A DNA stretch of 60,920 nt, the filler included. It is 7 parts of 7 records of this genome, joined end to end, with 100 filler letters (N's around TTAATTAATTAA, not from the genome) between each part and the next. Parts side by side here need not be neighbours in the genome. Positions count along the whole stretch, not along the records: positions 29,295 to 37,588 come from SRR20825010_6252; 6 more parts are not named here. The stretch is one strand, 5' to 3'. Made by a program: the position numbers and the translations under genes. This document shows, in pieces, positions 1 to 60,920 of the stretch. The number at the start of each line of letters is the position of its first letter. Positions within the stretch are counted from its first letter, which is position 1. The notes under the pieces were generated by a model. The model worked only from the letters and a program-made list of their open reading frames with translations, searched no databases and was not told the origin of the DNA.

Positions 1-414
1 TTTGAACTTTTCTTTGATTATAAAATTTGGACAACTCTTTTCCAATAAAGTGTAAACTCTTTATAATCAAAATTACAGCCGTTTTTGCGAAGGCTACAGG
101 TTGGTATATGGCTCATACGTGAAAAATCGGCACGATTTTCCCACCGAGACTTAAAGGTGTGGAATAGCGCATAACATTGGTCAGAAAATCATCCGCAATG
201 TGTTGGATGAGCCGGATGGTTAAGACCACCAAAAACGGAAGATTTGAGCTGCCCAATATTTGATTTTAGTGAGTTGAAAATTAGATTTTTGTGTTAGTTT
301 TGAAAGTGCTCAATTTTGTCCGGCGAAGGAGGTATACTATGTCCGGCGTTTCCATTATATCTAACGCTTCCAAATTTTTGTTCGGTTTTGAAATAGACCC
401 AAATGACTGTAGCT

Positions 415-1137
415 TTACTTGATTTTAAAACTATAGAGGTAAGGTGCTCTATGGGCTCCTCCTGTAAATAGCTTTTCATGACGGACCAAGCTTTTTGTAG
501 CCAGCATCCTCCGTTGGAATGCGGTACGCTTAAAGGTTTCGCCCATTATCTTTTCATAGGCATTCTGCAATTCTTTCATGGTAAATTTTGTAGGAAGCAG
601 ATTCATGCCCAACAATTTTTTGTCCAGATTTTCACGTATGGTTTCAAGTGCTTTTTGGACAATTTCCTCATGGTCCATCATCAATGGGGGAAGTTCATCC
701 AATGAATACCATTCAATACTGTCGGCCAAAGAATCAGGAATGGGATTGACTTCTTCAAAATTGATCAATGCATAATAGGCGATGGAAATAAACCGGTCCA
801 ATAGCCATTCATGAGCCTTGATGTCCAATCCATTCATTTCCAATATTCGCTCCATGGCTTTGGAATCAAATCTATCGAGATCCCCGAAAGTATGGAACTG
901 CTCCAAATAAAGGTCTTCTATTCCTGTGCGCTCCATTACACCTTTGGTGACAGCATCTTTGAGACTTTCGTTTCGTTTTACAAAACCTCCAGGCAAAGCG
1001 AATAAGCCGGTGTTTTGATATTCCAACACCAAAATTTTTAACTGCTTTCCATTGAAACCAAATATGACAGAATCAAATGCGATATGGGAAAGATAGTCTT
1101 CCTTTTTAGGCCCCAGTGAATGTTTGTCAGTGTTCAA
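415..1137 (-). CDS. NrtR-family transcriptional regulator (Nudix-like sensor + C-terminal winged HTH)
   Basis: DSVIFGF..LPGGFV Nudix-like N-terminus with degenerate Nudix box (KGVMERTG); C-terminal FTMKELQNAYE..FQRRML..GGAHRAPYLY typical of NrtR; TTG start. Confidence 0.9.
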   Translation of the reverse strand: MNTDKHSLGPKKEDYLSHIAFDSVIFGFNGKQLKILVLEYQNTGLFALPGGFVKRNESLKDAVTKGVMERTGIEDLYLEQFHTFGDLDRFDSKAMERILEMNGLDIKAHEWLLDRFISIAYYALINFEEVNPIPDSLADSIEWYSLDELPPLMMDHEEIVQKALETIRENLDKKLLGMNLLPTKFTMKELQNAYEKIMGETFKRTAFQRRMLATKSLVRHEKLFTGGAHRAPYLYSFKIK

Positions 1138-1184
1138 AATAGATTTTTTGTAAATAAAGCGTGAAAAGTCGAAAAAACAAAGTA

Positions 1185-1209
1185 TTATTGTAACAATATG
1201 TTACAATAA
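1185..1209. promoter_or_regulatory. Perfect palindrome, candidate operator of the NrtR-family regulator
   Basis: TTATTGTAACA-ATA-TGTTACAATAA (11-bp arms) in the 91-bp divergent intergenic region. Confidence 0.7.
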
Positions 1210-1228
1210 CAAAGAGAACAAACGCACA

Positions 1229-2857
1229 ATGAAGAAATTAGCTATCAACTTAATGATTTTATTAGGATTTGGCATTAGTGCTCATGCACAGAACACTAAT
1301 GCCTTTCCAGTCCAAGTGAAACTGAAAAACGGAACAATTGAAGGACTTTATGACACACATTCGGGCATCCAAAAGTACTTTGGGATTCCCTTTGCAAAAC
1401 CACCTGTAGGGGAACTTCGCTGGAAAGCTCCCCAACCTTTGGATGCATGGGAAGGTGTTAAGGAAACAAAAGCATTCGGTCCTCGACCTATACAGGCTAT
1501 GGTATTCGGGGATATGAAATCCCGCTCAAAAGGTTTGAGTGAGGACTGTCTATACTTAAATGTATGGACACCTGCTAAACACAGCGAAAAAGACCTTCCT
1601 GTTTTGGTCTATTTCTATGGAGGAGGAAACGTTGCTGGAGATGCATCCGAGTATAGATATGATGGTGAGAGCATGGCCAAAAAGGGCATTGTGGTCGTGA
1701 CAACCAATTATCGCCTGAATATTTTCGGGAATTTAGCACACCCTGAACTGACCGCAGAGGCCCCGTATAAAGCATCTGGTAATTACGGTCAATTGGATCA
1801 GAACATGGCCCTCAAGTGGGTGCAGGAGAATATTACAGCATTTGGTGGTAATCCCGAGAAAGTGACCATTGCAGGAGAGTCTGCAGGTTCCATAGGCGTG
1901 AGTGTACAGATGGCCTCCCCCTTGTCAAAAAGCCTTATTGCAGGGGCAATAGGGGAAAGTGGAGCGGCAATTTCACCTACAATGGCTCCTGTTTCCTTGG
2001 AAGAGGCAGAGAAACAAGGAACACAGTTTCTTGAAAGCACAGGTGTGGAAAATATAGCCGAGCTAAGGAAACTGAGCACAAGAGAAATCTATGAAAAGTA
2101 TAACGACTCCAAAAGGTTTGGTTTTCCCATGGTAATTGATGGCTATCTTCTACCCAAAACGCTGCCTGAAATTTTTGCTTCGAAACAACAGGCCCAAGTA
2201 CCGTTATTGGTTGGATGGAATTCTGCGGAAATACCGGGTATGGCATTTACACAGGGCCCAATCACAAAAGAGGCTTTTGTTGAAAAGGTAAAGCAAAACT
2301 ATCCCAAGAAATATGAGGAGGTTTTGGAACTCTATCCTCATGGCACATCCACGGAAGTAGAATGGGCAGCGACCAATCTCGCATCCGATAACTTTATAGT
2401 TTACAGTACTTGGAAATGGTTCGATTTGCACCGTAAAAACTCAGACCAACCGGTTTATCGATATCTATACAGCAAGATACGTCCACCCTTACGTGATCAA
2501 AATAAAGTTTCGGGATTGGCGGGCGGAACCGTAGAAAGGGATTCCGGAGCACCTCAAATGCCCAAGGCAATCGGGGCGCCACATGCCGCAGAAATCGAAT
2601 ATGCTATGGGCAATTTACATCTTGTGGATGATTATGCCTGGACCGCCGATGATTATAAAGCATCCGACACCATGCAGGAGTTCTTTGCGAACTTTATTAA
2701 AACAGGTGACCCTAATGATGGGGAGCTTCCTACTTGGGATGCCGCCAAAGCAAATGATGGTAATCCTCCTGTAATGGTCATTGATACCAAAAGCGAATTG
2801 ATCAAAGCATCGAACGATGCTCGCTATAACTTTTTAGACCAAGTTTATAAAAATTGA
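1229..2857 (+). CDS. Secreted type-B carboxylesterase
   Basis: Signal peptide; GIPFAKPPVGELRW, SEDCLYLNVW, GESAG nucleophile, HAAEI catalytic His. Confidence 0.95.
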   Translation: MKKLAINLMILLGFGISAHAQNTNAFPVQVKLKNGTIEGLYDTHSGIQKYFGIPFAKPPVGELRWKAPQPLDAWEGVKETKAFGPRPIQAMVFGDMKSRSKGLSEDCLYLNVWTPAKHSEKDLPVLVYFYGGGNVAGDASEYRYDGESMAKKGIVVVTTNYRLNIFGNLAHPELTAEAPYKASGNYGQLDQNMALKWVQENITAFGGNPEKVTIAGESAGSIGVSVQMASPLSKSLIAGAIGESGAAISPTMAPVSLEEAEKQGTQFLESTGVENIAELRKLSTREIYEKYNDSKRFGFPMVIDGYLLPKTLPEIFASKQQAQVPLLVGWNSAEIPGMAFTQGPITKEAFVEKVKQNYPKKYEEVLELYPHGTSTEVEWAATNLASDNFIVYSTWKWFDLHRKNSDQPVYRYLYSKIRPPLRDQNKVSGLAGGTVERDSGAPQMPKAIGAPHAAEIEYAMGNLHLVDDYAWTADDYKASDTMQEFFANFIKTGDPNDGELPTWDAAKANDGNPPVMVIDTKSELIKASNDARYNFLDQVYKN

Positions 2858-4158
2858 TTCTCTTTACTGGAATAGCGATTACTGTGGTATTGCTGGCACT
2901 TATCCTTTCTAAAAAGGTAAGTGCCCTTTCCGCTTTGATTCTGGTCCCTATTATAGGTTCGTTGATTGCTGGCTTTGGTCTGGATACCGCAGATTTTGCC
3001 ATACAAGGCATCAAGAATATTGCACCGGTGGTCGCCATGTTCGTCTTCGCCATATTGTTTTTTGGTGTTTTGACCGATGCTGGGATGTTCGACCCGATTA
3101 TCAATACCATCCTTAGATTGGTGGGGCGCAATCCAGTAAAAATTACCATAGGTACGGCCATTCTTTCAATGATTGTTCACTTGGACGGTTCTGGAGCGGT
3201 TACTTTTCTCATTGCCGTTCCCGCTATGTTGCCTCTTTTTGAGGAGCTCAAAATGGACAAAAGGGTATTGGCCTGTGTTGTTGCCCTTGGTGCAGGAACA
3301 ATGAACCTCGTCCCTTGGGGCGGACCTACCATTCGGGCAGCTACGGCACTACAGGTCGAGATAACGGAATTGTACACTCCTGTAATGATACCCCAATTGT
3401 TCGGAATATTGTTTGTTTTGGTCATTGCATGGTATTTAGGCTCAAAAGAGGCTAAAAGGCTTCAACTGGGTTCCATGGATGATGATAAAGTTGACGGGTA
3501 TCAGAAAAAAGTTTCAGAAGAAGAAAAAAGGATGAGAAGGCCTCAATTGTTCTGGTTCAATATCTTGTTGACCATTGCAGTGATTGTATTGCTGATCATG
3601 GGTATTGTCGCACCTGCACTGCTATTTATGCTAGGTACCATAATTGCCCTAATGGTAAACTATCCAAACCTTAAAGATCAAGCTTCCCGGATAGATTCCC
3701 ACGCAAAAGCATCCCTTTTGATGGCAAGTATCCTACTGGCAGCGGGTGTCTTTACCGGCATCATGACAGAATCCGGTATGATTGCTGAAATGGCAAGTGC
3801 AATGGCTGATGTAATTCCTGATGGTGCAGGGGAACAAATTCCGCTCATCATGGCAGTCACTAGCATGCCCTTGAGCTTTGTTTTTGACCCAGATTCCTTC
3901 TATTTTGGATTTTTGCCCGTGATATCTGAAGTAGCAGGTCAATTTAATGTAGAACCCATTAGTGTGGGTCAGGCCGCCATATTGGGGCAAATGACCACTG
4001 GGTTTCCATTGAGCCCATTGACAGCAACGACATTCTTGCTCATCGGTTTGGCAAAAGTGGATTTAGCGGAACATCAGCGGTTTACTTTTAAATATGCATT
4101 CGGTGCGACCATTGTTATGACCATTGTATCTATATTAATAGGAACTATTCCCATATAA
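2854..4158 (+). CDS. CitMHS-family citrate/carboxylate:H+ transporter
   Basis: Highly hydrophobic 434 aa; HLDGSGAVTF, NLVPWGGPT, DSFYFG motifs; TTG start overlaps upstream stop. Confidence 0.85.
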   Translation: MILFTGIAITVVLLALILSKKVSALSALILVPIIGSLIAGFGLDTADFAIQGIKNIAPVVAMFVFAILFFGVLTDAGMFDPIINTILRLVGRNPVKITIGTAILSMIVHLDGSGAVTFLIAVPAMLPLFEELKMDKRVLACVVALGAGTMNLVPWGGPTIRAATALQVEITELYTPVMIPQLFGILFVLVIAWYLGSKEAKRLQLGSMDDDKVDGYQKKVSEEEKRMRRPQLFWFNILLTIAVIVLLIMGIVAPALLFMLGTIIALMVNYPNLKDQASRIDSHAKASLLMASILLAAGVFTGIMTESGMIAEMASAMADVIPDGAGEQIPLIMAVTSMPLSFVFDPDSFYFGFLPVISEVAGQFNVEPISVGQAAILGQMTTGFPLSPLTATTFLLIGLAKVDLAEHQRFTFKYAFGATIVMTIVSILIGTIPI

Positions 4159-4161
4159 AGC

Positions 4162-5505
4162 ATGATACCAGAAAAAATTATTCGCATTGGCTCGGGAGCA
4201 GGGTATTCGGGTGACCGGATAGAACCCGCTGTGGACCTGATAAAAGAGGGCAATTTGGATTATATCATATTCGAATGTCTTGCAGAGCGGACCATTGCCT
4301 TGGCACAATTGCAGAAAATGCAGGATCCTGAGCTGGGATATGACCCTTTATTGGAAGAGCGGATGAAGGCCTGCTTGACGCATTGTGTTTCAAAAAAGGT
4401 TAAACTTATCAGCAATATGGGAGCGGCCAATCCATTGGCAGCAGCAAAGAAGACCGCAACGATTGCCCAAGAACTTGGTCTAACCAACTTAAAAATAGCC
4501 GCCGTGTTCGGGGATGATGTTATGCCCATGTTGGATTTCAGCACACAGACCTTTTTGGAAAGCGGCGAACCCCTATCGGTTTTAGGGAATAAAATCATTT
4601 CCGCAAATGCTTATATGGGCGTTGAGGGAATTTTAATAGCATTGGAAGAAGGGGCTGATATCATATTGACAGGAAGAGTGGCCGACCCTTCCCTGTTCTT
4701 GGCTCCACTTATCCATGAATTCGATTGGTCGATGAATGACTATCCACTCTTGGGAAAAGGAACGGTCTTAGGGCATTTAATGGAATGTGCGGGCCAAGTA
4801 TGTGGGGGCTATTTTGCCGATGGAGTAAAAAAACAAGTTCAGAACTTGGGCAATCTGGGGTATCCCATTGCAGAAATAAAGAATGATGGCTCATTCCATA
4901 TTACCAAATTAAAGGATTCGGGTGGTATGGTGACACCTGCAACATGTAAAGAACAATTGTTGTACGAGGTACATGATCCTTCCGCATATTTGACACCTGA
5001 TGTGGTTGCGGACTTTTCCAATATAACGTTAAAGGAGATAGAAAAGGACAAAGTTGAAGTTTATGGTGCTTCGGGAAAGACATTGACTGGAAAGTTGAAA
5101 GTTTCGGTGGGGTATCATGATGGTTACATGGCTGAAGCGCAAATAAGTTATGGCGGGAGCTATGCATTGGAAAGGGGCCAATTGGCCATTGAAATTGTCA
5201 AGGAACGACTTGAAGCCAGGAATCTCGTAGTAGAAGATATTCTTTTTGACCTTATCGGAATCAATAGCCTTTTTAAAGAGTATAATTCAGACATCAACCC
5301 TCAAGAAGTACGGTTGCGTGTAGCGGCCAAAACCAAAACCAAGGAAGCAGCCGTAAAATTGGTGAATGAAGTGGAAACCCTATATACCAATGGTCCGGCA
5401 GCCGGTGGCGGTATTTCCAAGTTAGTTACGGAGGTCATAGCCATTCAATCCATTTTGATTGACAAAAAAAAGGTGGTGCCGCAGGTTGAATATTTTGAAA
5501 GTTAA
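4162..5505 (+). CDS. AtuA-family (DUF1446) protein
   Basis: IRIGSGAGYSGDR, FECLAERT, TGRVADPS, GHLMECAGQVCGG, EQLLYEVHDP motifs. Confidence 0.9.
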   Translation: MIPEKIIRIGSGAGYSGDRIEPAVDLIKEGNLDYIIFECLAERTIALAQLQKMQDPELGYDPLLEERMKACLTHCVSKKVKLISNMGAANPLAAAKKTATIAQELGLTNLKIAAVFGDDVMPMLDFSTQTFLESGEPLSVLGNKIISANAYMGVEGILIALEEGADIILTGRVADPSLFLAPLIHEFDWSMNDYPLLGKGTVLGHLMECAGQVCGGYFADGVKKQVQNLGNLGYPIAEIKNDGSFHITKLKDSGGMVTPATCKEQLLYEVHDPSAYLTPDVVADFSNITLKEIEKDKVEVYGASGKTLTGKLKVSVGYHDGYMAEAQISYGGSYALERGQLAIEIVKERLEARNLVVEDILFDLIGINSLFKEYNSDINPQEVRLRVAAKTKTKEAAVKLVNEVETLYTNGPAAGGGISKLVTEVIAIQSILIDKKKVVPQVEYFES

Positions 5506-5507
5506 TT

Positions 5508-5819
5508 ATGAAACTTAAAGAGATAGCACATTCGCGAACAGGAGACAAAGGGGACATGGTAAATATTTCTGTGATTGCCTTTGATGAGAAGGATTATCCC
5601 ATAATTCAAAAAAAAGTGACCGCCGAAAAAGTCAAGCTTTTTTTGGGTGAAACTATTCAAGGGGAAATAATACGGTATGAGGTTGCAACATTGGGAGCAA
5701 TCAATTTTGTAATGCACAAAGCTCTTAGGGGAGGGGTCACCCGTTCGTTGCGATTGGATAAACACGGCAAGACATTGTCCTCTATTCTGTTGGAAATGCC
5801 CATAAATACTAACGATTAA
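5508..5819 (+). CDS. AtuA-related small protein (AtuA C-terminal-like domain)
   Basis: AHSRTGDKGD..ALRGGVTRSLRLDKHGKTLS motif; 2 bp after atuA-like gene. Confidence 0.85.
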   Translation: MKLKEIAHSRTGDKGDMVNISVIAFDEKDYPIIQKKVTAEKVKLFLGETIQGEIIRYEVATLGAINFVMHKALRGGVTRSLRLDKHGKTLSSILLEMPINTND

Positions 5820-5826
5820 AAACAAA

Positions 5827-6858
5827 TTGATGAAAACGTTTTTACACTTCACATTGTTGATTTTCGCCTTTCAGATAATACATGCGCAATCTGAAACGGG
5901 GAGTATTGTCATTGATTCCATTTATTCGGAGCATTTGGTGAATGATTTTGGAGAGAACCCTACCCGGAAAGTAGGGGTATATCTTCCACCTAACTATGGA
6001 ACCGAAACCAAAAAATATCCGGTCATCTATTTTTTACATGGATTTTATGGGGACCATACCCTATTGGAACCTATGAAGGAAATTTTGGATTTTGCCATAG
6101 CCACTAAACGTATTCGACCCTTTATTCTAGTGATACCCGACCAAAAAACAACTTACGAGGGAAGTTTCTATTCCAATTCTGGAATTTTTGGAAACTGGGA
6201 AGATTTTACGGTAGAGGATTTGGTTGCCTATATGGACAAGAATTATCGTACCATCCCCAAAAAGGAAAGTCGTGGGATAACCGGGCATAGTATGGGCGGT
6301 TATGGAGCCTTGAATATTGCCATGAAACACCCCGATGTATTCAATACAGTGTACGCCATCAGTCCAGGAGCTCTGGCCATAGTTAGGGAATATGGCCCCA
6401 ATAGCGACACCTTTAAGGAACTATCTGAAATATCCACCTATGAAGCATTGGAAAAAACCTACTTTGGAAAAGTAATGGTGGCATTTGCACGCTCATGGTC
6501 GCCGAATCCCAACAATCCGCCTTTTTATTGCGATTTTCCATTTGGATACGAAGATGGGGAATTGGTCATACACCAAGAAATACTCAAAAAATGGCACGAT
6601 AATATGCCGTTCTACAACCTTGAGAATTACATAGACAACTTGAAAAGTTTAAAGGCCATCAAAATGGATTGGGGTCGAAATGCAGGAGAACGCTTCACGC
6701 AACAATGCAAAATGTTCAGTATTAAATTGGAGAATCTGGGCATTGATCATTTTGCAGAAGAATATATCGGAACCCATGTCAACAATATATACACGAAAGA
6801 TGGGCGTATTCCACAACAGGTGTTGCCCTTTTTTGAATATTATCTGGAATTTAGATAA
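5827..6858 (+). CDS. Secreted alpha/beta-hydrolase esterase (CE1-like)
   Basis: Signal peptide; VYLPPNY..YPVIYFLHG; GHSMGG nucleophile. Confidence 0.85.
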   Translation: MMKTFLHFTLLIFAFQIIHAQSETGSIVIDSIYSEHLVNDFGENPTRKVGVYLPPNYGTETKKYPVIYFLHGFYGDHTLLEPMKEILDFAIATKRIRPFILVIPDQKTTYEGSFYSNSGIFGNWEDFTVEDLVAYMDKNYRTIPKKESRGITGHSMGGYGALNIAMKHPDVFNTVYAISPGALAIVREYGPNSDTFKELSEISTYEALEKTYFGKVMVAFARSWSPNPNNPPFYCDFPFGYEDGELVIHQEILKKWHDNMPFYNLENYIDNLKSLKAIKMDWGRNAGERFTQQCKMFSIKLENLGIDHFAEEYIGTHVNNIYTKDGRIPQQVLPFFEYYLEFR

Positions 6859-6977
6859 CGACAATAAGGCTGTAGGTTAAACTGGGATATCAATATTCTT
6901 TACACTTGAATGATTGAGTAATTCATCAAACGGATTTTTCCAAAAAGTTATTTATCATCCATTTCTAAAATTATCTA

Positions 6978-6991
6978 CGAAAACCATTTCG
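6978..6991. promoter_or_regulatory. Possible LacI-type operator upstream of xylB
   Basis: CGAAA-ACCA-TTTCG imperfect palindrome; LacI gene follows xylA. Confidence 0.35.
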
Positions 6992-7169
6992 AAACGCTGA
7001 TGATTAATTGGTGTTGTCATAAATTGCTGTAAAACAGTGAGTTAATTGATTTCTTTTGAACAGTTCAATTCGAGCCTAAACAATCTTGCTTTGGATTGTT
7101 TTAACTTAAAGAACACTTTTGAACTGGGCATTTTTTATATTTAACCATATAGTTCAACAATTAACTTTC

Positions 7170-8657
7170 ATGTATTATATAGGTATTGATTTGGGCAGTT
7201 CTTCAATAAAGATTGCACTGGTCGAAGCGTCCACAGGTAAAAAAGTAACGGTCGTACAGGAGCCGGAAGAAGAAATGTCCATGATGGCCACAAAACCAGG
7301 TTGGGCGGAACAAAGCCCCGAACTTTGGTGGGAATTGGTATGCAAGGGGATTAAAAGAATTTTAAAGGATCATAAGATATCGCCGGCCAATATTTCAGGG
7401 TTGGGAATTGCATATCAAATGCATGGACTTGTTATTGTGGATACCGACGGCATACCACTAAGAAACTCCATTATTTGGTGTGATAGTCGTGCCGTGGAAA
7501 TTGGCAACCGTGCCTACAAGGAAATGGGCGAGGAAAAGTGTGATACCAGATTATTGAACGCCCCTGGAAATTTTACAGCATCCAAATTAGCCTGGGTCCG
7601 CGAAAATGAGCCCGAAGTGTTTGATAAAGTCTATAAATTTATGCTGCCCGGCGATTATATAGGGTACAGACTGACTGGTAAAATAGCTTCAACCATATCA
7701 GGTTTATCAGAAGGTGTTTTTTGGGATTTCGTGGAGAACCAGGTTTCCAAAGAGGTCCTAAAACATTATGGAATTCCAGAATCCATGGTCCCCGATACGG
7801 TAGATACTTTTGGGAACCAAGGAGAGGTATCCAAAGAAGGTGCACAACAAAGCGGTCTATTGGAAGGTACACCAATTTTGTATCGTTCAGGGGACCAGCC
7901 CAACAATGCACTGTCCCTTAACATTTTTGAACCGGGTGAAGTGGCTGCTACAGGCGGCACTTCGGGAGTAGTATATGCCATTACGGACAATCTTTCGGTT
8001 AAGGAAAGCTCTCGGGTCAATAACTTTGCCCATGTCAACTATCGTCAGGATACTCACACTAGAATAGGAAAGCTGCTATGTATCAATGGGTCCGGTATAC
8101 AATATAGATGGCTTCTGAACAACCTAGATGTATCCTCCTATGAAGAAATGAACGATTTGGCATCGAAAATAGGAATTGGTTCGGACGGACTCAGTATAAT
8201 TCCCTTTGGTAACGGAGCTGAGCGTATGTTGAACAACCAAGATATCGGTACCCGCATTGTGAACCTTGACCTTAATAGACACTCAAAGGCACATCTCTGT
8301 CGGGCCGCCTTGGAGGGGATTGCATTTTCCTTTGTATACGGTATGGAAATCATGAGTTCGGATGGCGCAAAGGCAAAGGTTATAAGGGCAGGCAACGATA
8401 ATCTATTTAGGTCTGCCATATTTGCCGGTACCATTTCTACCCTAATTCAAGAAGAAATAGAAATATACAATACAACGGGCGCCATAGGTGCGGCCAGAGC
8501 ATGTGCCATATATGAACATGGCCAAGAAAAGTTTACATCTTATATGGACAACGACCATGTGATGACCTATAGGCCCCATGAAAACAAGGAGCTCTATCAA
8601 AAGGCATATGAGAATTGGAAAAATGAACTACAACTAATATTAAAAACCAAAAAATAA
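7170..8657 (+). CDS. xylB: Xylulokinase (FGGY family)
   Basis: [30 protein letters not shown]; adjacent to xylA; ATG 7170 preferred to upstream TTG. Confidence 0.93.
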
Positions 8658-9982
8658 TGGCACATTTAGGCAACAAAGAATATTTCACCGGAATAGGTGA
8701 TATTAAATTTGAAGGAAAGGAATCCGACAACCCTTTGGCATTTAAATTTTATAATCCGGACCAAGTGGTGGCGGGCAAAACCATGAGGGAACATTTTAAG
8801 TTTGCCATGGCTTATTGGCATACGCTATGTGGAACAGGGGGAGACCCTTTTGGACCTGGCACCAAACAGTTTCCATGGTCTGTGGATAAAGACCCAATTA
8901 AGGCAGCAAAGGATAAGGCCGATGCCGCTTTCGAGTTTGTGACCAAAATGGGATTCGATTATTATTGCTTCCATGATTTTGACTTGGTGGATGAGGCAGA
9001 TTCTTTGGCCGAATCCGAAAAACGATTGTCTACCATAGTGGATTATTTGAAGGAAAAGCAATCTGCCTCTGGTGTAAAATTGCTCTGGGGCACCGCCAAT
9101 TGCTTTTCAAACCCTCGTTACATGAACGGTGCAGCTTCCAATCCCAATTTTGATGTACTGGCCTATGCCGGTGCACAAGTGAAAATGGCTCTGGACGCTA
9201 CTATTGCACTTGGAGGTGAAAATTATGTGTTTTGGGGAGGTCGTGAAGGATACATGTCTCTATTGAACACGGATATGAAACGGGAGCAGGACAATATAGG
9301 CCGATTTTTGGGCATGGCTCGGGACTATGCTCGCAAGCAAGGTTTCAAAGGAACTTTCTTTATCGAGCCAAAACCGATGGAACCCACAAAACATCAATAT
9401 GACTTTGATGCTGCTACCTCTATCAACTCTATACGGGAATACGGACTGGAGGATGATTTTAAGCTCAATATTGAAGTGAACCACGCCACCTTGGCACAAC
9501 ACACCTTTCAACACGAACTACAAGTCGCAGCCAATGCGGGGATGCTTGGAAGTATCGATGCTAACCGGGGTGACTATCAAAATGGTTGGGACACCGACCA
9601 GTTCCCTAATAATGTGCTAGAGGTAACCGAAGCCATGTTGGTCTTCCTCAAATCGGGTGGATTGCAAGGCGGAGGTGTCAATTTTGACGCCAAAACACGA
9701 AGAAACAGTACCGATATGGAGGATATTTTCTATGCCCACATAGGAGGCGCGGACACCTTTGCCAGGGCACTTTTGGCCGCTAATGCAATCATTGAGGAAT
9801 CTTCATACGAAGAACTTTTAAGTCAAAGGTATGCATCTTTTCAAGAGGGTAAAGGAGCTGAGTTCAGCTCAGGAAAATTGGAATTTTCCGATCTTTTTAA
9901 GCATGCTCTCGAAACAGGTGAGCCAAAACAGATTAGTGGCAAACAAGAGTTGTTCGAGAACATTGTTGGGAGATTTGTTTAG
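8657..9982 (+). CDS. xylA: Xylose isomerase (class II)
   Basis: [34 protein letters not shown]. Confidence 0.98.
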
Positions 9983-10149
9983 TACTCCAAATAATTAAAA
10001 TTCACGTTTATACTGACCGCCCATTGAATTTTTTAAAATTCTGAATGGGCGGTTTGCCGTTAACTAAATTTCTTCTGGAATGCTCCTGCCCTAAAGATGG
10101 TTTCGATGATATTAAATTGCTATCTTTTAGAGCTATATTTATGGTATCC

Positions 10150-11187
10150 ATGAAAAAGTTGACCCTAAAGGCCATTGCTGCCCATTTTAATGTATCTGTA
10201 TCCACGGTTTCCAAAGCTATAAACGATAGCCATGAAATTAGTGAGGAGCTTAAGGTCAAGATCAGGAAATTTGCCAAACAGAACCACTACAAGCCCAATC
10301 GTGTAGCCCTCAACCTTTTGAATAGGAACACCAAGACAATTGGCGTGGTGATCCCTAATATTTTGAACTATTTTTTTGTCCAGGTCCTATTTGGTATAGA
10401 ACAGGTTGCCGATGAAAGGGGATATAGTATTATTACCTGCAGTACCAATGAATCTTTGGGAAAGGAGGTTAAGATTCTGGACTTCTTATGCTCAGGATCA
10501 GTGGACGGGGTTATTATTTCTACTGTTGCAGGAGAAGCTCAATTGTCCGAACACATTGCACATTTTGAGGAATTGTTACAAAAGCAGATTCCATTGGTCA
10601 TGTTTGATAGGGTAACCGAAATGATCGAGTGTGACAAAGTGGTCGTGGACGATATTGAGGCCGGTTACAAGGCCACAAAACATTTTTTGGAAACAGGGTG
10701 CCGCTCTTTGGCCATCATAAACCCAATCCCCAATTCTTCAATAGGTCGGTTAAGGATTGAAGGTTTTAAAAGAGCATTGAAGGAACAAGGCATTCCTTTT
10801 GATTCAGATATGGTGGTATCGCTCGGAGTTGAGGATGATCTAGAACTTACTCTTTCACTTTCTTTGAACTTGAAAGCACTAAATGGAATTTTGGTCTTTG
10901 ATGAGATTACTACCGTTAAGGTAATGGACCTTTTGCGCTCCAAGGGCTTTTTGATACCAAAGGATATCTCTGTAATCGGGTTTACCAATGGAGAACTATC
11001 AAGATACGCCAGTCCACCAGTAACAATGATCAGTCAGCATGGGCGATTTATCGGGGAGACCTCTGCCAATAAATTGATTGATAGGATAGAGGGAAAGGAC
11101 GATAAAGCGAAGTTTGAAACTAAGACTATAAAAACAAGTCTTGTGGTAAGGCAATCCACGCTTAGTATGGAACAACAAAATTCTTGA
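10150..11187 (+). CDS. LacI-family transcriptional regulator
   Basis: TLKAIAAHFNVSVSTVSKA HTH, YKPN hinge, periplasmic-binding-protein-like core; start at MKKLT (10141 also possible). Confidence 0.93.
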   Translation: MKKLTLKAIAAHFNVSVSTVSKAINDSHEISEELKVKIRKFAKQNHYKPNRVALNLLNRNTKTIGVVIPNILNYFFVQVLFGIEQVADERGYSIITCSTNESLGKEVKILDFLCSGSVDGVIISTVAGEAQLSEHIAHFEELLQKQIPLVMFDRVTEMIECDKVVVDDIEAGYKATKHFLETGCRSLAIINPIPNSSIGRLRIEGFKRALKEQGIPFDSDMVVSLGVEDDLELTLSLSLNLKALNGILVFDEITTVKVMDLLRSKGFLIPKDISVIGFTNGELSRYASPPVTMISQHGRFIGETSANKLIDRIEGKDDKAKFETKTIKTSLVVRQSTLSMEQQNS

Positions 11188-11518
11188 AGTATAAGCGAAG
11201 AATATTGGGATGATGGAATTTGCAACGCCCCTGTTTATTAGGCTAGTTTATCTTTCAAGAATTAGTAAAACGTTTCATCATCAACAATCAAACTAATTCC
11301 GGCAATGTCTTTAGCAAAAGTTAGAAGATACTGCGTTTAGTGGCAAAACCAATCCATGTACTGGCAATCCAGCTAAGTAACCAGTTTTTTTAAAGATTGT
11401 AAGTGCTGTTTTGATTACCGTTGTGGTCAGCCAATATTCCAACAAACATCAAGAGAGCAATAATGCTCTCCTGAATTGTAGGGTATGCTCCTTGGTCTAC
11501 TTTAATATTTCAGCTGGT

Positions 11519-12829
11519 TTATTTCGATGAATCCCCAATATTTCTATAAACCTTTCCGCCCTTCATTACAAAGACCACATTATCCATGGTGGAAATAAAA
11601 TCATTTTCCAGATTTCCTTTTACTGCAATAATATCCGCATATGCCATAGGACTTATTGTGCCGATGTCCTTTTCTTTATTTAAGTGCATAGCAGAAATAT
11701 AAGTGGCGGACTGCAGGATATCAAGGGGTTTCATGCCGGCCTCAAAATAGGTTCGCAGCATATCTGTGGATGATTTACCACGACTGACTTCCATTTTGGT
11801 ATAATTATCGGAACCTGCCACAATGGGAACCCCTTTTTCAATAGCTGTCATTAACCTCTTTTTTCCTCTACTAATATATCCATTCACCCAATCCATGCCA
11901 TCTAAGTCATCACCTATTAATTTGGCGTAAGTTTCCATATAAGACCTGCTGTTTTCCGTAGGAACAAGAAAAATCTTTTTTTTAGCCATGAGGGTCAATG
12001 TAGAATCGGTTAAGTTGAATCCATGTTCAATACCGTCCACACCAGCCTCTATGGCATTTCTTGCAGATTCATTGGTAATACAGTGTGCAGTTACAGTGAG
12101 GTCATATGCATGGGCCATTTCAACTATGGCAGACATTTCTTCTATGGTCAAAAATGCTTTGTTGGGAAGGTTGTCCGCACAAATTTTAATGAGGTCCACA
12201 TTTTGGTTAACGTGTTCCCGGACAGCATTTTTTGCATCTTCAGAAGATTTAATGATTCTATATTCCAGATCAATAATATTTTGATGCTGATGTGTTACTC
12301 CATAAACTTGACCTCCAACAGCACTTAAAATAGGGCCGGCGGCAAAGATTCGTGGACCATCAATGGTTCCCTCATTAATTGCATCGCGAAGGGCCACATC
12401 CAAATACAGCCCAGAATTGCCCAAATCCTTAATACTGGTGATTCCTTCCTCTAGATAGCTTTCTGCTCTTTTGGCTCCCCGTAAAGCCCGTAATGCATCA
12501 CTTTCCATGGTAAGGGTCTGTATACTGTGGTCTGCAAAATCTTCATTGGCCTCTTGGGAAAAAAGAACATGGGTATGAGCATCGATCAATCCGGGAAGAA
12601 CTGTATAATCGGACAGGTCAATTACCTTTTTGTCTTTGTCCATCTTACGGAACCCGGTAATGGATTTTATTGTGGAGCCTTGAATATGAATAATCTTGTT
12701 GGGCAATAATTGATTGCTCTTACTGTCATACAAAAAGCCGGCCTTGATGAAAACATCACTTTGTTGCCCAATTGATTTGGTGTGAGGGTATAAGAAAATC
12801 AGCAGGAAAATAACGAGTACTCTGGTCAT
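11519..12829 (-). CDS. Secreted metal-dependent amidohydrolase (Xaa-Pro dipeptidase-like)
   Basis: PGLIDAHTH, LIKI, TAH, IEHG, GSD metal ligands; signal peptide. Confidence 0.88.
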   Translation of the reverse strand: MTRVLVIFLLIFLYPHTKSIGQQSDVFIKAGFLYDSKSNQLLPNKIIHIQGSTIKSITGFRKMDKDKKVIDLSDYTVLPGLIDAHTHVLFSQEANEDFADHSIQTLTMESDALRALRGAKRAESYLEEGITSIKDLGNSGLYLDVALRDAINEGTIDGPRIFAAGPILSAVGGQVYGVTHQHQNIIDLEYRIIKSSEDAKNAVREHVNQNVDLIKICADNLPNKAFLTIEEMSAIVEMAHAYDLTVTAHCITNESARNAIEAGVDGIEHGFNLTDSTLTLMAKKKIFLVPTENSRSYMETYAKLIGDDLDGMDWVNGYISRGKKRLMTAIEKGVPIVAGSDNYTKMEVSRGKSSTDMLRTYFEAGMKPLDILQSATYISAMHLNKEKDIGTISPMAYADIIAVKGNLENDFISTMDNVVFVMKGGKVYRNIGDSSK

Positions 12830-12865
12830 GTCCAGCTCAATTTAAGAAATTTTTTACGGCTATAC

Positions 12866-13513
12866 TTAGTTTTCATCAATCACATTTCCGCTTCCCAAGA
12901 TATTTTTGGTTACGTGTGGATTTCCTTTGTAGAATACTTTGGCACTGCCATCGATTTTCACATCAAGTTCGTCCGTACAGCTGATTTCTACATCTCCGGA
13001 ACCCATAATAGCTATTGAACACTTATCGGCTAAAAATGAAAATCCGGAAATTCTGCCACTTCCTTCGTTTTCTATACGTAATGTGTTTGATGTTCCTGAG
13101 AGACTGATGTCGCCAGAACCCAAATTATCCAAATAAAACTCTGGACTTTCCACGTTGGCAACTTTCAATGTGCCAGAACCTTTATTGGCAACACCGTTCA
13201 ATCCTTTTGCCATAATTTCGACGCTGACATCAATATTTTTATAGTTATGTCCCGAAGTAAGGTAAATTTCCAAGACACCGTCTTTGATTTCTGTTTTAAC
13301 AAGGCCGATGATGTTGTCATCGGCCGTTATTTTTACACTTTGGGCATTACCTTGAACAATGTTCACATTTGCTATTCCATCCACTGAAATAGCGATAAAT
13401 GCATTGAGTTCCCTGTTTTCAGTAGTGAGCACACCTGAACCGGAGATATCATCCGATGTACATGATACAAGGGACATCACTACTAATACTATTCCAACAA
13501 TACTATTCTTCAT
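12866..13513 (-). CDS. GIN-domain (DUF2807) lipoprotein
   Basis: Lipobox LVSC; repeated GSG beta-helix turns; YKGNP C-terminus. Confidence 0.85.
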   Translation of the reverse strand: MKNSIVGIVLVVMSLVSCTSDDISGSGVLTTENRELNAFIAISVDGIANVNIVQGNAQSVKITADDNIIGLVKTEIKDGVLEIYLTSGHNYKNIDVSVEIMAKGLNGVANKGSGTLKVANVESPEFYLDNLGSGDISLSGTSNTLRIENEGSGRISGFSFLADKCSIAIMGSGDVEISCTDELDVKIDGSAKVFYKGNPHVTKNILGSGNVIDEN

Positions 13514-13516
13514 TTT

Positions 13517-13712
13517 CTATTTTGATTGATTTTCCTTGCTTATGTCCTTGAAAAAAAGCATTTCTTTAATTCTTTTTGAAGCTCCATCATAGAATCCAGT
13601 TTCATGTGAATAACCCTTGGGGTTATTGAAAGTGCCAAAGATGATATCGAAAATGGGCAGGTCGGAATAATTGTACGCATGTATACCCTTGGCATGGTGC
13701 ACGGTATGGCTT
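13517..13712 (-). CDS. Sterol desaturase/fatty-acid hydroxylase family, C-terminal fragment (cut by contig end)
   Basis: Frame extends to SHTVHH (HxxHH) followed by NYSDLPIFDIIFGTF. Confidence 0.8.
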
Positions 13713-13812
13713 NNNNNNNNNNNNNNNNNNNNNNNNNNNNNNNNNNNNNNNNNNNNTTAATTAATTAANNNNNNNNNNNNNNNNNNNNNNNNNNNNNNNN
13801 NNNNNNNNNNNN
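13713..13812. other. Artificial contig spacer
   Basis: N44-TTAATTAATTAA-N44. Confidence 0.99.
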
Positions 13813-15225
13813 GAAAATATCTTTATTTATTGCGTCTAATAGATAATATGTGCCATACCCTAAAATAGTAGTTTCAATTTTATCTGTCCATAAACGAGAC
13901 CAAGAAGCTCCTCCCAGTAAACTACGCTGGTCTAATTTACTGGTTTTAGATTGTGAATTGGTTTTTAAGGTTTCTGTGAAATCAAGTGAATTAGCAATGG
14001 TCATTAAATTAATTCGGAATTTATTTTTTTCCGAAGCATCCCACAGCAACTTACTGCTGAAATCATAAAAATTAAAGTTTTCATTTGTGTTTACAGCGAG
14101 GCTATTTTCAACATCTGAAATTTCACTATCTTGAAAAATTCGTTTAGTATAATTCGTATAAACAGGCGACTCCCAAAGATCGTTTATGGACTTTCTTGCT
14201 GTAATATGCAGGCTTAGTTTTTTAGAAATAGACATATCTAAAAATCCATTTGCGTTTACTAAATTAAATCCCAATCCAGCTTCAGTTTTTTTGGATATTG
14301 TATTGTTTGAACGCATGTCTAATACTCCAGAAACCCCTTCGCCATAACGAATGTTTGTACCATTTTTATAAATGGTTACCTTTTTGGTGATATCTGGATT
14401 AAAAGCAGAAATAAGACCAAAAAAATGCCCGCTTTGATACATTCTAATATCGTCCCAAAGAAGTAAGTTTTCATCGTGGGTTCCGCCGCGAATATTAATA
14501 TTCGATATGGTTTCATCTACGCTTTGAATTCCTGGCAATGCTTGTGTAATTTGTAGAATATCATTTTCTACTTGCCCAGGTAATAATCCGAAATCAGGGG
14601 TGGAGAGCAAAATGGAGCCGTCTTTGTTCTTGGCTATTCCTTGGGTAAAAATATTTTGAACAATAACAGTTTCCAACATTGAAACTGTTGAAGTCATTAA
14701 AATTTCAGGGCAATTTGCAGTTAACTCTGAGGTGTTTTTTATGAGTAAAGAATACCCAATATGTGAGACTGTAAAAGTGCTGTTTTTTGCTTCAAAAGGA
14801 ATGTAAAAATATCCATCGGTATTAGAAACCGTACTATAATCATTTGCTTCAAAAATAATATTTGCACCTTCCAATGGAAATTGCGTCACTAAATCAACAA
14901 TTCGACCGCAAAGCATATTTTCATTCGCTTTTGAAGTTATTGTAATATACCTTTCATTGATTTTGTTATAAAGAAGTGGTGTTTTTTCTTGAAGGTAAAA
15001 TAGAATTTTCGCTAATGATTTATCTTCTATTTGTGGAATATTTATAGTTATTCCTTCCACATTTTCTTTTACAAAGGAAAAGCGAACTTTATATTCTTTT
15101 TCAAGAGTTTTTAGATAAGACAAAAGTGTACTTTCTTTGTTTTCCTGAGCATTTAAAATAGGGCATACAAAAACAAAGGCAACACAAAAAAGTATAATTT
15201 TAAAACTATTTATTCCTTTTGGCAT
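13813..15225 (-). CDS. TonB-dependent receptor/transducer, 3' truncated
   Basis: Signal peptide, N-terminal extension, carboxypeptidase-regulatory-like domain (PLEGANI..DGYF), plug (LPGIQS..NIRGG..DENL); follows fecR. Confidence 0.88.
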
Positions 15226-16120
15226 AAATACTTATTTCCCCTTTGTTATTTGATTCATAATTTAACTGAAGGGGTTCACAGATTGATTTTAATGCAAATT
15301 CAAGATTATTATGAGTAAAGCTACCGGTGAACCTTTTTTCGGAACTAGTGCTAACTATTACTTTAATAGGGTATTGTCTTTGCAATTCATTTATAACAAC
15401 CGATAAAGGAGCGTTTTCGAAACTACTTTCTGAAGCTACCCAGTTTGGTGATTTATTGTCCGTTGCTTCATTAAATACCAGACTTCCATTTTCAACCTGA
15501 ATTTTATTTCCAGCTGATACTTTGATTAATGAATCGTTGAAAGTGACGCTAACCAAACCTTCAAAACAAGCTACTATAAACAATCCATCTCGTGCAAAAA
15601 CATTAAATTGTGTACCCAATACACTCACAATGCCTTCAGTAGTTTTTACACTGAATTTATTTCCTTTGGTAACCTTAAAATAGGCTTCGCCATCTAGAGA
15701 AAGTTCACGCAATTGGCCCCAATTTTTTTTATTGTAAGTAATTTTTGAATCTGCATTTAAAATTACTTCAGAAGTATCTGGCAATGAAAAAGTCTGGGTT
15801 TGTGCAATTTCAGTGTTTATGGAGGTGTTTAAAGTGGTAGTGTAATAATAGCTCACAAGAGCCAATGTAAAAATAGCAGCTACTTTCCATGCTATTGAAA
15901 AAATAGCTTGCTTTTTAAGTTTTTGTACAGGTTTAATTCTATTTGAAATTGCTTTAAAGTTTGCTTGATGATTACTGTTTGGAGTATCAAAATCTTCACT
16001 AGCTAGAGCTATTTTTAGATAAGTATTGTATTCTGGGTCAGTTTTTAATAGCTCTAGTTCCTCTTTAGAAGCCTCATTATTTAACCATTTATGCAGTAAG
16101 TAGTTTTTTTCCATTTTCAT
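15206..16120 (-). CDS. FecR-family anti-sigma factor
   Basis: Single TM; LPDTSEVILNADS, LDGEAYFKV, VLGTQFNV. Confidence 0.93.
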   Translation of the reverse strand: MKMEKNYLLHKWLNNEASKEELELLKTDPEYNTYLKIALASEDFDTPNSNHQANFKAISNRIKPVQKLKKQAIFSIAWKVAAIFTLALVSYYYTTTLNTSINTEIAQTQTFSLPDTSEVILNADSKITYNKKNWGQLRELSLDGEAYFKVTKGNKFSVKTTEGIVSVLGTQFNVFARDGLFIVACFEGLVSVTFNDSLIKVSAGNKIQVENGSLVFNEATDNKSPNWVASESSFENAPLSVVINELQRQYPIKVIVSTSSEKRFTGSFTHNNLEFALKSICEPLQLNYESNNKGEISIYAKRNK

Positions 16121-16135
16121 TGTGTTATAGCTGTA

Positions 16136-16161
16136 ACAATTAGATAACTAATTACCCTACC
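16136..16161 (-). promoter_or_regulatory. Candidate ECF promoter for fecR-TBDR
   Basis: GGTAGGGT-N14-TTGT on the minus strand; same motif and spacing at 16729 and 19174. Confidence 0.7.
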
Positions 16162-16168
16162 TAAATTA

Positions 16169-16678
16169 TTAAATATTACCAATTTCTTTTCGGAGTGTTG
16201 CTAAGGCTAGGCTCATTCTTTTTTCTACAGCTTTTACAGAAATGCCTAACATTTCCGCAATTTCTACATACTTTTTTCTTTCAATTCGATTTAATAAAAA
16301 AACAGTGCGTTGGCCTTCAGTAAGATTTTCAAGTGAATTTTTAAGTTTTTCGTGAAACTGTTTTTCTTCCATTAAAAACTCTGGAGATTGGTAATCGTTT
16401 TTTTTTACTTGGTTTTTCACATGCTTTAAAACCACCTTTTTGTGGGCCACTTCATTTAAAAATGCATTGTTGCAAACAGTATATAAAAAAGATTTTGCTT
16501 TTTCCTTACTTACCTTTGCACAGTTTTGCCACAATTTGATAAATGCTTCCTGGACTAAGTCATCAGCTTGGGCGGAGTCACCACACTTGAAATAAATAAA
16601 TCGCCAAACAGGTTTTCCATGGTTTTCATATATATGATTGAATATATTTTCATTACAAATATTTTCAGATTCTTTCAT
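16169..16678 (-). CDS. ECF RNA polymerase sigma-70 factor (FecI-like)
   Basis: ADDLVQEAFIKLW region 2; YVEIAEMLGISVKAVEKRM region 4; next to fecR. Confidence 0.95.
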   Translation of the reverse strand: MKESENICNENIFNHIYENHGKPVWRFIYFKCGDSAQADDLVQEAFIKLWQNCAKVSKEKAKSFLYTVCNNAFLNEVAHKKVVLKHVKNQVKKNDYQSPEFLMEEKQFHEKLKNSLENLTEGQRTVFLLNRIERKKYVEIAEMLGISVKAVEKRMSLALATLRKEIGNI

Positions 16679-16728
16679 ACTAGAAGTTGAGGGTATTCAA
16701 ATATATTTAAAAATAATTCAACAACTAT

Positions 16729-16754
16729 GGTAGGGTAAATTATAATTTAGTTGT
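16729..16754 (+). promoter_or_regulatory. Candidate ECF promoter for lipoprotein genes 16785/18601
   Basis: GGTAGGGT-N14-TTGT, 30 bp before the start. Confidence 0.7.
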
Positions 16755-16784
16755 TTCTTTAACAAACAGCTAAAAATCTATTAT

Positions 16785-18548
16785 TTGAAAAAATTACAAT
16801 TTTTATACTTTTTCTTTATGCTTTTTTTGAGCATTACAATTTTTTCTTGCCAAAAAGAAGAGAAAGTTCTTATTGAAGAAACAGGTGAAGAAACCATTAG
16901 TGTAAATTCTCCATTTATAAATTTATTATTGCGTACCACTCAAAATCCAGGTACTTATGATGATATAATTGACGGAAATGGTTGCGCGGCTGTATTACTT
17001 CCTGTAACAGTTATTGCTAATGGACAACGAATTACTGTCAATACCCCAGAGGATATATTGATTGTAAAACAAATTTTCAACCTTTTTCCTAATGATACGG
17101 ATGTTTTAGAGATCTCGTTTCCTATTACATTGGAGTTTTTTGATTTTACACAAGCTCGTGTGAATAACCAAAATGAATTGGAAGTATTTGCAGCATCATG
17201 TAGTACAAACGATGTGGAAATTGGTTGCTTGGATTTTGTATATCCTATTTCTTTTTTTACATATAATGCAGACCAACAACAGTCAGGGAAAGCAATATTG
17301 AGTGATGATTTCGAATTGTTTAGTTTTCTTAAAAATGTGGGTCCTGATAATTATTTAAGATTAGATTTTCCTATTTCGATAACTCTTTTTGATAATTCGA
17401 CGGTAGCAGTAAGTAGCAACCAGCAATTACAAAATTTGATTGATGAATGTATCATAAACTCAAACAACAATACTATAAATATAACACAATTTGAAGAGGA
17501 TTTAACAACTGATGTTTGGTATGTTAATTACTTTTTTGATGATTATGATGAAACTGATAATTTTGCTGGGTATGAATTTTCATTTGCGTTAAATGGTTCT
17601 GCCCAAGCTATAAAATCAGGTGTGCCTATAGCTGGAACATGGGCTCTTATTGACGATTTTAAGTTAGATCTTTTCTTTGGAGCTGACACTCCTTTAGATG
17701 AATTGGATGAAGATTGGGAAATACTTGAGGCTACAGCAACAATTATTAAATTGAAGCATATCAGCGGAAACGATGGCAGTATTGATTATTTAACTTTTGG
17801 GCGTATACCAAATACTGGCGGGAACAATTCTGAACTTAATCTTTTTATTGAAAACCTTATTACTGGTAATTGGTTTGTAAACTTATTAGAAGAAAATGGA
17901 ACCAATTACACCGTTGATTTTGATGTTTATGAATTTACTTTCTTCAAAAATGGTTCTGCAATTGCAGTGAGTAATAACAACTCAATAAATGGGTTTTGGA
18001 CTGCTAGTATAGAAAATAACGACATACATTTTATAACAAATTTTGAAACTGGACCCAACCCTAATTTTTCTAAATTAAATGATGATTGGGATATACAGGA
18101 AACTACTCAGAATATTATTAAACTTTCTGATACTAGTAGTGGAGGAAGTGGAATGAATTACTTAACCTTTGGTAGAGAACCAAATGGTGGAGGTGGAGGT
18201 AGCCCTGATCCACAGGTACTTCGTGATGTTCTTGAATCCGGAACTTGGTATATTGAGAAGTTCTTAGACGATGGTGACGATGAAACTTCAGATTATAATG
18301 GATATGATTTCAATTTTTATAGCAATCAAACTATTTATGCAACCAATGGAACAGAAAATGTAGATGGAACATGGATAATTACTGTAGCAGGGCAAGAACT
18401 CAATTTTGAATTCGATATGGACAGTCCAATTAATGGTGCCGACGATGATGAATATAAAGCCTTGCAGTATTCATCAACTTCAGTAACTTTTATTACCCGA
18501 AATAGCCAAGGTCAGATTGAAGACACCTTGGTTTTCAAGAAGAATTAA
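16785..18548 (+). CDS. Acidic lipoprotein with three lipocalin-like repeats
   Basis: Lipobox IFSC-QKEE; CLDFVYPI N-terminal module; three W..D.DET..GY.F.F..GTW..DW..LTF repeats. Confidence 0.75.
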   Translation: MKKLQFLYFFFMLFLSITIFSCQKEEKVLIEETGEETISVNSPFINLLLRTTQNPGTYDDIIDGNGCAAVLLPVTVIANGQRITVNTPEDILIVKQIFNLFPNDTDVLEISFPITLEFFDFTQARVNNQNELEVFAASCSTNDVEIGCLDFVYPISFFTYNADQQQSGKAILSDDFELFSFLKNVGPDNYLRLDFPISITLFDNSTVAVSSNQQLQNLIDECIINSNNNTINITQFEEDLTTDVWYVNYFFDDYDETDNFAGYEFSFALNGSAQAIKSGVPIAGTWALIDDFKLDLFFGADTPLDELDEDWEILEATATIIKLKHISGNDGSIDYLTFGRIPNTGGNNSELNLFIENLITGNWFVNLLEENGTNYTVDFDVYEFTFFKNGSAIAVSNNNSINGFWTASIENNDIHFITNFETGPNPNFSKLNDDWDIQETTQNIIKLSDTSSGGSGMNYLTFGREPNGGGGGSPDPQVLRDVLESGTWYIEKFLDDGDDETSDYNGYDFNFYSNQTIYATNGTENVDGTWIITVAGQELNFEFDMDSPINGADDDEYKALQYSSTSVTFITRNSQGQIEDTLVFKKN

Positions 18549-18600
18549 AAACCAAGTTAAAGCATTTTTTAATCAAGTATTAATATAAAATTTATAAACT

Positions 18601-19065
18601 ATGAAAATTCTATTGAAAGTAATTCTTGTAATTTTTGTTTACACTGGCTTGGCAATGTCTTGTGATAAAGATGATGACAATGCACAACAGCAAACCGATG
18701 TTTCGCAAACCATAAATACAGTCCAGAACGGTACTTGGAAAATCACTTACTTTTTTGATTCAGATCAAGTAGAAACTGATCATTTTAAGGGCTATGTTTT
18801 TACATTTAATGCAAATGGCTCTTTGATAGCAGAAAAAGGAAGCACCACTATAACAGGAACCTGGTCTGTAACAGATAGCAACTCTAGTGATGATGATGGA
18901 GGTTCAGGAGATACGGATTTTAATATGTTCTTTGCCTCACCTGCAGATTTTGAAGATCTTTCAGATGATTGGGATATTATTTCTATTAGCAACTCTAAAA
19001 TTGAACTTACTGATGTTAGCGGGGGTAATGGAGGGACAGATTTTTTAACTTTTGAAAAAATCTAG
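18601..19065 (+). CDS. Acidic lipoprotein with a single copy of the same repeat
   Basis: Lipobox AMSC-DKDDD; GTWKITYFFD..LSDDWD..SGGNGGTDFLTF. Confidence 0.8.
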   Translation: MKILLKVILVIFVYTGLAMSCDKDDDNAQQQTDVSQTINTVQNGTWKITYFFDSDQVETDHFKGYVFTFNANGSLIAEKGSTTITGTWSVTDSNSSDDDGGSGDTDFNMFFASPADFEDLSDDWDIISISNSKIELTDVSGGNGGTDFLTFEKI

Positions 19066-19090
19066 AAACAGAATTTTTGCAAACTCTTTT

Positions 19091-19119
19091 AAGCCATCCT
19101 ATTTAAGGATGGTTTTTTT
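19091..19119 (+). terminator. Intrinsic terminator
   Basis: AAGCCATCCT-ATTTA-AGGATGGTTT followed by T tract. Confidence 0.8.
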
Positions 19120-19173
19120 ATACCATTTTTTTTGTCAATTTCTCTGTTCAATATAAAAAAATACAAATAATAT

Positions 19174-19199
19174 GGTAGGGTTTTCTTTAGGTAGTCTGT
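19174..19199 (+). promoter_or_regulatory. Candidate ECF promoter for lipoprotein gene 19232
   Basis: GGTAGGGT-N14-CTGT downstream of the terminator; TATGGTAGGGT identical to 16726-16736. Confidence 0.7.
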
Positions 19200-19231
19200 C
19201 TCATTCATATATAACATAAAAACACACAATC

Positions 19232-20731
19232 ATGAATAAATTAACCAAATTCACATTTTTAGCTTTCTTATTAATTTTTTTGGTAAGCTCTTGTGCAAAA
19301 GAAGATTCCCAGCCTTTTGATGATTCAGACTCGAATATAGTAGCTGTAAATTCCGAATTAGGAGATTTGTTGCTTCGTACTTCAGACAATAATAGCTCAA
19401 CTTCAATAGACTGTATAGACCTTGTTTATCCGCTCACGTTCTTTATTTACAATTCAAATCAACAGCAAACGGGTAGTCAAACTGTTGGGAATGATGGTGA
19501 GCTCTTAGCTTTATTACTTTCCTTAGAGAATGGAACTTATATTGCTTTACAGTTTCCTGTTACCGTTGTATTGCAGGACGGCTCTACCATGCAAGTTAAT
19601 AACAATGCAGAATTAGTAACATTAATTTCTGGTTGTTCATCCAACGGAGGTGGTTTTCCTTCAGATTTTGAAAGTATATTAACTACAGGTTCATGGTTTG
19701 TTACCTATTTTTTTGATGATCAAGATGAAACGGGTGATTTTGCAGGATATGAATTTACCTTTACAGCAAACAATACGGCCAAAGCAGTAAGCTCTACGAA
19801 TACAGTTGATGGAACTTGGAACTTAACAAATAGTAATACCCCAGATCTAAATCTTTTTTTCGGAATCAATGATCCTTTTGATGAGCTTGATGAAGATTGG
19901 GATATTATAGAAGCAACTCAAGATATCATTAAACTGAAGCACATTAGTGGAGGAGATGGTAGTGTAGATTTTCTAACATATGAACGTACACCTAATGGAG
20001 GTGGGGGAAACACTACTGAATTTACCGATATTTTAACAAGTAGTGTGTGGTATGTAAATCTTTTAGAGGATGATGGAAATAATGAAACCTGTGATTATGT
20101 GGCGTATGAGTTCGCATTCAATGCAAATAAAACCGTTACCGCTACAAGCACAAACAACACAGTTAATGGTACATGGGCAACTACTAATAGCAATAGCGGC
20201 ATAGACCTTATTCTAAATTTTGAAATAACAGGTAACGACGATCCTTTTGATGATTTAAATGACGATTGGGATTTAACAAGTTTTGATAGCCAAATTATTA
20301 AGCTAATTGATATTAGTGGCGGTAATGGTGGCACAGATTATCTTAATTTTGGAAGAAACCCTTATGATGGTTGTAATGGCGGAGGAAACACTACAGAGCT
20401 AACAAATATTTTAAAAGATGGAAAATGGTTTGTGCAAAGTTATATAGATGATGGAGACGATGAAACCAATGATTATAACGGTTATACGCTTACTTTTAAA
20501 CAAGATGGAACTGTACTTGCTGAAAATACCAACAATACAATAAATGGAACTTGGAGTGTGGTAAACAGCAATGATGGGCTTGATGTAATTTTAGATTTTG
20601 GAGCAGCAATACCTTTTGATGAATTTAATGATGATTGGGATGTTGAGACTTATACAAATACCCGAGTTGAACTCTTTGATATTAGCGGTGGTAATGGTGG
20701 TACTGATTATTTAATTTTTCAAAAGCTATAG
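19232..20731 (+). CDS. Acidic lipoprotein with three lipocalin-like repeats (paralog of 16785)
   Basis: Lipobox VSSC-AKEDS; CIDLVYPL module; three repeats ending ISGG(D/N)G..D(F/Y)L. Confidence 0.8.
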   Translation: MNKLTKFTFLAFLLIFLVSSCAKEDSQPFDDSDSNIVAVNSELGDLLLRTSDNNSSTSIDCIDLVYPLTFFIYNSNQQQTGSQTVGNDGELLALLLSLENGTYIALQFPVTVVLQDGSTMQVNNNAELVTLISGCSSNGGGFPSDFESILTTGSWFVTYFFDDQDETGDFAGYEFTFTANNTAKAVSSTNTVDGTWNLTNSNTPDLNLFFGINDPFDELDEDWDIIEATQDIIKLKHISGGDGSVDFLTYERTPNGGGGNTTEFTDILTSSVWYVNLLEDDGNNETCDYVAYEFAFNANKTVTATSTNNTVNGTWATTNSNSGIDLILNFEITGNDDPFDDLNDDWDLTSFDSQIIKLIDISGGNGGTDYLNFGRNPYDGCNGGGNTTELTNILKDGKWFVQSYIDDGDDETNDYNGYTLTFKQDGTVLAENTNNTINGTWSVVNSNDGLDVILDFGAAIPFDEFNDDWDVETYTNTRVELFDISGGNGGTDYLIFQKL

Positions 20732-20755
20732 TTTTCTTTATTGATCCCCACATTT

Positions 20756-20782
20756 AAGCCATGGTTTTCCATGGCTTTTTTT
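20756..20782 (+). terminator. Intrinsic terminator between convergent genes
   Basis: AAGCCATGG-TTTT-CCATGGCTT plus T tract. Confidence 0.8.
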
Positions 20783-20796
20783 ATTCAAAAAAGTCT

Positions 20797-21423
20797 TTAA
20801 TCAAGATGATAAATCTCCATAATGTCTTTAAGTACTTTATCGAAATCTATTTTTAAATCAATAAGTTTTCCCGTTGCCATATCCATCACCCAGCCATGAA
20901 CGGTAATATTTCTGCTTCGATATGCAATCTGAACATCAGCAGTTTTTATAACATTTACACATTGTTCTTGTACGTTTAGTTCAACCAACCTACGGTATTT
21001 TTGTTCTTCATCTGTAATAGCATTCAATTCGTTGTTATGCAACCTATAAACATCGCGGATATTACGTAACCAAGGGTTTAGAATACCCAAATCCTGACTT
21101 TGCATTGCTGCTTTTACACCTCCACAACCATAATGGCCACAGATAATTATATGGTTTACTTTTAGATGGCTTACGGCATAATTAATAACACTCATTGCGC
21201 TGAGGTCTAGGTTTGAAACCATGTTTGCAATATTGCGCAATACAAACGCTTCTCCAGGTTTGGCGCCCATAATCTCTTCGGCGGTTACGCGGCTGTCGCT
21301 ACAGCCTATGTATAGTACTTCTGGAGCTTGCCCTTCAGATAAGTTTTTAAAATAATCTGGGTCAATACCTAGCTTTTCGTTCACCCAGGCTTGATTGTTT
21401 TTAAATATTTGATCTATATTCAT
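20797..21423 (-). CDS. can: Beta-class carbonic anhydrase
   Basis: CSDSRV, RNIAN, GHYGCGG zinc ligands. Confidence 0.95.
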   Translation of the reverse strand: MNIDQIFKNNQAWVNEKLGIDPDYFKNLSEGQAPEVLYIGCSDSRVTAEEIMGAKPGEAFVLRNIANMVSNLDLSAMSVINYAVSHLKVNHIIICGHYGCGGVKAAMQSQDLGILNPWLRNIRDVYRLHNNELNAITDEEQKYRRLVELNVQEQCVNVIKTADVQIAYRSRNITVHGWVMDMATGKLIDLKIDFDKVLKDIMEIYHLD

Positions 21424-21742
21424 GATTGTTTCTGATGAAGATTTTTCAGACTTTAAAGATAAACAATGTTAAGAAATTACCTGCTGTGAAAAATTTTTAA
21501 GCTCATTAATAATGGTTTCATTTTAACAATAAACTTCCCACGCAGAAAATTAGCCGTACCTTCGCCACTTATTAAAACCGTCTTCTTAGTTTTAATGGTT
21601 TTTAAAAAAAAAGACCGAATTCTAAAAGCGCCGCGATAAAGTATCTCCAAGCGCAGCGGTCTAAAAAAATACAAAGCGTAGGTTTTAAGTTCCTAAAAAA
21701 TGAAGAACTTAAATGCAAAGCGCATCAACAAGCTAAAAATAT

Positions 21743-23014
21743 ATGTCATTTAAATCACTCGGGCTATCTGACGCCCTGCTGAAAGCAATCAGCAAAAAAG
21801 GATATGAAACACCTTCGGTAATTCAACAAAAAGCAATTCCATTAGTATTAGAACGAAAAGATCTTTTAGCTTCTGCACAGACTGGAAGTGGAAAAACAGC
21901 AGGTTTTGCCTTACCAATGTTACAAATATTAAGCAATCAAGCACCTTTGCGCCAACGCCCTGTTCGTGCATTAATACTTACGCCAACGCGTGAACTTGCC
22001 GCTCAGGTACAAGATGAGTTTAAAGAATATAGTGAATATACCGATTTGCGTTCCACCGTTATTTTTGGTGGCGTAGGCGCTAACCCGCAAATTCGCGCGC
22101 TTAGAAATGGAGTGGATATTTTGGTGGCAACACCAGGAAGGTTGTTAGACCTTCACGACCAACGCGCTCTTTCACTTTCTAAAGTAGAAATACTTGTGCT
22201 GGACGAAGCAGATAGAATGCTCGATATGGGGTTTCTGCGTGATATTAAAAAAATATTAGCGCTTTTACCCTCAAAAAGACAAAACTTACTTTTTTCAGCC
22301 ACTTTTTCAAAGGAAATAAAAAGATTGGCGAACGACTTTCTTCACCATCCCGTTATGGTTGAAGCAACGCCAGAGAATACAACGGTTGAAAAAATAGACC
22401 AAACAGTTTATAGAGTTGATAAAGCACTAAAAACGGACTTAATCATTAAGCTCATTTCTGATGGAAACTGGAAGCAGGTTTTGGTTTTTACACGAACCAA
22501 ACACGGTGCCAATCGTTTGAGTGAAAAGCTTGAAAAGGCAAAAATTACATCAGCTGCAATTCATGGTAATAAAAGTCAGGGTGCGCGTACAAGGGCTTTG
22601 TCTGGGTTTAAGGAAGGAAAAGTTCGTGTTTTGGTTGCAACAGATATTGCTGCTCGTGGGCTCGATATTCCTTTGTTACCGCACGTTATTAATTATGAAC
22701 TTCCAAATATTTCGGAAGATTATGTGCATAGAATAGGACGAACGGGTAGAGCAGGAGCCAGCGGGGAAGCCCTTTCATTAGTGAGTCTTGATGAGGTTGG
22801 TTATTTAAAAGATATTGAAAAACTTATTGGCGAACGCCTTGAAGCTAAAACACTTCCAGATTTTCAGCCTACCGAAACCATGGCCGATGTAAAAGCTGCC
22901 GAAGCAGAAAAGAAACAGCAAAAAGCACAACGCCATAGCCGTGGAAGGAATGCTGGGAATAAAGCAAATACACAACCAAAATCACGGAATAACAAAAATA
23001 GAGGCAGAAGGTAG
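21743..23014 (+). CDS. rhlE: DEAD-box RNA helicase, RhlE-like
   Basis: [29 protein letters not shown]; basic tail. Confidence 0.9.
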
Positions 23015-23249
23015 TATTTTCTATTCGCAAACAGAGTAAGTAACTTGTTTTAATATGCTTTTAAACATCTAGATAAGAAAATACAGTCTATTTAGTTTAT
23101 CCTTTGCGGGATGATTTTAATGTTAACTCTATTTTTTTATTACTTCTTAACCAAAAAGTCTAAAATAAGAATTAAAGGTCATAAAAGATATGATTTATTT
23201 TGTAGAAGGTGGTTTAATACTGTCATAAAAACCAATCTTAAGCATCTTT

Positions 23250-24491
23250 CTATTTTAAAGACCTCCCTCTGGGGGCGTTATTTTTTTGAAGTACAACTTC
23301 AGAATGTAAAAAGGCTGCTGCAGCTGCTGAATCTTTCACTTTGGAAGCACTGCGTGCTATCATTTCTGATTCAAATTTGGTTAATACGCTTTTTTTCAAT
23401 CCAACTTCGCGCCACTGTGATTCTGGGCTACATCCTTTTGTAATAGCGCGCGCTAACGCCAAAGCATCCAGTAGAGCTTGGTTTGCGCCCTGACCTTTAA
23501 ACGGGCTCATGGGGTGAGCTGCATCGCCTATTAAAGTTGCGTGTTTGCTTTCTTTCAGCAGTTCTGGCTGCAATAATGCACGGTCATAAACGGGGTAGCC
23601 AGAAATCTGAGCTACTGCCGTTGCCTCTAAAACTTGCGGAATTGGGTCGTGCCATGGTGTTCTGCTACAGGCTTCTTTTTTTAGGGCTTGCGCTCCTTGT
23701 GCACTTAAAGCAATAGCTTCTTTTTCGGGCATGGGGAAGCTAAGTTGCCACATTACTGAATCTGTATTATAAGGCATCATATACATACGTTCGTTGCCAT
23801 TAGCAGTTTGAAAAACCGTTGCAGAATCTAGCAAAGAACTAGTAAAACCTGCAAGCGCCTTTAACGGGCAAATACCCAAAATTACAATACAATCTAAGTA
23901 GCGTAAAGGGGTAGCGTTATCACCAATTAGCAATTTTCGAACGGTGCTCCGTATGCCATCGGCTCCCACAACAAGGTCTGCCTTAGTGGTTTTTAGGGCT
24001 CCATTTACTTGAAAATTTAGCGTAAGCCCTTGAGAAGCATTTTCTTTAAAATTGATTAGTTGATGCCCCCATTGTACCGTCTTATGCTCGCCAAGTTGCT
24101 CTAGCAGTGCTAAACGCAAAGACTGGCGCGCTATGTGAATGTTTGTACGTTTTGTAGCTGTTTTTTTCTCTGTTTGCAACCACTTTCTTAAGCCCCATTC
24201 TCCAATTACTTTTCCATCGGTGGTATGCACCAAATGTCTTGTAGAAATAATTCCTTCTTTTAATAAAATAATACCCAGTCCTTCAATTGCTTTACTGGCT
24301 TGTTGCAACGTAAGGCCATAACCTTGCGACCGAACATTGAAGCTGGTATCGCGTTCGTATAGCGTGAAAGGAATTCCGCGGTGTAAGCATGCTACGGCAA
24401 GTGCCACCCCGCCAATGCCGCCACCAATTATAGCAAGATGGGGATAGTTTTTGGTAGCTGGTTGGGGGTGATTTTCAGTTTGTACTAACCC
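23250..24491 (-). CDS. FAD-dependent monooxygenase, 5' truncated
   Basis: Frame is open to the contig edge and includes IIGGGIGG; GADG and IGDAAHPMSPFKGQG motifs. Confidence 0.88.
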   Translation of the reverse strand, partial: GLVQTENHPQPATKNYPHLAIIGGGIGGVALAVACLHRGIPFTLYERDTSFNVRSQGYGLTLQQASKAIEGLGIILLKEGIISTRHLVHTTDGKVIGEWGLRKWLQTEKKTATKRTNIHIARQSLRLALLEQLGEHKTVQWGHQLINFKENASQGLTLNFQVNGALKTTKADLVVGADGIRSTVRKLLIGDNATPLRYLDCIVILGICPLKALAGFTSSLLDSATVFQTANGNERMYMMPYNTDSVMWQLSFPMPEKEAIALSAQGAQALKKEACSRTPWHDPIPQVLEATAVAQISGYPVYDRALLQPELLKESKHATLIGDAAHPMSPFKGQGANQALLDALALARAITKGCSPESQWREVGLKKSVLTKFESEMIARSASKVKDSAAAAAFLHSEVVLQKNNAPRGRSLK

Positions 24492-24591
24492 NNNNNNNNN
24501 NNNNNNNNNNNNNNNNNNNNNNNNNNNNNNNNNNNTTAATTAATTAANNNNNNNNNNNNNNNNNNNNNNNNNNNNNNNNNNNNNNNNNNNN
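24492..24591. other. Artificial contig spacer
   Basis: N44-TTAATTAATTAA-N44. Confidence 0.99.
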
Positions 24592-27516
24592 CCATGTTTC
24601 TTTTGGATCCCATCCCCAATAGCGTCCCCAACTCTCGTTAGCCCATTGTCCACCAAGGAAGTTTCCAATAGTTAACATTACTAGTCCTACTGTAAGTGCC
24701 AGTTCATTGATAATGGTAAGCTCTTGAATGCTTAAATCCATCTTAGCTTTGTTCTTTTTAGTAGTAAAAATCATCAAGAAAAGCGTTACAATTCCTAAAA
24801 TCATCCCTAAAGTAAATGGTCCATAACTACCAGAAATAACCGCAACGTGGATCATTAACCAATAACTATCTAGTACAGGTTGTAGGTTAGCAATAGCTGG
24901 ATCGAGCCAATTTAAATGCGCTCCAAACAAAATAATAGCCGTTACAAAAGCTGTAGATGCAACTGTAAGCCCACTTTTTCTAGCAAAAAGCAATCCTAAT
25001 CCCATGGTACTCCAAGCTACATATAGCACACTTTCATAAGCATCACTCCATGGTGCATGGCCACTAATATACCAACGTGTAGCAAGTCCTAATGTATGGA
25101 AAACAAATAGAATGAAAATCCCAATGCTACACACTTTTATTAGAATTTTAAGCAGTTTGTTATCTTTAAAAAGCTGAACAATTATAAAAGTAAACATCAA
25201 GAAACCTAATAACATGTACCAAACAAGTAACTCCTGAAAAATATTAATCTTATTGTATAATATTTCAGCCTTAACTTTAGCATCCGAAGGCATTACTTCC
25301 GCTCCATAATTTTTTTGATTCTGCTTAAACGCTTCAACAATCTTGTCTGCTTGCGAATAATCGCCTGTACTTTTAGCCTGTTGTAAAGACATCATATAAA
25401 ACGACAAAGATTTATTGATGAAGTTAGCATACAATGAATCTTTTACTTTGTATGCTCCTTTTTGATATGCTGCTGCAGAAATCCACTTATGATTATCGTC
25501 ATTTGGCAATGGATAAATACGAAGGATCTCTCCTCCTAATGCTTGATTTATCAATCCTAATTTTAAGTCAAAAGCTCTAAAATCTTTTTGAAATTGATTT
25601 GGTATTTTGGTTGCATATGCCTCTTCTAAATAAGACGATAGCTTGTATTTAACCCCATCAAAAAAGTCGACTGCCTTTACATATTTTTGATCAGAAGGAA
25701 CTCCAATAACCGTACGGATACTATCGTTTTTCTTTGTTATATTAATAAAATCTACATTATACCAGAGCCCTGGGTTTTGTAGCATAGAAAGCAATATCTG
25801 ATTGGCATCCATCCCCTCAAATGTTTCAGAAGAATGTAACTTTCTCATTAATTCAGAAGCAAATGTATTTATAGGTTTCATTCGCCCTTCGCTATCTTGC
25901 ATCACTAAAGCGCCAAACTTAGCAGCATGCTCTTTAGAAACAATGGTGGTTTTTAAAATTGAATCTACTTGACGGTCTGTTGGTGCCGTAACATGCATAT
26001 GCTCTTCTTCCACCTGCGGTTCTTCTGGATTATCTATGGTTCCATGCATTGGAATATTTTGCGCAAAACCATTAAAAACAGTAAACAATAGTACCACAAC
26101 AGATAACGCTGCCTTTTTAGCCCTTACTTTCTCTAACATTTCTCCTAAACTAATAAAACGTGTTTTTCCGAAAAACATAATTCCCATAAGTCCAGCATAT
26201 AATAAAAAGTATCCCAGATATGTAATTCTTGTTCCCCATTGGTCGTGATTTACAGAAAGAATAGTTCCTTGTTCATCTGGGTCAAATCCAGATTGAAAGA
26301 AACGATATCCTCCATGATCTAAAACATGATTCATATAAATATCATAATCAAACGGACTCCCATCGTTTACGGTAACTTTACTCATAAAAGAAGAATATCC
26401 TTTTTCAGTTCCTGGATATTTTTCAGCTACAAAATCGTTTAAAGTAATACTAAAAGGGATATCAATTTTCCTAGAACCGTAAGATAAATGAAACTCTAAC
26501 CCGCCTACTTTTACTGTTTTTGGGTCGTTTAAATGTCCTACTCCTCCAAGAATTTTTACTTGCTTAGTTTCCCCATTGGCAGTAACATCTAGAATTATTG
26601 CATCTTGATCGTTCTTAGTTTTTACATCCTTTTCTACTATTCCATACTCTCCTTTTATAACTTGATCTGGAAAAACAAATTGCATTCCAGCTGCATTGTA
26701 TAAAGAGCGGTACATTAAAGGTTGTAAACTATCCTTAACAACAGTTCCTTGAAACTGATCTGCCATTCGCATAAAAGTTCCATCAAATGGAGATTGTATG
26801 GTACTTACACTATCATTTATAGTTAAATTAATGGCACCTTCGGTAGGTTTATTTAAAGCGAATAAAATATTATGAATGCTAGAAACCTCTCCGCTTTTTA
26901 GGTAATGATCGTGTCTGTTACCGCCACCAGCTTCTACTATTTTTAAATAAGTATCTCCATTTTCAGTTTCTACAAGTCCTTCTTCTGCTCCTTCAATAAA
27001 ACCAGCATAAGAAATGGTAAAGGGCGCTCCATTAAAATCGGATTTCCATGGCAAAGAAGAGTTAAGTGCTTCTTTGGTAACCATTATTTCATCCTGTAGG
27101 GCTTTTCGTTTAGGCTCTCCATCAATTTCTCCATCCACAAAAGCAGAAAGATACTTTTTTTGAGATAAAATATAGTCGGTAGTTTGCCCCTCTCTAATAG
27201 GCATTGCTCCTTCATAACCAATATAACGGGTTACAAAAGCTCCACCTATTATTAAAACAAAAGATAAATGTAATAAAAGTACAGGCCATTGTTCTTTTCT
27301 AAATAAGCGGTAGCGTTTTATGTTTCCGAAGAAATTTATCATAAAAAAGAGCATAATTAGCTCAAACCACCAAGTATTGTAAATCCAAATTTTGGAAGTT
27401 TCGGTACTGTACCAATTTTCAATAAAAGTTCCAAATGCCATAGCGGTTGCAAAAACTACAAAAAGAATGGCCATTAAACGTGTAGAGAATAGAATTTTCT
27501 TTAGGGAATCTAACAT
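24592..27516 (-). CDS. ccsA: Fused cytochrome c biogenesis protein CcsB/CcsA (system II), 3' truncated
   Basis: WANESWGRYWGWDPKETW (WWD domain), GHAPWS, WLMIHV; ResB-like N-terminus. Confidence 0.93.
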
Positions 27517-27808
27517 CAGTATTATTTGTTTTACTCACATTGTGAGATTTTAAATACCTCATGGGCTTACCTAAAGGTATTTTTTTAAGTTGAATTTCAG
27601 TGCGCAAAAATAAGGCGTTTTTATGATTTATTACGTTAATTTAGGATTTTATTAGCACGGTAAAAAAAGAGATTTTTACTTCTTGTTTTTGTTGGTTAGG
27701 ACTTGATTGTATATTCCATTAATAATGATAACGCTACAAACAGCCATTTTATAGTAACTTTTTATGTTATAATTAATCAAAATCAACCGCATTCCGTAAT
27801 TTAGCAAC

Positions 27809-28576
27809 ATGTTAAAAATTGTACTTATTGGCGGAGGTAATATTGCGCATCATTTTTTTAAAGTGTTTAGCAACCATAAGTCTATTGACTTAATTCAATG
27901 TTATAATAGGAATCTAGACAAGATTAAGAGTTTTGAAAAATCAACAATAATTACCAATAATTTAAATGAATTACTAGAAGCAGCTATTTATATTCTTGCA
28001 ATAAATGATGATGCCATTCCCGAGTTTTCCAATAAACTTCCTTTTTCAAACAGCTTGGTAGTTCATACTTCTGGAAATGTTTCGATGTTGGATTTAAATG
28101 AAAAAAATAGACGAGGGGTTTTTTATCCGCTACAATCTTTTTCAAAAAATAAAGAAGTAGATTTTAATGAAATTCCAATTTGTATTGAAGCTGAAAATAA
28201 AGCAGATTTAAACATATTAAAAGTCCTTGCGGAAACTATTTCAAGCAAAGTTTTTAAAATCAGTTCTGAACAACGTAAAATTCTTCATGTATCAGCGGTT
28301 TTTGTCAATAATTTTGTCAATCAGTTATATTATATTGGTCACGATATTTGCGAAAAACATGACATTCCATTTGAAATTTTACAACCTTTAATTAAAGAAA
28401 CTTCAAAAAAAATTGAAGAAATCTCTCCTAAAGAAGCACAAACAGGACCAGCAAAAAGAAATGATACAGAAACTATAAATTCGCATTTAGAATTACTAAC
28501 AAACGAAGATTACAAAAACATATACAAACTATTAACAGCAGCAATAATTAAAACTCATGGAAGAAAAAAGCTATAA
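27809..28576 (+). CDS. Rossmann-like + DUF2520 oxidoreductase
   Basis: IGGGNIA, VHTSG, FYPLQSF, QTGPAKRND. Confidence 0.88.
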   Translation: MLKIVLIGGGNIAHHFFKVFSNHKSIDLIQCYNRNLDKIKSFEKSTIITNNLNELLEAAIYILAINDDAIPEFSNKLPFSNSLVVHTSGNVSMLDLNEKNRRGVFYPLQSFSKNKEVDFNEIPICIEAENKADLNILKVLAETISSKVFKISSEQRKILHVSAVFVNNFVNQLYYIGHDICEKHDIPFEILQPLIKETSKKIEEISPKEAQTGPAKRNDTETINSHLELLTNEDYKNIYKLLTAAIIKTHGRKKL

Positions 28577-29087
28577 AGAATACCTAGAACATATTACCAC
28601 CTTTATTTTTGATGTTGATGGGGTTTTAACCGACGGCATTATTTCTATTACTTCTGAAGGGGAATTACTTCGGACTATGAATGTAAAAGATGGGTATGCA
28701 ATGAAAACAGCGCTAAACAAAGGCTACAACATTTGTATAATTTCTGGAGGAAACAACGAAGGCGTACGTGTAAGATTACGCGGACTTGGAATTACAGATA
28801 TCCACCTTGGAGTAAGTAATAAAATAGATACTCTAGATGAATATTTTGATGTCTATAATATCAAAGCTGAAAATGCACTTTATATGGGAGATGATATCCC
28901 CGATTACCATGTTATGAAGATGGTAGGAATGCCTTGCTGTCCAAATGATGCTGTAGCTGAAATCAAAGAAATTTCTAAATACATTTCTCACAAACAAGGA
29001 GGAAAAGGATGTGTTAGAGATGTAATCGAACAAGTATTAAAGGTCCAAGGAAAGTGGAATGATAGCTTTGATGCTAAATATGCTTAG
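28557..29087 (+). CDS. kdsC: KdsC-family HAD phosphatase (KDO-8-P phosphatase)
   Basis: FDVDGVLTDG, KDG, MGDDIPD, GGKGCVRD. Confidence 0.9.
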   Translation: MEEKSYKEYLEHITTFIFDVDGVLTDGIISITSEGELLRTMNVKDGYAMKTALNKGYNICIISGGNNEGVRVRLRGLGITDIHLGVSNKIDTLDEYFDVYNIKAENALYMGDDIPDYHVMKMVGMPCCPNDAVAEIKEISKYISHKQGGKGCVRDVIEQVLKVQGKWNDSFDAKYA

Positions 29088-29099
29088 AAATTATAAAAT

Positions 29100-29194
29100 T
29101 GGTTGTTAGTTATTCGTTAATTGTTAATGGTTATTGGTTAATTGTTAATTGTTAATGGTTAATGGTTAATGGTTAATGGTTGATGGTTGATGGT
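29100..29194. repeat. Degenerate heptamer tandem repeat, consensus TGGTTAA/TTGTTAA
   Basis: 13 full units plus a partial one, running into the contig end. Confidence 0.9.
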
Positions 29195-29294
29195 NNNNNN
29201 NNNNNNNNNNNNNNNNNNNNNNNNNNNNNNNNNNNNNNTTAATTAATTAANNNNNNNNNNNNNNNNNNNNNNNNNNNNNNNNNNNNNNNNNNNN
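29195..29294. other. Artificial contig spacer
   Basis: N44-TTAATTAATTAA-N44. Confidence 0.99.
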
Positions 29295-30059
29295 GTTGGG
29301 ACTGCCATAGGCAATATGGGTGCGTACCTTTATAAGGGAAGGACGTTCGCTCTCTTCTCCAGCTTTTATAATTGCTTTGGAGAGTGCTTCTACATTATTA
29401 CCATCATCCAGTTCCTGTACGTGCCATCCATAGGATTGAAAGCGTTTGGAGGTGTTATCTGAAAATGTGATACTGGTGTCACCTTCTATGGAGATATGGT
29501 TGTCATCATACAAATAAATGATATTGCCCAACTTTAAATGCCCTGCCAACGAAGCAGCTTCCGCACTTATTCCTTCCATAAGGTCTCCATCGCTACAAAT
29601 CGCATACACCTTATAATCGAATAAATCAAAATCGGGTTTGTTGAACCGCGCGGCCATATATTTTTGGGCAATGGCCATACCCACGCCATTAGCAAAACCT
29701 TGGCCCAACGGCCCTGTGGTAACCTCCACGCCGTCCAACAAGTGTTTTTCGGGGTGCCCGGCCGTTTTGCTATGCAACTGCCTAAAATCTTTTAAATCAT
29801 CCATGTTGATGTCATACCCTGTCAAATACAAAAAATTGTACTGGAGAATACAGGCATGGCCAGCAGAAAGTATGAATCTATCACGATTGGCCCAATCAGG
29901 GTTTTTTGGGTTATAATCCATCACCTGTGCCCAAAGTATATGCCCCATGGGCGCAAGTGCCATTGCTGTGCCCGGGTGTCCGGACTCAGCTTGTTGTACG
30001 GCATCTGCCGATAGTATTCTTACGGTATCAATTGCTCTTTGTTCTTTGGTTTTGCTCAT
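29295..30059 (-). CDS. tkt: Transketolase, 3' truncated
   Basis: SGHPG, NRDRFILSAGH, TTGPLGQG, SDGDLMEG TPP motif; start at MSKTKEQ. Confidence 0.95.
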
Positions 30060-30320
30060 ATTCGGGAATTTATGTTTGTTGAAATACACTTCAATACCTA
30101 TATGATATCCATTTTGTATGCTATTGATTGATGGTATCCATAAAAAAATTGGTTCAAACAAAGCAATCCATCGCGGACAATCAGAAATGTGACAACGGTT
30201 GATGGAATTTCAACACAACCCGATACCATTCAAGTTATTTCCTTTTGCGTCAATCTAAGGAATTATGTAGGCTTATCTTTTTGAGCGAACATAAGTTTTA
30301 ACCTTAAAAAATTAGATATC

Positions 30321-30878
30321 ATGAAATTGAAAGAAAAAAGAATTGCGATTTTGGCCACGGATGGTTTTGAACAATCGGAACTGTTTGAGCCTTTGGAAAA
30401 ATTAAAATCAGAAGGAGCCACCGTGGACATTGTTTCCACTAAAGAAGGTGAGATAAAATCTTGGAACAAAACCGATTGGGGAAAAAGCATCAAAGTCGAC
30501 AAAACTGTGGATTCGGCCCACATACTTGATTACGATGCCCTGGTCTTGCCCGGTGGAGTGATGAACCCGGACACATTGCGGACCCATACGGTTGCCGTTA
30601 ACTTTGTTAAAGGTTTTTTCGAAAGAAGCAAACCGGTAGCGGCCATTTGCCATGCTCCTTGGCTTTTGATAGAAGCAGAGGTGATCGATGGACGAAAAGT
30701 AACTTCCTATAAGAGCATTAAAAAGGATGTGATCAATGCCGGTGGGCTTTGGGAAGATAATGAAGTGGTAGTGGACAGTGGCTTGGTAACAAGCCGAAAC
30801 CCTGGAGACCTACCTGCTTTCTGCAATAAAATCGTGGAAGAGGTTTTGGAAGGGAAACATGAAGAACAACATGCCTAA
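30321..30878 (+). CDS. PfpI/YhbO-type DJ-1 family stress protein
   Basis: DGFEQSEL, LPGG, AAICHAPW, TSRNPGDL. Confidence 0.93.
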   Translation: MKLKEKRIAILATDGFEQSELFEPLEKLKSEGATVDIVSTKEGEIKSWNKTDWGKSIKVDKTVDSAHILDYDALVLPGGVMNPDTLRTHTVAVNFVKGFFERSKPVAAICHAPWLLIEAEVIDGRKVTSYKSIKKDVINAGGLWEDNEVVVDSGLVTSRNPGDLPAFCNKIVEEVLEGKHEEQHA

Positions 30879-30929
30879 TATCTTGTTTTCCTAAGAATAA
30901 GAATTGTAAAGCATGTACCAATTAATATG

Positions 30930-30963
30930 GGCGACCGCTTAAAAGTGGTCGCCTATTATTTTT
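30930..30963 (+). terminator. Probable intrinsic terminator
   Basis: GGCGACCGCTT-AA-AAGTGGTCGCC hairpin then T-rich tail. Confidence 0.7.
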
Positions 30964-31127
30964 AATGTAAAGGGTCTCTTTTCGTCTCTCCTTTTTTCTT
31001 GGTTGATGGAAACCTCAGTGGCCTGACCGGGCTCAAAATTATAATTGTCGGGCTTTTCCACAACAATTCTTAAAACGTTATGATTGGTGAATCTTATGGA
31101 TTTGATCTTTACAATGTGCTTTTTGAT
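30964..31127 (-). pseudogene. N-terminal remnant of an FAD-binding FR-type (flavodoxin reductase-like) oxidoreductase
   Basis: Manual translation IKKHIVKIKSIRFTNHNVLRIVVEKPDNYNFEPGQATEVSINQEKRRDEKRPFT; F.PGQ and RPFT motifs; ATC where a start is expected; truncated after RPFT. Confidence 0.7.
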
Positions 31128-31149
31128 GTCTGCTTTATTTTTTTTGAGC

Positions 31150-31548
31150 TTATTTTTTTCCTTCTATTTTATCGTCTATATAACCAAACACAATATTGAT
31201 GATCACTACCAAAATGGTGAGTATGCCCAGTTCCACAAACATGGATGTGGCCGCTAGACACCCAGCTCCCCCACTGCACCATAGTGTAGCTGCAGTAGTA
31301 AGCCCCTTGATTTTGTCTTCTTGCTTTTTTTGCATGATTACTCCGGCACCTAGAAACCCCATGCCTGTGACCACTTGGCTTAACACCCTTGTAATATCTG
31401 CATATTCTTCACCATAGAACCGTAAAGAAACAAGGACATATGCACAAGCTCCCACTGCAACCAAAGTATTGGTCTTAAGCCCGGCATTTTTACCCTTGTA
31501 CTCGCGCTCCAACCCAATGAACAGACCAGCAAGTATGGCCAGGCCCAA
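31150..31548 (-). CDS. MgtC/SapB-family membrane protein (true start uncertain, possibly 31602)
   Basis: IGLERE..AGLKT, QVVTGMGFLGAG, GLTTAATLW. Confidence 0.9.
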   Translation of the reverse strand: MGLAILAGLFIGLEREYKGKNAGLKTNTLVAVGACAYVLVSLRFYGEEYADITRVLSQVVTGMGFLGAGVIMQKKQEDKIKGLTTAATLWCSGGAGCLAATSMFVELGILTILVVIINIVFGYIDDKIEGKK

Positions 31549-31769
31549 CTTTAGGGTAAAGGCGATTACTTCTTGCGAATCGTATGTAAAAAGTTCTGTG
31601 ATACTATTTTGTGTTTACAGTCAATATTTTGAATTTCAAGCAGCAACCTTGGTAAACTACTTTTTTAAAACATTATAGATCAACGTAGAAAACACAATCA
31701 TTAACGCTATAAACAACCTACTTTTTCGGCGCAGCAGGTTGCATTGAAATACTCCACACAAACTTGTAC

Positions 31770-31961
31770 CTAAAAGCTCACGGAGGTTTCAAATATCAAA
31801 CCTGAGAGCAGTACCCCAACGGCAACAATGATCAAAACGACCAATACGACTATAAAACCCGTTTTGGTGGCGCCATTTTTCTTAAAAATATAGTTGCGTT
31901 TTGGATTGTCTAGCTCTTTTACAAGTTCTGTTTTTTCCTCTGGTTGCTTTTCGTTTTCCAT
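31770..31961 (-). CDS. Small single-TM hypothetical protein
   Basis: ATG start after A-rich tract; charged N-terminus and one hydrophobic segment. Confidence 0.6.
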   Translation of the reverse strand: MENEKQPEEKTELVKELDNPKRNYIFKKNGATKTGFIVVLVVLIIVAVGVLLSGLIFETSVSF

Positions 31962-32345
31962 TTTTTACATGTTTATTATTTGATTTACAGGTGCATAGCT
32001 AGTTCAAAATAGCTCTTTCCGATTATGTGTTTGACATATTCCACAAAATTTTTGACGCAAAAAGGAAAATTTGGACGTTGTTTGATAAAGACGGCCAAAA
32101 AACACCATTGAAGAAATGTTGACGAACGACCTGATGCGCTTGTACAATGTTTCTTCCTATTTGGCCGATCACTTGAACTATTTTAGCGTTGCCATTTATC
32201 CAACCAGTTCAAAAAAAACAACTGGACTGACCCCCGATCAGTTCTAAAAAATCGTGAAAATGCACAGGAAGAATGGGATATAATATTATGGACACTCTTT
32301 CCACTTTTTTTAAAAAAAGACTAAAATCTCTTCTGTTGACGATAA

Positions 32346-32375
32346 TTATGTAACAGAATCCACAAGTTATGTAAC
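32346..32375 (+). promoter_or_regulatory. Direct repeat with 21-bp period, candidate AraC-family sites
   Basis: TTATGTAAC at 32346 and 32367 upstream of the araC-like gene. Confidence 0.5.
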
Positions 32376-32451
32376 GTAAACCGTAATATCATCATTACAT
32401 TACCCTTTTACGTTTGGCCCTAACACAAAACGTCTTTAAAACAACAGAACC

Positions 32452-33477
32452 ATGAAAACAAAAGCGCCACAGACCACATACTTTAGAAATATGTTTGAAC
32501 AGTTTCAAAATGATATTGGGGGCGACCTAAAGGTCGATTCGAACAACGAACATACTCTTGACATCAACAATGACTTTGGAGACGGCTATATCAAAGGAAT
32601 CTCGTTTAATGATGGTATGTGTTATATGGAGTTCGATATTAAATTTACCAAAGATTTAACCATGGTCGTCAATTCGCCAGAGTACACCTCCATTTGCTTT
32701 GCATATTGTTCCCAAGGGCAGATAGCGCAAAGCTTTGGGAAAAATGGCAAAAAAACCGAACTGGAAAGTTTTCAAACTGGAATGTTGGCCAGCAACTCCT
32801 CACAGGACAACCTATTGTACTTTGACGAATCCACCAACTTAAAAATGATGCTGATCATCGTAAATCCTTCGAAGAACAATAGAGCAGAAAAAAACCTCAA
32901 CCAAAAACTACAGAAACTGTTCTTCGATAACATGGAGAACGACAATTTTGTTTATGTAGGTTCCCATAATTTAAAGGTAGCGGATAAAATACAACAGCTT
33001 AAAAGTATTTCCATAGATGGCATTGCCCGAAAAATAATGATCGAGGGATTGGTACACATGATATTGGCATTGGAAATACAACAACATTCCGACGACTTAA
33101 AGAATGCTGTTCTTCGTGACTCAATGCTGACTTCTAGGGAAAGAGGGGTGGTACAAGAGCTTTCGGAATTCATCAGCAACTATATAGAGAGAAAACTGCC
33201 CATATCCTATTTATGCAAAAAAAGCGGGCTATCTCCTTCAAAATTGCAAGAAGGCTTCAAATTGATGCACGGCACCACAGTGACCGATTACATCCGAAAT
33301 GTAAGAATATGTAAAGCGGAAGAATTGATAAAGACCACTGATTTAAATATTTCACAGGTGGTCTATAGCATCGGATTCATAAGCAGAAGTTATTTTTCAA
33401 AAATTTTCAAAGCAAGATACAATTGTAGTCCAAAGGAATATAAGGACAAGCAAAATTCCCGCCTTGTTCCAGCCTGA
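32452..33477 (+). CDS. AraC-family transcriptional regulator
   Basis: GLSPSKLQEGFK and NISQVVYSIGFISRSYFSKIFKARYNCSP double HTH. Confidence 0.95.
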   Translation: MKTKAPQTTYFRNMFEQFQNDIGGDLKVDSNNEHTLDINNDFGDGYIKGISFNDGMCYMEFDIKFTKDLTMVVNSPEYTSICFAYCSQGQIAQSFGKNGKKTELESFQTGMLASNSSQDNLLYFDESTNLKMMLIIVNPSKNNRAEKNLNQKLQKLFFDNMENDNFVYVGSHNLKVADKIQQLKSISIDGIARKIMIEGLVHMILALEIQQHSDDLKNAVLRDSMLTSRERGVVQELSEFISNYIERKLPISYLCKKSGLSPSKLQEGFKLMHGTTVTDYIRNVRICKAEELIKTTDLNISQVVYSIGFISRSYFSKIFKARYNCSPKEYKDKQNSRLVPA

Positions 33478-33611
33478 TTGCACCATAGCGCTCGCTCCCC
33501 TATTACCCTAGGCCGTATGGCCCATTAAAAAAGCAAATGGCACTATAACGTTTTCGACAAATCGTAATAGGGCACCTATTACGTTATAAAAAGCATAAAC
33601 CCCTTGTATTA

Positions 33612-33643
33612 TTGGGATTTAAGGCCTTATTTTCTTACCTTTG
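33612..33643 (+). promoter_or_regulatory. Bacteroidota primary-sigma promoter for the GNAT-rpsU-pro operon
   Basis: TACCTTTG (33636-33643) matches TAnnTTTG; TTG 21 nt upstream. Confidence 0.7.
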
Positions 33644-33648
33644 TCTCG

Positions 33649-33750
33649 ATGAACGTTAAGCTCCACGAGAGAAAAAACTGTAGAATCCTAAGTTTTAATT
33701 ATCTGGTATTCAGAAACCAGTCAGATAAGTTCATTCCGCCTACCCTTTAA
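33649..33750 (+). CDS. Candidate 33-aa leader peptide (uORF) with Pro-Pro near its end
   Basis: Manual translation MNVKLHERKNCRILSFNYLVFRNQSDKFIPPTL*; ATG lies at the expected TSS; upstream of proCBA. Confidence 0.5.
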   Translation: MNVKLHERKNCRILSFNYLVFRNQSDKFIPPTL

Positions 33751-33894
33751 TTACCTTCCCCTTATTCGGGAAGTAGACCCTATTACTATGGGAACTTAAG
33801 GACATTTCGTCCATCCTTTTCCATTTAGCCCTAATCGAAGCTTTAACTAAACTAAAAACTTAAAAATTAATCCATTATCGTTCAAAACAAAAGC

Positions 33895-34338
33895 ATGGTA
33901 ATTAAGACCTACGATGCCTATACAAGGCTTTCTACCATGGAAGCCGACCGGTTTGCCAATTTTCTCTTTGACCACCAAGAGGGCAAGAGAGCTACAAAAA
34001 AAGCAATTAGAAAGGCTATACAATATTCTACCAAAGATATTCCCGGACTTGGCGGATATGTGTTCGCCATGGAGGACAAAAATGAAATTTTAGGTTTGGC
34101 AGTTGTAAACAAAACAGGCATGGGAGATTATATACCCGAAAATTTCTTGGTATTCTTTGTGATTCACAGAGATTATAGAAACAACGATATAGAGCAAAAA
34201 CTATTGGACTACACCCTGCAATATTGTAAAGGAGACGTTGCCGTTCACATTACAGGTGAAAACCAATATCCGAATAAAAAATTTTTTGAAGATAAAGGGT
34301 TCAGCGCAACCCATTTAGAAATGAGATTGAACAGATAA
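33895..34338 (+). CDS. GNAT-fold protein with degenerate acetyl-CoA motif
   Basis: GGYVF..ILGLAVVN..LVFFVIHRDYR..FFEDKGF GNAT layout; motif A reads RNNDIE. Confidence 0.75.
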   Translation: MVIKTYDAYTRLSTMEADRFANFLFDHQEGKRATKKAIRKAIQYSTKDIPGLGGYVFAMEDKNEILGLAVVNKTGMGDYIPENFLVFFVIHRDYRNNDIEQKLLDYTLQYCKGDVAVHITGENQYPNKKFFEDKGFSATHLEMRLNR

Positions 34339-34346
34339 ACCATTAT

Positions 34347-34541
34347 ATGTTAAAAATAGAAGTTAAGCCAGGCGAAAGTATTGAAAGGGCTCTAAAACGC
34401 TATAAAAGAAAATATAGAAACACAAAGCGTTTGGACCAAATACGCAGCCGGCAAGAGTATACCAAAAAATCAGTAGAACGCCGAAAAACACTTAAAAAGG
34501 CACAATATAAAGAGCAATTCCTGAACGAACAGGAAGACTAA
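34347..34541 (+). CDS. rpsU: 30S ribosomal protein bS21 (probable second copy)
   Basis: VKPGESIERALKRYKRK..YTKKSVERR..KAQY. Confidence 0.93.
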   Translation: MLKIEVKPGESIERALKRYKRKYRNTKRLDQIRSRQEYTKKSVERRKTLKKAQYKEQFLNEQED

Positions 34542-34575
34542 TAACATCAAAAATTAAAGTATCAATAACAATAAA

Positions 34576-34767
34576 ATGAGACTTTCAAGAATTAAAAGGG
34601 AAACAAGATATGAAAAACGCTATAGCGTTAAAATGGGAGAACTTACTACCCGTGTCACCTATATAAGAAGGTACATAATGGGACTTCCCGTACGCACTTT
34701 GCACAGATACCGTTCAACATACTACGGTAAGGTCAAAGATTGCAACGATTGCAACGTATTATCATAA
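34576..34767 (+). CDS. Small basic Arg/Tyr-rich hypothetical protein
   Basis: 63 aa, ATG after A-rich tract, fills the gap between rpsU and proC. Confidence 0.7.
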   Translation: MRLSRIKRETRYEKRYSVKMGELTTRVTYIRRYIMGLPVRTLHRYRSTYYGKVKDCNDCNVLS

Positions 34768-34807
34768 CATTATTAGAACTTTTTATATAAACCTTTTAAC
34801 ATAAACA

Positions 34808-35614
34808 ATGAAAGTATTGGTTATTGGCGCAGGTAACATGGGGCTTACCTATGCCACAGGTATGTCTAAATCCAAATTGTTGAAAAAACGCAACATCATG
34901 GTGCTGGACAAATCAAAAGAAAAATTGGAAGAAGTAGGTAAAATAGCCTATTTCGATGCCATTGACAAAATCGAAGATTGTGTTCCACAGGCGGATATCA
35001 TCTTTTTGGCCGTAAAACCATATCATGCCGAGGAACTTTTTGGGCGCATGAAACCATTGGTAAACCCAGAACAATTGTTCATATCCATTATGGCAGGGGT
35101 CACCATCAACTATATACAGGAAGCCCTTGGTATCAAAAAAGTGGTAAGGGCCATGCCCAATCTGCCAGCTCAAGTTGGTAAGGGTTTGACCAGCTACGTG
35201 TCCGCCGAGGAAGTTTCCCGATTGGAACTTTTTATGGTCGAAGGGCTGTTGGATACAACGGGTAAATCGCTTAGAGTGAAAAATGAGAAATATATTGATG
35301 CATCTACCGGAATTTCTGGAAGTGGACCAGCATATGTTTTCTACTTCATGCAAAGTATGATGGAAGCCGCACTACAAATGGGATTCTCCGAAAATGTATC
35401 CAAAGTACTCGTGAGCCAAACATTTACAGGTGCCGTGGAATTGTTCAACCAGAACAACCTAAATCCCGACACTTGGATGGAGATGGTAGCCTCCAAAGGA
35501 GGAACCACCAGGGCCGCCTTGGACTCCATGGAAGACAACAATGTAAACGAATTAATCAAAGAAGCCGCCTTTGCAGCATTCGGTAGAGCTGTGGAACTGG
35601 GCGAAGAATACTAA
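34808..35614 (+). CDS. proC: Pyrroline-5-carboxylate reductase
   Basis: IGAGNMG, AVKP, RAMPN, SGSGPAY, VASKGGTT. Confidence 0.96.
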   Translation: MKVLVIGAGNMGLTYATGMSKSKLLKKRNIMVLDKSKEKLEEVGKIAYFDAIDKIEDCVPQADIIFLAVKPYHAEELFGRMKPLVNPEQLFISIMAGVTINYIQEALGIKKVVRAMPNLPAQVGKGLTSYVSAEEVSRLELFMVEGLLDTTGKSLRVKNEKYIDASTGISGSGPAYVFYFMQSMMEAALQMGFSENVSKVLVSQTFTGAVELFNQNNLNPDTWMEMVASKGGTTRAALDSMEDNNVNELIKEAAFAAFGRAVELGEEY

Positions 35615-35617
35615 AAC

Positions 35618-36388
35618 ATGTATAAAGAACTAGTGGTCATCAAAGTAGGTACAAATGTGATGACCAACAAAGACAACAGAATTGTAAGACCAGTGCTCAA
35701 CAATTTGGTACAACAAATTGCAGAGCTTTACGAACGTGACATCATGACCATTTTGGTCTCCTCTGGGTCGGTAATCGCCGGTAAAGAGGTTCTGGGAAAA
35801 GCAAAGATCAAAGATAAGACCCAACGTAGGCAAGTATATTCCGCCATTGGGCAACCCAGAATGATGAGGCATTATTATAACATATTCAACGATTACGGAA
35901 TGAAATGTGCCCAGGTACTCCCAACAAAAAGGGATTTTAATCCTGGCGTGCACCGCGACAACATGATCAATTGCTTGGAAGGACTCCTTTCCGAAGGCGT
36001 GATTCCGATTGCCAATGAGGATGATGCCGTTTCCGTATCCATGTCCATGTTTTCGGACAATGATGAATTGGCCACTTTGCTGGCACAACTGATGAAGGCA
36101 GACAGACTTATCCTAATGACGGATATTGATGGCCTTTACGATGGACATCCAGAAAAAGCCGATTCCAAGGTAATCGACAAGGTCGAGCCAAAAGAAGACT
36201 TGGACAAGTATATAGAAGAGGGAAACAAACAAGAAGGCGAAGGCCGTGGTGGCATGGGATCAAAATTAAACTATGCCCAAAAAGCCGCAGCGGCAGACAT
36301 TCCATCTTACATTGTCAATGGGAAACGAGATAACGTAATCCTGGATATTGTAGAAGGAAAAAATGTAGGAACAGAAGTTTCAAAATAA
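35618..36388 (+). CDS. proB: Glutamate 5-kinase without PUA domain
   Basis: VIKVGT, VSSGSV, IGQ, NEDDAV..SDND, GGMGSK. Confidence 0.95.
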   Translation: MYKELVVIKVGTNVMTNKDNRIVRPVLNNLVQQIAELYERDIMTILVSSGSVIAGKEVLGKAKIKDKTQRRQVYSAIGQPRMMRHYYNIFNDYGMKCAQVLPTKRDFNPGVHRDNMINCLEGLLSEGVIPIANEDDAVSVSMSMFSDNDELATLLAQLMKADRLILMTDIDGLYDGHPEKADSKVIDKVEPKEDLDKYIEEGNKQEGEGRGGMGSKLNYAQKAAAADIPSYIVNGKRDNVILDIVEGKNVGTEVSK

Positions 36389-36393
36389 CAACA

Positions 36394-37588
36394 ATGAAAT
36401 TATTAAAAACAGATTTAAAAAATAAAGTATTGCAAGATATGGAGCGAATCCTTGATGAAAATCGGGACGAATTGCTCCAAGCAAACAAAAAAGATTTAGA
36501 CGCATTCAACCGCGACGATCAAGCATTGTACGATCGTTTGGTGGTGGACCAAAAGAAAGTGGACCAAATGATCCAGGCCGTGAAAGAAGTTCGCTTGCAA
36601 GATGACCCGGTCAATAAGGAAATCTCCACAAGGGAATTGGACAACGGACTCAAAATCATCAACAGAACTGCTCCTTTTGGCACCATAATGATTATTTACG
36701 AGTCCCGCCCCGATGTAACCATTGAGGCAGCCGTACTTGCATTTAAGGCGAATAATAAAATATTGCTCAAAGGAGGTAAGGAAGCTTACCACAGCAACAA
36801 AGCCTTGGTTAAGTTCTGGCATCAAGCCCTGACCGAAAATGGTCTGTCCAAAGATTATATCCAGTTTATGGAGATGGACAGGACCCAAACACAGGAGTTC
36901 CTTAGGAATCCGGATCAGGAGCTAGACCTCATTGTTCCCCGTGGCGGCGAACGATTGATCAATTTTGTAAAAGAACACGCCAAATGCGCGGTGCTCATAA
37001 GCGGTAGAGGGAACAATTTCCTATATGTGCACAAAGAAGCCGATTGGGAAAAAAGTTTGAAAGTGATTTTGAACGCAAAAACCCATAAGATTTCGGCCTG
37101 TAATGCCTTGGACAAAATTTTGGTTGATACTCAAATTGATGGTTATGAAGACAAGCTGAAAGAATTACAACAAGTACTCACGGCAAACAATGTATCCATA
37201 ATCGTGGATGATAAAGTCAAAAAAACATTGACCAATGAGGATGCCATTACCGATGAATCCATTTGGCAAGAAGAGTTCTTGGCCATGAAGTGTGTTATTG
37301 GTGCTGTCGATAATATTGACGAAGCCATGGATAAAATCAACAAGAACTCTGGAGGGCACTCAGCATCCATAATGACGGAGAACAATAGTGTAGCCAAAAC
37401 GTTCATGGAAAATGTGGACTGTGCTGCGGTATACCAAAACGCATCCACCCGTTTCACTGATGGTGGGCAAATGGGCGTTGGTGCGGAACTCGCAATCAGT
37501 ACGGACAAATTGCACCACCGAGGGCCACTCGGACTAAAACAACTGGTCACCAACAAATACTATGTATTTGGCGATGGGCAGATAAGGG
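36394..37588 (+). CDS. proA: Gamma-glutamyl phosphate reductase (last codons cut by contig end)
   Basis: IYESRPDVT, PRGG, SACNA, NASTRFTDG, ISTDKLHHRGP. Confidence 0.96.
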
Positions 37589-37688
37589 NNNNNNNNNNNN
37601 NNNNNNNNNNNNNNNNNNNNNNNNNNNNNNNNTTAATTAATTAANNNNNNNNNNNNNNNNNNNNNNNNNNNNNNNNNNNNNNNNNNNN
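37589..37688. other. Artificial contig spacer
   Basis: N44-TTAATTAATTAA-N44. Confidence 0.99.
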
Positions 37689-38268
37689 GGTCATACTTAA
37701 CCGGATGTGCGAGCACTGCTGTTCCGCCTGCATCCCGGATCCATGCCACTATTTGCGGTATATCGGCCCAGCATTGCTTTATATCGCCCGGCTTGCCGGC
37801 TCCGAGATATTTTTTGAAGGCTTGCTTGAAGTTGTTAACCGCACCGATATTTACCAGATACTGGGCAAAATGGGGGCGGCCCAAGTTATCGTTGCCGGCG
37901 ACGGCCGTGGCTCCCGCTAATGCATCGTGAAATCCTGCCTGTTGCAGTTTCTCGGCAATACGTTCGGCCCTGAGTCGGCGGGCATGTTGCTGAAATCGGA
38001 CACCGGCTTGCAGGGCTTCACTATGGATGTCGACATTGAGGCCCAGAATATGTACACCGGTCTTGCGCCATTGGGTGGAAAATTCCAAAGCTGGAATTAC
38101 CTGGAGAGGCTGAGCTTTGCATAGCTCCAGTTGTTGCCAGGCGGTGATACTGTCGTGATCGGTAATCGCCAGAACATCGACGCCGGCCTCCGCTGCCAGG
38201 TTCACCAGTTCGGTGGGCGAGAGGGTGCCATCGGAGCAGGTGGTGTGGCTGTGCAGGTCAAAAATCAT
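37689..38268 (-). CDS. PHP-domain phosphoesterase (YciV/TrpH-like), 3' truncated
   Basis: DLHSHTTCSDG, AITDHD, HILG, GRPHFA, LAHP. Confidence 0.9.
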
Positions 38269-38311
38269 TGTGCGATTATAGCCCGAGACGGTTTGCGGCT
38301 ATACTGTGCGG

Positions 38312-38833
38312 ATGAAATATATTATCCCGATCAGTGAGCGACAGCGTCTTCAGGTTGTGGCGAGGACGGCTGGTTTCATCCAGCACGGCAGCAAACTGTT
38401 TGGCCGGAAATTTGCTGAGATACCAGTGGTTTTCGATCTTAGTGGTGGCACGGCGGGGATGTATCGGGTCAGGGATACCCAGCGGGTTATTCGGTACAAC
38501 CCGTGGATTTTTGCCAAGTATTTTGATGACAGTATGGCGGTGACTGTGCCCCACGAGGTGGCCCACTATCTGGTGGACTGCCTGCACGGTCTCGGCAAGG
38601 TGCGGCCCCATGGCGTTCAGTGGCGCGGGATCATGAACGCGTTCGGCGTCGAACCCCGTGCCACCGGGAGCTTTGATCTGGCCGGTATCCCGATGCGCCG
38701 CCAGCGGCGCTTTACCTATCACTGTGAGTGTTCCACCCACCATCTGGCCACCCGTCGACACAACAGCGTCCAGCGAGGTGAGGCGCGCTATCGCTGCCGT
38801 GACTGCGGTGAGACACTGACTGCCGCTTCATGA
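38312..38833 (+). CDS. SprT-like zinc metalloprotease
   Basis: HEVAH, PHGVQW, C-terminal CEC..H..CRDC. Confidence 0.88.
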   Translation: MKYIIPISERQRLQVVARTAGFIQHGSKLFGRKFAEIPVVFDLSGGTAGMYRVRDTQRVIRYNPWIFAKYFDDSMAVTVPHEVAHYLVDCLHGLGKVRPHGVQWRGIMNAFGVEPRATGSFDLAGIPMRRQRRFTYHCECSTHHLATRRHNSVQRGEARYRCRDCGETLTAAS

Positions 38834-39102
38834 CCCGGGACTGGGTTGTCTACATGATAGAAGCTAGCGATGGCTCGCTCTATACCGGTATTACCACCGA
38901 TATCACCCGACGTTTTCGTGCGCACCTGGCGGGCAAGAGTGGGGCACGTTATTTTCATCGGGGGCGGCAGCCGGTCAGGGTGGTCTATACGGAGGGCGCC
39001 GGTAATCGCAGTGCTGCATCGAAGCGGGAAGCGGCCATCAAAAAACTGTCCCGTTCACAGAAATTACGACTGATCTCTGATCTGCAGATGAGCTCGCGCT
39101 GA
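38830..39102 (+). CDS. Small GIY-YIG nuclease (UPF0213/YhbQ-like)
   Basis: VYM..LYTGITTD..RR..H..GARY..REAAIKKL; ATGA overlap with sprT. Confidence 0.9.
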   Translation: MTRDWVVYMIEASDGSLYTGITTDITRRFRAHLAGKSGARYFHRGRQPVRVVYTEGAGNRSAASKREAAIKKLSRSQKLRLISDLQMSSR

Positions 39103-39130
39103 GATTACTATCCACTGCTGCCCGGTCGTC

Positions 39131-39412
39131 TTACTCGTAGGTGCACAGGTAAGCAGTATCCACGGCTACCTGCAACTGGAAAGCCTTGTTTGGTGATACC
39201 TCGAAGCTCTCTCCGGGTTTAAAGGTCTGCCAGTCATCCTGACCCGGCAGTTTTACTGTCAGTGCGCCGCTGACTACCGTCAGGGTTTCCTTTTTATTAG
39301 GACAGAATTCGTGCTCACCGGGGGCCATGACACCCACCGTGGCAGGCAGGGTTTCGGTCTGGAAGCCAATGGAGACTACCTTACCACCAAAATATTCATT
39401 AACTTTAAACAT
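39131..39412 (-). CDS. ppnP: Pyrimidine/purine nucleoside phosphorylase (YaiE)
   Basis: [27 protein letters not shown], 93 aa. Confidence 0.92.
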
Positions 39413-39506
39413 GGGCTTGCACTCAACAGGTTGGCTGGATAACTGCGTTGTTCGCAACGGGCGGCTTTAGTGGCCGCTATAGTACCTGCAGTCGACGACC
39501 GATAGA

Positions 39507-40724
39507 ATGCGTGCTTTATGGATTTTTACAGGCACAACTTTGAACCAGTGGGATGTGATTATTATTGGTGCCGGTGCTGCTGGGCTGATGGCAGCTGTGG
39601 TTGCGGGTCAGCGTGGGCGCAGTGTCCTATTGCTGGAGCGGGCCAACAAGGCGGGCAAGAAAATCCTGATGTCGGGTGGCGGCCGTTGTAATTTCACGAA
39701 TCTGTATGTGGAGCCGGAGCACTTTCTCTCTGCTAACCCACATTTCTGCAAATCGGCGTTGAGTTGTTATAGCCAGTGGGATTTTATCGAGCTGGTGAAC
39801 AGGCACGGGATTCCCTATCACGAGAAATCCCTCGGCCAGTTGTTTTGTGATAACAGCTCCCGGGATATTCTCGACATGTTGCTGGCGGAAGCCGAACAGG
39901 TCGGGGTGGTGTTGAAAACCGGCAGCGATATTCGCGAGGTGACGTCTGACGAGAAGTTTCGAATTGCAACAACTCAGGGGGAATTGCAGTCTGACTCACT
40001 GGTAGTGGCCTGTGGCGGCCTGTCGGTGCCCACCCTGGGGGGGTCCGACTTCGGCTACCGGCTGGCGAGGCAATTCGGCCATAGTGTCGTCCCGTTGCGG
40101 CCAGCACTGGTGCCCTTCACCTTTACCGACGGCTTTAAACTGCTGTCGGAGAAACTCTCCGGTTTGTCAGTGCCCGTCCGTGTGTCGACGGGTGGAAAGT
40201 CGTTTCTGGAAAATATGCTCTTTACCCATCGAGGCCTCAGCGGTCCGGCGGTGCTGCAGATTTCCAGTTACTGGCGGGAGGAACAAATGGTGAAGGTCGA
40301 CCTATTGCCAAATATCGATGCCCGGCAGTGGCTGCTCGAATTGAAAACAGAACAGCCGAAAGCGCTGTTGCGCACGCTGTTGTCCCAGCTGCTGCCACGC
40401 AAGCTGGTGCGGGAGCTGGAAGGACTTTGGTGGCGGGAACATGCTGACAGGCCATTGGCAGAGTGGCCAGATCATTTGTTGGTATTGGTTGCTGGAAACC
40501 TGCAAGGCTGGTCTTTGAAACCTGCGGGTACGGAGGGCTACCGGACTGCGGAAGTGACCCTGGGGGGCGTGGATACGCGCGAGATTTCTTCTAAAACCAT
40601 GGAAAGTCAGCGTCAGCCGGGTCTGTTTTTTGTTGGAGAGGTACTTGATGTGACCGGTCATCTGGGTGGGTTCAATTTCCAATGGGCCTGGGCATCGGGT
40701 GCCGCTGCTGGTCGAGTTGTTTGA
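39507..40724 (+). CDS. HI0933/YhiN-family flavoprotein
   Basis: GAGAAG, KILMSGGGRCNFTN, LFTHRGLSGP, AEVTLGGV, GGFNFQWAW; start may be TTG 39540. Confidence 0.92.
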   Translation: MRALWIFTGTTLNQWDVIIIGAGAAGLMAAVVAGQRGRSVLLLERANKAGKKILMSGGGRCNFTNLYVEPEHFLSANPHFCKSALSCYSQWDFIELVNRHGIPYHEKSLGQLFCDNSSRDILDMLLAEAEQVGVVLKTGSDIREVTSDEKFRIATTQGELQSDSLVVACGGLSVPTLGGSDFGYRLARQFGHSVVPLRPALVPFTFTDGFKLLSEKLSGLSVPVRVSTGGKSFLENMLFTHRGLSGPAVLQISSYWREEQMVKVDLLPNIDARQWLLELKTEQPKALLRTLLSQLLPRKLVRELEGLWWREHADRPLAEWPDHLLVLVAGNLQGWSLKPAGTEGYRTAEVTLGGVDTREISSKTMESQRQPGLFFVGEVLDVTGHLGGFNFQWAWASGAAAGRVV

Positions 40725-40742
40725 TGTGTTAAAGGTATTTGA

Positions 40743-41036
40743 GTGATGATAGAGCGTGAAGAGCTGATGCAGGAGACGGCAAAAATCCCTTGGCAGGAGT
40801 TGCAGCGTTTTTTTGCCAACGGTTCCACCATCTATGTGTCACCGGAGCTGGATCTGATTGAGGTTGCTTGGGCGATTTGCCAGGATAATAAAACCTGTGT
40901 TCAGGACTGGCTGGCGGTCGGCCAGGTGGGGCAGGTGACCGATCAGCAGGCAATGAAGTGGCTCGAAAGTGATGCCCGGGTCTGGTCGGTGGTGGTAAAG
41001 CCCTGGGTGCTGGTGCAGCCGGTTTCGGCGGATTGA
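40743..41036 (+). CDS. DUF2288-like protein
   Basis: ETAKIPWQELQRFFA..W.VVVKPWVLVQ. Confidence 0.8.
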   Translation: MMIEREELMQETAKIPWQELQRFFANGSTIYVSPELDLIEVAWAICQDNKTCVQDWLAVGQVGQVTDQQAMKWLESDARVWSVVVKPWVLVQPVSAD

Positions 41037-41045
41037 CCTGTCTGA

Positions 41046-41600
41046 CTAGCTGCTCAATCGGGCGCGTTGCCAGTATTCAGGGGTAATAGTCAGAGTCTGT
41101 TCGCTGTCGCCAATCCAGATGAGTCCATCCTGGATAGTTGCCTGGAGGGTCATGTTGCGGTTCGCCAGCCCGGCCAATGCCGCGGTATTGGCCGGTGAAA
41201 GGTAACTGATTGTCAGATTGTCAAAGCGCGCCAGGTCACCCTGGATACCTTCCCACCACACGGGAGCTGTCCTGGCACCATAGGCATAAATGATGACCTG
41301 TTCTGCCCGGTTTGAACCTTTGCGAATTCGTTTTGCGTCGGGTACCCCGACTTCGATCCACAGACCGATTTCACCATGCAGATTTTTCTGCCAGAGATCG
41401 GGTTCTGCCTCCGTGGACAAGCCTTTGGTGAACTGCAGGTGGTCGCTGGCATTCAATGCAAATGCCAGCAGCCGGATCATCATTCGTTCGTCCGTTTCTG
41501 ACGGATGTCTGGCGAGGGTGAGCGAGTGTGTTTGATAATAGTTGCGGTCCAGATCCGATACCTGTAACTCAACTTTGAAAACGGTTGCTTTCAGTGCCAT
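41046..41600 (-). CDS. yaeQ: YaeQ-family protein
   Basis: MALKATVFK..ARHPSETDERMM..KGLS..EPDLW..WIEVG. Confidence 0.92.
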   Translation of the reverse strand: MALKATVFKVELQVSDLDRNYYQTHSLTLARHPSETDERMMIRLLAFALNASDHLQFTKGLSTEAEPDLWQKNLHGEIGLWIEVGVPDAKRIRKGSNRAEQVIIYAYGARTAPVWWEGIQGDLARFDNLTISYLSPANTAALAGLANRNMTLQATIQDGLIWIGDSEQTLTITPEYWQRARLSS

Positions 41601-41706
41601 TGGACGGTGCCCAATAAGAGGTCAGACGGTGGGCTGTCGTCCAGCCCGACACCCTTCAGTTCAGAATCTTGCAGTTCAGCACTTTGTAGTTTGGCACCCC
41701 GTGGGC

Positions 41707-42117
41707 TCAAGTAATAATACCCGAGCTGCCCAGCCCCCCTCCCATACCTCCACCGAGGTTGCCGGTGGGGCCGCCGCCTCCCTGACCGGGCACAACAATT
41801 TTGGAGGCCTGGTCGCGACGCATTTCCTCAAGCTCGCGAGCGGTGCGCTCAACGGCTACCTCGGCTTCCGCACCGAATTTTTCGGCGGCTTCGCCGATAC
41901 TGTTGGCATGCAACTCGAAATTGATTGGCAGGGCACCCATGGGTGTCATTACCTGGGTAGAACCCATATAGAGTACTTCGCGGCTTGCATCGGCGTCACC
42001 GTTTCGGGTGACCGGACTGAGCCGACGTATGCTGCCGATTTTCTGGTCAGTGAAAATTTCCTCAAGATAGAGTTCATCGGGGTTCATGTCTGCGTCGAAT
42101 TCTTTTTGCTTGTTCAT
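41707..42117 (-). CDS. Conserved hypothetical protein
   Basis: LYLEEIFTD..GSIRRL..MTPMGALPINFE..ELEEMRRDQASKIVVPG; start uncertain. Confidence 0.7.
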   Translation of the reverse strand: MNKQKEFDADMNPDELYLEEIFTDQKIGSIRRLSPVTRNGDADASREVLYMGSTQVMTPMGALPINFELHANSIGEAAEKFGAEAEVAVERTARELEEMRRDQASKIVVPGQGGGGPTGNLGGGMGGGLGSSGIIT

Positions 42118-42205
42118 AGTGATTAATTTGGGTAGTGAAAAGAAGATAGACACCCTAACAGATATTGTCCGGAGCGTCAGGTATCAGGCCCCTGTATGAG
42201 GAGTC

Positions 42206-43099
42206 TCAGGGTGCCGTAATTTGTGATTTCAGGGTCTCCACCAGAGCCATGGCGGCAGAGGACAGCGGGTAACGACGCCTTGTCAGAATGCCGATTTGGC
42301 GGGTGACGACGGGGCTGGTGAGTGGACGACACTCCGCGCCGAGTGCACGCATCTGTTGTATGGCCAGAGATGGCACGACACTGATGCCCAGATTATTGGC
42401 GACCATGGAGCCAATGGAGGCGAGCTGGTGTGCTTCAAATTCCACCGTCAGGGTTATGCCGCAGCTGGCGGTAATCTCATCAATCATCTGACGCATGGCC
42501 GAGGGGCGTTGCAGTGCCACAAAAGGAAACTCCTGGAGTTGTGTCCAGGTGATTTCGTCATTCGCCAGCAGGGCATGTTGTTCCGGCATCACCACGTAAA
42601 AACTGTCTTCAAAGAGCGGCTCAAAGTGGAGATCTTCGGATTCTTCCATATCAAAAGTAACACCGACCTCCACGCGGCCTGTGCGCACCATATCCACCAC
42701 CTCTTCTGCCACTACATCCTGTACCGTGATATTGATATCCGGGAACTTGCTGCGGTAGTAGTGAAGAGCTTTTGGCAGCTTGCTAATCGAAAAAGAGGCC
42801 ATGCTGGCGATGCTCAGTTTGCCCCGTCGCATGGCGAACAGGTTGTGCAGGTCGGTCAGCGCATTGTCCCAGTCGGCCAGCAGGCGCTGTGCCACCGGCA
42901 GAAAGGCCTCGCCCTCCGGAGTCAGCGAAAGGGTACGAGTGGTGCGAGCCAGCAGTTTTCCGCCCACCACTTCTTCCAGATTTTTCAGGGAGATACTGAG
43001 TGCAGGCTGAGAGAGATGCAATCGTTCGCCGGCTTCAGCGAAGTTGCGAGTCTGGGCAACGGTGACAAACGCCTTGAGCTGTTTTATGGTGATATCCAT
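42206..43099 (-). CDS. LysR-family regulator (DhcR-like), divergent from CoA transferase genes
   Basis: FAEAGERLHLSQPALS..LEE..LLARTTR HTH; LysR substrate domain. Confidence 0.93.
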   Translation of the reverse strand: MDITIKQLKAFVTVAQTRNFAEAGERLHLSQPALSISLKNLEEVVGGKLLARTTRTLSLTPEGEAFLPVAQRLLADWDNALTDLHNLFAMRRGKLSIASMASFSISKLPKALHYYRSKFPDINITVQDVVAEEVVDMVRTGRVEVGVTFDMEESEDLHFEPLFEDSFYVVMPEQHALLANDEITWTQLQEFPFVALQRPSAMRQMIDEITASCGITLTVEFEAHQLASIGSMVANNLGISVVPSLAIQQMRALGAECRPLTSPVVTRQIGILTRRRYPLSSAAMALVETLKSQITAP

Positions 43100-43119
43100 G
43101 GCACTCTTATATAAATTCC

Positions 43120-43137
43120 TTTAATCAGTTGATTAAA
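43120..43137. promoter_or_regulatory. Palindrome, candidate LysR binding site
   Basis: TTTAATCA-GT-TGATTAAA in the divergent intergenic region. Confidence 0.5.
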
Positions 43138-43243
43138 ATTTTACGCTTGATAAATATATTTCGCTATAGGATGCTAGGAGCCGTTTTGCGCACCTCAAAT
43201 TGAGGTCGCCACGGTAAATAATAATCATTGAGGAGTTTTGTTC

Positions 43244-43945
43244 ATGGCGGGTTTCGATAAGGTGGTAAACACCTACGAAGAAGCGATGGCGGGTCTGGAG
43301 GATGGCATGACCGTGATTGCAGGCGGTTTTGGCATTTGTGGTATCCCCGAAAACCTGATCAATCAAATCAAGAAAATGGGTACCAAAGAGCTCACCATTA
43401 TTTCCAACAACTGTGGCATCGACGGTTTTGGTCTGGGTGTTCTGCTGGAAGATCGTCAGATCAAGAAAATGGTGTCGTCCTATGTAGGGGAAAACAAGCT
43501 GTTCGAAGAGCAGTTGCTCTCCGGTCAGCTGGAAGTGGAGCTGACCCCCCAGGGAACCCTGGCGGAAAAAATGCGTGCTGCCGGTGCGGGTATCCCGGCC
43601 TTTTACACTGCTACCGGCTACGGCACGGATATTGGCGAAGGTAAGGATGTACGCGAGTTCAATGGTCGCAAGTACATTCTTGAAGAGTCCATCCAGGGTG
43701 ACTTCTCGATTGTCAAAGCGTGGAAAGCGGACCGTTATGGCAACGCGATCTATCGCAACACCGCCATGAACTTCAATCCCATGGCGGCCACCGCGGGCAA
43801 GATCTGCGTGATGGAAGTGGAAGAGATTGTCGAACCGGGCGAACTGGATCCGATGTACATACATACCCCGGGTATCTATGTGGATCGTTTGATTCAGGGC
43901 ACGTTCGAGAAACGTATCGAAAAGCGCACCGTTCGCGAAGGCTAA
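43244..43945 (+). CDS. scoA: 3-oxoacid CoA-transferase subunit A (ScoA/DhcA)
   Basis: [36 protein letters not shown]. Confidence 0.93.
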
Positions 43946-43960
43946 AAAGGAGAGACAATC

Positions 43961-44617
43961 ATGGCACTTTCTCGTGATCAAATGGCTATCCGTGTTGCCC
44001 GCGAGCTGCAGGACGGATACTACGTAAACCTCGGCATAGGTATTCCCACCCTAGTGGCCAACCACGTGCCGGAAGGTATGGACGTAATGTTGCAGTCCGA
44101 AAACGGCCTACTCGGCATGGGTCCATTCCCCACCGAAGACCAGGTCGACCCGGATCTGATCAACGCTGGTAAACAACTGGTGACCACAGCCAAGGGCGCC
44201 TCTATTTTCTCATCGGCAGAGTCCTTCGCCATGATCCGTGGCGGCCATGTGGATCTGACCGTGCTGGGTGCCTTTGAGGTGGATGTCAATGGCAGCATTG
44301 CCTCCTGGATGATCCCCGGCAAGTTGATCAAAGGCATGGGTGGCGCGATGGATCTGGTGGCCGGCGCCGACAACATCGTGGTGATGATGACCCACGCCGA
44401 TAAATACGGTAATTCGAAGTTGCTGCCCCAGTGTACCTTGCCCCTAACCGGTGCCGGTTGTATAACCCAGGTATTGACCGACCTGGCCTACGTGGAAATT
44501 CGCGATGGCAAGTTCCACCTGGTGGAGCGCGCCCCGGGTGTTTCCGTGGAGGAAATCGTGGAGAAGACTGCCGGCGAAATGGTGGTTCCCGACCACGTGC
44601 CGGAAATACAGTTCTGA
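43961..44617 (+). CDS. scoB: 3-oxoacid CoA-transferase subunit B (ScoB/DhcB)
   Basis: VNLGIGIPT, QSENG catalytic Glu, GMGGAMDL. Confidence 0.94.
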   Translation: MALSRDQMAIRVARELQDGYYVNLGIGIPTLVANHVPEGMDVMLQSENGLLGMGPFPTEDQVDPDLINAGKQLVTTAKGASIFSSAESFAMIRGGHVDLTVLGAFEVDVNGSIASWMIPGKLIKGMGGAMDLVAGADNIVVMMTHADKYGNSKLLPQCTLPLTGAGCITQVLTDLAYVEIRDGKFHLVERAPGVSVEEIVEKTAGEMVVPDHVPEIQF

Positions 44618-44634
44618 TTATCCCGGTATGATCG

Positions 44635-44663
44635 AAAAAGGCTCCCGTCCGGGAGCCTTTTTT
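44635..44663 (+). terminator. Intrinsic terminator
   Basis: AAAAAGGCTCCC-GTCC-GGGAGCCTTTTTT. Confidence 0.9.
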
Positions 44664-44776
44664 ATGCCCGGATACTTGTCAGGTCTGTCATTTCCTTTTA
44701 AGGCCAGGGACAACTCTTCAGGAGTATACTGTCTAATCAATCGAGTACATCAATAAGGAGTGCAAGGTAATGAAAA

Positions 44777-44876
44777 NNNNNNNNNNNNNNNNNNNNNNNN
44801 NNNNNNNNNNNNNNNNNNNNTTAATTAATTAANNNNNNNNNNNNNNNNNNNNNNNNNNNNNNNNNNNNNNNNNNNN
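44777..44876. other. Artificial contig spacer
   Basis: N44-TTAATTAATTAA-N44. Confidence 0.99.
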
Positions 44877-44924
44877 CATTGGTTTAAACCAATGCGTTCC
44901 GTTTTTGTTTTTTAGAGGTTGGGC

Positions 44925-47768
44925 TTAATGGGCCTCCAGCCAATTGTTACCAACGCCCAATTCCACATCCAGGGGTACTGATAATTTGTAGGCGTTTTCC
45001 ATTTCTGTCTTTATCATGGTCTTTAATTCCTCCAATTCGGGCTTATATACATCGAACACCAATTCATCATGGACCTGTAGGAGCATCTTGCTTTTGTATT
45101 TTCCTTCTTCGAGTTTTTTATGAATATTGATCATTGCAATTTTAATGATATCGGCGGCACTTCCCTGAATAGGGGCATTTACAGCGTTGCGTTCCGCTGC
45201 TCCACGTACAATGGCATTACTACCGTTTATGTCCTTAAGATACCTTCGTCTGCCTAACACGGTCTGAACGTACCCATTTTCCCTAGCGAATTCTATTTGT
45301 TCACTGATATAATTGCGCAATTTGGGGTAGGTCTTATAATAGGTCTCTATTAGCTCCTTGGCTTCTGCCCTGGATAGGTCGGTTTGGTTGCTCAATCCAA
45401 AGGCCGATACCCCATATATGATTCCAAAGTTAACGGTCTTGGCATTGCTTCTTTGTTCTCTGGTAACATCCTCTAACGGGACATTAAAAACTTTGGAAGC
45501 CGTGGAGGCGTGAATATCCTCTCCGTTTTTAAAGGCCTCTATCATGGTAGACTCATCGCTAAGCGCAGCAATAATCCGCAATTCTATCTGCGAATAATCC
45601 GCTGCCAACAAGGTGTAGTCTTCATTTCTTGGAATAAATGCCTTTCTAACCTGTCTTCCCCGCTCCGTTCTAATGGGGATGTTCTGTAGGTTGGGATTGT
45701 TGCTGCTTAATCGTCCGGTAGCGGCAACGGTTTGCATATAATCTGTATGCACCCTGCCCGTACTTTCTTCAATTTGTTCAGGTAGGGCATCCACATAGGT
45801 GCTCTTTAGTTTGCTTAGACCACGATAGTCCAATACGCTTTGGATTATTTCATGATCTTTGGCCAGATAGGATAGTACATCCTCGGCAGTGGAATATTGA
45901 CCGGTTTTGGTCTTTTTGGGTTTGTCCACCAGTTTTAGCTTATCGAATAATATTTCGCCCAATTGCTTTGGAGAGGCAATATTGAATTCTTCCCCAGCTT
46001 CCTTGTAGATCTTTAATTCCAAGTTTTTGATATCGTTGTCCAGATCCTTGGCAAGAGAATTCAAAAAGTCTTTGTCCAAATTGATTCCCTCCTGTTCCAT
46101 ATCGGCCAGGACATGTAATAAGGGAATCTCTATATTATTAAATAATTCTTCGGTGTTGGCCTCTTTCAATTCTGGTCTAAAGTGTTGCGCCAATTGAAAA
46201 GTGATATCGGTATCCTCTACGGCATATTCGGTTTGTTGTTCCAAAGGAACATCCCTCATAGATAATTGGTTTTTCCCTTTTTTTCCAATAAGTTCGGTTA
46301 TGGAAATTGGGGTGTAGTTTAAATAGGTTTCCGCCAGTACGTCCATGTTGTGGCGCATGTCCGGATTAATAAGGTAATGTGCAAGCATGGTATCAAAGCA
46401 TTTACCTTTTATAGAGATGTTGTATTTGTGCAGTACCTTAATGTCATATTTTAGGTTCTGTCCAATTTTTTCAATGTCTTCCGCTTCAAAAAACGGTCTT
46501 AATTGTTCAAGAATTTCTTGGGCCTCTTTTTTGTCCTCTGGAAAAGGAACATAAAACCCCTTTCCGGCTTCCCAACTAAATGCAATACCTACCAGCTCTG
46601 CAGTTAGTGGATTAAGTCCCGTGGTTTCTGTATCAAAACAAACCGAGGTTTGTTTCATTAAATTCTGAACAAAAAGTTTCATGGCCATCCCAGGCAGTAT
46701 ACTCTGGTATACATGGGAAACTTCCTTTATGCTTTTTCTACTGGATACTTCTTTTATTGTTCCTCCCGTGACTTGTCCGTCACCGCCGAATAAGGAAAAT
46801 TGGCCTCCACCGGCCTCTGTTTGTTTCTTTTTTGAAGTGTTGGACTCTTGCTTTCCCTCATCCGGGCTATCGCTATCCGATTCGGACGAAAAGAGCTTTA
46901 GGAATTGGTCCTTTAACCTACGGAATTCCAATTCCTCGAAAATCTCCTGCACTTTTTCGCCATCGGGCATGGAAAGCTCGTAATCTTTGGCGTTAAAAGT
47001 TACATCGCAATCCACAAATATGGTCGCCAGTTTTTTGGACAGAATGCCCAGTTCTGCATTTTCTTGGACCTTTTCCTTCATTTTGCCTTTTAGCTTATCG
47101 GTATTGGCAAGCAAATTTTCCATTGAACCGAATTCCTCAATAAATTTTTTGGCGGTTTTGTCACCCACTCCTGGTAATCCGGGAATGTTGTCACTTGCAT
47201 CGCCCATCATCCCCAAATAATCTATTACCTGTTCCGGACGTTCAACCCCAAAACGTTTTTGTACTTCGGGAATGCCCCAAATTTCTATCCCGTTGCCCAA
47301 TCTTGCCGGGCGGTACATAAATATGTTCTCGGATACCAATTGTCCAAAATCCTTATCCGGGGTAACCATATATACCTTATAGTCTTCTTTTTCTGCCTGC
47401 TTGGCCAAGGTGCCAATAATATCGTCGGCCTCCATTCCTTCCAATTCCACCACCGGAATATGCATGGCCTTCAATATATTCTGAATATAGGGTACGGCTA
47501 TTTTAATGGCGTCCGGAGTGGCATCCCTATTGGCTTTGTATTCGGCAAACATTTCAGTACGGTCCGCACTTCCTCCCTTGTCAAAACAAACGGCCAAATG
47601 ATCCGGTTTTTCCCTTCTGATCACATCCAATAAAGAATTCATGAATCCCATAATGGCGGAAGTGTCCATTCCCTTGGAGTTTATCCTTGGGTTTTTTATG
47701 AGTGCGTAATAACCCCGAAAAATCAGTGCATATGCATCAAGTAAGAAAAGTCTTTTTTGTTCAGCCAT
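44925..47768 (-). CDS. polA: DNA polymerase I
   Basis: 5'-3' exo (EADD), DTETT 3'-5' exo, DYSQIELR, KTVNFGIIYG, QVHDE. Confidence 0.98.
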   Translation of the reverse strand: MAEQKRLFLLDAYALIFRGYYALIKNPRINSKGMDTSAIMGFMNSLLDVIRREKPDHLAVCFDKGGSADRTEMFAEYKANRDATPDAIKIAVPYIQNILKAMHIPVVELEGMEADDIIGTLAKQAEKEDYKVYMVTPDKDFGQLVSENIFMYRPARLGNGIEIWGIPEVQKRFGVERPEQVIDYLGMMGDASDNIPGLPGVGDKTAKKFIEEFGSMENLLANTDKLKGKMKEKVQENAELGILSKKLATIFVDCDVTFNAKDYELSMPDGEKVQEIFEELEFRRLKDQFLKLFSSESDSDSPDEGKQESNTSKKKQTEAGGGQFSLFGGDGQVTGGTIKEVSSRKSIKEVSHVYQSILPGMAMKLFVQNLMKQTSVCFDTETTGLNPLTAELVGIAFSWEAGKGFYVPFPEDKKEAQEILEQLRPFFEAEDIEKIGQNLKYDIKVLHKYNISIKGKCFDTMLAHYLINPDMRHNMDVLAETYLNYTPISITELIGKKGKNQLSMRDVPLEQQTEYAVEDTDITFQLAQHFRPELKEANTEELFNNIEIPLLHVLADMEQEGINLDKDFLNSLAKDLDNDIKNLELKIYKEAGEEFNIASPKQLGEILFDKLKLVDKPKKTKTGQYSTAEDVLSYLAKDHEIIQSVLDYRGLSKLKSTYVDALPEQIEESTGRVHTDYMQTVAATGRLSSNNPNLQNIPIRTERGRQVRKAFIPRNEDYTLLAADYSQIELRIIAALSDESTMIEAFKNGEDIHASTASKVFNVPLEDVTREQRSNAKTVNFGIIYGVSAFGLSNQTDLSRAEAKELIETYYKTYPKLRNYISEQIEFARENGYVQTVLGRRRYLKDINGSNAIVRGAAERNAVNAPIQGSAADIIKIAMINIHKKLEEGKYKSKMLLQVHDELVFDVYKPELEELKTMIKTEMENAYKLSVPLDVELGVGNNWLEAH

Positions 47769-47812
47769 TATATTTGATTCTTGTTAAGATTTGGATATTG
47801 CGATATTGATAA

Positions 47813-48808
47813 TTAGGATTTTAAAAAAGTCTCTGTCGGGTTGTTGCTCTGTCCGGCCTCTACAAATTTGCTGTAGCTAAACCCGGGATGTATGCAATAA
47901 CCTCCGGTTTCCCCTTTCTTGTTGATGGCAATAAACCCAATTTGAAAATCCCTTCTATCCTTGTTCTTTTCCATGATTCGTCTTACGCCTTCCTCACATG
48001 CCTCTTGTGGGGATTTTCCTTGGCGCATAAGTTCCACGATAAGGAAGCTGCCCACGGTTCGCACTACTTCTTCCCCAACTCCTGTTGCTGTAGCCCCGCC
48101 AACTTCGTTGTCCACAAACAGTCCGGCCCCTATTATTGGGGAGTCGCCAACACGTCCGGCCATTTTGTAGCCCATTCCGCTTGTAGTACAGGCCCCTGCA
48201 ATATCGCCATTTTTGTCAATGGCCAACATACCTATGGTATCGTGGTTTTCTATATTGATAATGGTTTCGTATTTGGATTTCTTTTTCCACTCCAACCAAT
48301 CTTTTTTTGCTTTTTCAGTCAGTAGATTAGTTTTTGGAAAACCTTTTTCATAGGCGAATTGTTCTGCTCCCTTTCCGGCCAGCATTACATGCGGAGTGTC
48401 CTCCATAACCTTTCTTGCAACCGAAATAGGATGCGCAATATTTTCCATACATAGTACGGCACCACAGTTCCCGTCCTTGTCCATGATACAGGCATCCAAG
48501 GTAACATGGCCATCCCTGTCCGGTCTTCCGCCGTTCCCAACCGTTTCGTTGCTAAGATCTGCCTCCTCTACCATTACCCCTTGTTCCACGGCATCCAAAG
48601 AAGAGCCTCCTTTTTCCAAGACTTCCCACGCCTTTGCTGTTGCATTCTTAAAATTCCATGTACAGATTACAATAGGTTTTACGGTTTCCAGGACATCTGG
48701 ATTAAGCGGTAGCTCGTTTTTTGTTTCTTGATATGATGCGAAAAGTGGTGCTGATATTATTCCAGCAGTACTTAAGGTAGAATTTTTAAGGAAATTTCTT
48801 CTTTTCAT
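47813..48808 (-). CDS. Glycosylasparaginase / isoaspartyl peptidase (Ntn hydrolase), Tat-exported
   Basis: KRRNFLK Tat motif; HDTIG autoprocessing site; GRVGDSP. Confidence 0.92.
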   Translation of the reverse strand: MKRRNFLKNSTLSTAGIISAPLFASYQETKNELPLNPDVLETVKPIVICTWNFKNATAKAWEVLEKGGSSLDAVEQGVMVEEADLSNETVGNGGRPDRDGHVTLDACIMDKDGNCGAVLCMENIAHPISVARKVMEDTPHVMLAGKGAEQFAYEKGFPKTNLLTEKAKKDWLEWKKKSKYETIINIENHDTIGMLAIDKNGDIAGACTTSGMGYKMAGRVGDSPIIGAGLFVDNEVGGATATGVGEEVVRTVGSFLIVELMRQGKSPQEACEEGVRRIMEKNKDRRDFQIGFIAINKKGETGGYCIHPGFSYSKFVEAGQSNNPTETFLKS

Positions 48809-48850
48809 AAGATGGTGTTACTTAATTTTAAGGTTCTAAATATAAGAAAT

Positions 48851-49579
48851 ATGATTGTAGAAGTATGTGCCAATTCCTTAGAATCTGCCCTTAATGCCCA
48901 AAAAGCTGGTGCTGACCGAATTGAGTTATGTAACGAGCTTGCTGTAGGTGGGGTTACTCCTTCTTTTGGGCTGTTGCAGCTTATAAAGGAACATATTTCC
49001 ATTCCTGTAAATGTATTGATAAGACCTAGAAGTGGTGATTTTTCCTATTCCGATCCGGAATTTGAGATTATGAAAAAGGATATTTCATTGTGCAGGGATC
49101 TCGGTTTTAATGGGATTGTTTCTGGGGTGTTGTCCAGGGATTTTACCTTGGATTATAAGAGAACCCAAGAATTGATTGGGGAGTCCGGACCATTGCAATT
49201 TACCTTTCATAGAGCTTTCGATTGGGTAAGTGATCCTATGGCTACTTTACAGCAATTGCAGGAATTGGAAGTAGATACCATACTAAGCTCTGGACAACAA
49301 AAATCTTCGGTGCAAGGAATGGAGTTGTTGACCCGCTTGTTAAAAGAATCCAAGGGCTGTGTTATAATGCCCGGGGGAGGTATACGTGATACCAATGTGT
49401 TGGAATTTAAGAAGCAGGGTTTTGGTGCGGTGCATTTGTCCGGGATAAAATTTCATAAAACCTTGGAACATACACCTGAAATTCCAATGAGCAGTCCAGG
49501 GTTTCTAAGGGATGATGAAATTGGCATTAGCGATTTGGCTACTCTTAAAGAGGTGGTCCGCCTAGTTAAAGAAAATTAA
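48851..49579 (+). CDS. cutC: CutC-family copper homeostasis protein
   Basis: EVCAN, GADRIELC..GGVTPS, IRPRSGDF, TFHRAFD. Confidence 0.93.
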   Translation: MIVEVCANSLESALNAQKAGADRIELCNELAVGGVTPSFGLLQLIKEHISIPVNVLIRPRSGDFSYSDPEFEIMKKDISLCRDLGFNGIVSGVLSRDFTLDYKRTQELIGESGPLQFTFHRAFDWVSDPMATLQQLQELEVDTILSSGQQKSSVQGMELLTRLLKESKGCVIMPGGGIRDTNVLEFKKQGFGAVHLSGIKFHKTLEHTPEIPMSSPGFLRDDEIGISDLATLKEVVRLVKEN

Positions 49580-49629
49580 AAAACCACCTAATGGATTTGA
49601 AACCAATATCTTTGCTAAAAAAATAAGGG

Positions 49630-50859
49630 ATGCTACGTTGGATTGTTTTTATTGTCATTTATATAACCCTCGGAATTTATACTTTGCAAGCCATAAAGGC
49701 CTCAACCCGATATCCCTGGGTCTATTATGCCTATATGGTATTATCACTTTTTGTTTTGGGGAATTTCATCTATCAGTTTACTATGGGCGATGACCCTGGT
49801 AGGGTGTTGAGTGTATCAAAAAGTTATGCTTTTGGTCTCTTGCTGGCAATCCTCACTTTTATGTTGATTACCATTGTATTTTTATTCTCCGAAGATATTT
49901 TTAGATTTTTTACTGCTAGCTATCACAAAATATTTGGTGGGACCAAAGAGTTTAGCCTCCCGGAGCGAAGACGTTTTTTAAGTACCCTTGCCATGGGTAT
50001 TGCCGCTTTGCCATTCTCTGCATTGTTGTATGGTATGATTAAGGGGAAATATAATTTTAAAGTACTGAAGTATAATTTGGAATTCGATGATTTGCCCAAT
50101 AGCTTCGATGGATATCAAATAACCCAAATATCGGATGTGCACAGTGGTAGTTTTGATGATAGGGAGAAAATTGAATACGCAATAAACTTGATAAATAAGC
50201 AAAAAAGTGATGTGTTGCTTTTTACGGGGGATATGGTTAACAATATGGCAGAGGAAATGTTGCCATGGAAAGACCTTTTTTCGACCTTAACTGCAAAGGA
50301 TGGCAAATTTTCAGTATTGGGGAACCATGATTACGGGGATTATGTAAGTTGGGAAACCGAAGAGGCCAAAAGCAATAATTTAAACGACCTTAAAAATTTG
50401 CAAAAGGATATGGGCTTTGATCTCTTGCTAAACGATAGTAGGTACTTGCAAAAGGGAGAGGATAGAATTGCTTTGATCGGAGTTGAAAATTGGGGCAGGG
50501 GAGGATTTAAGAAGGCAGGGGACCTTAAAAAGGCTGTTTCCAATGTTAACAAGAATGATTTTAAGATCTTAATGAGCCATGACCCATCCCATTGGGAAGA
50601 TCAGGTGTTAAAAGATGATTATCATTATCACCTCACCTTAAGTGGGCATACACATGGAATGCAATTTGGGATAGAAATTCCGGGATGGATAAAATGGAGC
50701 CCAGCTAAATGGAGGTATAAATATTGGGCAGGAGTGTATGAAGAAATGGGGCAGATGATAAATGTGAACCGTGGATTTGGGTTTTTAGGCTATCCGGGGA
50801 GGGTGGGTATTTGGCCCGAAATCACTGTAATTACCTTAAAAAAGAGGTCGTTGACCTGA
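49630..50859 (+). CDS. Membrane-anchored metallophosphoesterase (YkuE-like)
   Basis: N-terminal TMs; SDVH, GD, GNHD, SHDP, GHTH. Confidence 0.92.
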   Translation: MLRWIVFIVIYITLGIYTLQAIKASTRYPWVYYAYMVLSLFVLGNFIYQFTMGDDPGRVLSVSKSYAFGLLLAILTFMLITIVFLFSEDIFRFFTASYHKIFGGTKEFSLPERRRFLSTLAMGIAALPFSALLYGMIKGKYNFKVLKYNLEFDDLPNSFDGYQITQISDVHSGSFDDREKIEYAINLINKQKSDVLLFTGDMVNNMAEEMLPWKDLFSTLTAKDGKFSVLGNHDYGDYVSWETEEAKSNNLNDLKNLQKDMGFDLLLNDSRYLQKGEDRIALIGVENWGRGGFKKAGDLKKAVSNVNKNDFKILMSHDPSHWEDQVLKDDYHYHLTLSGHTHGMQFGIEIPGWIKWSPAKWRYKYWAGVYEEMGQMINVNRGFGFLGYPGRVGIWPEITVITLKKRSLT

Positions 50860-50950
50860 TTTTAACTACTACCTTGTCGACAAAAATGATAGCACTAGTT
50901 GTATTTTAACATTTTTTCTTATTTTTGATTTATAACCCAATGTATAGTAT

Positions 50951-51247
50951 ATGTCTAAATTTGGTGAATTAATTGATATTAATGTTCCTGTGCTATTGGA
51001 TTTTTACGCAGAGTGGAACGAACAGTCAACAGCCATGCACCCTGTACTACGGGATGTTGCCGCTGCCTTGGGCGATAAGGGCAAGGTTATTAAGATTGAT
51101 GTGGATAAGAATAAAGAGCTTTCCCAGGCATTGCGGGTGAAGGGCCTTCCTACCTTAATGATATACAAGAAAGGTGAAATGGTTTGGAGGCAAAGCGGGG
51201 AGCAGGATGCCAATACCCTTATTGGGATACTTAATGAGTACATATAA
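50951..51247 (+). CDS. Thioredoxin-fold protein lacking CxxC
   Basis: VLLDFYAEW-NEQS-..KIDVD..GLPTL; no Cys in the protein. Confidence 0.85.
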   Translation: MSKFGELIDINVPVLLDFYAEWNEQSTAMHPVLRDVAAALGDKGKVIKIDVDKNKELSQALRVKGLPTLMIYKKGEMVWRQSGEQDANTLIGILNEYI

Positions 51248-51255
51248 CTAGTTAG

Positions 51256-51303
51256 AAAGACACAAAAAAACCGAGACCTGAGTCTCGGTTTTTTTGTGTC
51301 TTT
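51256..51303. terminator. Bidirectional terminator
   Basis: Perfect 22-bp arms AAAGACACAAAAAAACCGAGAC with CTGA loop, between convergent genes. Confidence 0.9.
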
Positions 51304-51307
51304 TTAT

Positions 51308-54300
51308 TTATTCTGGAAGTGCTATACTATCCAGTTGTTCTTCCGGTATGGCATCTATAGCGGATGAATCCATTAGATCGGGATCCGAAGTTGGAGCTTG
51401 TATGCCCTCCATTGGGTCGTTGCGATAAAAGCGTTCAAACTTATCTATGTATTCGTTGAAGATAAGGGTTTCCTTTTCTGCAGTTTCCTGGTCCTGGTTG
51501 GTAATTAAAATGTCAATATTTCTACTGTAGGCCTCCAGGTCTGGAATAATTTCGTCCAAGAACATTCGCTGTTCTTCAAAGGGTAAATTGGCGTAATAAT
51601 CCAATCGTTCCTGATAAATGTTTTTCAATTTTTGAAATAGATCCCTGGCTTTTTGGGTTTCCCCTACTTTAAAGTATCCATCTATAAAAGGTTCTACAAA
51701 GGCGTAATACCCAAAATATTCAACAGGCATGTTTTCCATAGCGATATTGATAACGTCTTTCGCCTTTTCAATCTTGTTTTCGTTTATCAAAGTTTCGGTA
51801 AGCCGCGCTAAGTTGCCTCTAAAGGAAAGTGCCTGTGTTCGGGTTTGGGGGTCGTGATATATATCCGAGCTTCCTGCATTGCCCCAATCCCATTTTTTTA
51901 CAATGTCGTACATAAGATCGGCATCTATTCTGCCCATCTCATAAGAGCTTCTATTGGTTGTTTTAATAGGCACCAGTTTGTAGACCAGGCCATCCAATTG
52001 AAGATAGTCTTTCATCCAAATGTATTCCGCGGCATCAAAACTTCCCCCGGAAAAATATATAGGGCGTTTCCAGTCATTGTTGGCAATGATGTCCAGCATC
52101 AGGATTCGGTTTTTGGGCAGGGCACTCCTTGGTAGGTCTATATCAATATAATCCACTATTAGTGCCGAATCTTTTTCTTTGACCAAACCACTCTCCAGAA
52201 CATTTTTCTTGTTTACCGGAACCCTAATTTTATTGGTCGGATAGTAGACGACATCCAAATTGCTTTCGGAATACTGACTCAGATCTGCACCTTTCTTCTG
52301 TAAAATACTTCTAAATTTGGTTTGTTCCTTATCACTGCCTACCCAGTTCATAAAGTCTTTTATGTCCCATCTGCTCTCGGTAAGTTCATTAAAGTATATG
52401 GCATCCCTAGATCCCCATTTGTATTCGTTGTGGGTAAGCTGGGACGGAATTGGGTCGCTTTCGTAGGCCTTCTTTTTCATTTGGTCTATATACCAATCCG
52501 TAGCAAAAAGACTGGTGTTTACCACCCGAACGTCCGTTCTGTAACCTTCAATCTCTTGTGCGTACCACAGAGGGAAAGTGTCGTTGTCCCCAATGGTAAA
52601 CAAAATGGCACCCGAGTCTTCCTTGGTCGATTCCAGATAGGCCTTTGCGGTAGATTTAGCGGTAAACCTATTGGATCTGTCGTGGTCGTCCCAGTTTTGA
52701 AATGCCATAACTCCGGGTACTGCCAAAAGGCAGAGAATGGTTATTCCTGGAGCCAATATTTTGGGACTCAATAGCTTTTGGAATTCATCAAAAAGCCCAT
52801 AAACGCCCAGCCCGATCCAGAGGGCAAAAACATAAAAGGAACCCACTAAGGAATAATCCCGTTCCCTAGGCTGAAAAATGGCCGGATTGGTGTAGAATTG
52901 GATGGCAATACCCGTAAACATAAAGAATACGAACAAAGCCCAAAATTGTTTGGGGTTTCTGCTTATTTGAAAGATTAGGCCAATTATACCTAGTAGTAAT
53001 GGAAGGAAGAAATAGGTGTTCCTACCTTTGTTGTTCTTAATATCGCTGGGAAGATTCTCCTGACTGCCCAACCTGGCACTGTCAACAAAGTTGATGCCGC
53101 TTAGCCAATTTCCGTGGTTGTCATATCTGCCTTGTATATCGTCTTGCTTACCGACAAAATTCCACATAAAATAACGCCAGTACATGTAGCCAAATTGAAA
53201 TTGGAACATGTATTTTATATTTTGCATTACCGTTGGGGGCTGAACATCAATATATTCGCTAAACTCCCTTAGGAATCTCATATATTGGGAAGTGTCTATT
53301 TCTCCTTTGGCGTAACCGTCCTTAAATTGGTTAACGGCTTCCCTTAGTTCATTGTTTCCAAGATAATCAGATTTTATCCTAAAGGTCAGCGGATCAAAAT
53401 ACTTCATATAATTCTCGGCATTTTGTTCGCTCCACATCCGTGGCAAGAGTCCTACATGATCTGGGTTTGGTCCTTGTAAAGCATCCTTATAGTTGTTTAC
53501 TATAATATATTTTCCGGCCTTTAGGTCTTTTTCGTATTTGGGCTTCTCGTCCTTTTCATCACCTGCAGGGGCAAAAGTATCCGAGTAATAGGCGCCATAT
53601 ACTGGGCTGTCCACTCCAGGGTATTGTTCACGGTTGTAATAGGCCAACAAAGATCTGGCGTCCGAAGGATCGTTTTCGTTGATCACCACATCGGCATTTG
53701 CCCTTATGGGAAGCATTAGCCAAGAAGAGAATCCCAAAAATAAAAACATTAGACAGAGAACAATGGTGTTTGCTACGGTATAGTTGTTATTGCGGGTGTA
53801 GCGTAAAGCCCAATAAAAAACACCTACAAAAATGAGCCCCATGATAATGGTTCCCGAGTTAAATGGTAGGCCAATGGTATTGATGAAAAACACCTCGCTC
53901 CAACCAAAAACCTTTAGCACATAGGTCAATGAAAATTTATAGACCAGCATCAATATGGCAACCACAATAATATTGGCCAAAAGGAAATTCTTAACGGTAG
54001 TGGTTTTATAGGTTTTAAAATAGTACAATAAACCTATTGTGGGTATTGCCAGGAAACCCATAAACTGAATTCCAAAGGTAAGTCCGACCACAAAAGAAAT
54101 AAGAATTATCCATTTATTGCCTCGTGGATTCTCCAGATCATCCACCCATTTTAGTCCTAGCCAGAGTAGAAGGGACATAATTAAACTGGCCATTGCATAA
54201 ACTTCGGTCTCCGTTGCGTTGAACCAAAAACTATCTGAAAAGGTAAAGGCTAGGGAGCCTACGATACCACTTCCTAAAATGGCCAAAGCTTTGCTATTGG

Positions 54301-54640
54301 TTATGACTTCCTCCTTGGAAATAAGTTTTCTTGTGAGGTTCGTAATGGTCCAAAACATAAAGAGGATAGTGAAGGCACTGGAAACCCCGGAAACGAGGTT
54401 TACCATCTTTGCAACCTGGGTAGGTTCCAAGGCGAACATGGCCATAAATGCACCTATCATTTGTAGCAAAGGCGCTCCCGGTGGATGTCCTACCTGTAGT
54501 TTGGCAGCTGTTGAGATATATTCACCGGCATCCCAAAAACTGCTGGTAGGTTCAACGGTTATTCCGTAGGTAATAAGGGCTGTAAAAAAAACAAACCATC
54601 CTGTGATGGTATCCCATTTTTTGAAATTTTTTGAAAACAT
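51308..54640 (-). CDS. DUF2723 / TMEM260-like multi-pass membrane glycosyltransferase
   Basis: SFWDAGEYI, VGHPPG, ETEVYA, RERDY, GDNDTFPLWY; start at MFSKNF. Confidence 0.85.
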   Translation of the reverse strand: MFSKNFKKWDTITGWFVFFTALITYGITVEPTSSFWDAGEYISTAAKLQVGHPPGAPLLQMIGAFMAMFALEPTQVAKMVNLVSGVSSAFTILFMFWTITNLTRKLISKEEVITNSKALAILGSGIVGSLAFTFSDSFWFNATETEVYAMASLIMSLLLWLGLKWVDDLENPRGNKWIILISFVVGLTFGIQFMGFLAIPTIGLLYYFKTYKTTTVKNFLLANIIVVAILMLVYKFSLTYVLKVFGWSEVFFINTIGLPFNSGTIIMGLIFVGVFYWALRYTRNNNYTVANTIVLCLMFLFLGFSSWLMLPIRANADVVINENDPSDARSLLAYYNREQYPGVDSPVYGAYYSDTFAPAGDEKDEKPKYEKDLKAGKYIIVNNYKDALQGPNPDHVGLLPRMWSEQNAENYMKYFDPLTFRIKSDYLGNNELREAVNQFKDGYAKGEIDTSQYMRFLREFSEYIDVQPPTVMQNIKYMFQFQFGYMYWRYFMWNFVGKQDDIQGRYDNHGNWLSGINFVDSARLGSQENLPSDIKNNKGRNTYFFLPLLLGIIGLIFQISRNPKQFWALFVFFMFTGIAIQFYTNPAIFQPRERDYSLVGSFYVFALWIGLGVYGLFDEFQKLLSPKILAPGITILCLLAVPGVMAFQNWDDHDRSNRFTAKSTAKAYLESTKEDSGAILFTIGDNDTFPLWYAQEIEGYRTDVRVVNTSLFATDWYIDQMKKKAYESDPIPSQLTHNEYKWGSRDAIYFNELTESRWDIKDFMNWVGSDKEQTKFRSILQKKGADLSQYSESNLDVVYYPTNKIRVPVNKKNVLESGLVKEKDSALIVDYIDIDLPRSALPKNRILMLDIIANNDWKRPIYFSGGSFDAAEYIWMKDYLQLDGLVYKLVPIKTTNRSSYEMGRIDADLMYDIVKKWDWGNAGSSDIYHDPQTRTQALSFRGNLARLTETLINENKIEKAKDVINIAMENMPVEYFGYYAFVEPFIDGYFKVGETQKARDLFQKLKNIYQERLDYYANLPFEEQRMFLDEIIPDLEAYSRNIDILITNQDQETAEKETLIFNEYIDKFERFYRNDPMEGIQAPTSDPDLMDSSAIDAIPEEQLDSIALPE

Positions 54641-54875
54641 GCGGTTTGTCGTTTGTCCGAAGGGCGAATTTACTAATTTAAAAATATAATGGGATATATA
54701 TTTCATAAACCTTTAACACGATATGTGGATCAAGGCGACTTCATTAAGCGGGCCAATGTGGGTAATACCAAGGGGTGTTGCTTTAGGGCATGTAATTAAT
54801 GTTGTTGCCGCAACCCTTATGGTGCTGGTTGTGGCAGAATATTTTTCTATTTTTTTGGAATATGACTCAAAAATA

Positions 54876-54906
54876 TTTGTGCATATAAAACTTTGTTTTA
54901 AATTTG
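54876..54906 (+). promoter_or_regulatory. Bacteroidota primary-sigma promoter of tRNA-Gln
   Basis: TTTG-N19-TAAATTTG. Confidence 0.8.
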
Positions 54907-54924
54907 CACGCTCAAACGAGGTAG

Positions 54925-54996
54925 TGGCCTATGGTGTAATTGGTAACACAGCTGGTTTTGGTCCAGTCGTTCTAGGTTCGAGTCCTAGTAGGCCAA
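54925..54996 (+). tRNA. tRNA-Gln(TTG)
   Basis: Acceptor TGGCCTA/TAGGCCA, D arm GTGT/ACAC, anticodon arm GCTGG-TTTTGGT-CCAGT, T arm CTAGG-TTCGAGT-CCTAG. Confidence 0.96.
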
Positions 54997-54997
54997 C

Positions 54998-55097
54998 NNN
55001 NNNNNNNNNNNNNNNNNNNNNNNNNNNNNNNNNNNNNNNNNTTAATTAATTAANNNNNNNNNNNNNNNNNNNNNNNNNNNNNNNNNNNNNNNNNNNN
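54998..55097. other. Artificial contig spacer
   Basis: N44-TTAATTAATTAA-N44. Confidence 0.99.
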
Positions 55098-56679
55098 GAT
55101 GACCGGTACGGCAATGACCGAAGCCGAAGAATTCGAAGAAATCTACAAGCTTCACGTCATTGAAATCCCGACCCATCGCCCGATTGCGCGTAAAGATTCA
55201 GACGATGAAATTTATCGTACGGCCAATGAAAAATGGGTGGCGATTTCCGAACAGCTGGCAGAGTGCCATAAAAGCGGCCAGCCGGCCCTTGTCGGGACGG
55301 TGTCGATCGAGAAATCTGAAATTCTGTCGGACCTTCTGAAAAAGAAGAAAATCCCGCACGAAGTTCTTAATGCCAAGCAGCATGAACGCGAAGCATTGAT
55401 CGTGGCCCAAGCCGGTGCGCCGGGCGCAATTACGATTGCAACCAACATGGCTGGTCGTGGTACCGACATTAAGCTTGGCGGCAACGTTGAAATGCGTGTC
55501 GAACATGAACTTGGCAATGTAACGGACGAAGCCAAACGTGCGGCAGCGATTGAAAAAATCAAAGCCGAAGTCAAAGCCGATCAGGAAAAAGTTCTGGCTG
55601 CTGGTGGCTTGTTTGTTATCGGGACGGAACGTCACGAATCACGGCGTGTTGATAACCAGCTGCGTGGTCGTTCCGGCCGTCAGGGTGATCCGGGCGGATC
55701 GAAGTTTTATCTGTCGCTTGAAGATGACCTGATGCGCATTTTCGGGTCCGAGCGGATGGACGGTATGCTTCAGAAGCTGGGTCTGCAGGAAGGTGAAGCG
55801 ATTTACCATCCGTGGATCAACAAGGCGCTGGAAAAAGCGCAGCAGAAAGTCGAAGCCCGCAACTTTGACATTCGTAAAAACGTTCTGAAATTTGATGATG
55901 TCATGAATGACCAGCGTAAGGTCGTTTATGAGCAGCGCCGCGATCTGATGCAGGCAAAGCATGTTGCCGAAGATGTCGCGGACATGCGTGCCGAAGTCAT
56001 CGAAGACATGGTTGAAAAATATTGCCCGGCCAAGGTCTATCCCGAGCAATGGGAAGTCGCCAGCCTGCACGAAGAAACCACCCGCATTCTGGGCGTTGAT
56101 CTGCCGATTGCAGATTGGGTCAAGGAAGAAGGCATCGATCAGGAAGTCATGCGGGAGCGGATTGAAAAAGTCGCTGACGAAAAAATGGCTGCCAAGGTTG
56201 CCAATTACGGTTCCGACATCATGCGTCAGGTCGAGAAAAGCCTTGTGCTGCAGTTGCTTGATCAGTCGTGGAAAGAACATCTTCTGGCACTTGACCATCT
56301 GCGTCAGGGCATTGGCCTGCGGGCATATGGTCAGCGTGATCCGCTCAATGAGTTTAAGCGCGAAGCGTTTAATATGTTCGAGGCGATGCTGGTGTCCTTG
56401 CGGGAGCGTGTGACCCAGATGTTGTCACATGTTGAATTGCAGACCACACCGCGACAGGAAGACCTTGAACCGCGCGGTTCGCAGCAGGAAATGCATGAAA
56501 ACCGGGGTGCGGGTGACGCTGCTGAACAGGGCGGCGAAGGTGCCACCGTTCAATCGCGTCAGGCATCGGGAACGGTGAACCCGAATGATCCGGCAAGTTG
56601 GGGTCGGGTTGCGCGCAATCAGGCCTGCCCGTGTGGATCAGGCAAGAAATACAAACATTGCCACGGTCAGATCGCCTGA
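55098..56679 (+). CDS. secA: Preprotein translocase SecA, 5' truncated
   Basis: [46 protein letters not shown]. Confidence 0.98.
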
Positions 56680-56699
56680 TCGAACTTTGCAAAATTGAT

Positions 56700-56730
56700 A
56701 AAAACGCGCCTCCATGTGGGGCGCGTTTTT
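56700..56730. terminator. Bidirectional terminator
   Basis: AAAAACGCGCCTC-CATGT-GGGGCGCGTTTTT. Confidence 0.88.
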
Positions 56731-56747
56731 CGTTTGGGGGGGAGGCT

Positions 56748-57605
56748 TTAGTTTTCTGTTGGAAGATTGGTGCTTAGAAACGCTGTGACGGGATCAAGAA
56801 CGGCTTGATCGGTGGTTAGATAAAACCCCAATGCGGTCAAGGTTCCGGCATGTCCGGTCTCCTTGATTTCAATCAGTTCGGTTTTTGGGGCAAGGGTTGC
56901 CAACCGGCGTGAATTGCGTGGCAGGACAGTCGTGTCGCGCGTGCCCGTGATCAGCAAAAGCGGTGGCATGTGCGTCAGATCCATCTCAACCGGCTGGCTT
57001 AGGCGTGCCGGGGTATCGCCAAAGGCAATCTCGGTCGCGCTGACATCATAGGGATGAAAGTCATAGGGACCCGACAGACCGATAATCCCGACGATATGTT
57101 GGGAATTTAATCCAACGGCTTTCAGATATGTCGGGTCTGCGACAACCTGAACCGCATTATATGCGCCCGCTGAATGCCCCGCCAACATGACCGGTTCGTC
57201 GGTAAGTTGATCGGGGTTTGAGGCCGCATAATCCTTCATAAAGGCAATGGCCGATGCGGCATCTTCGATAAAGGCCGGGAAATGGATTTTTGGCACCAGT
57301 CGGTAGTCTGGAATGGCGACCGCATAGCCAAGTTCGTTAAAACGTTTGGCGACAAATGCGTATTTGGCTTTGTCTCCGGAATCCCAGGACCCGCCGTAAA
57401 ACCAGATAATCAACGGGGCTGGTTGGGCGGATGATGATGGCAGATAGACATCAAGAACCTGTCGGTCATCCTGGCCATAAGATAAATCAGCGATGTCAGG
57501 CTTATACTGACCGGCCTGAAATTGATTAAACGCGGAAAGTTTATCGCAACCGGCAAGGAATACGGCCGCTATCAGGGCATTCGCTGTAAATTTGAGTATG
57601 CGCAT
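56748..57605 (-). CDS. Alpha/beta-hydrolase lipoprotein (esterase/lipase)
   Basis: Lipobox LAGC after MRILKF; YGGSW, DYRL, GHSAG. Confidence 0.88.
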   Translation of the reverse strand: MRILKFTANALIAAVFLAGCDKLSAFNQFQAGQYKPDIADLSYGQDDRQVLDVYLPSSSAQPAPLIIWFYGGSWDSGDKAKYAFVAKRFNELGYAVAIPDYRLVPKIHFPAFIEDAASAIAFMKDYAASNPDQLTDEPVMLAGHSAGAYNAVQVVADPTYLKAVGLNSQHIVGIIGLSGPYDFHPYDVSATEIAFGDTPARLSQPVEMDLTHMPPLLLITGTRDTTVLPRNSRRLATLAPKTELIEIKETGHAGTLTALGFYLTTDQAVLDPVTAFLSTNLPTEN

Positions 57606-57716
57606 CGTCACCAAAAACAAAGACAATTGATTTGAACTTCTACACTGTACGTAACTATATCCAATCGGGATCGTTTTTGGTTTAGAGAACAGCATGTTCA
57701 GGATGCGGCAGGGGCA

Positions 57717-59177
57717 ATGAAAACAATCAAGACCATCTTGGCGGTGGTTCCCGCGGTTATGTTGATTGTATCTGCATCAGATGCGATTGCAGATGATCGT
57801 GACTATGAAGCAGCAATCGCAAACATGGCCGTGGATCCGGGCATGGCCGAGAAGATGGTTTTTGATCGGGATGATGCTGTCGGGCTTCTGGACCGAATGT
57901 TGTTCTTGTTTGCCTTTAAGCCAGATGACCTGGACCGCAATAATGATATCCGGGATTTGCAGGCGCAAATTGATGGCGAAACATTGCCTCTTGCCGATGA
58001 CTTTGAACGCGATGTGGTGGGGCCAACTCTGCCCTTTGACGGCACGGCAAGCAGTTTGGGACCAACAATAATTCTGGCTTCAAGTACAGGCTATGCCACG
58101 ACCGATTCAGCGTTCTATGCCATCCCCTGTGCCGTTCTGCAGAAAAAGCCTGAACTTACCGAAGCAACCGAACCCATGTTTGGCGGGAATCGGGACAATT
58201 TCTTGCCACGGTCCGGCTGTGTCTGGGGGCGGGGTGAGGTCGTTGGATATCCGATCAAGGCATTAAACGATTATATGGCCGCAACAGAACGGGCGACCGG
58301 TGGAATGTTCGGTCCGGGGCAGGGAACGATCCGTTTTGCGCAGGCCGCAGCCCAACAGGCTGATGTTCAGACCGCCATGCTTAACCCTGATGCATTGCAG
58401 TTTGCACCAACCGGCACCCGTCAGCCGTTCCAGATGTGGTCATATCTGTCATGGGCAAACCGACATACTTACACGGCGATCTCTGCGGCGGCTGTGCCGG
58501 TAAGCACCGCCCTAAGGTCATATTGGCAGGAAAACGGTAAGTCCCCTGTGGCAGTTGACCGGATTGTCCGTGAAACGCTGTTTGGGGTTGTTTATGGCGC
58601 AGATTGTCAGACCGCAGTGCCATCCTCCTCTGTGCGCGTGATGTTGATTGAAGGGCATCCGATTGCCGAGATTGAAAAAATCGCGCAACAGGGCAAAGGC
58701 CATGATGCAAATTTATTCGAAAAATGTGCAGCCTTCGGTGGCATTGACGGATTATTGCATATCGCTGTGGCACGCCCCGATAGCCTTGATGTCTTGTGGG
58801 GGAATGGCTATTTCCCGGATGTCGAAGCCCGCAATGAATTTGGCAAAACAGCACTTATGACAGCGTCACAGCTTGGCAATGTTGATGCTGTTAAATGGCT
58901 TCTGGCCCATGGGGCCAATGTTGAAGCGCGGACCATAGCGGGGGATGAATGGGTTTATCCCCGTCATGGTCGCAGGACTGCAATTCATTATGGCGCGGCA
59001 TCTGGAGACATTGATGTTGTTAAGGTGTTAATCGCCGCTGGCGCAAAGGTTGATGTGCTTGATGATGTCGGATTTTCTGTACAGGATTACCTTGTGGGGC
59101 GTGATGATTTACCGGGGAACGCATCGATTTCGGACAAGGATCGTGCAGCTCTTCTGAACTTGATTACGCCGCAATGA
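57717..59177 (+). CDS. Secreted protein with C-terminal ankyrin repeats
   Basis: Signal peptide; GKTALMTA..VKWLLAHGANV and RTAIHYGA..VKVLIAAGAKV. Confidence 0.8.
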   Translation: MKTIKTILAVVPAVMLIVSASDAIADDRDYEAAIANMAVDPGMAEKMVFDRDDAVGLLDRMLFLFAFKPDDLDRNNDIRDLQAQIDGETLPLADDFERDVVGPTLPFDGTASSLGPTIILASSTGYATTDSAFYAIPCAVLQKKPELTEATEPMFGGNRDNFLPRSGCVWGRGEVVGYPIKALNDYMAATERATGGMFGPGQGTIRFAQAAAQQADVQTAMLNPDALQFAPTGTRQPFQMWSYLSWANRHTYTAISAAAVPVSTALRSYWQENGKSPVAVDRIVRETLFGVVYGADCQTAVPSSSVRVMLIEGHPIAEIEKIAQQGKGHDANLFEKCAAFGGIDGLLHIAVARPDSLDVLWGNGYFPDVEARNEFGKTALMTASQLGNVDAVKWLLAHGANVEARTIAGDEWVYPRHGRRTAIHYGAASGDIDVVKVLIAAGAKVDVLDDVGFSVQDYLVGRDDLPGNASISDKDRAALLNLITPQ

Positions 59178-59230
59178 AATAAGTTGATGGGCCACTTGGC
59201 GAAAGCCGAGTTGCGCGATAAAACAGTGCC

Positions 59231-59692
59231 ATGACAATAGTACAACCAGATAAAGGCTGCATGTCGGTTGACCTGCGGCAGGGTAAAATTCCGGAAAAGA
59301 CGGTGTTTGTCAGTGCGGTGGCGCTGGTCGATGCCGATCATCGCGTTTTGATCGCTCAGCGCCCGGAAGGTAAATCCATGGCGGGCCTTTGGGAATTTCC
59401 CGGCGGTAAGGTCGAGGCCGGGGAAACCCCGGAAATGGCTTTGGTGCGTGAGCTTAAAGAAGAGCTTGGCATTGATATCACCGAAAGCTGTCTGGCACCC
59501 TTTACCTTTGCGTCATTCACCTATGATGATTTTCATCTGATGATGCCGCTTTATCTGTGCCGCGTCTGGAAGGGGGAAATCACCCCGATGGAAGGCCAGC
59601 AGGTTAAATGGGTACGCCCGGTGCGGTTGGGGGATTACCCGATGCCGCCGGCTGATGTGCCGCTTGTTGCCATGTTGCGCGATTTTCTGTGA
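59231..59692 (+). CDS. mutT: MutT/NudG-type Nudix hydrolase
   Basis: WEFPGGKVEAGETPEMALVRELKEELGI; MPPAD. Confidence 0.88.
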   Translation: MTIVQPDKGCMSVDLRQGKIPEKTVFVSAVALVDADHRVLIAQRPEGKSMAGLWEFPGGKVEAGETPEMALVRELKEELGIDITESCLAPFTFASFTYDDFHLMMPLYLCRVWKGEITPMEGQQVKWVRPVRLGDYPMPPADVPLVAMLRDFL

Positions 59693-59759
59693 GCCACGTG
59701 CGTCTTTGCGACGTATGGTTTATGAAATGCGAAAACTCGATTGAAGTTATGGGGATGTG

Positions 59760-60533
59760 ATGTCTGATCCGGTACGGGCCTGTCTGATTATTATTGGCAA
59801 TGAAATCCTGTCTGGTCGCACCCATGACAAGAACCTGCCGTATCTGGCAGAAGAATTGAACAAGATCGGCGTGCGCTTAGCTGAAACCCGCGTCATACCC
59901 GATATCGAAGACACCATCGTTGAAACCGTCAATGAATGCCGGGCGAGGTTTGATTATGTCTTTACCACGGGCGGGATCGGCCCGACCCATGATGACATCA
60001 CGTCAAACTGTATTGCCAAGGCGTTCGGGGTTGAGAATGCCCTGAATGCAGAAGCTCATGCCTTGCTGAAAAGCCATTACGAAAACCCCGAAGACTTGAA
60101 TGAAGCACGTCTGCGCATGGCGCATGTGCCGGTCGGGGCGGAGCTGGTACAAAACCCGATTTCCAAGGCCCCGGGTTTCCGCATGGAAAACGTTTATGTT
60201 CTGGCCGGTGTGCCCATGATCATGCAGGTGATGTTCCAGGGGATTAAACACCAACTGATCGGCGGCAAGCCAATGGTGTCGCGTTCTGTCGGCGGTTATA
60301 TTGCCGAAGGATCAATTGCCAAGGTGTTGGCCGAAATTCAGGATGATTTCCCGCAAGCCGATATCGGGTCTTATCCGTTCCTGCGTGAAGGTAAGCTTGG
60401 CACGACCTTGGTGGTTCGCGGCGAGAGTGCCGATGATGTTAATCAGGCATCAGAACGTATTCGTCTGGCGATCATTGAAGGTGGTCGCGATGTGATTGAA
60501 GATACTGGTGCGGTCGAAACGGCAGGGGCCTGA
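59760..60533 (+). CDS. CinA N-terminal-like molybdopterin-binding domain protein
   Basis: IIGNEILSGRT.D.N, TTGGIGPTHDDIT, LAGVP. Confidence 0.88.
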   Translation: MSDPVRACLIIIGNEILSGRTHDKNLPYLAEELNKIGVRLAETRVIPDIEDTIVETVNECRARFDYVFTTGGIGPTHDDITSNCIAKAFGVENALNAEAHALLKSHYENPEDLNEARLRMAHVPVGAELVQNPISKAPGFRMENVYVLAGVPMIMQVMFQGIKHQLIGGKPMVSRSVGGYIAEGSIAKVLAEIQDDFPQADIGSYPFLREGKLGTTLVVRGESADDVNQASERIRLAIIEGGRDVIEDTGAVETAGA

Positions 60534-60591
60534 TCACGGTTGCCCGGACGACATGGTTTGAGCAGCACTAGATTCAGCAACGACTTACAAC

Positions 60592-60617
60592 AAAAAAGGC
60601 GCCATCACGGCGCCTTT
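60592..60617 (-). terminator. Intrinsic terminator
   Basis: AAAGGCGCC-ATCAC-GGCGCCTTT with A tract on the left. Confidence 0.75.
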
Positions 60618-60636
60618 GGTCTGTTTGGTGATCGGC

Positions 60637-60888
60637 TTAAGGACGGTCGGCGCCGGTTTTCTTGGCAATGATTCGCGCGATAATCATGCCGATGATCCAA
60701 CCGGCCAAGGGCACCACAAAGATATAATCAAACAGCGGATGGTTGGTATCACCGCCAGATGCGGCCAAAATGAAGCCAACCCAGGCCGCGGTCAGCAAGT
60801 AACCCATGATCTTGAAATAGACCTTGTTGGGCAGGCCTTTTTTTTCGGGCTGTTCGGGGTTGGTCTGTTGGCTGTTTTCCGCAGACAT
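60637..60888 (-). CDS. Small two-TM hypothetical protein
   Basis: AAGGA RBS, ATG, two hydrophobic segments, followed by terminator. Confidence 0.7.
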   Translation of the reverse strand: MSAENSQQTNPEQPEKKGLPNKVYFKIMGYLLTAAWVGFILAASGGDTNHPLFDYIFVVPLAGWIIGMIIARIIAKKTGADRP

Positions 60889-60920
60889 CCTGATATCCTT
60901 GTGTTCTGAAATATTAAGTG

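What the first reader, a model, noticed from the sequence alone, without database searches (positions are those of the whole stretch)
33612..37588. Proline-synthesis operon that also carries translation-linked genes: leader/uORF - GNAT-like - rpsU - basic ORF - proC - proB - proA
Seen: one Bacteroidota promoter, a leader of about 245 nt, then six same-strand genes with 3-40 bp gaps and no obvious internal terminator. The contig also holds tkt, pfpI, mgtC and an AraC regulator. Established: proBA/proC make proline, a compatible solute, and bS21 shapes translation initiation in Flavobacteria. Inference: an osmotic or general-stress module that couples proline production to a change in ribosome composition. 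I know no description of this arrangement.
Basis: partly seen in the sequence, partly recalled or inferred. Interest (0 to 1): 0.8.

Follow-up and report, generated by a model that had tools for sequence, protein, structure and literature searches.

The report
Proline operon carrying spare ribosomal protein
A marine flavobacterium keeps an extra copy of ribosomal protein bS21 inside its proline-making operon, behind a conserved mini-gene that probably senses proline supply, which hints that these bacteria retune their ribosomes when proline or salt balance is stressed.

Summary
Window 33636-37588 is one same-strand unit: -7 promoter box, a 33-codon leader ORF, GNAT, bS21, a 63-aa protein, proC, proB, proA. 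The contig end cuts proA one codon short; an identical genome shows a strong terminator just after it. The bS21 gene is not the housekeeping rpsU. The nearest genome has three copies, and only one, elsewhere, carries the strong Shine-Dalgarno typical of Flavobacteriales rpsU. The arrangement occurs in 53 of 101 species genomes of the genus. Pairwise dN/dS for the five ORFs measured (leader ORF to proC) is 0.02-0.08. New here: the leader peptide (..LVFRNQSDKFIPP-x-x-stop) is conserved across genera at the amino-acid level and starts 4-5 nt after the promoter box. Elsewhere it precedes betaine-type BCCT transporters, a PutP-like symporter, sigma-70 paralogues and other SD-less bS21 paralogues, in at least six gene orders. 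Best reading: a leader-peptide switch responding to proline supply or osmotic stress, driving proline synthesis together with an alternative bS21 (and, in relatives, an alternative sigma). Sensing and ribosome incorporation are inferred, not shown. No description was found in the literature searched.

The parts
33544..33588 (+). Candidate operator: inverted repeat TATAACGT (33544-33551) ... ACGTTATA (33581-33588) upstream of the promoter, followed by the conserved CCAGTATTATTGGGATTT-like stretch (to about 33620)
   Evidence: Read. The distal half is invariant and the proximal half mostly conserved in the 30-species alignment. Function not tested.
33612..33643 (+). Promoter: -33-like TTG (33612-33614) and -7 box TACCTTTG (33636-33643)
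   Evidence: The -7 box is conserved in 30 of 30 species and in 12 of 12 genera. The consensus TTTG / TAnnTTTG is recalled, not taken from a call.
33649..33750 (+). Leader ORF, 33 codons plus stop: MNVKLHERKNCRILSFNYLVFRNQSDKFIPPTL*. Its ATG lies 5 nt after the -7 box, and the Pro-Pro codons are at 33736-33741.
   Evidence: dN/dS 0.047 over 30 species. 14 invariant residues in 12 genera.
33755..33773 (+). Leader hairpin P1 (CTTCCC / GGGAAG), beginning 5 nt after the leader stop
   Evidence: 93% of cells paired, and 3 of 6 pairs show changes on both sides.
33788..33824 (+). Leader hairpin P2 (outer ATGGGAA / TTTCCAT, inner GGAC / GTCC) with a T-rich 3' side
   Evidence: 77.6% and 80% of cells paired. 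It did not meet the terminator rule.
33895..34338 (+). GNAT-family acetyltransferase, 147 aa, substrate unknown
   Evidence: No NCBIfam family and no PDB sequence match. dN/dS 0.039.
34347..34541 (+). bS21 paralogue, 64 aa, no Shine-Dalgarno upstream, Tyr54 kept
   Evidence: dN/dS 0.040.
34576..34767 (+). Conserved 63-aa basic protein ('basic63'), predicted all-beta, function unknown
   Evidence: Found in 52 of 151 genus genomes. 19 invariant columns. AlphaFold pLDDT 77.9. No fold or sequence match.
34808..35614 (+). proC, pyrroline-5-carboxylate reductase
35618..36388 (+). proB, glutamate 5-kinase (kinase domain only)
36394..37588 (+). proA, glutamate-5-semialdehyde dehydrogenase, cut by the contig end one codon before the stop
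   Evidence: The full 399-aa gene and the terminator are seen in L005.

Best explanation
This is a single leader-controlled operon: promoter, 33-codon leader ORF, GNAT, an SD-less bS21 paralogue, a 63-aa beta-rich basic protein, then proC-proB-proA, closed by an intrinsic terminator.

Shown:
- The gene content, and conservation of the gene order across half of the genus.
- Low pairwise dN/dS on the five ORFs measured (leader ORF, GNAT, bS21 paralogue, basic63, proC).
- The housekeeping rpsU, with its strong SD, lies elsewhere.
- The leader peptide is conserved at the amino-acid level across genera and ends in invariant F-I-P-P, mostly followed by two codons and a stop.
- The same leader heads operons for proline synthesis, betaine-type and PutP-like solute uptake, sigma-70 paralogues and bS21 paralogues.

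Inferred:
- The leader ORF is translated from a nearly leaderless transcript.
- The ribosome slows at Pro-Pro when prolyl-tRNA is short, through proline starvation or demand for proline during osmotic stress.
- The stalled ribosome covers or remodels the hairpins just downstream, so that transcription or translation proceeds into the operon.
- The cell then makes proline and at the same time an alternative bS21 that escapes the SD-based autoregulation of canonical rpsU.
- That protein enters the 30S platform (Tyr54 is kept) and shifts ribosome composition. In relatives the same switch also brings up an alternative sigma factor.
For: Operon. Gaps are 3-40 nt, and there is no + strand terminator-like site or intergenic -7 box inside. 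A terminator follows 22 nt after proA in identical DNA. Marine metatranscriptome contigs identical to the window bridge bS21/basic63/proC (34480-34897), basic63/proC (34606-34842) and proC/proB (35569-35794). This last point is weak, because contigs do not prove one transcript.

Conservation. 53 of 101 species genomes match the whole GNAT-to-proC stretch. 30 of 30 fetched loci are colinear with intact ORFs. dN/dS: leader 0.047, GNAT 0.039, bS21 0.040, basic63 0.079, proC 0.020.

Paralogue.
- G001 has three bS21 hits.
- The canonical copy has AAGGAGGT 8 nt before its ATG; the operon copy and the third copy have none.
- In 27 bS21 genes from other genera, the 4 with an SD carry KRKFD.TG and the 23 without carry KRK.RN.K.
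- 79 of 80 paralogue loci lack an SD, and 79 of 80 keep Tyr54.
- Tyr54 stacks on A1534 in the F. johnsoniae ribosome, and rpsU is SD-autoregulated (passages of PMC7797042 and PMC9976891).

Leader.
- 12 genera share 14 invariant residues.
- The ATG lies 4-5 nt after the -7 box in 11 of the 12; in L107 the box lies further upstream.
- The spacing PP-x-x-stop holds in 19 of 23 leaders.
- Hairpins P1 and P2 have 83.5% of cells paired, against 65-66% when slid by one column. Nine pairs change on both sides, against 4.6 +/- 1.4 in shuffles.
- The 75 nt after PP fold better than shuffles on average: mean z -1.23 over 20 sequences.

Module. The leader precedes the following:
- GNAT-basic63-proC(B) in 6 further genera, and basic63-proCB in 1.
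- basic63-sigma70 in 1, and a BCCT transporter in 1.
- A second BCCT in another family.
- GNAT-sigma70-bS21-SSF symporter-amidohydrolase in Tenacibaculum-titled records.

31 of 80 bS21-paralogue loci have the leader and 27 of 80 have proC. 6 of 13 metagenome leader loci carry a bS21 paralogue behind the leader.

Precedent. The proline-codon ORF mgtP of Salmonella raises transcription when prolyl-tRNA is predicted to fall, and the paper has a section on hyperosmotic stress (abstract and outline of PMC3641672).
Against: - No canonical terminator/antiterminator pair was found. The scan sees no + strand terminator in the leader, and RNAalifold kept only 3 pairs.
- The position of the first hairpin varies between genera, and 4 of 20 post-PP stretches have positive z-scores.
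- There are only two or three Pro codons. The rest of the peptide is conserved far more than a codon-counting attenuator needs, which points to some other or additional nascent-chain sensing.
- No data exist on induction by proline limitation or salt.
- The RNA evidence comes from assembled contigs that may include DNA.
- Nothing shows that the paralogue enters ribosomes.
- Most leader-bearing genera in the family sample lack a bS21 gene in the operon: 11 of 12.
- Four Maribacter-type loci have sigma70-bS21-basic63-proCBA with no leader found in the 2.1 kb held upstream of the sigma gene.
- The proline content of the operon's proteins is not distinctive.
Confidence: 0.55

Rival explanations
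1. The leader is a ligand-sensing arrest peptide. The conserved nascent chain, together with a small molecule in the exit tunnel (free proline, another compatible solute, or ionic conditions), stalls the ribosome near Pro-Pro or at the stop codon. It would then work like TnaC or SpeFL (both recalled) rather than by reading prolyl-tRNA supply.
For: Conservation is at the amino-acid level, with 14 invariant residues across 12 genera, and synonymous change dominates (dN/dS 0.047). The distance from PP to the stop is fixed in 19 of 23 leaders. The leader also heads betaine-type transporters, which do not make proline.
Against: No stalling data exist. The invariant Pro-Pro pair in front of proline biosynthesis genes is the simplest regulatory codon signal. 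No homology to known arrest peptides was tested, because no sequences were at hand.
Confidence: 0.2
2. The bS21 paralogue is a passenger. A duplicated rpsU landed between the GNAT gene and basic63 in an ancestor of part of the genus and is kept for dosage or for no specific reason, with no functional tie to proline or stress.
For: Among 30 genus-representative loci with basic63, only G001 has bS21 there. The ancestral-looking order GNAT-basic63-proC occurs in five other genera of that sample. bS21 copy number varies widely: 53 of 151 genus genomes have two or more hits.
Against: SD-less bS21 paralogues sit behind the same leader, or beside the same module genes, in at least six different gene orders. 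The paralogue is more conserved than its neighbours GNAT and basic63: 86-100% amino-acid identity, dN/dS 0.040.
Confidence: 0.1
3. The paralogue acts off the ribosome, for example as an RNA-binding partner of the neighbouring sigma-70 paralogue, of the GNAT enzyme or of basic63. The module would then reprogram transcription or RNA metabolism rather than ribosome composition.
For: 41 of 80 paralogue loci have a sigma-70 paralogue within 3 kb on the same strand, and 4 have an NYN/LOTUS nuclease-like gene. A paper whose title and abstract start I saw in the listing (PMC12054373) reports bS21 in a non-ribosomal RNP.
Against: The paralogues have the same length as the canonical protein, match the bS21 profile across the whole length of the Pfam and NCBIfam models, and keep Tyr54 (79 of 80). 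This fits ordinary binding on the 30S platform.
Confidence: 0.12
4. The conserved leader region acts as RNA or as a protein-binding site only, and the ORF is incidental.
For: Conserved hairpins follow the ORF, and a conserved inverted repeat lies upstream of the promoter.
Against: Nucleotide changes inside the ORF are mostly synonymous (dN/dS 0.047). Across genera the peptide is kept while the DNA diverges. No Rfam family matches at E <= 1 apart from a chance-level L20 leader hit elsewhere.
Confidence: 0.04

Closest known systems
Salmonella mgtP (and mgtL) proline-codon leader ORFs of mgtCBR/mgtA (PMC3641672; abstract and outline seen)
   Same: A short translated ORF with conserved proline codons in a 5' leader. 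It raises downstream expression when prolyl-tRNA is predicted to fall and is linked to hyperosmotic stress.
   Different: Different phylum and unrelated peptide. Here the whole peptide is conserved, the ORF is nearly leaderless, the controlled genes are proline synthesis, solute uptake, sigma and bS21 paralogues, and no attenuator hairpin pair has been defined.
Francisella tularensis bS21 paralogues (PMC9578407, PMC13374519; only the search listing and abstract starts seen; also a passage of PMC9976891)
   Same: Several bS21 paralogues in one genome that can change ribosome composition and gene expression.
   Different: Different lineage. Here the paralogue is embedded in an amino-acid biosynthesis operon behind a leader peptide, in a class where bS21 sequesters the anti-SD. 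Incorporation is not shown here.
Flavobacterium johnsoniae rpsU autoregulation through a strong SD and bS21-less ribosomes (PMC9976891 and PMC7797042; passages seen)
   Same: Same protein family and bacterial order. The canonical copy in G001 has the strong SD, and Tyr54 is kept in the paralogue.
   Different: The operon copy has no SD and so should escape that loop. The discussion passage I read lists bS21 paralogues in other phyla, not in Bacteroidota.
E. coli macromolecular-synthesis operon rpsU-dnaG-rpoD (recalled, no call)
   Same: A bS21 gene and a sigma-70 gene in one operon, as in 41 of 80 paralogue loci here.
   Different: There the genes are the housekeeping ones and primase lies between them. 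Here both are paralogues, G001 having four sigma-70 copies, and the order is sigma then bS21.
Bacillus subtilis proline-specific T-box control of proBA/proI, and the osmotically induced proHJ and OpuE (recalled, no call)
   Same: Proline biosynthesis genes controlled by a cis element that reads prolyl-tRNA status, and proline or solute uptake tied to osmotic stress.
   Different: No T-box or other Rfam family is present here. The sensor would be a translated peptide.
Zur-controlled C- paralogues of ribosomal proteins (introduction of PMC9976891)
   Same: Alternative ribosomal proteins switched on by a nutrient-limitation signal.
   Different: Those replace zinc-binding proteins under zinc lack. 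bS21 binds no zinc, and the signal here would be proline or osmotic.

Membership tests
Ribosomal protein bS21 (PF01165 / TIGR00030) | Profile match above the curated cut-off | tested here: met
   PF01165 48.8 bits against 27. TIGR00030 42.2 against 28.95.
Housekeeping rpsU of Flavobacteriales | Strong, extended Shine-Dalgarno upstream (PMC9976891 passages) | tested here: not met
   No SD in the 25 nt before 34347. The copy on another contig of G001 has AAGGAGGT.
Housekeeping rpsU of Flavobacteriales | Signature Tyr54 that stacks on A1534 (PMC7797042 passage) | tested here: met
   KAQY with Y at residue 54.
Ribosomal protein bS21 | Physical presence in 30S subunits | not testable with these tools
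   Needs proteomics or cryo-EM.
Leader-peptide attenuator (trpL/hisL kind) | Short translated ORF in the 5' leader | tested here: met
   A 33-codon ORF with dN/dS 0.047 over 30 species, with the peptide kept across 12 genera. Translation is inferred from the substitution pattern.
Leader-peptide attenuator (trpL/hisL kind) | Codons for the amino acid made by the operon at the regulatory position | tested here: met
   Invariant Pro-Pro, 2-5 codons before the stop.
Leader-peptide attenuator (trpL/hisL kind) | Mutually exclusive antiterminator and terminator hairpins | tested here: inconclusive
   Hairpins P1 and P2 are conserved with some covariation. No rule-based terminator and no antiterminator were identified, and the layout varies between genera.
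Nascent-chain arrest peptides (TnaC/SpeFL/SecM kind) | Peptide sequence conserved, with the stall site at Pro or the stop | tested here: inconclusive
   Conservation and the PP-x-x-stop spacing fit. Stalling itself is not testable here.
Proline pathway ProB-ProA-ProC | Equivalog models above cut-off for all three enzymes | tested here: met
   TIGR00112 235.6 against 196.75. TIGR01027 222 against 186. NF001221 434.5 against 289.
T-box or other known RNA leader | Rfam covariance-model match | tested here: not met
   Only RF00558 at E 0.91, at 30853-30966, outside the leader.
RimI-type ribosomal-protein acetyltransferase (considered for the GNAT) | Match to a curated RimI model | tested here: not met
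   No NCBIfam family at E <= 0.1. Only an automatic cluster name in the Atlas hints at it.
bL38 / DUF4295 (considered for the 63-aa protein) | Pfam PF14128 match | tested here: not met
   No Pfam family at E <= 0.1. The family name comes from section 32 of PMC7797042.

The most novel reading that the evidence does not exclude
Flavobacteriaceae possess a nascent-peptide sensor (..LVFRNQSDKFIPP-x-x-stop, on a leaderless transcript). In response to proline shortage or osmotic stress it switches on a coupled reprogramming set: compatible-solute supply, an alternative sigma-70, and an SD-less alternative bS21. That bS21 displaces the autoregulated canonical protein and builds specialised ribosomes. 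This happens in the one bacterial class where bS21 gates access to the anti-Shine-Dalgarno sequence. The GNAT enzyme and the 63-aa protein would be further parts of this platform-remodelling or solute-making programme.
Probability: 0.25. Interest if true: 0.9.

Novelty: new variant of a known kind. Interest (0 to 1): 0.75.

Why it matters
In Bacteroidia, bS21 helps hide the anti-Shine-Dalgarno tail of 16S rRNA, and its own gene is the one strongly SD-dependent gene. A second, SD-less class of bS21 genes, wired to a proline-codon leader peptide and often to an alternative sigma factor, would be a natural system of regulated ribosome heterogeneity. Its trigger is simple to test with salt or proline.

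The leader peptide is itself a candidate new family of regulatory upstream ORFs in a phylum where such control is little described. It gives an experimental handle, through reporter fusions and toeprinting, on how marine flavobacteria sense proline or osmotic state.

The 63-aa protein, present in 52 of 151 genus genomes sampled, and the GNAT enzyme gain a physiological context.

Tried and rejected
- **Rfam.** A search of the contig at E <= 1 gave only a chance-level L20-leader hit.
- **HTH idea for the 63-aa protein.** I first read G-L-P-x-R-T-L-H-K-Y-R as a helix-turn-helix. AlphaFold on a 37-sequence alignment gave an all-beta meander instead (pLDDT 77.9), so I dropped the idea.
- **Fold and sequence searches for that protein.** Foldseek against PDB gave no match at E <= 0.001. 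The PDB profile search gave nothing below E 1.5. The Atlas gave only unnamed Bacteroidota clusters.
- **GNAT.** No PDB sequence match below E 0.7.
- **Phage origin of the paralogue.** No tblastn match in 50,697 phage records at E <= 1e-5.
- **Proline-poor proteins as a sign of expression under proline lack.** Operon proteins have 1.5-3.1% Pro, against 3.26% in a crude background of 19 long ORFs. This is not distinctive.
- **RNAalifold.** It failed on the whole leader and kept only 3 pairs on the post-PP stretch, so I specified P1 and P2 by hand.
- **Sequencing runs.** All four laid runs are assembled contigs. X2 looks like genomic DNA (one 8.7-kb piece at even depth). Stretches without cover (for example 37040-37588 in X5-X7) and the shared contig start at 33672 in X5 and X7, which are one study, say nothing about transcript ends.
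- **Failed scripts.** Two of my own regular expressions found nothing because they were too strict and were replaced. One script stopped on an assertion.
- **Weak leader hits.** The five weaker hits (E 1e-3 to 0.08; L110-L114) and the weak order-level hits (E > 1e-5) showed no complete leader ORF and were left out of all counts.
- **Earlier findings of this scan.** Nothing was on record.
- **Literature.** These searches found no paper describing the arrangement: bS21 + Flavobacterium johnsoniae + rpsU; leader peptide + proline biosynthesis + Bacteroidetes + attenuation; F. johnsoniae + ribosome profiling + leader peptide; bS21 + paralog + Flavobacteri*; Muricauda + proline + salt stress + transcriptom*. 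Supplementary tables of PMC9976891 and PMC7797042, which survey rpsU across Bacteroidia, could not be seen and may list extra copies.

Full report
**What the window is.** The 60,920-base window is not one molecule. Six N..TTAATTAATTAA..N spacers join contigs whose G+C ranges from 0.31 to 0.56. The finding lies on a contig that spans only 29296-37588. The window's own assembly is not held. Genome G001 shares 43% of the window's sampled words and holds DNA 100% identical to 33480-37588 on a 270-kb contig. I used it for context. Names attached to the closest proteins and records place the organism in Flagellimonas (formerly Muricauda/Allomuricauda), family Flavobacteriaceae.

**The observation.** All six genes are present, on the + strand, with gaps of 8, 34, 40, 3 and 5 nt.
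- GNAT, 33895-34338: a weak but above-cut-off Pfam match.
- bS21, 34347-34541.
- A 63-aa basic ORF, 34576-34767, with no family.
- proC, proB (kinase domain only) and proA. The three pathway enzymes pass NCBI's equivalog cut-offs.

The contig end cuts proA one codon before its stop. In G001 the stop is followed after 22 nt by the hairpin AAAAAAAGGAGGC-tgat-GCCTCCTTTTTT. No terminator-like site lies on the + strand inside the unit. The only + strand TAnnTTTG boxes between 33600 and 37588 are the promoter box at 33636-33643 and one inside the GNAT gene. The motif is no commoner than chance in the window, so the promoter rests on conservation.

**The bS21 gene is a paralogue.** G001 has three bS21 matches.
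- *Canonical copy.* It scores best (69.8 bits) and sits on another contig beside a tyrosine recombinase-like gene and a 116-aa ORF that I did not check. It has AAGGAGGT 8 nt before its ATG. That is the feature the Fredrick laboratory describes for rpsU of Flavobacteriales, where bS21-less ribosomes translate rpsU and close an autoregulatory loop (passages of PMC9976891).
- *Operon copy.* It has no SD. It keeps Tyr54, the residue that stacks on A1534 where the 16S tail turns into its pocket (passage of PMC7797042).
- *Third copy.* It lies 24 kb away, followed by an NYN/LOTUS gene and a sigma-70 paralogue. It also has no SD and has His at position 54.

Across other genera the two classes separate cleanly. 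Of 27 bS21 genes read from 29 loci, the 4 with an SD carry KRKFD.TG.MRQLR like the canonical G001 copy, and the 23 without carry KRK.RN.K-type sequences. Among genus-representative genomes, 53 of 151 have two or more bS21 matches, and six have three. The discussion passage of PMC9976891 that I read lists bS21 paralogues in cyanobacteria, proteobacteria and others, but not in Bacteroidota.

**Conservation of the arrangement.** In the genus, 53 of 101 species genomes match the whole 1,006-nt GNAT-bS21-basic63-proC stretch at 74-100% identity. Three more match in part. All 30 loci fetched are colinear with intact ORFs. The paralogue is 86-100% identical in protein, more conserved than the GNAT enzyme or the 63-aa protein. 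Pairwise dN/dS is 0.040 for the paralogue, 0.039 for GNAT, 0.079 for the 63-aa gene, 0.020 for proC and 0.047 for the leader ORF.

Outside the genus the 63-aa gene occurs in 52 of 151 genus genomes, always as a single match. Among the 30 loci fetched:
- Five show GNAT-basic63-proC-proB without bS21.
- Two show basic63-proC-proB.
- One shows GNAT-basic63 only.
- The rest have other contexts, often after a 340-aa ORF shared by 11 loci (galE-like by my reading of its N-terminus, no family search run).

The bS21 gene was therefore added to an older GNAT-basic63-proCBA unit.

**The leader.** Aligning 450 nt upstream of the GNAT gene in 30 species shows three conserved features: a block upstream of the promoter, the -7 box, and immediately after it an ORF whose differences are mostly third-position and synonymous. 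The same peptide heads the unit in other genera although the DNA has diverged.
- *Peptide.* Twelve genera share M1, N10, R12, F16, L19, V20, F21, R22, Q24, K27, F28, I29, P30 and P31. The consensus is MxKGIHExxNxRIFNFNFLVFRNQSDKFIPPxx.
- *Start.* The ATG follows the G of TAnnTTTG by 4-5 nt in 11 of the 12; in L107 the box lies further upstream. The transcript should therefore start at or just before the start codon. This rests on the usual promoter-to-start distance, which I recall and did not measure.
- *End.* In 19 of 23 leaders the stop comes exactly two codons after Pro-Pro.
- *Annotation.* The peptide is not on record as a protein.

In the genus two hairpins follow: P1 at 33755-33773 and P2 at 33788-33824. 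Together 83.5% of cells are paired, against 65-66% when partners are slid by one column. Nine pairs change on both sides, against 4.6 +/- 1.4 in shuffles. In other genera the 5' arm of the first hairpin often overlaps the last codons or the stop, but the layout is not uniform. The 75 nt after Pro-Pro fold better than shuffles on average (mean z -1.23, 20 sequences, 4 with positive z). No family of Rfam matches.

**What the leader controls elsewhere.** In the family sample, 17 of 151 genomes match at E <= 0.1 and 12 have a complete leader ORF. Behind these leaders lie:
- GNAT-basic63-proC(B) in six genera, plus G001 with bS21.
- basic63-proC-proB in one.
- GNAT-basic63 in one, and basic63 alone in one.
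- basic63 followed by a sigma-70 paralogue, downstream of a universal stress protein gene, in one.
- A BCCT transporter in one.

In 401 genomes of the order, strong matches (E <= 1e-5) occur in only five genomes. One is in another family and has two copies, one before a BCCT transporter and one before an unknown 387-aa protein. Both BCCT proteins match the glycine-betaine uptake model best. They fall below its cut-off, and both ORFs are cut by the locus end.

Searching from the paralogue instead gave 80 named loci:
- 22 Flagellimonas-type loci. One of them, L142, ends just after the bS21 gene, so basic63 and proCBA cannot be checked there.
- Leader-bS21-basic63, in two.
- Sigma70-bS21-basic63-proCBA, in four Maribacter-type loci, with no leader in the 2.1 kb held upstream of the sigma gene.
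- Leader-GNAT-sigma70-bS21, in five Tenacibaculum-titled loci. The one locus examined downstream (L158) continues with an SSF symporter whose best specific model is PutP (below cut-off) and an amidohydrolase.
- Leader-GNAT-bS21-proCBA, in two.
- Sigma70-bS21-GNAT, in three.
- bS21-NYN-sigma70, in four.
- About two dozen plain sigma70-bS21 pairs.

In all, 31 of 80 have the leader, 27 of 80 have proC and 41 of 80 have a sigma-70 paralogue within 3 kb. G001 itself has four full-length sigma-70 genes that are 56-59% identical.

A metagenome scan with the leader alignment gave 13 loci. Six carry a bS21 paralogue behind the leader, including the orders leader-basic63-sigma70-bS21 and leader-GNAT-bS21.

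These samples are biased by how they were drawn, and kin are not independent. Still, the recurrence of the same parts in at least six orders argues for function, not accident. As a descriptive figure, 31 of 52 genomes with the 63-aa gene have two or more bS21 matches, against 22 of 99 without it. This is my own tally, with no correction for relatedness.

**Expression.** Four public runs labelled RNA were laid, and all are kept as assembled contigs. Three marine metatranscriptome runs, from two studies, give pieces identical to the window. These run from within the leader ORF into the GNAT gene (33672-34052 and 33672-34126), across bS21/basic63/proC (34480-34897), across basic63/proC (34606-34842) and across proC/proB (35569-35794). 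This fits co-transcription. It cannot prove a single transcript, a start site or a level, and DNA carry-over is possible.

**Mechanism, with shown and inferred steps.** Shown: the anatomy above. Inferred: the leader ORF is translated, and the ribosome slows at Pro-Pro when prolyl-tRNA is short. Its position over the stop-proximal RNA decides whether the downstream genes are expressed.

The nearest documented analogue is mgtP of Salmonella. There, proline codons in a leader ORF raise transcription when prolyl-tRNA is predicted to fall, and hyperosmotic stress also induces (abstract and outline of PMC3641672).

The unusually strong conservation of the whole peptide and the fixed PP-x-x-stop spacing leave room for an arrest peptide that senses a ligand or ionic conditions (rival 1).

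For the paralogue, the inference is that it binds the normal bS21 site. Lacking the SD, it would be made regardless of the autoregulatory loop. By filling the site it should also lower translation of the canonical gene. None of this is tested.

**The other two genes.** The GNAT protein matches only general acetyltransferase profiles. A RimI-like role, or synthesis of an N-acetylated solute, are guesses. The 63-aa protein has 19 invariant columns in 37 sequences and a predicted three-to-four-strand beta meander. It has no detectable relative of known function. It is not bL38/DUF4295 (section 32 of PMC7797042). It is the gene most constantly tied to the leader.

**Verdict.** It combines known kinds of element, namely a leader ORF with regulatory codons, a ribosomal-protein paralogue and a biosynthetic operon, in a way I found described nowhere in the searches listed under Tried and rejected. 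The sensing mechanism and the ribosomal consequence are open and directly testable.

Noticed in passing
window 13757, 24536, 29239, 37633, 44821, 55042: The window is a chain of at least seven contigs joined by N..TTAATTAATTAA..N spacers. G+C ranges from 0.31 to 0.56, and only 43% of sampled words are shared with the nearest genome, so several pieces probably come from other organisms.
   Followed up: partly
L006:7901-9716 (- strand; G001, about 24 kb from the operon): A third bS21 paralogue (His at position 54, no SD) heads an apparent operon with an NYN + OST-HTH/LOTUS protein and a sigma-70 paralogue. It lies beside a tyrosine-recombinase-like gene and a 1,467-aa efflux-pump-like gene. The same bS21-NYN-sigma70 order recurs in four named loci.
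   Followed up: partly
L134-L213: A sigma-70 paralogue lies immediately upstream of an SD-less bS21 paralogue in about half of the loci (41 of 80 within 3 kb). This recalls the E. coli rpsU-dnaG-rpoD operon but involves paralogues. G001 has four full-length sigma-70 genes.
   Followed up: partly
window 33544-33620: An inverted repeat, TATAACGT ... ACGTTATA, 29 nt apart, and a CCAGTATTATTGGG-like near-palindrome lie just upstream of the promoter. They are conserved in the genus alignment. This may be an operator for a transcription factor acting on top of the leader.
   Followed up: no
L106:1495-3086 and L132:2-1602: In two genomes of different families the same leader peptide directly precedes a BCCT transporter whose best model is glycine-betaine uptake. 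In L106 a homocysteine S-methyltransferase gene lies upstream, and in L132 an arginase-family gene lies divergently.
   Followed up: partly
L117:1713-2903 and L118:207-1370: Two unrelated-looking proteins of 396 and 387 aa, without a clear family, also sit directly behind the leader peptide.
   Followed up: no
L007:7818-9001 (G001): The canonical rpsU, with its strong SD, is followed by a tyrosine recombinase-like gene and a 116-aa ORF that I did not check against any family. tRNA-like sequence and tuf lie nearby.
   Followed up: no
L005:14222-15479 (G001, just after the operon): A tandem DUF1508 protein and a LytTR-domain regulator follow the terminator. The window's contig ends before them.
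   Followed up: no
L156: In one Flagellimonas-titled record the leader ORF appears broken or shortened: only ..GFRNQPDKFIPPVL* is in frame, with two tblastn pieces. It sits in front of bS21-basic63 with no GNAT gene.
   Followed up: no

What the first reader, a model, noticed from the sequence alone, without database searches (positions are those of the whole stretch)
33649..33750. Unannotated, probably leaderless 33-aa uORF ending in IPPTL ahead of the proline operon
Seen: the ATG lies 5 nt after TACCTTTG, at the expected TSS. The frame reads MNVKLHERKNCRILSFNYLVFRNQSDKFIPPTL*, and its only prolines are adjacent CCG-CCT codons (33736-33741) two sense codons before the stop. A C/U-rich tract with short hairpins follows (CTTCCC/GGGAAG at 33755-33773), with no clear intrinsic terminator. 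Established: Pro-codon leaders mgtL and mgtP in Salmonella sense Pro-tRNA/EF-P-dependent stalling, and Firmicutes use T-boxes for proBA. Inference: a ribosome-stalling, possibly Rho-dependent, proline attenuator. Caveat: a 33-codon ORF can arise by chance.
Basis: partly seen in the sequence, partly recalled or inferred. Interest (0 to 1): 0.78.

Follow-up and report, generated by a model that had tools for sequence, protein, structure and literature searches.

The report
Conserved leaderless Pro-Pro leader peptide
A tiny unannotated gene at the very start of the proline-synthesis messenger RNA encodes a peptide conserved across many marine Bacteroidota, which most likely makes the ribosome stall at two prolines to switch stress and proline genes on.

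Summary
The 33-codon ORF at 33649-33750 is real and is not a chance ORF. Frame, ATG, stop and the adjacent Pro codons are kept in 27 distinct leaders of the same genus. Substitutions fall mainly on third codon positions (9/5/23). The peptide recurs in 30 of 300 sampled genera of the family, in 78 named marine Flavobacteriaceae and related loci, and in two Bacteroidia outside the order. A 22-residue gap-free core (N10 to P31, ending KFIPP) is nearly invariant; the tail after PP varies from 2 to 8 residues. In 90 of 94 distinct loci the ATG lies 4-9 nt after a TAnnTTnG -7 box, so the mRNA is leaderless. The peptide is almost absent from protein databases, and no paper found names it. It is not specific to proline operons. 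Of 69 informative loci, 43 lead to GNAT-(S21 paralogue)-p63-proCBA. The rest lead to a sigma-70-type factor, a PutP-like symporter, BCCT or ProVW-type osmoprotectant transporters. Three Tenacibaculum genomes carry two copies ahead of different operons. Best reading: a new cis-acting arrest-type leader peptide stalling at Pro-Pro. The signal (proline/Pro-tRNA, EF-P, osmotic state) and the output step are inferred. A trp-like terminator/antiterminator switch is not supported.

The parts
33581..33635 (+). Genus-conserved promoter-proximal block. It holds AACGTTATA, the short inverted repeat CCC..GTATTATTGGG, and a possible -33 TTG at 33612-33614.
   Evidence: DNA conservation in relatives starts at about 33581 in most same-genus genomes (alignment). 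An RNA-library contig of a relative departs from the window upstream of 33581.
33636..33643 (+). Bacteroidota sigma-A type -7 box TACCTTTG (TAnnTTTG).
   Evidence: Sequence. A TAnnTTnG box lies 4-9 nt before the ATG in 90 of 94 distinct loci: 43 at 4 nt, 25 at 5 nt, 14 at 6 nt. Passages of PMC9723704 place this box at -12 to -5.
33649..33750 (+). Leaderless 33-codon leader ORF, stop included.
   Evidence: coding-type substitution pattern. (peptide family). In one search, RNA-library contigs begin at 33650 (two contigs of X5), 33661 (X3) and 33672 (X4). None of those three runs covers upstream sequence, which is a weak hint only.
33676..33741 (+). Codons N10 to P31: the gap-free conserved core (N.RI..F..LVFRNQ..KFIPP), the presumed tunnel-interacting arrest segment.
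   Evidence: In alignment A3 of 28 genera, N10 R12 F16 V20 F21 R22 Q24 K27 F28 I29 P30 P31 are invariant and there are no indels. Every invariant residue uses several synonymous codons, for example R as AGA/CGA/AGG/CGN.
33736..33741 (+). Adjacent Pro codons CCG CCT, the presumed stall site.
   Evidence: PP is kept in 29 of 30 family-search loci, in all 12 small hits of the profile search and in the divergent G060 copy. In the 78 pattern-scan loci PP was required by the pattern. One copy (L045) has IPS and no ATG.
33742..33750 (+). Variable tail (T L) and TAA stop.
   Evidence: Across loci the tail after PP is 2-8 residues long and not conserved in sequence.
33751..33894 (+). 144-nt untranslated spacer between the leader ORF and the GNAT gene. 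It is C/U-rich and G-poor at its 5' end.
   Evidence: Across loci the first 40 nt after the stop hold C 0.195 and G 0.120, with C>G in 75 of 94. Same-strand spacers have 0.155/0.117, with C>G in 33 of 55. Spacers of 90 nt or more fold better than dinucleotide shuffles: mean z -2.28 for n = 89. The window's own leader does not (z -0.26).
33755..33773 (+). Hairpin 1, CTTCCC/GGGAAG, 5 nt after the stop.
   Evidence: The three innermost pairs appear in the RNAalifold consensus, one of them with compensatory changes in 3 sequences. In the model it stays formed with a ribosome at PP and is melted with a ribosome at the stop codon (same-genus rows).
33788..33824 (+). Compound hairpin: ATGGGAA/TTTTCCAT outside, GGAC/GTCC inside, followed by TTAG. 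It is not a canonical terminator.
   Evidence: MFE fold (row L025, whose spacer is identical to the window's). In same-genus relatives the inner stem differs in sequence but can still pair, judged by eye on alignment A4. RNAalifold did not recover it.
33862..33894 (+). Conserved 33 nt before the GNAT start (..CCATTATCGTTCAAAACAAAAGC).
   Evidence: Pairwise identity is 0.763 here against 0.531 for the rest of the spacer. Function unknown.
33895..34338 (+). GNAT acetyltransferase, first structural gene.
   Evidence: Pfam PF13673 and PF00583 above cut-off, PF13508 below it. A GNAT follows the leader ORF directly in 56 of 78 loci.
34347..34541 (+). Second, divergent ribosomal protein S21 paralogue.
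   Evidence: PF01165 and TIGR00030. The nearest genomes also carry a higher-scoring S21 elsewhere: 63 bits against 41 bits.
34576..34767 (+). p63: a conserved, very basic 63-aa protein of unknown function.
   Evidence: No Pfam or NCBIfam hit. Nearly all sources that name it call it hypothetical. It occurs downstream of the leader ORF in 47 of 78 loci and in 108 of 301 family genomes.
34808..37644 (+). proC (34808-35614), proB (35618-36388, short form) and proA (36394-37644).
   Evidence: TIGR00112, TIGR01027 and NF001221 above cut-off. In G001 and G336 this is the only proB; a second proC lies elsewhere.

Best explanation
The ORF is the first cistron of a leaderless mRNA. It encodes a cis-acting regulatory leader peptide of a previously undescribed family found in marine Bacteroidota. 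During its translation, the conserved 22-residue nascent segment (N10 to I29) sits in the ribosomal exit tunnel and makes peptide-bond formation at the invariant Pro30-Pro31 pair slow or conditional. The ribosome therefore stalls with its leading edge at about the stop codon.

The length of the stall would depend on how easily Pro-Pro is made, that is on Pro-tRNAPro or proline supply and EF-P action, and possibly on the ionic or osmotic state of the cytoplasm. That length sets how much transcription or mRNA survives past the 50-290-nt spacer into the operon behind it. The operon is proline synthesis here; elsewhere it encodes osmoprotectant or proline uptake, a sigma-70-type factor and an S21 paralogue.

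The output step I think most likely is the one used by tnaC and mgtL: a stalled ribosome hinders Rho, or the hairpin-assisted termination that otherwise ends the untranslated, C-rich, G-poor spacer RNA. On that view, stalling switches the operon ON.

Shown: the ORF, its coding selection, the family, the leaderless layout, the multi-operon distribution, and structured spacers in most genera. Inferred: the stalling itself, the signal, the polarity, and the involvement of Rho.
For: 1. Selection on the protein.
- Codon-position bias is 9/5/23, with 39 synonymous against 15 amino-acid variants.
- Invariant residues are written with several codons.

2. Arrest-peptide signature.
- The gap-free invariant core ends exactly at PP. 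The N-terminal 9 residues vary, and the tail after PP varies in length (2-8) and sequence.
- PP is kept even in divergent members such as KYIPP, KFVPP, QFIPP and RCIPP.

3. Cis-acting leader position.
- The ORF comes first and directly follows a -7 box in 90 of 94 distinct loci.
- It is followed by an untranslated spacer that is more structured than shuffles (mean z -2.28; 47 of 89 below -2).
- Terminator-like hairpins with a U tract occur in 15 of 94 leaders against 7 of 470 shuffles.

4. The same core heads different operons.
- Of 78 loci: 43 pro genes, 13 sigma-type, 5 unk396/BCCT/ABC, 8 other, 9 too short to tell.
- Three of 3 Tenacibaculum genomes carry two copies, one before unk396-BCCT and one before GNAT-sigma.

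5. A coherent regulon.
- proCBA; a ProV-type ATPase (TIGR01186, 422 bits against a cut-off of 326.6) with a ProW-like permease; BCCT (TIGR00842, 494.6 against 407.55); a PutP-like symporter; and Usp.

6. The promoter is a near-consensus housekeeping type, which fits control after initiation.

7. RNA-library contigs bridge the ORF into GNAT (33717-33903 and 33672-34126), and three runs have contigs that start within 23 nt after the predicted start.

8. rho and efp are present in 3 of 3 genomes checked.
Against: - No experiment or ribosome-profiling data shows a stall.
- The window's own spacer is not more structured than shuffles (z -0.26) and has no + strand terminator-like site.
- In 46 leaders with a hairpin of -7 kcal/mol or better, the modelled probability of that hairpin is the same with and without a ribosome at PP (0.93 against 0.92; 1 of 46 switches). 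The RNA therefore gives no mechanistic link from stall to read-through.
- The distance from PP to the first hairpin is not fixed.
- The C>G bias after the stop is weak, and the loci are related.
- Two members have 51-53-nt unstructured spacers.
- Much of the invariance of V20 to P31 in the 78 pattern-derived loci is by construction, because the search pattern required it. The independent evidence is the 28-genus alignment and the profile hits.
- A strongly conserved basic peptide is also what a functional microprotein would look like.
Confidence: 0.55

Rival explanations
1. A classical proline 'hungry-codon' attenuator of the trp/his type. Only the Pro codons matter. Low charged tRNAPro parks the ribosome on CCG-CCT, an antiterminator then forms instead of a terminator, and the proline operon is read through.
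For: - The adjacent Pro codons are invariant, and most same-genus relatives carry a third Pro at codon 25 (14 of 16 distinct sequences).
- The operon holds the only proB of the nearest genomes.
- Several non-pro operons behind the same leader could also raise proline supply: a PutP-like symporter and a ProV/ProW-type 'betaine/proline/choline' ABC transporter.
- Passages of PMC9723704 mention clues for leader-peptide attenuation upstream of amino-acid operons in a Flavobacterium.
Against: - There are only 2-3 Pro codons in 33.
- The whole 22-residue stretch before PP is conserved at the amino-acid level, which this model does not need.
- No alternative pairing links ribosome position at PP to the main hairpin, and RNAalifold finds no such switch.
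- The window has no terminator-like site, and only 15 of 94 leaders do.
- The leader also heads sigma-factor, S21, BCCT and Usp operons.
Confidence: 0.12
2. The peptide is a functional trans-acting microprotein. It could be a basic ribosome-associated or regulator-binding peptide that works with the S21 paralogue, p63 and GNAT. It is simply co-expressed as the first gene, and PP is a structural motif.
For: - The amino-acid sequence is strongly conserved and the peptide is basic, with 7 Lys/Arg against 2 Asp/Glu.
- It is frequently found with an S21 paralogue (29 of 78 loci), p63 (47 of 78) and a GNAT.
- p63 is itself a conserved, very basic protein of unknown function.
Against: - Two copies per genome sit ahead of different operons in 3 of 3 Tenacibaculum genomes.
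- Members lie directly before transporter operons that have no S21, p63 or GNAT (L044, L065, L079, L100).
- The ORF is always first and is followed by a long untranslated, mostly structured spacer.
- The C-terminal tail is unconstrained right after PP.
- p63 occurs in 108 of 301 genomes. In 20 of those without a strong leader-ORF match, no leaderless PP ORF lay within 1.3 kb upstream of p63.
Confidence: 0.12
3. Stalling is real, but the output is post-transcriptional. A ribosome parked about 90 nt from the 5' end of a leaderless mRNA protects it from 5'-end-dependent decay or processing, as in erm-type induced stability. Alternatively, it changes translation of the next cistron rather than transcription termination.
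For: - The leaderless layout is nearly universal.
- No ribosome-dependent terminator switch is seen.
- Members with 51-53-nt unstructured spacers leave no room for a terminator.
- A second, position-conserved hairpin lies about 15-25 nt before the next start codon in many genera. This was seen by eye and could be a processing or stability element.
Against: - Start regions of the next gene are A-rich and mostly unpaired in the predicted folds, so there is no obvious sequestration to relieve.
- Terminator-like hairpins are about 10-fold enriched over shuffles.
- There are no data on RNA decay in these organisms.
Confidence: 0.13
4. The ORF is incidental: the conserved element is a non-coding RNA or a protein-binding DNA site.
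For: - Codons 5-8 (CTC CAC GAG AGA) show no synonymous change in 27 same-genus leaders.
- The promoter-proximal DNA is conserved too.
Against: - Third-position bias is clear.
- The frame, ATG and stop are kept across 30 genera whose nucleotide sequences differ widely.
- There is no Rfam match, and the leader's fold is no better than shuffles in the window.
Confidence: 0.02

Closest known systems
MgtL / MgtP proline-codon leader ORFs of Salmonella mgtA and mgtCBR
   Same: Both are short leader ORFs whose Pro codons couple ribosome progress to read-through of a long leader. [quoted passage not shown] EF-P dependence is reported there too (abstract of PMC6460261).
   Different: - No sequence relation was found; Pfam and NCBIfam gave nothing.
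- Here the two Pro are adjacent and preceded by a 20-residue invariant segment.
- The mRNA is leaderless.
- The hosts are Bacteroidota, and the controlled genes are proline synthesis, osmoprotectant uptake, a sigma factor and S21, not Mg2+ transport.
- Rho involvement is untested.
TnaC (tryptophanase operon) and SpeFL (speF operon) ligand-sensing arrest peptides
   Same: A conserved nascent peptide acts in cis, and its stalled ribosome is thought to prevent premature termination of a downstream operon. TnaC senses free L-Trp (abstract of PMC8429421). The description of SpeFL is recalled and comes from no call.
   Different: - Those peptides stall at or next to the stop codon by blocking release (recalled). 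Here the stop lies 2-8 variable codons after the conserved core, so the stall site should be PP during elongation.
- No ligand is known.
- Part of the regulon is biosynthetic, so the logic of a ligand effect would have to differ.
RAPP/RGPP arrest peptides (ApcA, ApdA, ApdP) and SecM
   Same: In both, the C-terminal arrest core ends in Pro-Pro, or in Pro at the A site, and is encoded upstream of the regulated gene. The N-terminal nascent-chain context contributes (abstracts of PMC12992588, PMC10951233, PMC7897499 and PMC10951299).
   Different: - The core here is K-F-I-P-P, not R-A/G-P-P.
- There is no signal peptide or membrane segment.
- It does not lie upstream of Sec or YidC genes.
- RAPP arrests are reported refractory to EF-P, whereas here the EF-P response is unknown.
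Classical amino-acid operon attenuators (trpL, hisL, pheL) and the Firmicute proBA T-box
   Same: All regulate an amino-acid biosynthetic operon after transcription has started, reading the charged-tRNA supply of the cognate amino acid.
   Different: - There is no run of regulatory codons and no terminator/antiterminator pair.
- The peptide sequence itself is conserved.
- No T-box or other Rfam family matches.

Membership tests
Classical leader-peptide transcription attenuators (trp/his/phe type) | Short translated leader ORF directly upstream of a biosynthetic operon for the amino acid it senses | tested here: met
   The ORF 33649-33750 lies ahead of GNAT-S21-p63-proCBA. However, 26 of 69 informative loci of the family have no pro genes behind it.
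Classical leader-peptide transcription attenuators (trp/his/phe type) | Enrichment or run of the cognate regulatory codons | tested here: inconclusive
   The window has two adjacent Pro codons in 33 codons; 14 of 16 distinct same-genus sequences have three Pro.
Classical leader-peptide transcription attenuators (trp/his/phe type) | Mutually exclusive antiterminator and terminator hairpins, selected by ribosome position | tested here: not met
   The probability of the main spacer hairpin is 0.93 free against 0.92 with a ribosome at PP, and 1 of 46 leaders switches. RNAalifold found no such pair.
Classical leader-peptide transcription attenuators (trp/his/phe type) | Intrinsic terminator (hairpin plus U tract) before the first structural gene | tested here: not met
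   The window has no + strand site in 33300-35000. In the family, 15 of 94 leaders have one against 7 of 470 shuffles.
MgtL/MgtP-type Pro-codon, Rho-linked leaders | Pro codons in the leader ORF decide read-through | not testable with these tools
   PP is invariant, but no functional data exist.
MgtL/MgtP-type Pro-codon, Rho-linked leaders | Rho-dependent termination at a rut site exposed or hidden by the leader ribosome | tested here: inconclusive
   After the stop, C is 0.195 against G 0.120, with C>G in 75 of 94 leaders against 33 of 55 background spacers. A rho gene is present in 3 of 3 genomes.
MgtL/MgtP-type Pro-codon, Rho-linked leaders | Sequence relatedness to MgtL/MgtP | not tested
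   No reference sequence was available from a tool. The Pfam and NCBIfam scans of the peptide returned nothing.
RAPP/RGPP arrest peptides (ApcA/ApdA/ApdP) | C-terminal R-A/G-P-P core | tested here: not met
   The core is K-F-I-P-P, with variants KYIPP, KFVPP, QFIPP and RCIPP. The definition is taken from the abstract of PMC12992588.
RAPP/RGPP arrest peptides (ApcA/ApdA/ApdP) | Small secretory or membrane protein encoded upstream of protein-localisation genes | tested here: not met
   The 33-aa peptide has no hydrophobic segment. The downstream genes are GNAT, S21, p63, pro genes, a sigma factor and transporters.
TnaC/SpeFL-type ligand-sensing arrest peptides | Conserved nascent peptide spanning the exit tunnel, acting in cis | tested here: inconclusive
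   There is a 22-residue gap-free conserved core, and two copies per genome lie before different operons. Action in cis was not tested.
TnaC/SpeFL-type ligand-sensing arrest peptides | Stall at the stop codon at a fixed distance from the conserved residues | tested here: not met
   The stop lies 2-8 variable codons after PP.
Any Rfam cis-regulatory RNA family | Match to a curated covariance model | tested here: not met
   The E-value scan of 32000-36000 gave only two chance-level rows, a snoRNA and a plant-virus element, both far below their gathering scores.

The most novel reading that the evidence does not exclude
The peptide is a ribosome-borne sensor of cell state. The nascent chain ending in FLVFRNQSDKFIPP, held in the tunnel, would make Pro-Pro bond formation depend directly on a small molecule or on ionic conditions, for example free proline, another compatible solute, or K+/glutamate after an osmotic upshift. 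One 33-codon leaderless ORF, copied ahead of several operons, would then form a translation-based osmo/proline regulon. That regulon comprises proline synthesis, BCCT, ProVW-type and PutP-like uptake, a sigma-70-type factor, an alternative S21 and the unknown p63. It is found in marine Bacteroidota, a phylum that largely lacks Shine-Dalgarno-based control.
Probability: 0.25. Interest if true: 0.9.

Novelty: new variant of a known kind. Interest (0 to 1): 0.75.

Why it matters
Regulatory arrest peptides are few, and most were found one at a time in Proteobacteria and Firmicutes. This would be a widespread family in marine Bacteroidota, where post-initiation control is poorly known and translation initiation is unusual.

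It links one conserved nascent peptide to several operons:
- proline synthesis;
- osmoprotectant uptake;
- an alternative sigma-type factor;
- a second S21, a protein known in the phylum for its role at the anti-Shine-Dalgarno sequence (recalled, from no call).

It gives a compact, directly testable handle on how these abundant ocean bacteria sense proline supply or salt stress. The handle is 33 codons with an invariant PP and natural variants.

It also flags a real gene that annotation pipelines miss. Only 13 hits were found among 1.84 billion representative proteins.

Tried and rejected
- Rfam scan of 32000-36000 at E up to 10: nothing real.
- Pfam and NCBIfam on the peptide and on p63: nothing.
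- The search for homologous proteins on the peptide: the tool needs at least 40 aa. I used genome searches, an exact look-up and a profile search instead.
- RNAalifold on 27 same-genus leaders recovered only three short helices. One is inside the ORF with no compensatory change, and one is a 4-bp long-range pairing. None is a switch.
- A pairing of K27-F28 codons with the 5' arm of the compound hairpin, suggested by the window's MFE fold, is not kept in relatives, judged by eye. I rejected it.
- The distance from PP to the first hairpin is bimodal and not fixed, so it is uninformative.
- Read laying used assembled contigs only, so it gives no levels, strands or true ends. The absence of RNA contigs upstream of 33581 in three runs, and the contig starts at 33650/33661/33672, are weak hints only.
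- Apparent second copies of the promoter block: L020 is a scaffold-gap duplicate. L021-L023 are a marginal 77% match upstream of an aldo/keto-reductase-like ORF.
- p63 structure: the AlphaFold model has pLDDT 76.9 and three long strands. Foldseek against PDB gave no match at E of 0.001 or better, and the ESM Atlas returned only 'hypothetical protein' clusters.
- A search for a cryptic leaderless PP ORF upstream of p63, in 20 genomes without a strong leader-ORF match, found none.
- Earlier findings of this scan: three look-ups, nothing held.
- Literature: six searches for the motif or for such a leader in Flavobacteria or Bacteroidota found no description. A search for a Flagellimonas/Muricauda osmotic transcriptome found nothing relevant. 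The supplement of PMC9723704, which lists candidate leader-peptide attenuators of a Flavobacterium, could not be seen and might bear on novelty.
Full report
**What is in the window**

TACCTTTG lies at 33636-33643. Five bases later an ATG at 33649 opens a 33-codon frame, MNVKLHERKNCRILSFNYLVFRNQSDKFIPPTL, which ends at TAA 33748-33750. Its only prolines are CCG-CCT at 33736-33741. A 6-bp hairpin (33755-33760 with 33768-33773) follows.

No + strand terminator-like site is found between 33300 and 35000, and no Rfam family matches.

The gene order is as follows:
- an AraC-type regulator (32452-33477);
- a 417-nt intergenic region holding the ORF;
- a GNAT acetyltransferase (33895-34338);
- an S21 homologue (34347-34541);
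- a 63-aa very basic ORF with no family, here called p63 (34576-34767);
- proC, proB and proA (34808-37644).

The ORF therefore heads a six-gene string, and proC begins 1,058 nt after its stop.

**Is it more than chance?**

Yes. The intergenic DNA matches in 18 of 25 sampled genomes of the same genus, and conservation begins at about 33581, just upstream of the promoter.

The window and all 18 loci keep a 102-nt ORF with the same ATG, TAA and Pro-Pro. In 27 distinct leaders of the genus:
- variable columns by codon position number 9, 5 and 23 (chi-square p = 7e-4);
- there are 39 extra synonymous codons against 15 extra amino acids;
- pairwise identity is 0.886 in the ORF against 0.531 in the spacer behind it.

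This is the signature of a translated gene under purifying selection on its protein.

**The family**

*Distribution.*
- A six-frame search of one genome per genus found the peptide at E of 2.2e-7 or better in 31 of 301 genomes, which is 30 of 300 genera.
- A weaker hit (E 1e-3, G060) proved on inspection to be a divergent member that ends in IPP.
- A profile search of a phylum-wide sample hit 3 of 29 genomes of the family and 0 of 372 outside it. That search scored only 19 candidates per genome.
Of the 80 listed, 78 are members and two are chance matches inside long ORFs.
- The named genera include Flagellimonas/Muricauda/Allomuricauda, Tenacibaculum, Polaribacter, Algibacter, Mariniflexile, Tamlana, Seonamhaeicola, Gaetbulibacter, Winogradskyella, Dokdonia and Maribacter. 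To my recollection these are all marine genera.
- A Prolixibacteraceae MAG and a Maribellus MAG are also hit, so the family reaches outside Flavobacteriales.

*Conserved residues.*
- In the 28-genus alignment, which does not depend on the pattern, N10 R12 F16 V20 F21 R22 Q24 K27 F28 I29 P30 P31 are invariant. There is no indel between N10 and P31.
- The first nine residues vary. The tail after PP is 2-8 residues long and unconserved.
- Every invariant residue is written with several synonymous codons.
- Caution: in the 78 pattern-derived loci, V20 to P31 were required by the pattern. N10 and R12 (98 of 98 distinct cores) and F16 (96 of 98) were not.

*Annotation status.*
- A profile search of 1.84 billion representative proteins returned only 13 hits. 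Twelve are 32-79 aa long and carry the motif at their C-terminus. They include KYIPP, KFVPP and QFIPP variants, and all keep PP.
- Nine of 10 exact peptides are absent from a collection of about 15 billion proteins.
- The gene is essentially unannotated. Six literature searches, including one for the motif itself, found no description.

**Leaderless start**

In 90 of 94 distinct loci a TAnnTTnG box lies 4-9 nt before the ATG: 43 at 4 nt, 25 at 5 nt and 14 at 6 nt.

In Flavobacterium psychrophilum the sigma-A -7 box occupies -12 to -5, and leaderless mRNAs make up 5.5% of mRNAs (passages of PMC9723704). A 4-nt gap therefore puts the A of ATG at +1, and the window's 5-nt gap puts the start at or one base before it.

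Assembled contigs from RNA libraries of three studies begin at 33650 (two contigs), 33661 and 33672, and those three runs have none upstream. Two contigs bridge the ORF into the GNAT gene. Contigs cannot prove ends, so this is only a weak hint.

**What lies behind the leader elsewhere**

Of the 78 loci:
- 43 lead to pro genes, usually as GNAT-(S21)-p63-proC-proB-proA;
- 13 lead to a sigma-70-type factor;
- 5 lead to an unknown 380-396-aa protein followed by a transporter;
- 8 lead to other genes;
- 9 are too short to tell.

Details of the non-pro operons:
- The sigma-type operons of Tenacibaculum read GNAT, RpoD/RpoS-like sigma, S21, a sodium:solute symporter whose best named match is PutP (below cut-off), an M20 peptidase and an alanine-racemase-fold protein.
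- The transporter operons carry a BCCT carrier (TIGR00842 above cut-off) with a tandem Usp. In the Prolixibacteraceae MAG (L065) they carry a ProV-type ATPase with a CBS domain (TIGR01186 above cut-off) and a ProW-like permease; the Maribellus locus (L100) has the same gene layout but its transporter genes were not scanned.

Three of 3 Tenacibaculum genomes carry two copies of the leader, one before unk396-BCCT and one before GNAT-sigma. The two copies have near-identical cores but different N-termini.

In the two nearest genomes this operon holds the only proB; a second proC lies elsewhere. The S21 in the operon is a second, lower-scoring paralogue.

So the leader is not specific to proline biosynthesis. 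Its regulon looks like proline supply plus osmoprotection plus translation and transcription stress factors.

**How it most likely works**

These features fit a cis-acting arrest-type leader peptide that stalls at Pro30-Pro31 during elongation:
- a gap-free conserved segment of tunnel length that ends exactly at PP;
- an unconstrained tail after it;
- the first position on the mRNA;
- a long untranslated spacer;
- several copies per genome ahead of different operons.

With Pro30 in the P site, the ribosome's leading edge would reach about the stop codon. Here hairpin 1 starts 5 nt later.

The spacers of most genera are structured:
- mean z is -2.28 against dinucleotide shuffles, with 47 of 89 below -2 and 6 above 0;
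- terminator-like hairpins with a U tract are enriched, at 15 of 94 against 7 of 470 shuffles.

I found no RNA switch, however:
- The probability of the main hairpin is unchanged by masking the ribosome footprint at PP (0.93 against 0.92, n = 46).
- The window's own leader folds no better than shuffles (z -0.26).
- Two members have unstructured 51-53-nt spacers.

The feature shared most widely after the stop is a C-rich, G-poor tract (C>G in 75 of 94 leaders against 33 of 55 background spacers). This is a weak signal. rho and efp are present in the genomes checked.

I therefore favour an output like that of mgtL or tnaC, in which a stalled ribosome hinders Rho or hairpin-assisted termination, so that stalling means ON. 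The main alternative is stabilisation of the leaderless mRNA. The stall, its signal, the polarity and the involvement of Rho are all inferences.

**Which signal?**

Two readings fit the regulon, and the present data cannot separate them.
1. Proline hunger: Pro-tRNAPro or EF-P limits the Pro-Pro step, and every operon would raise proline supply.
2. Osmotic upshift: proline and betaines serve as compatible solutes, and Usp, sigma and S21 are stress factors.

In Salmonella, Pro-codon leaders are reported to answer to EF-P (abstract of PMC6460261). That they also answer to hyperosmotic stress is my recollection and comes from no call.

Conservation of 20 residues upstream of PP argues that the nascent chain itself tunes or gates the stall. 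That leaves room for direct sensing of a small molecule or of ionic conditions.

**Comparison with known systems**

The element works like MgtL/MgtP, TnaC/SpeFL and the RAPP peptides, but it is a member of none of them:
- its core is KFIPP, not R-A/G-P-P;
- it has no secretory features and no Sec or YidC context;
- its stop is not at a fixed distance from the core;
- no family model matches it;
- the defining alternative hairpins of classical attenuators were tested and not met.

I class it as a new variant of a known kind, namely a regulatory leader or arrest peptide. It is distinguished by the leaderless layout, the host phylum, the multi-operon regulon and the peptide family itself.

**Limits**

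- Everything functional is inferred from sequence.
- The loci are phylogenetically related, so the counts overstate independence.

Noticed in passing
window 34576-34767 (+): p63 is a 63-aa very basic protein with no Pfam or NCBIfam family, and nearly all sources that name it call it 'hypothetical'. It occurs in 108 of 301 sampled family genomes, so it is wider spread than the leader ORF and often sits in other contexts. The AlphaFold model (pLDDT 76.9) is a three-strand beta meander with no PDB match at E of 0.001 or better.
   Followed up: partly
window 34347-34541 (+): A second, divergent ribosomal protein S21 gene lies inside the operon, while the canonical S21 lies elsewhere in the nearest genomes (63 against 41 bits). 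S21 paralogues also follow the leader ORF in 29 of 78 loci, often next to a sigma-70-type factor. This suggests a stress-ribosome module.
   Followed up: partly
window 33541-33635 (+): Upstream of the -7 box there is a genus-conserved block with AACGTTATA (33579-33587). In about half of the relatives an inverted partner TATAACGTT lies about 40 nt further upstream. There is also the small palindrome CCC..GTATTATTGGG over the possible -33 TTG. This may be an operator for a transcription factor acting in addition to the leader.
   Followed up: no
window 33661-33672 (+): Codons 5-8 of the leader ORF (CTC CAC GAG AGA) show no synonymous change in 27 distinct same-genus leaders, although neighbouring codons vary freely. 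This is a possible nucleotide-level constraint near the 5' end of the leaderless mRNA. RNAalifold pairs ACGA here with TCGT just before the GNAT start (4 bp, no covariation).
   Followed up: no
window 33862-33894 (+): The 33 nt before the GNAT start codon (..CCATTATCGTTCAAAACAAAAGC) are much better conserved than the rest of the spacer: 0.763 against 0.531 pairwise identity.
   Followed up: no
L079:2268-3422, L065:4402-5547, L053:1713-2900: An unknown 380-396-aa protein family directly follows the leader ORF ahead of BCCT or ProVW-type transporter genes. Its only Pfam signal is a sub-threshold FG-GAP-like repeat.
   Followed up: partly
L202 (G060:C4), between p63 and a sigma-70-type gene: A divergent member of the leader family (..HIFSFEYLIFRSQTSRCIPPTT) lies downstream of p63 and about 200 nt upstream of the sigma gene, without a canonical TAnnTTTG box. 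This shows that the family is wider than the canonical core.
   Followed up: partly
L045 (G339:C41): One copy has IPS instead of IPP and no in-frame ATG at the usual place. It may be a decayed copy or a sequencing error on a short contig.
   Followed up: no
L021-L023 (G015, G003, G025): A marginal (77%, E about 7e-4) look-alike of the promoter-proximal block (AAACCCC..GT.TTAT...GGATTTAAGGC) lies upstream of an aldo/keto-reductase-like ORF in three same-genus genomes. It could be a shared regulator site or chance.
   Followed up: partly
many loci, e.g. L067, L068, L111, L038, L130, L061: Besides a mid-spacer hairpin, a second hairpin sits at a constant place about 15-25 nt before the start of the GNAT gene. 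Its sequence differs between genera and it is followed by A-rich sequence. This was seen by eye only. It could be an RNA processing or stability element.
   Followed up: no
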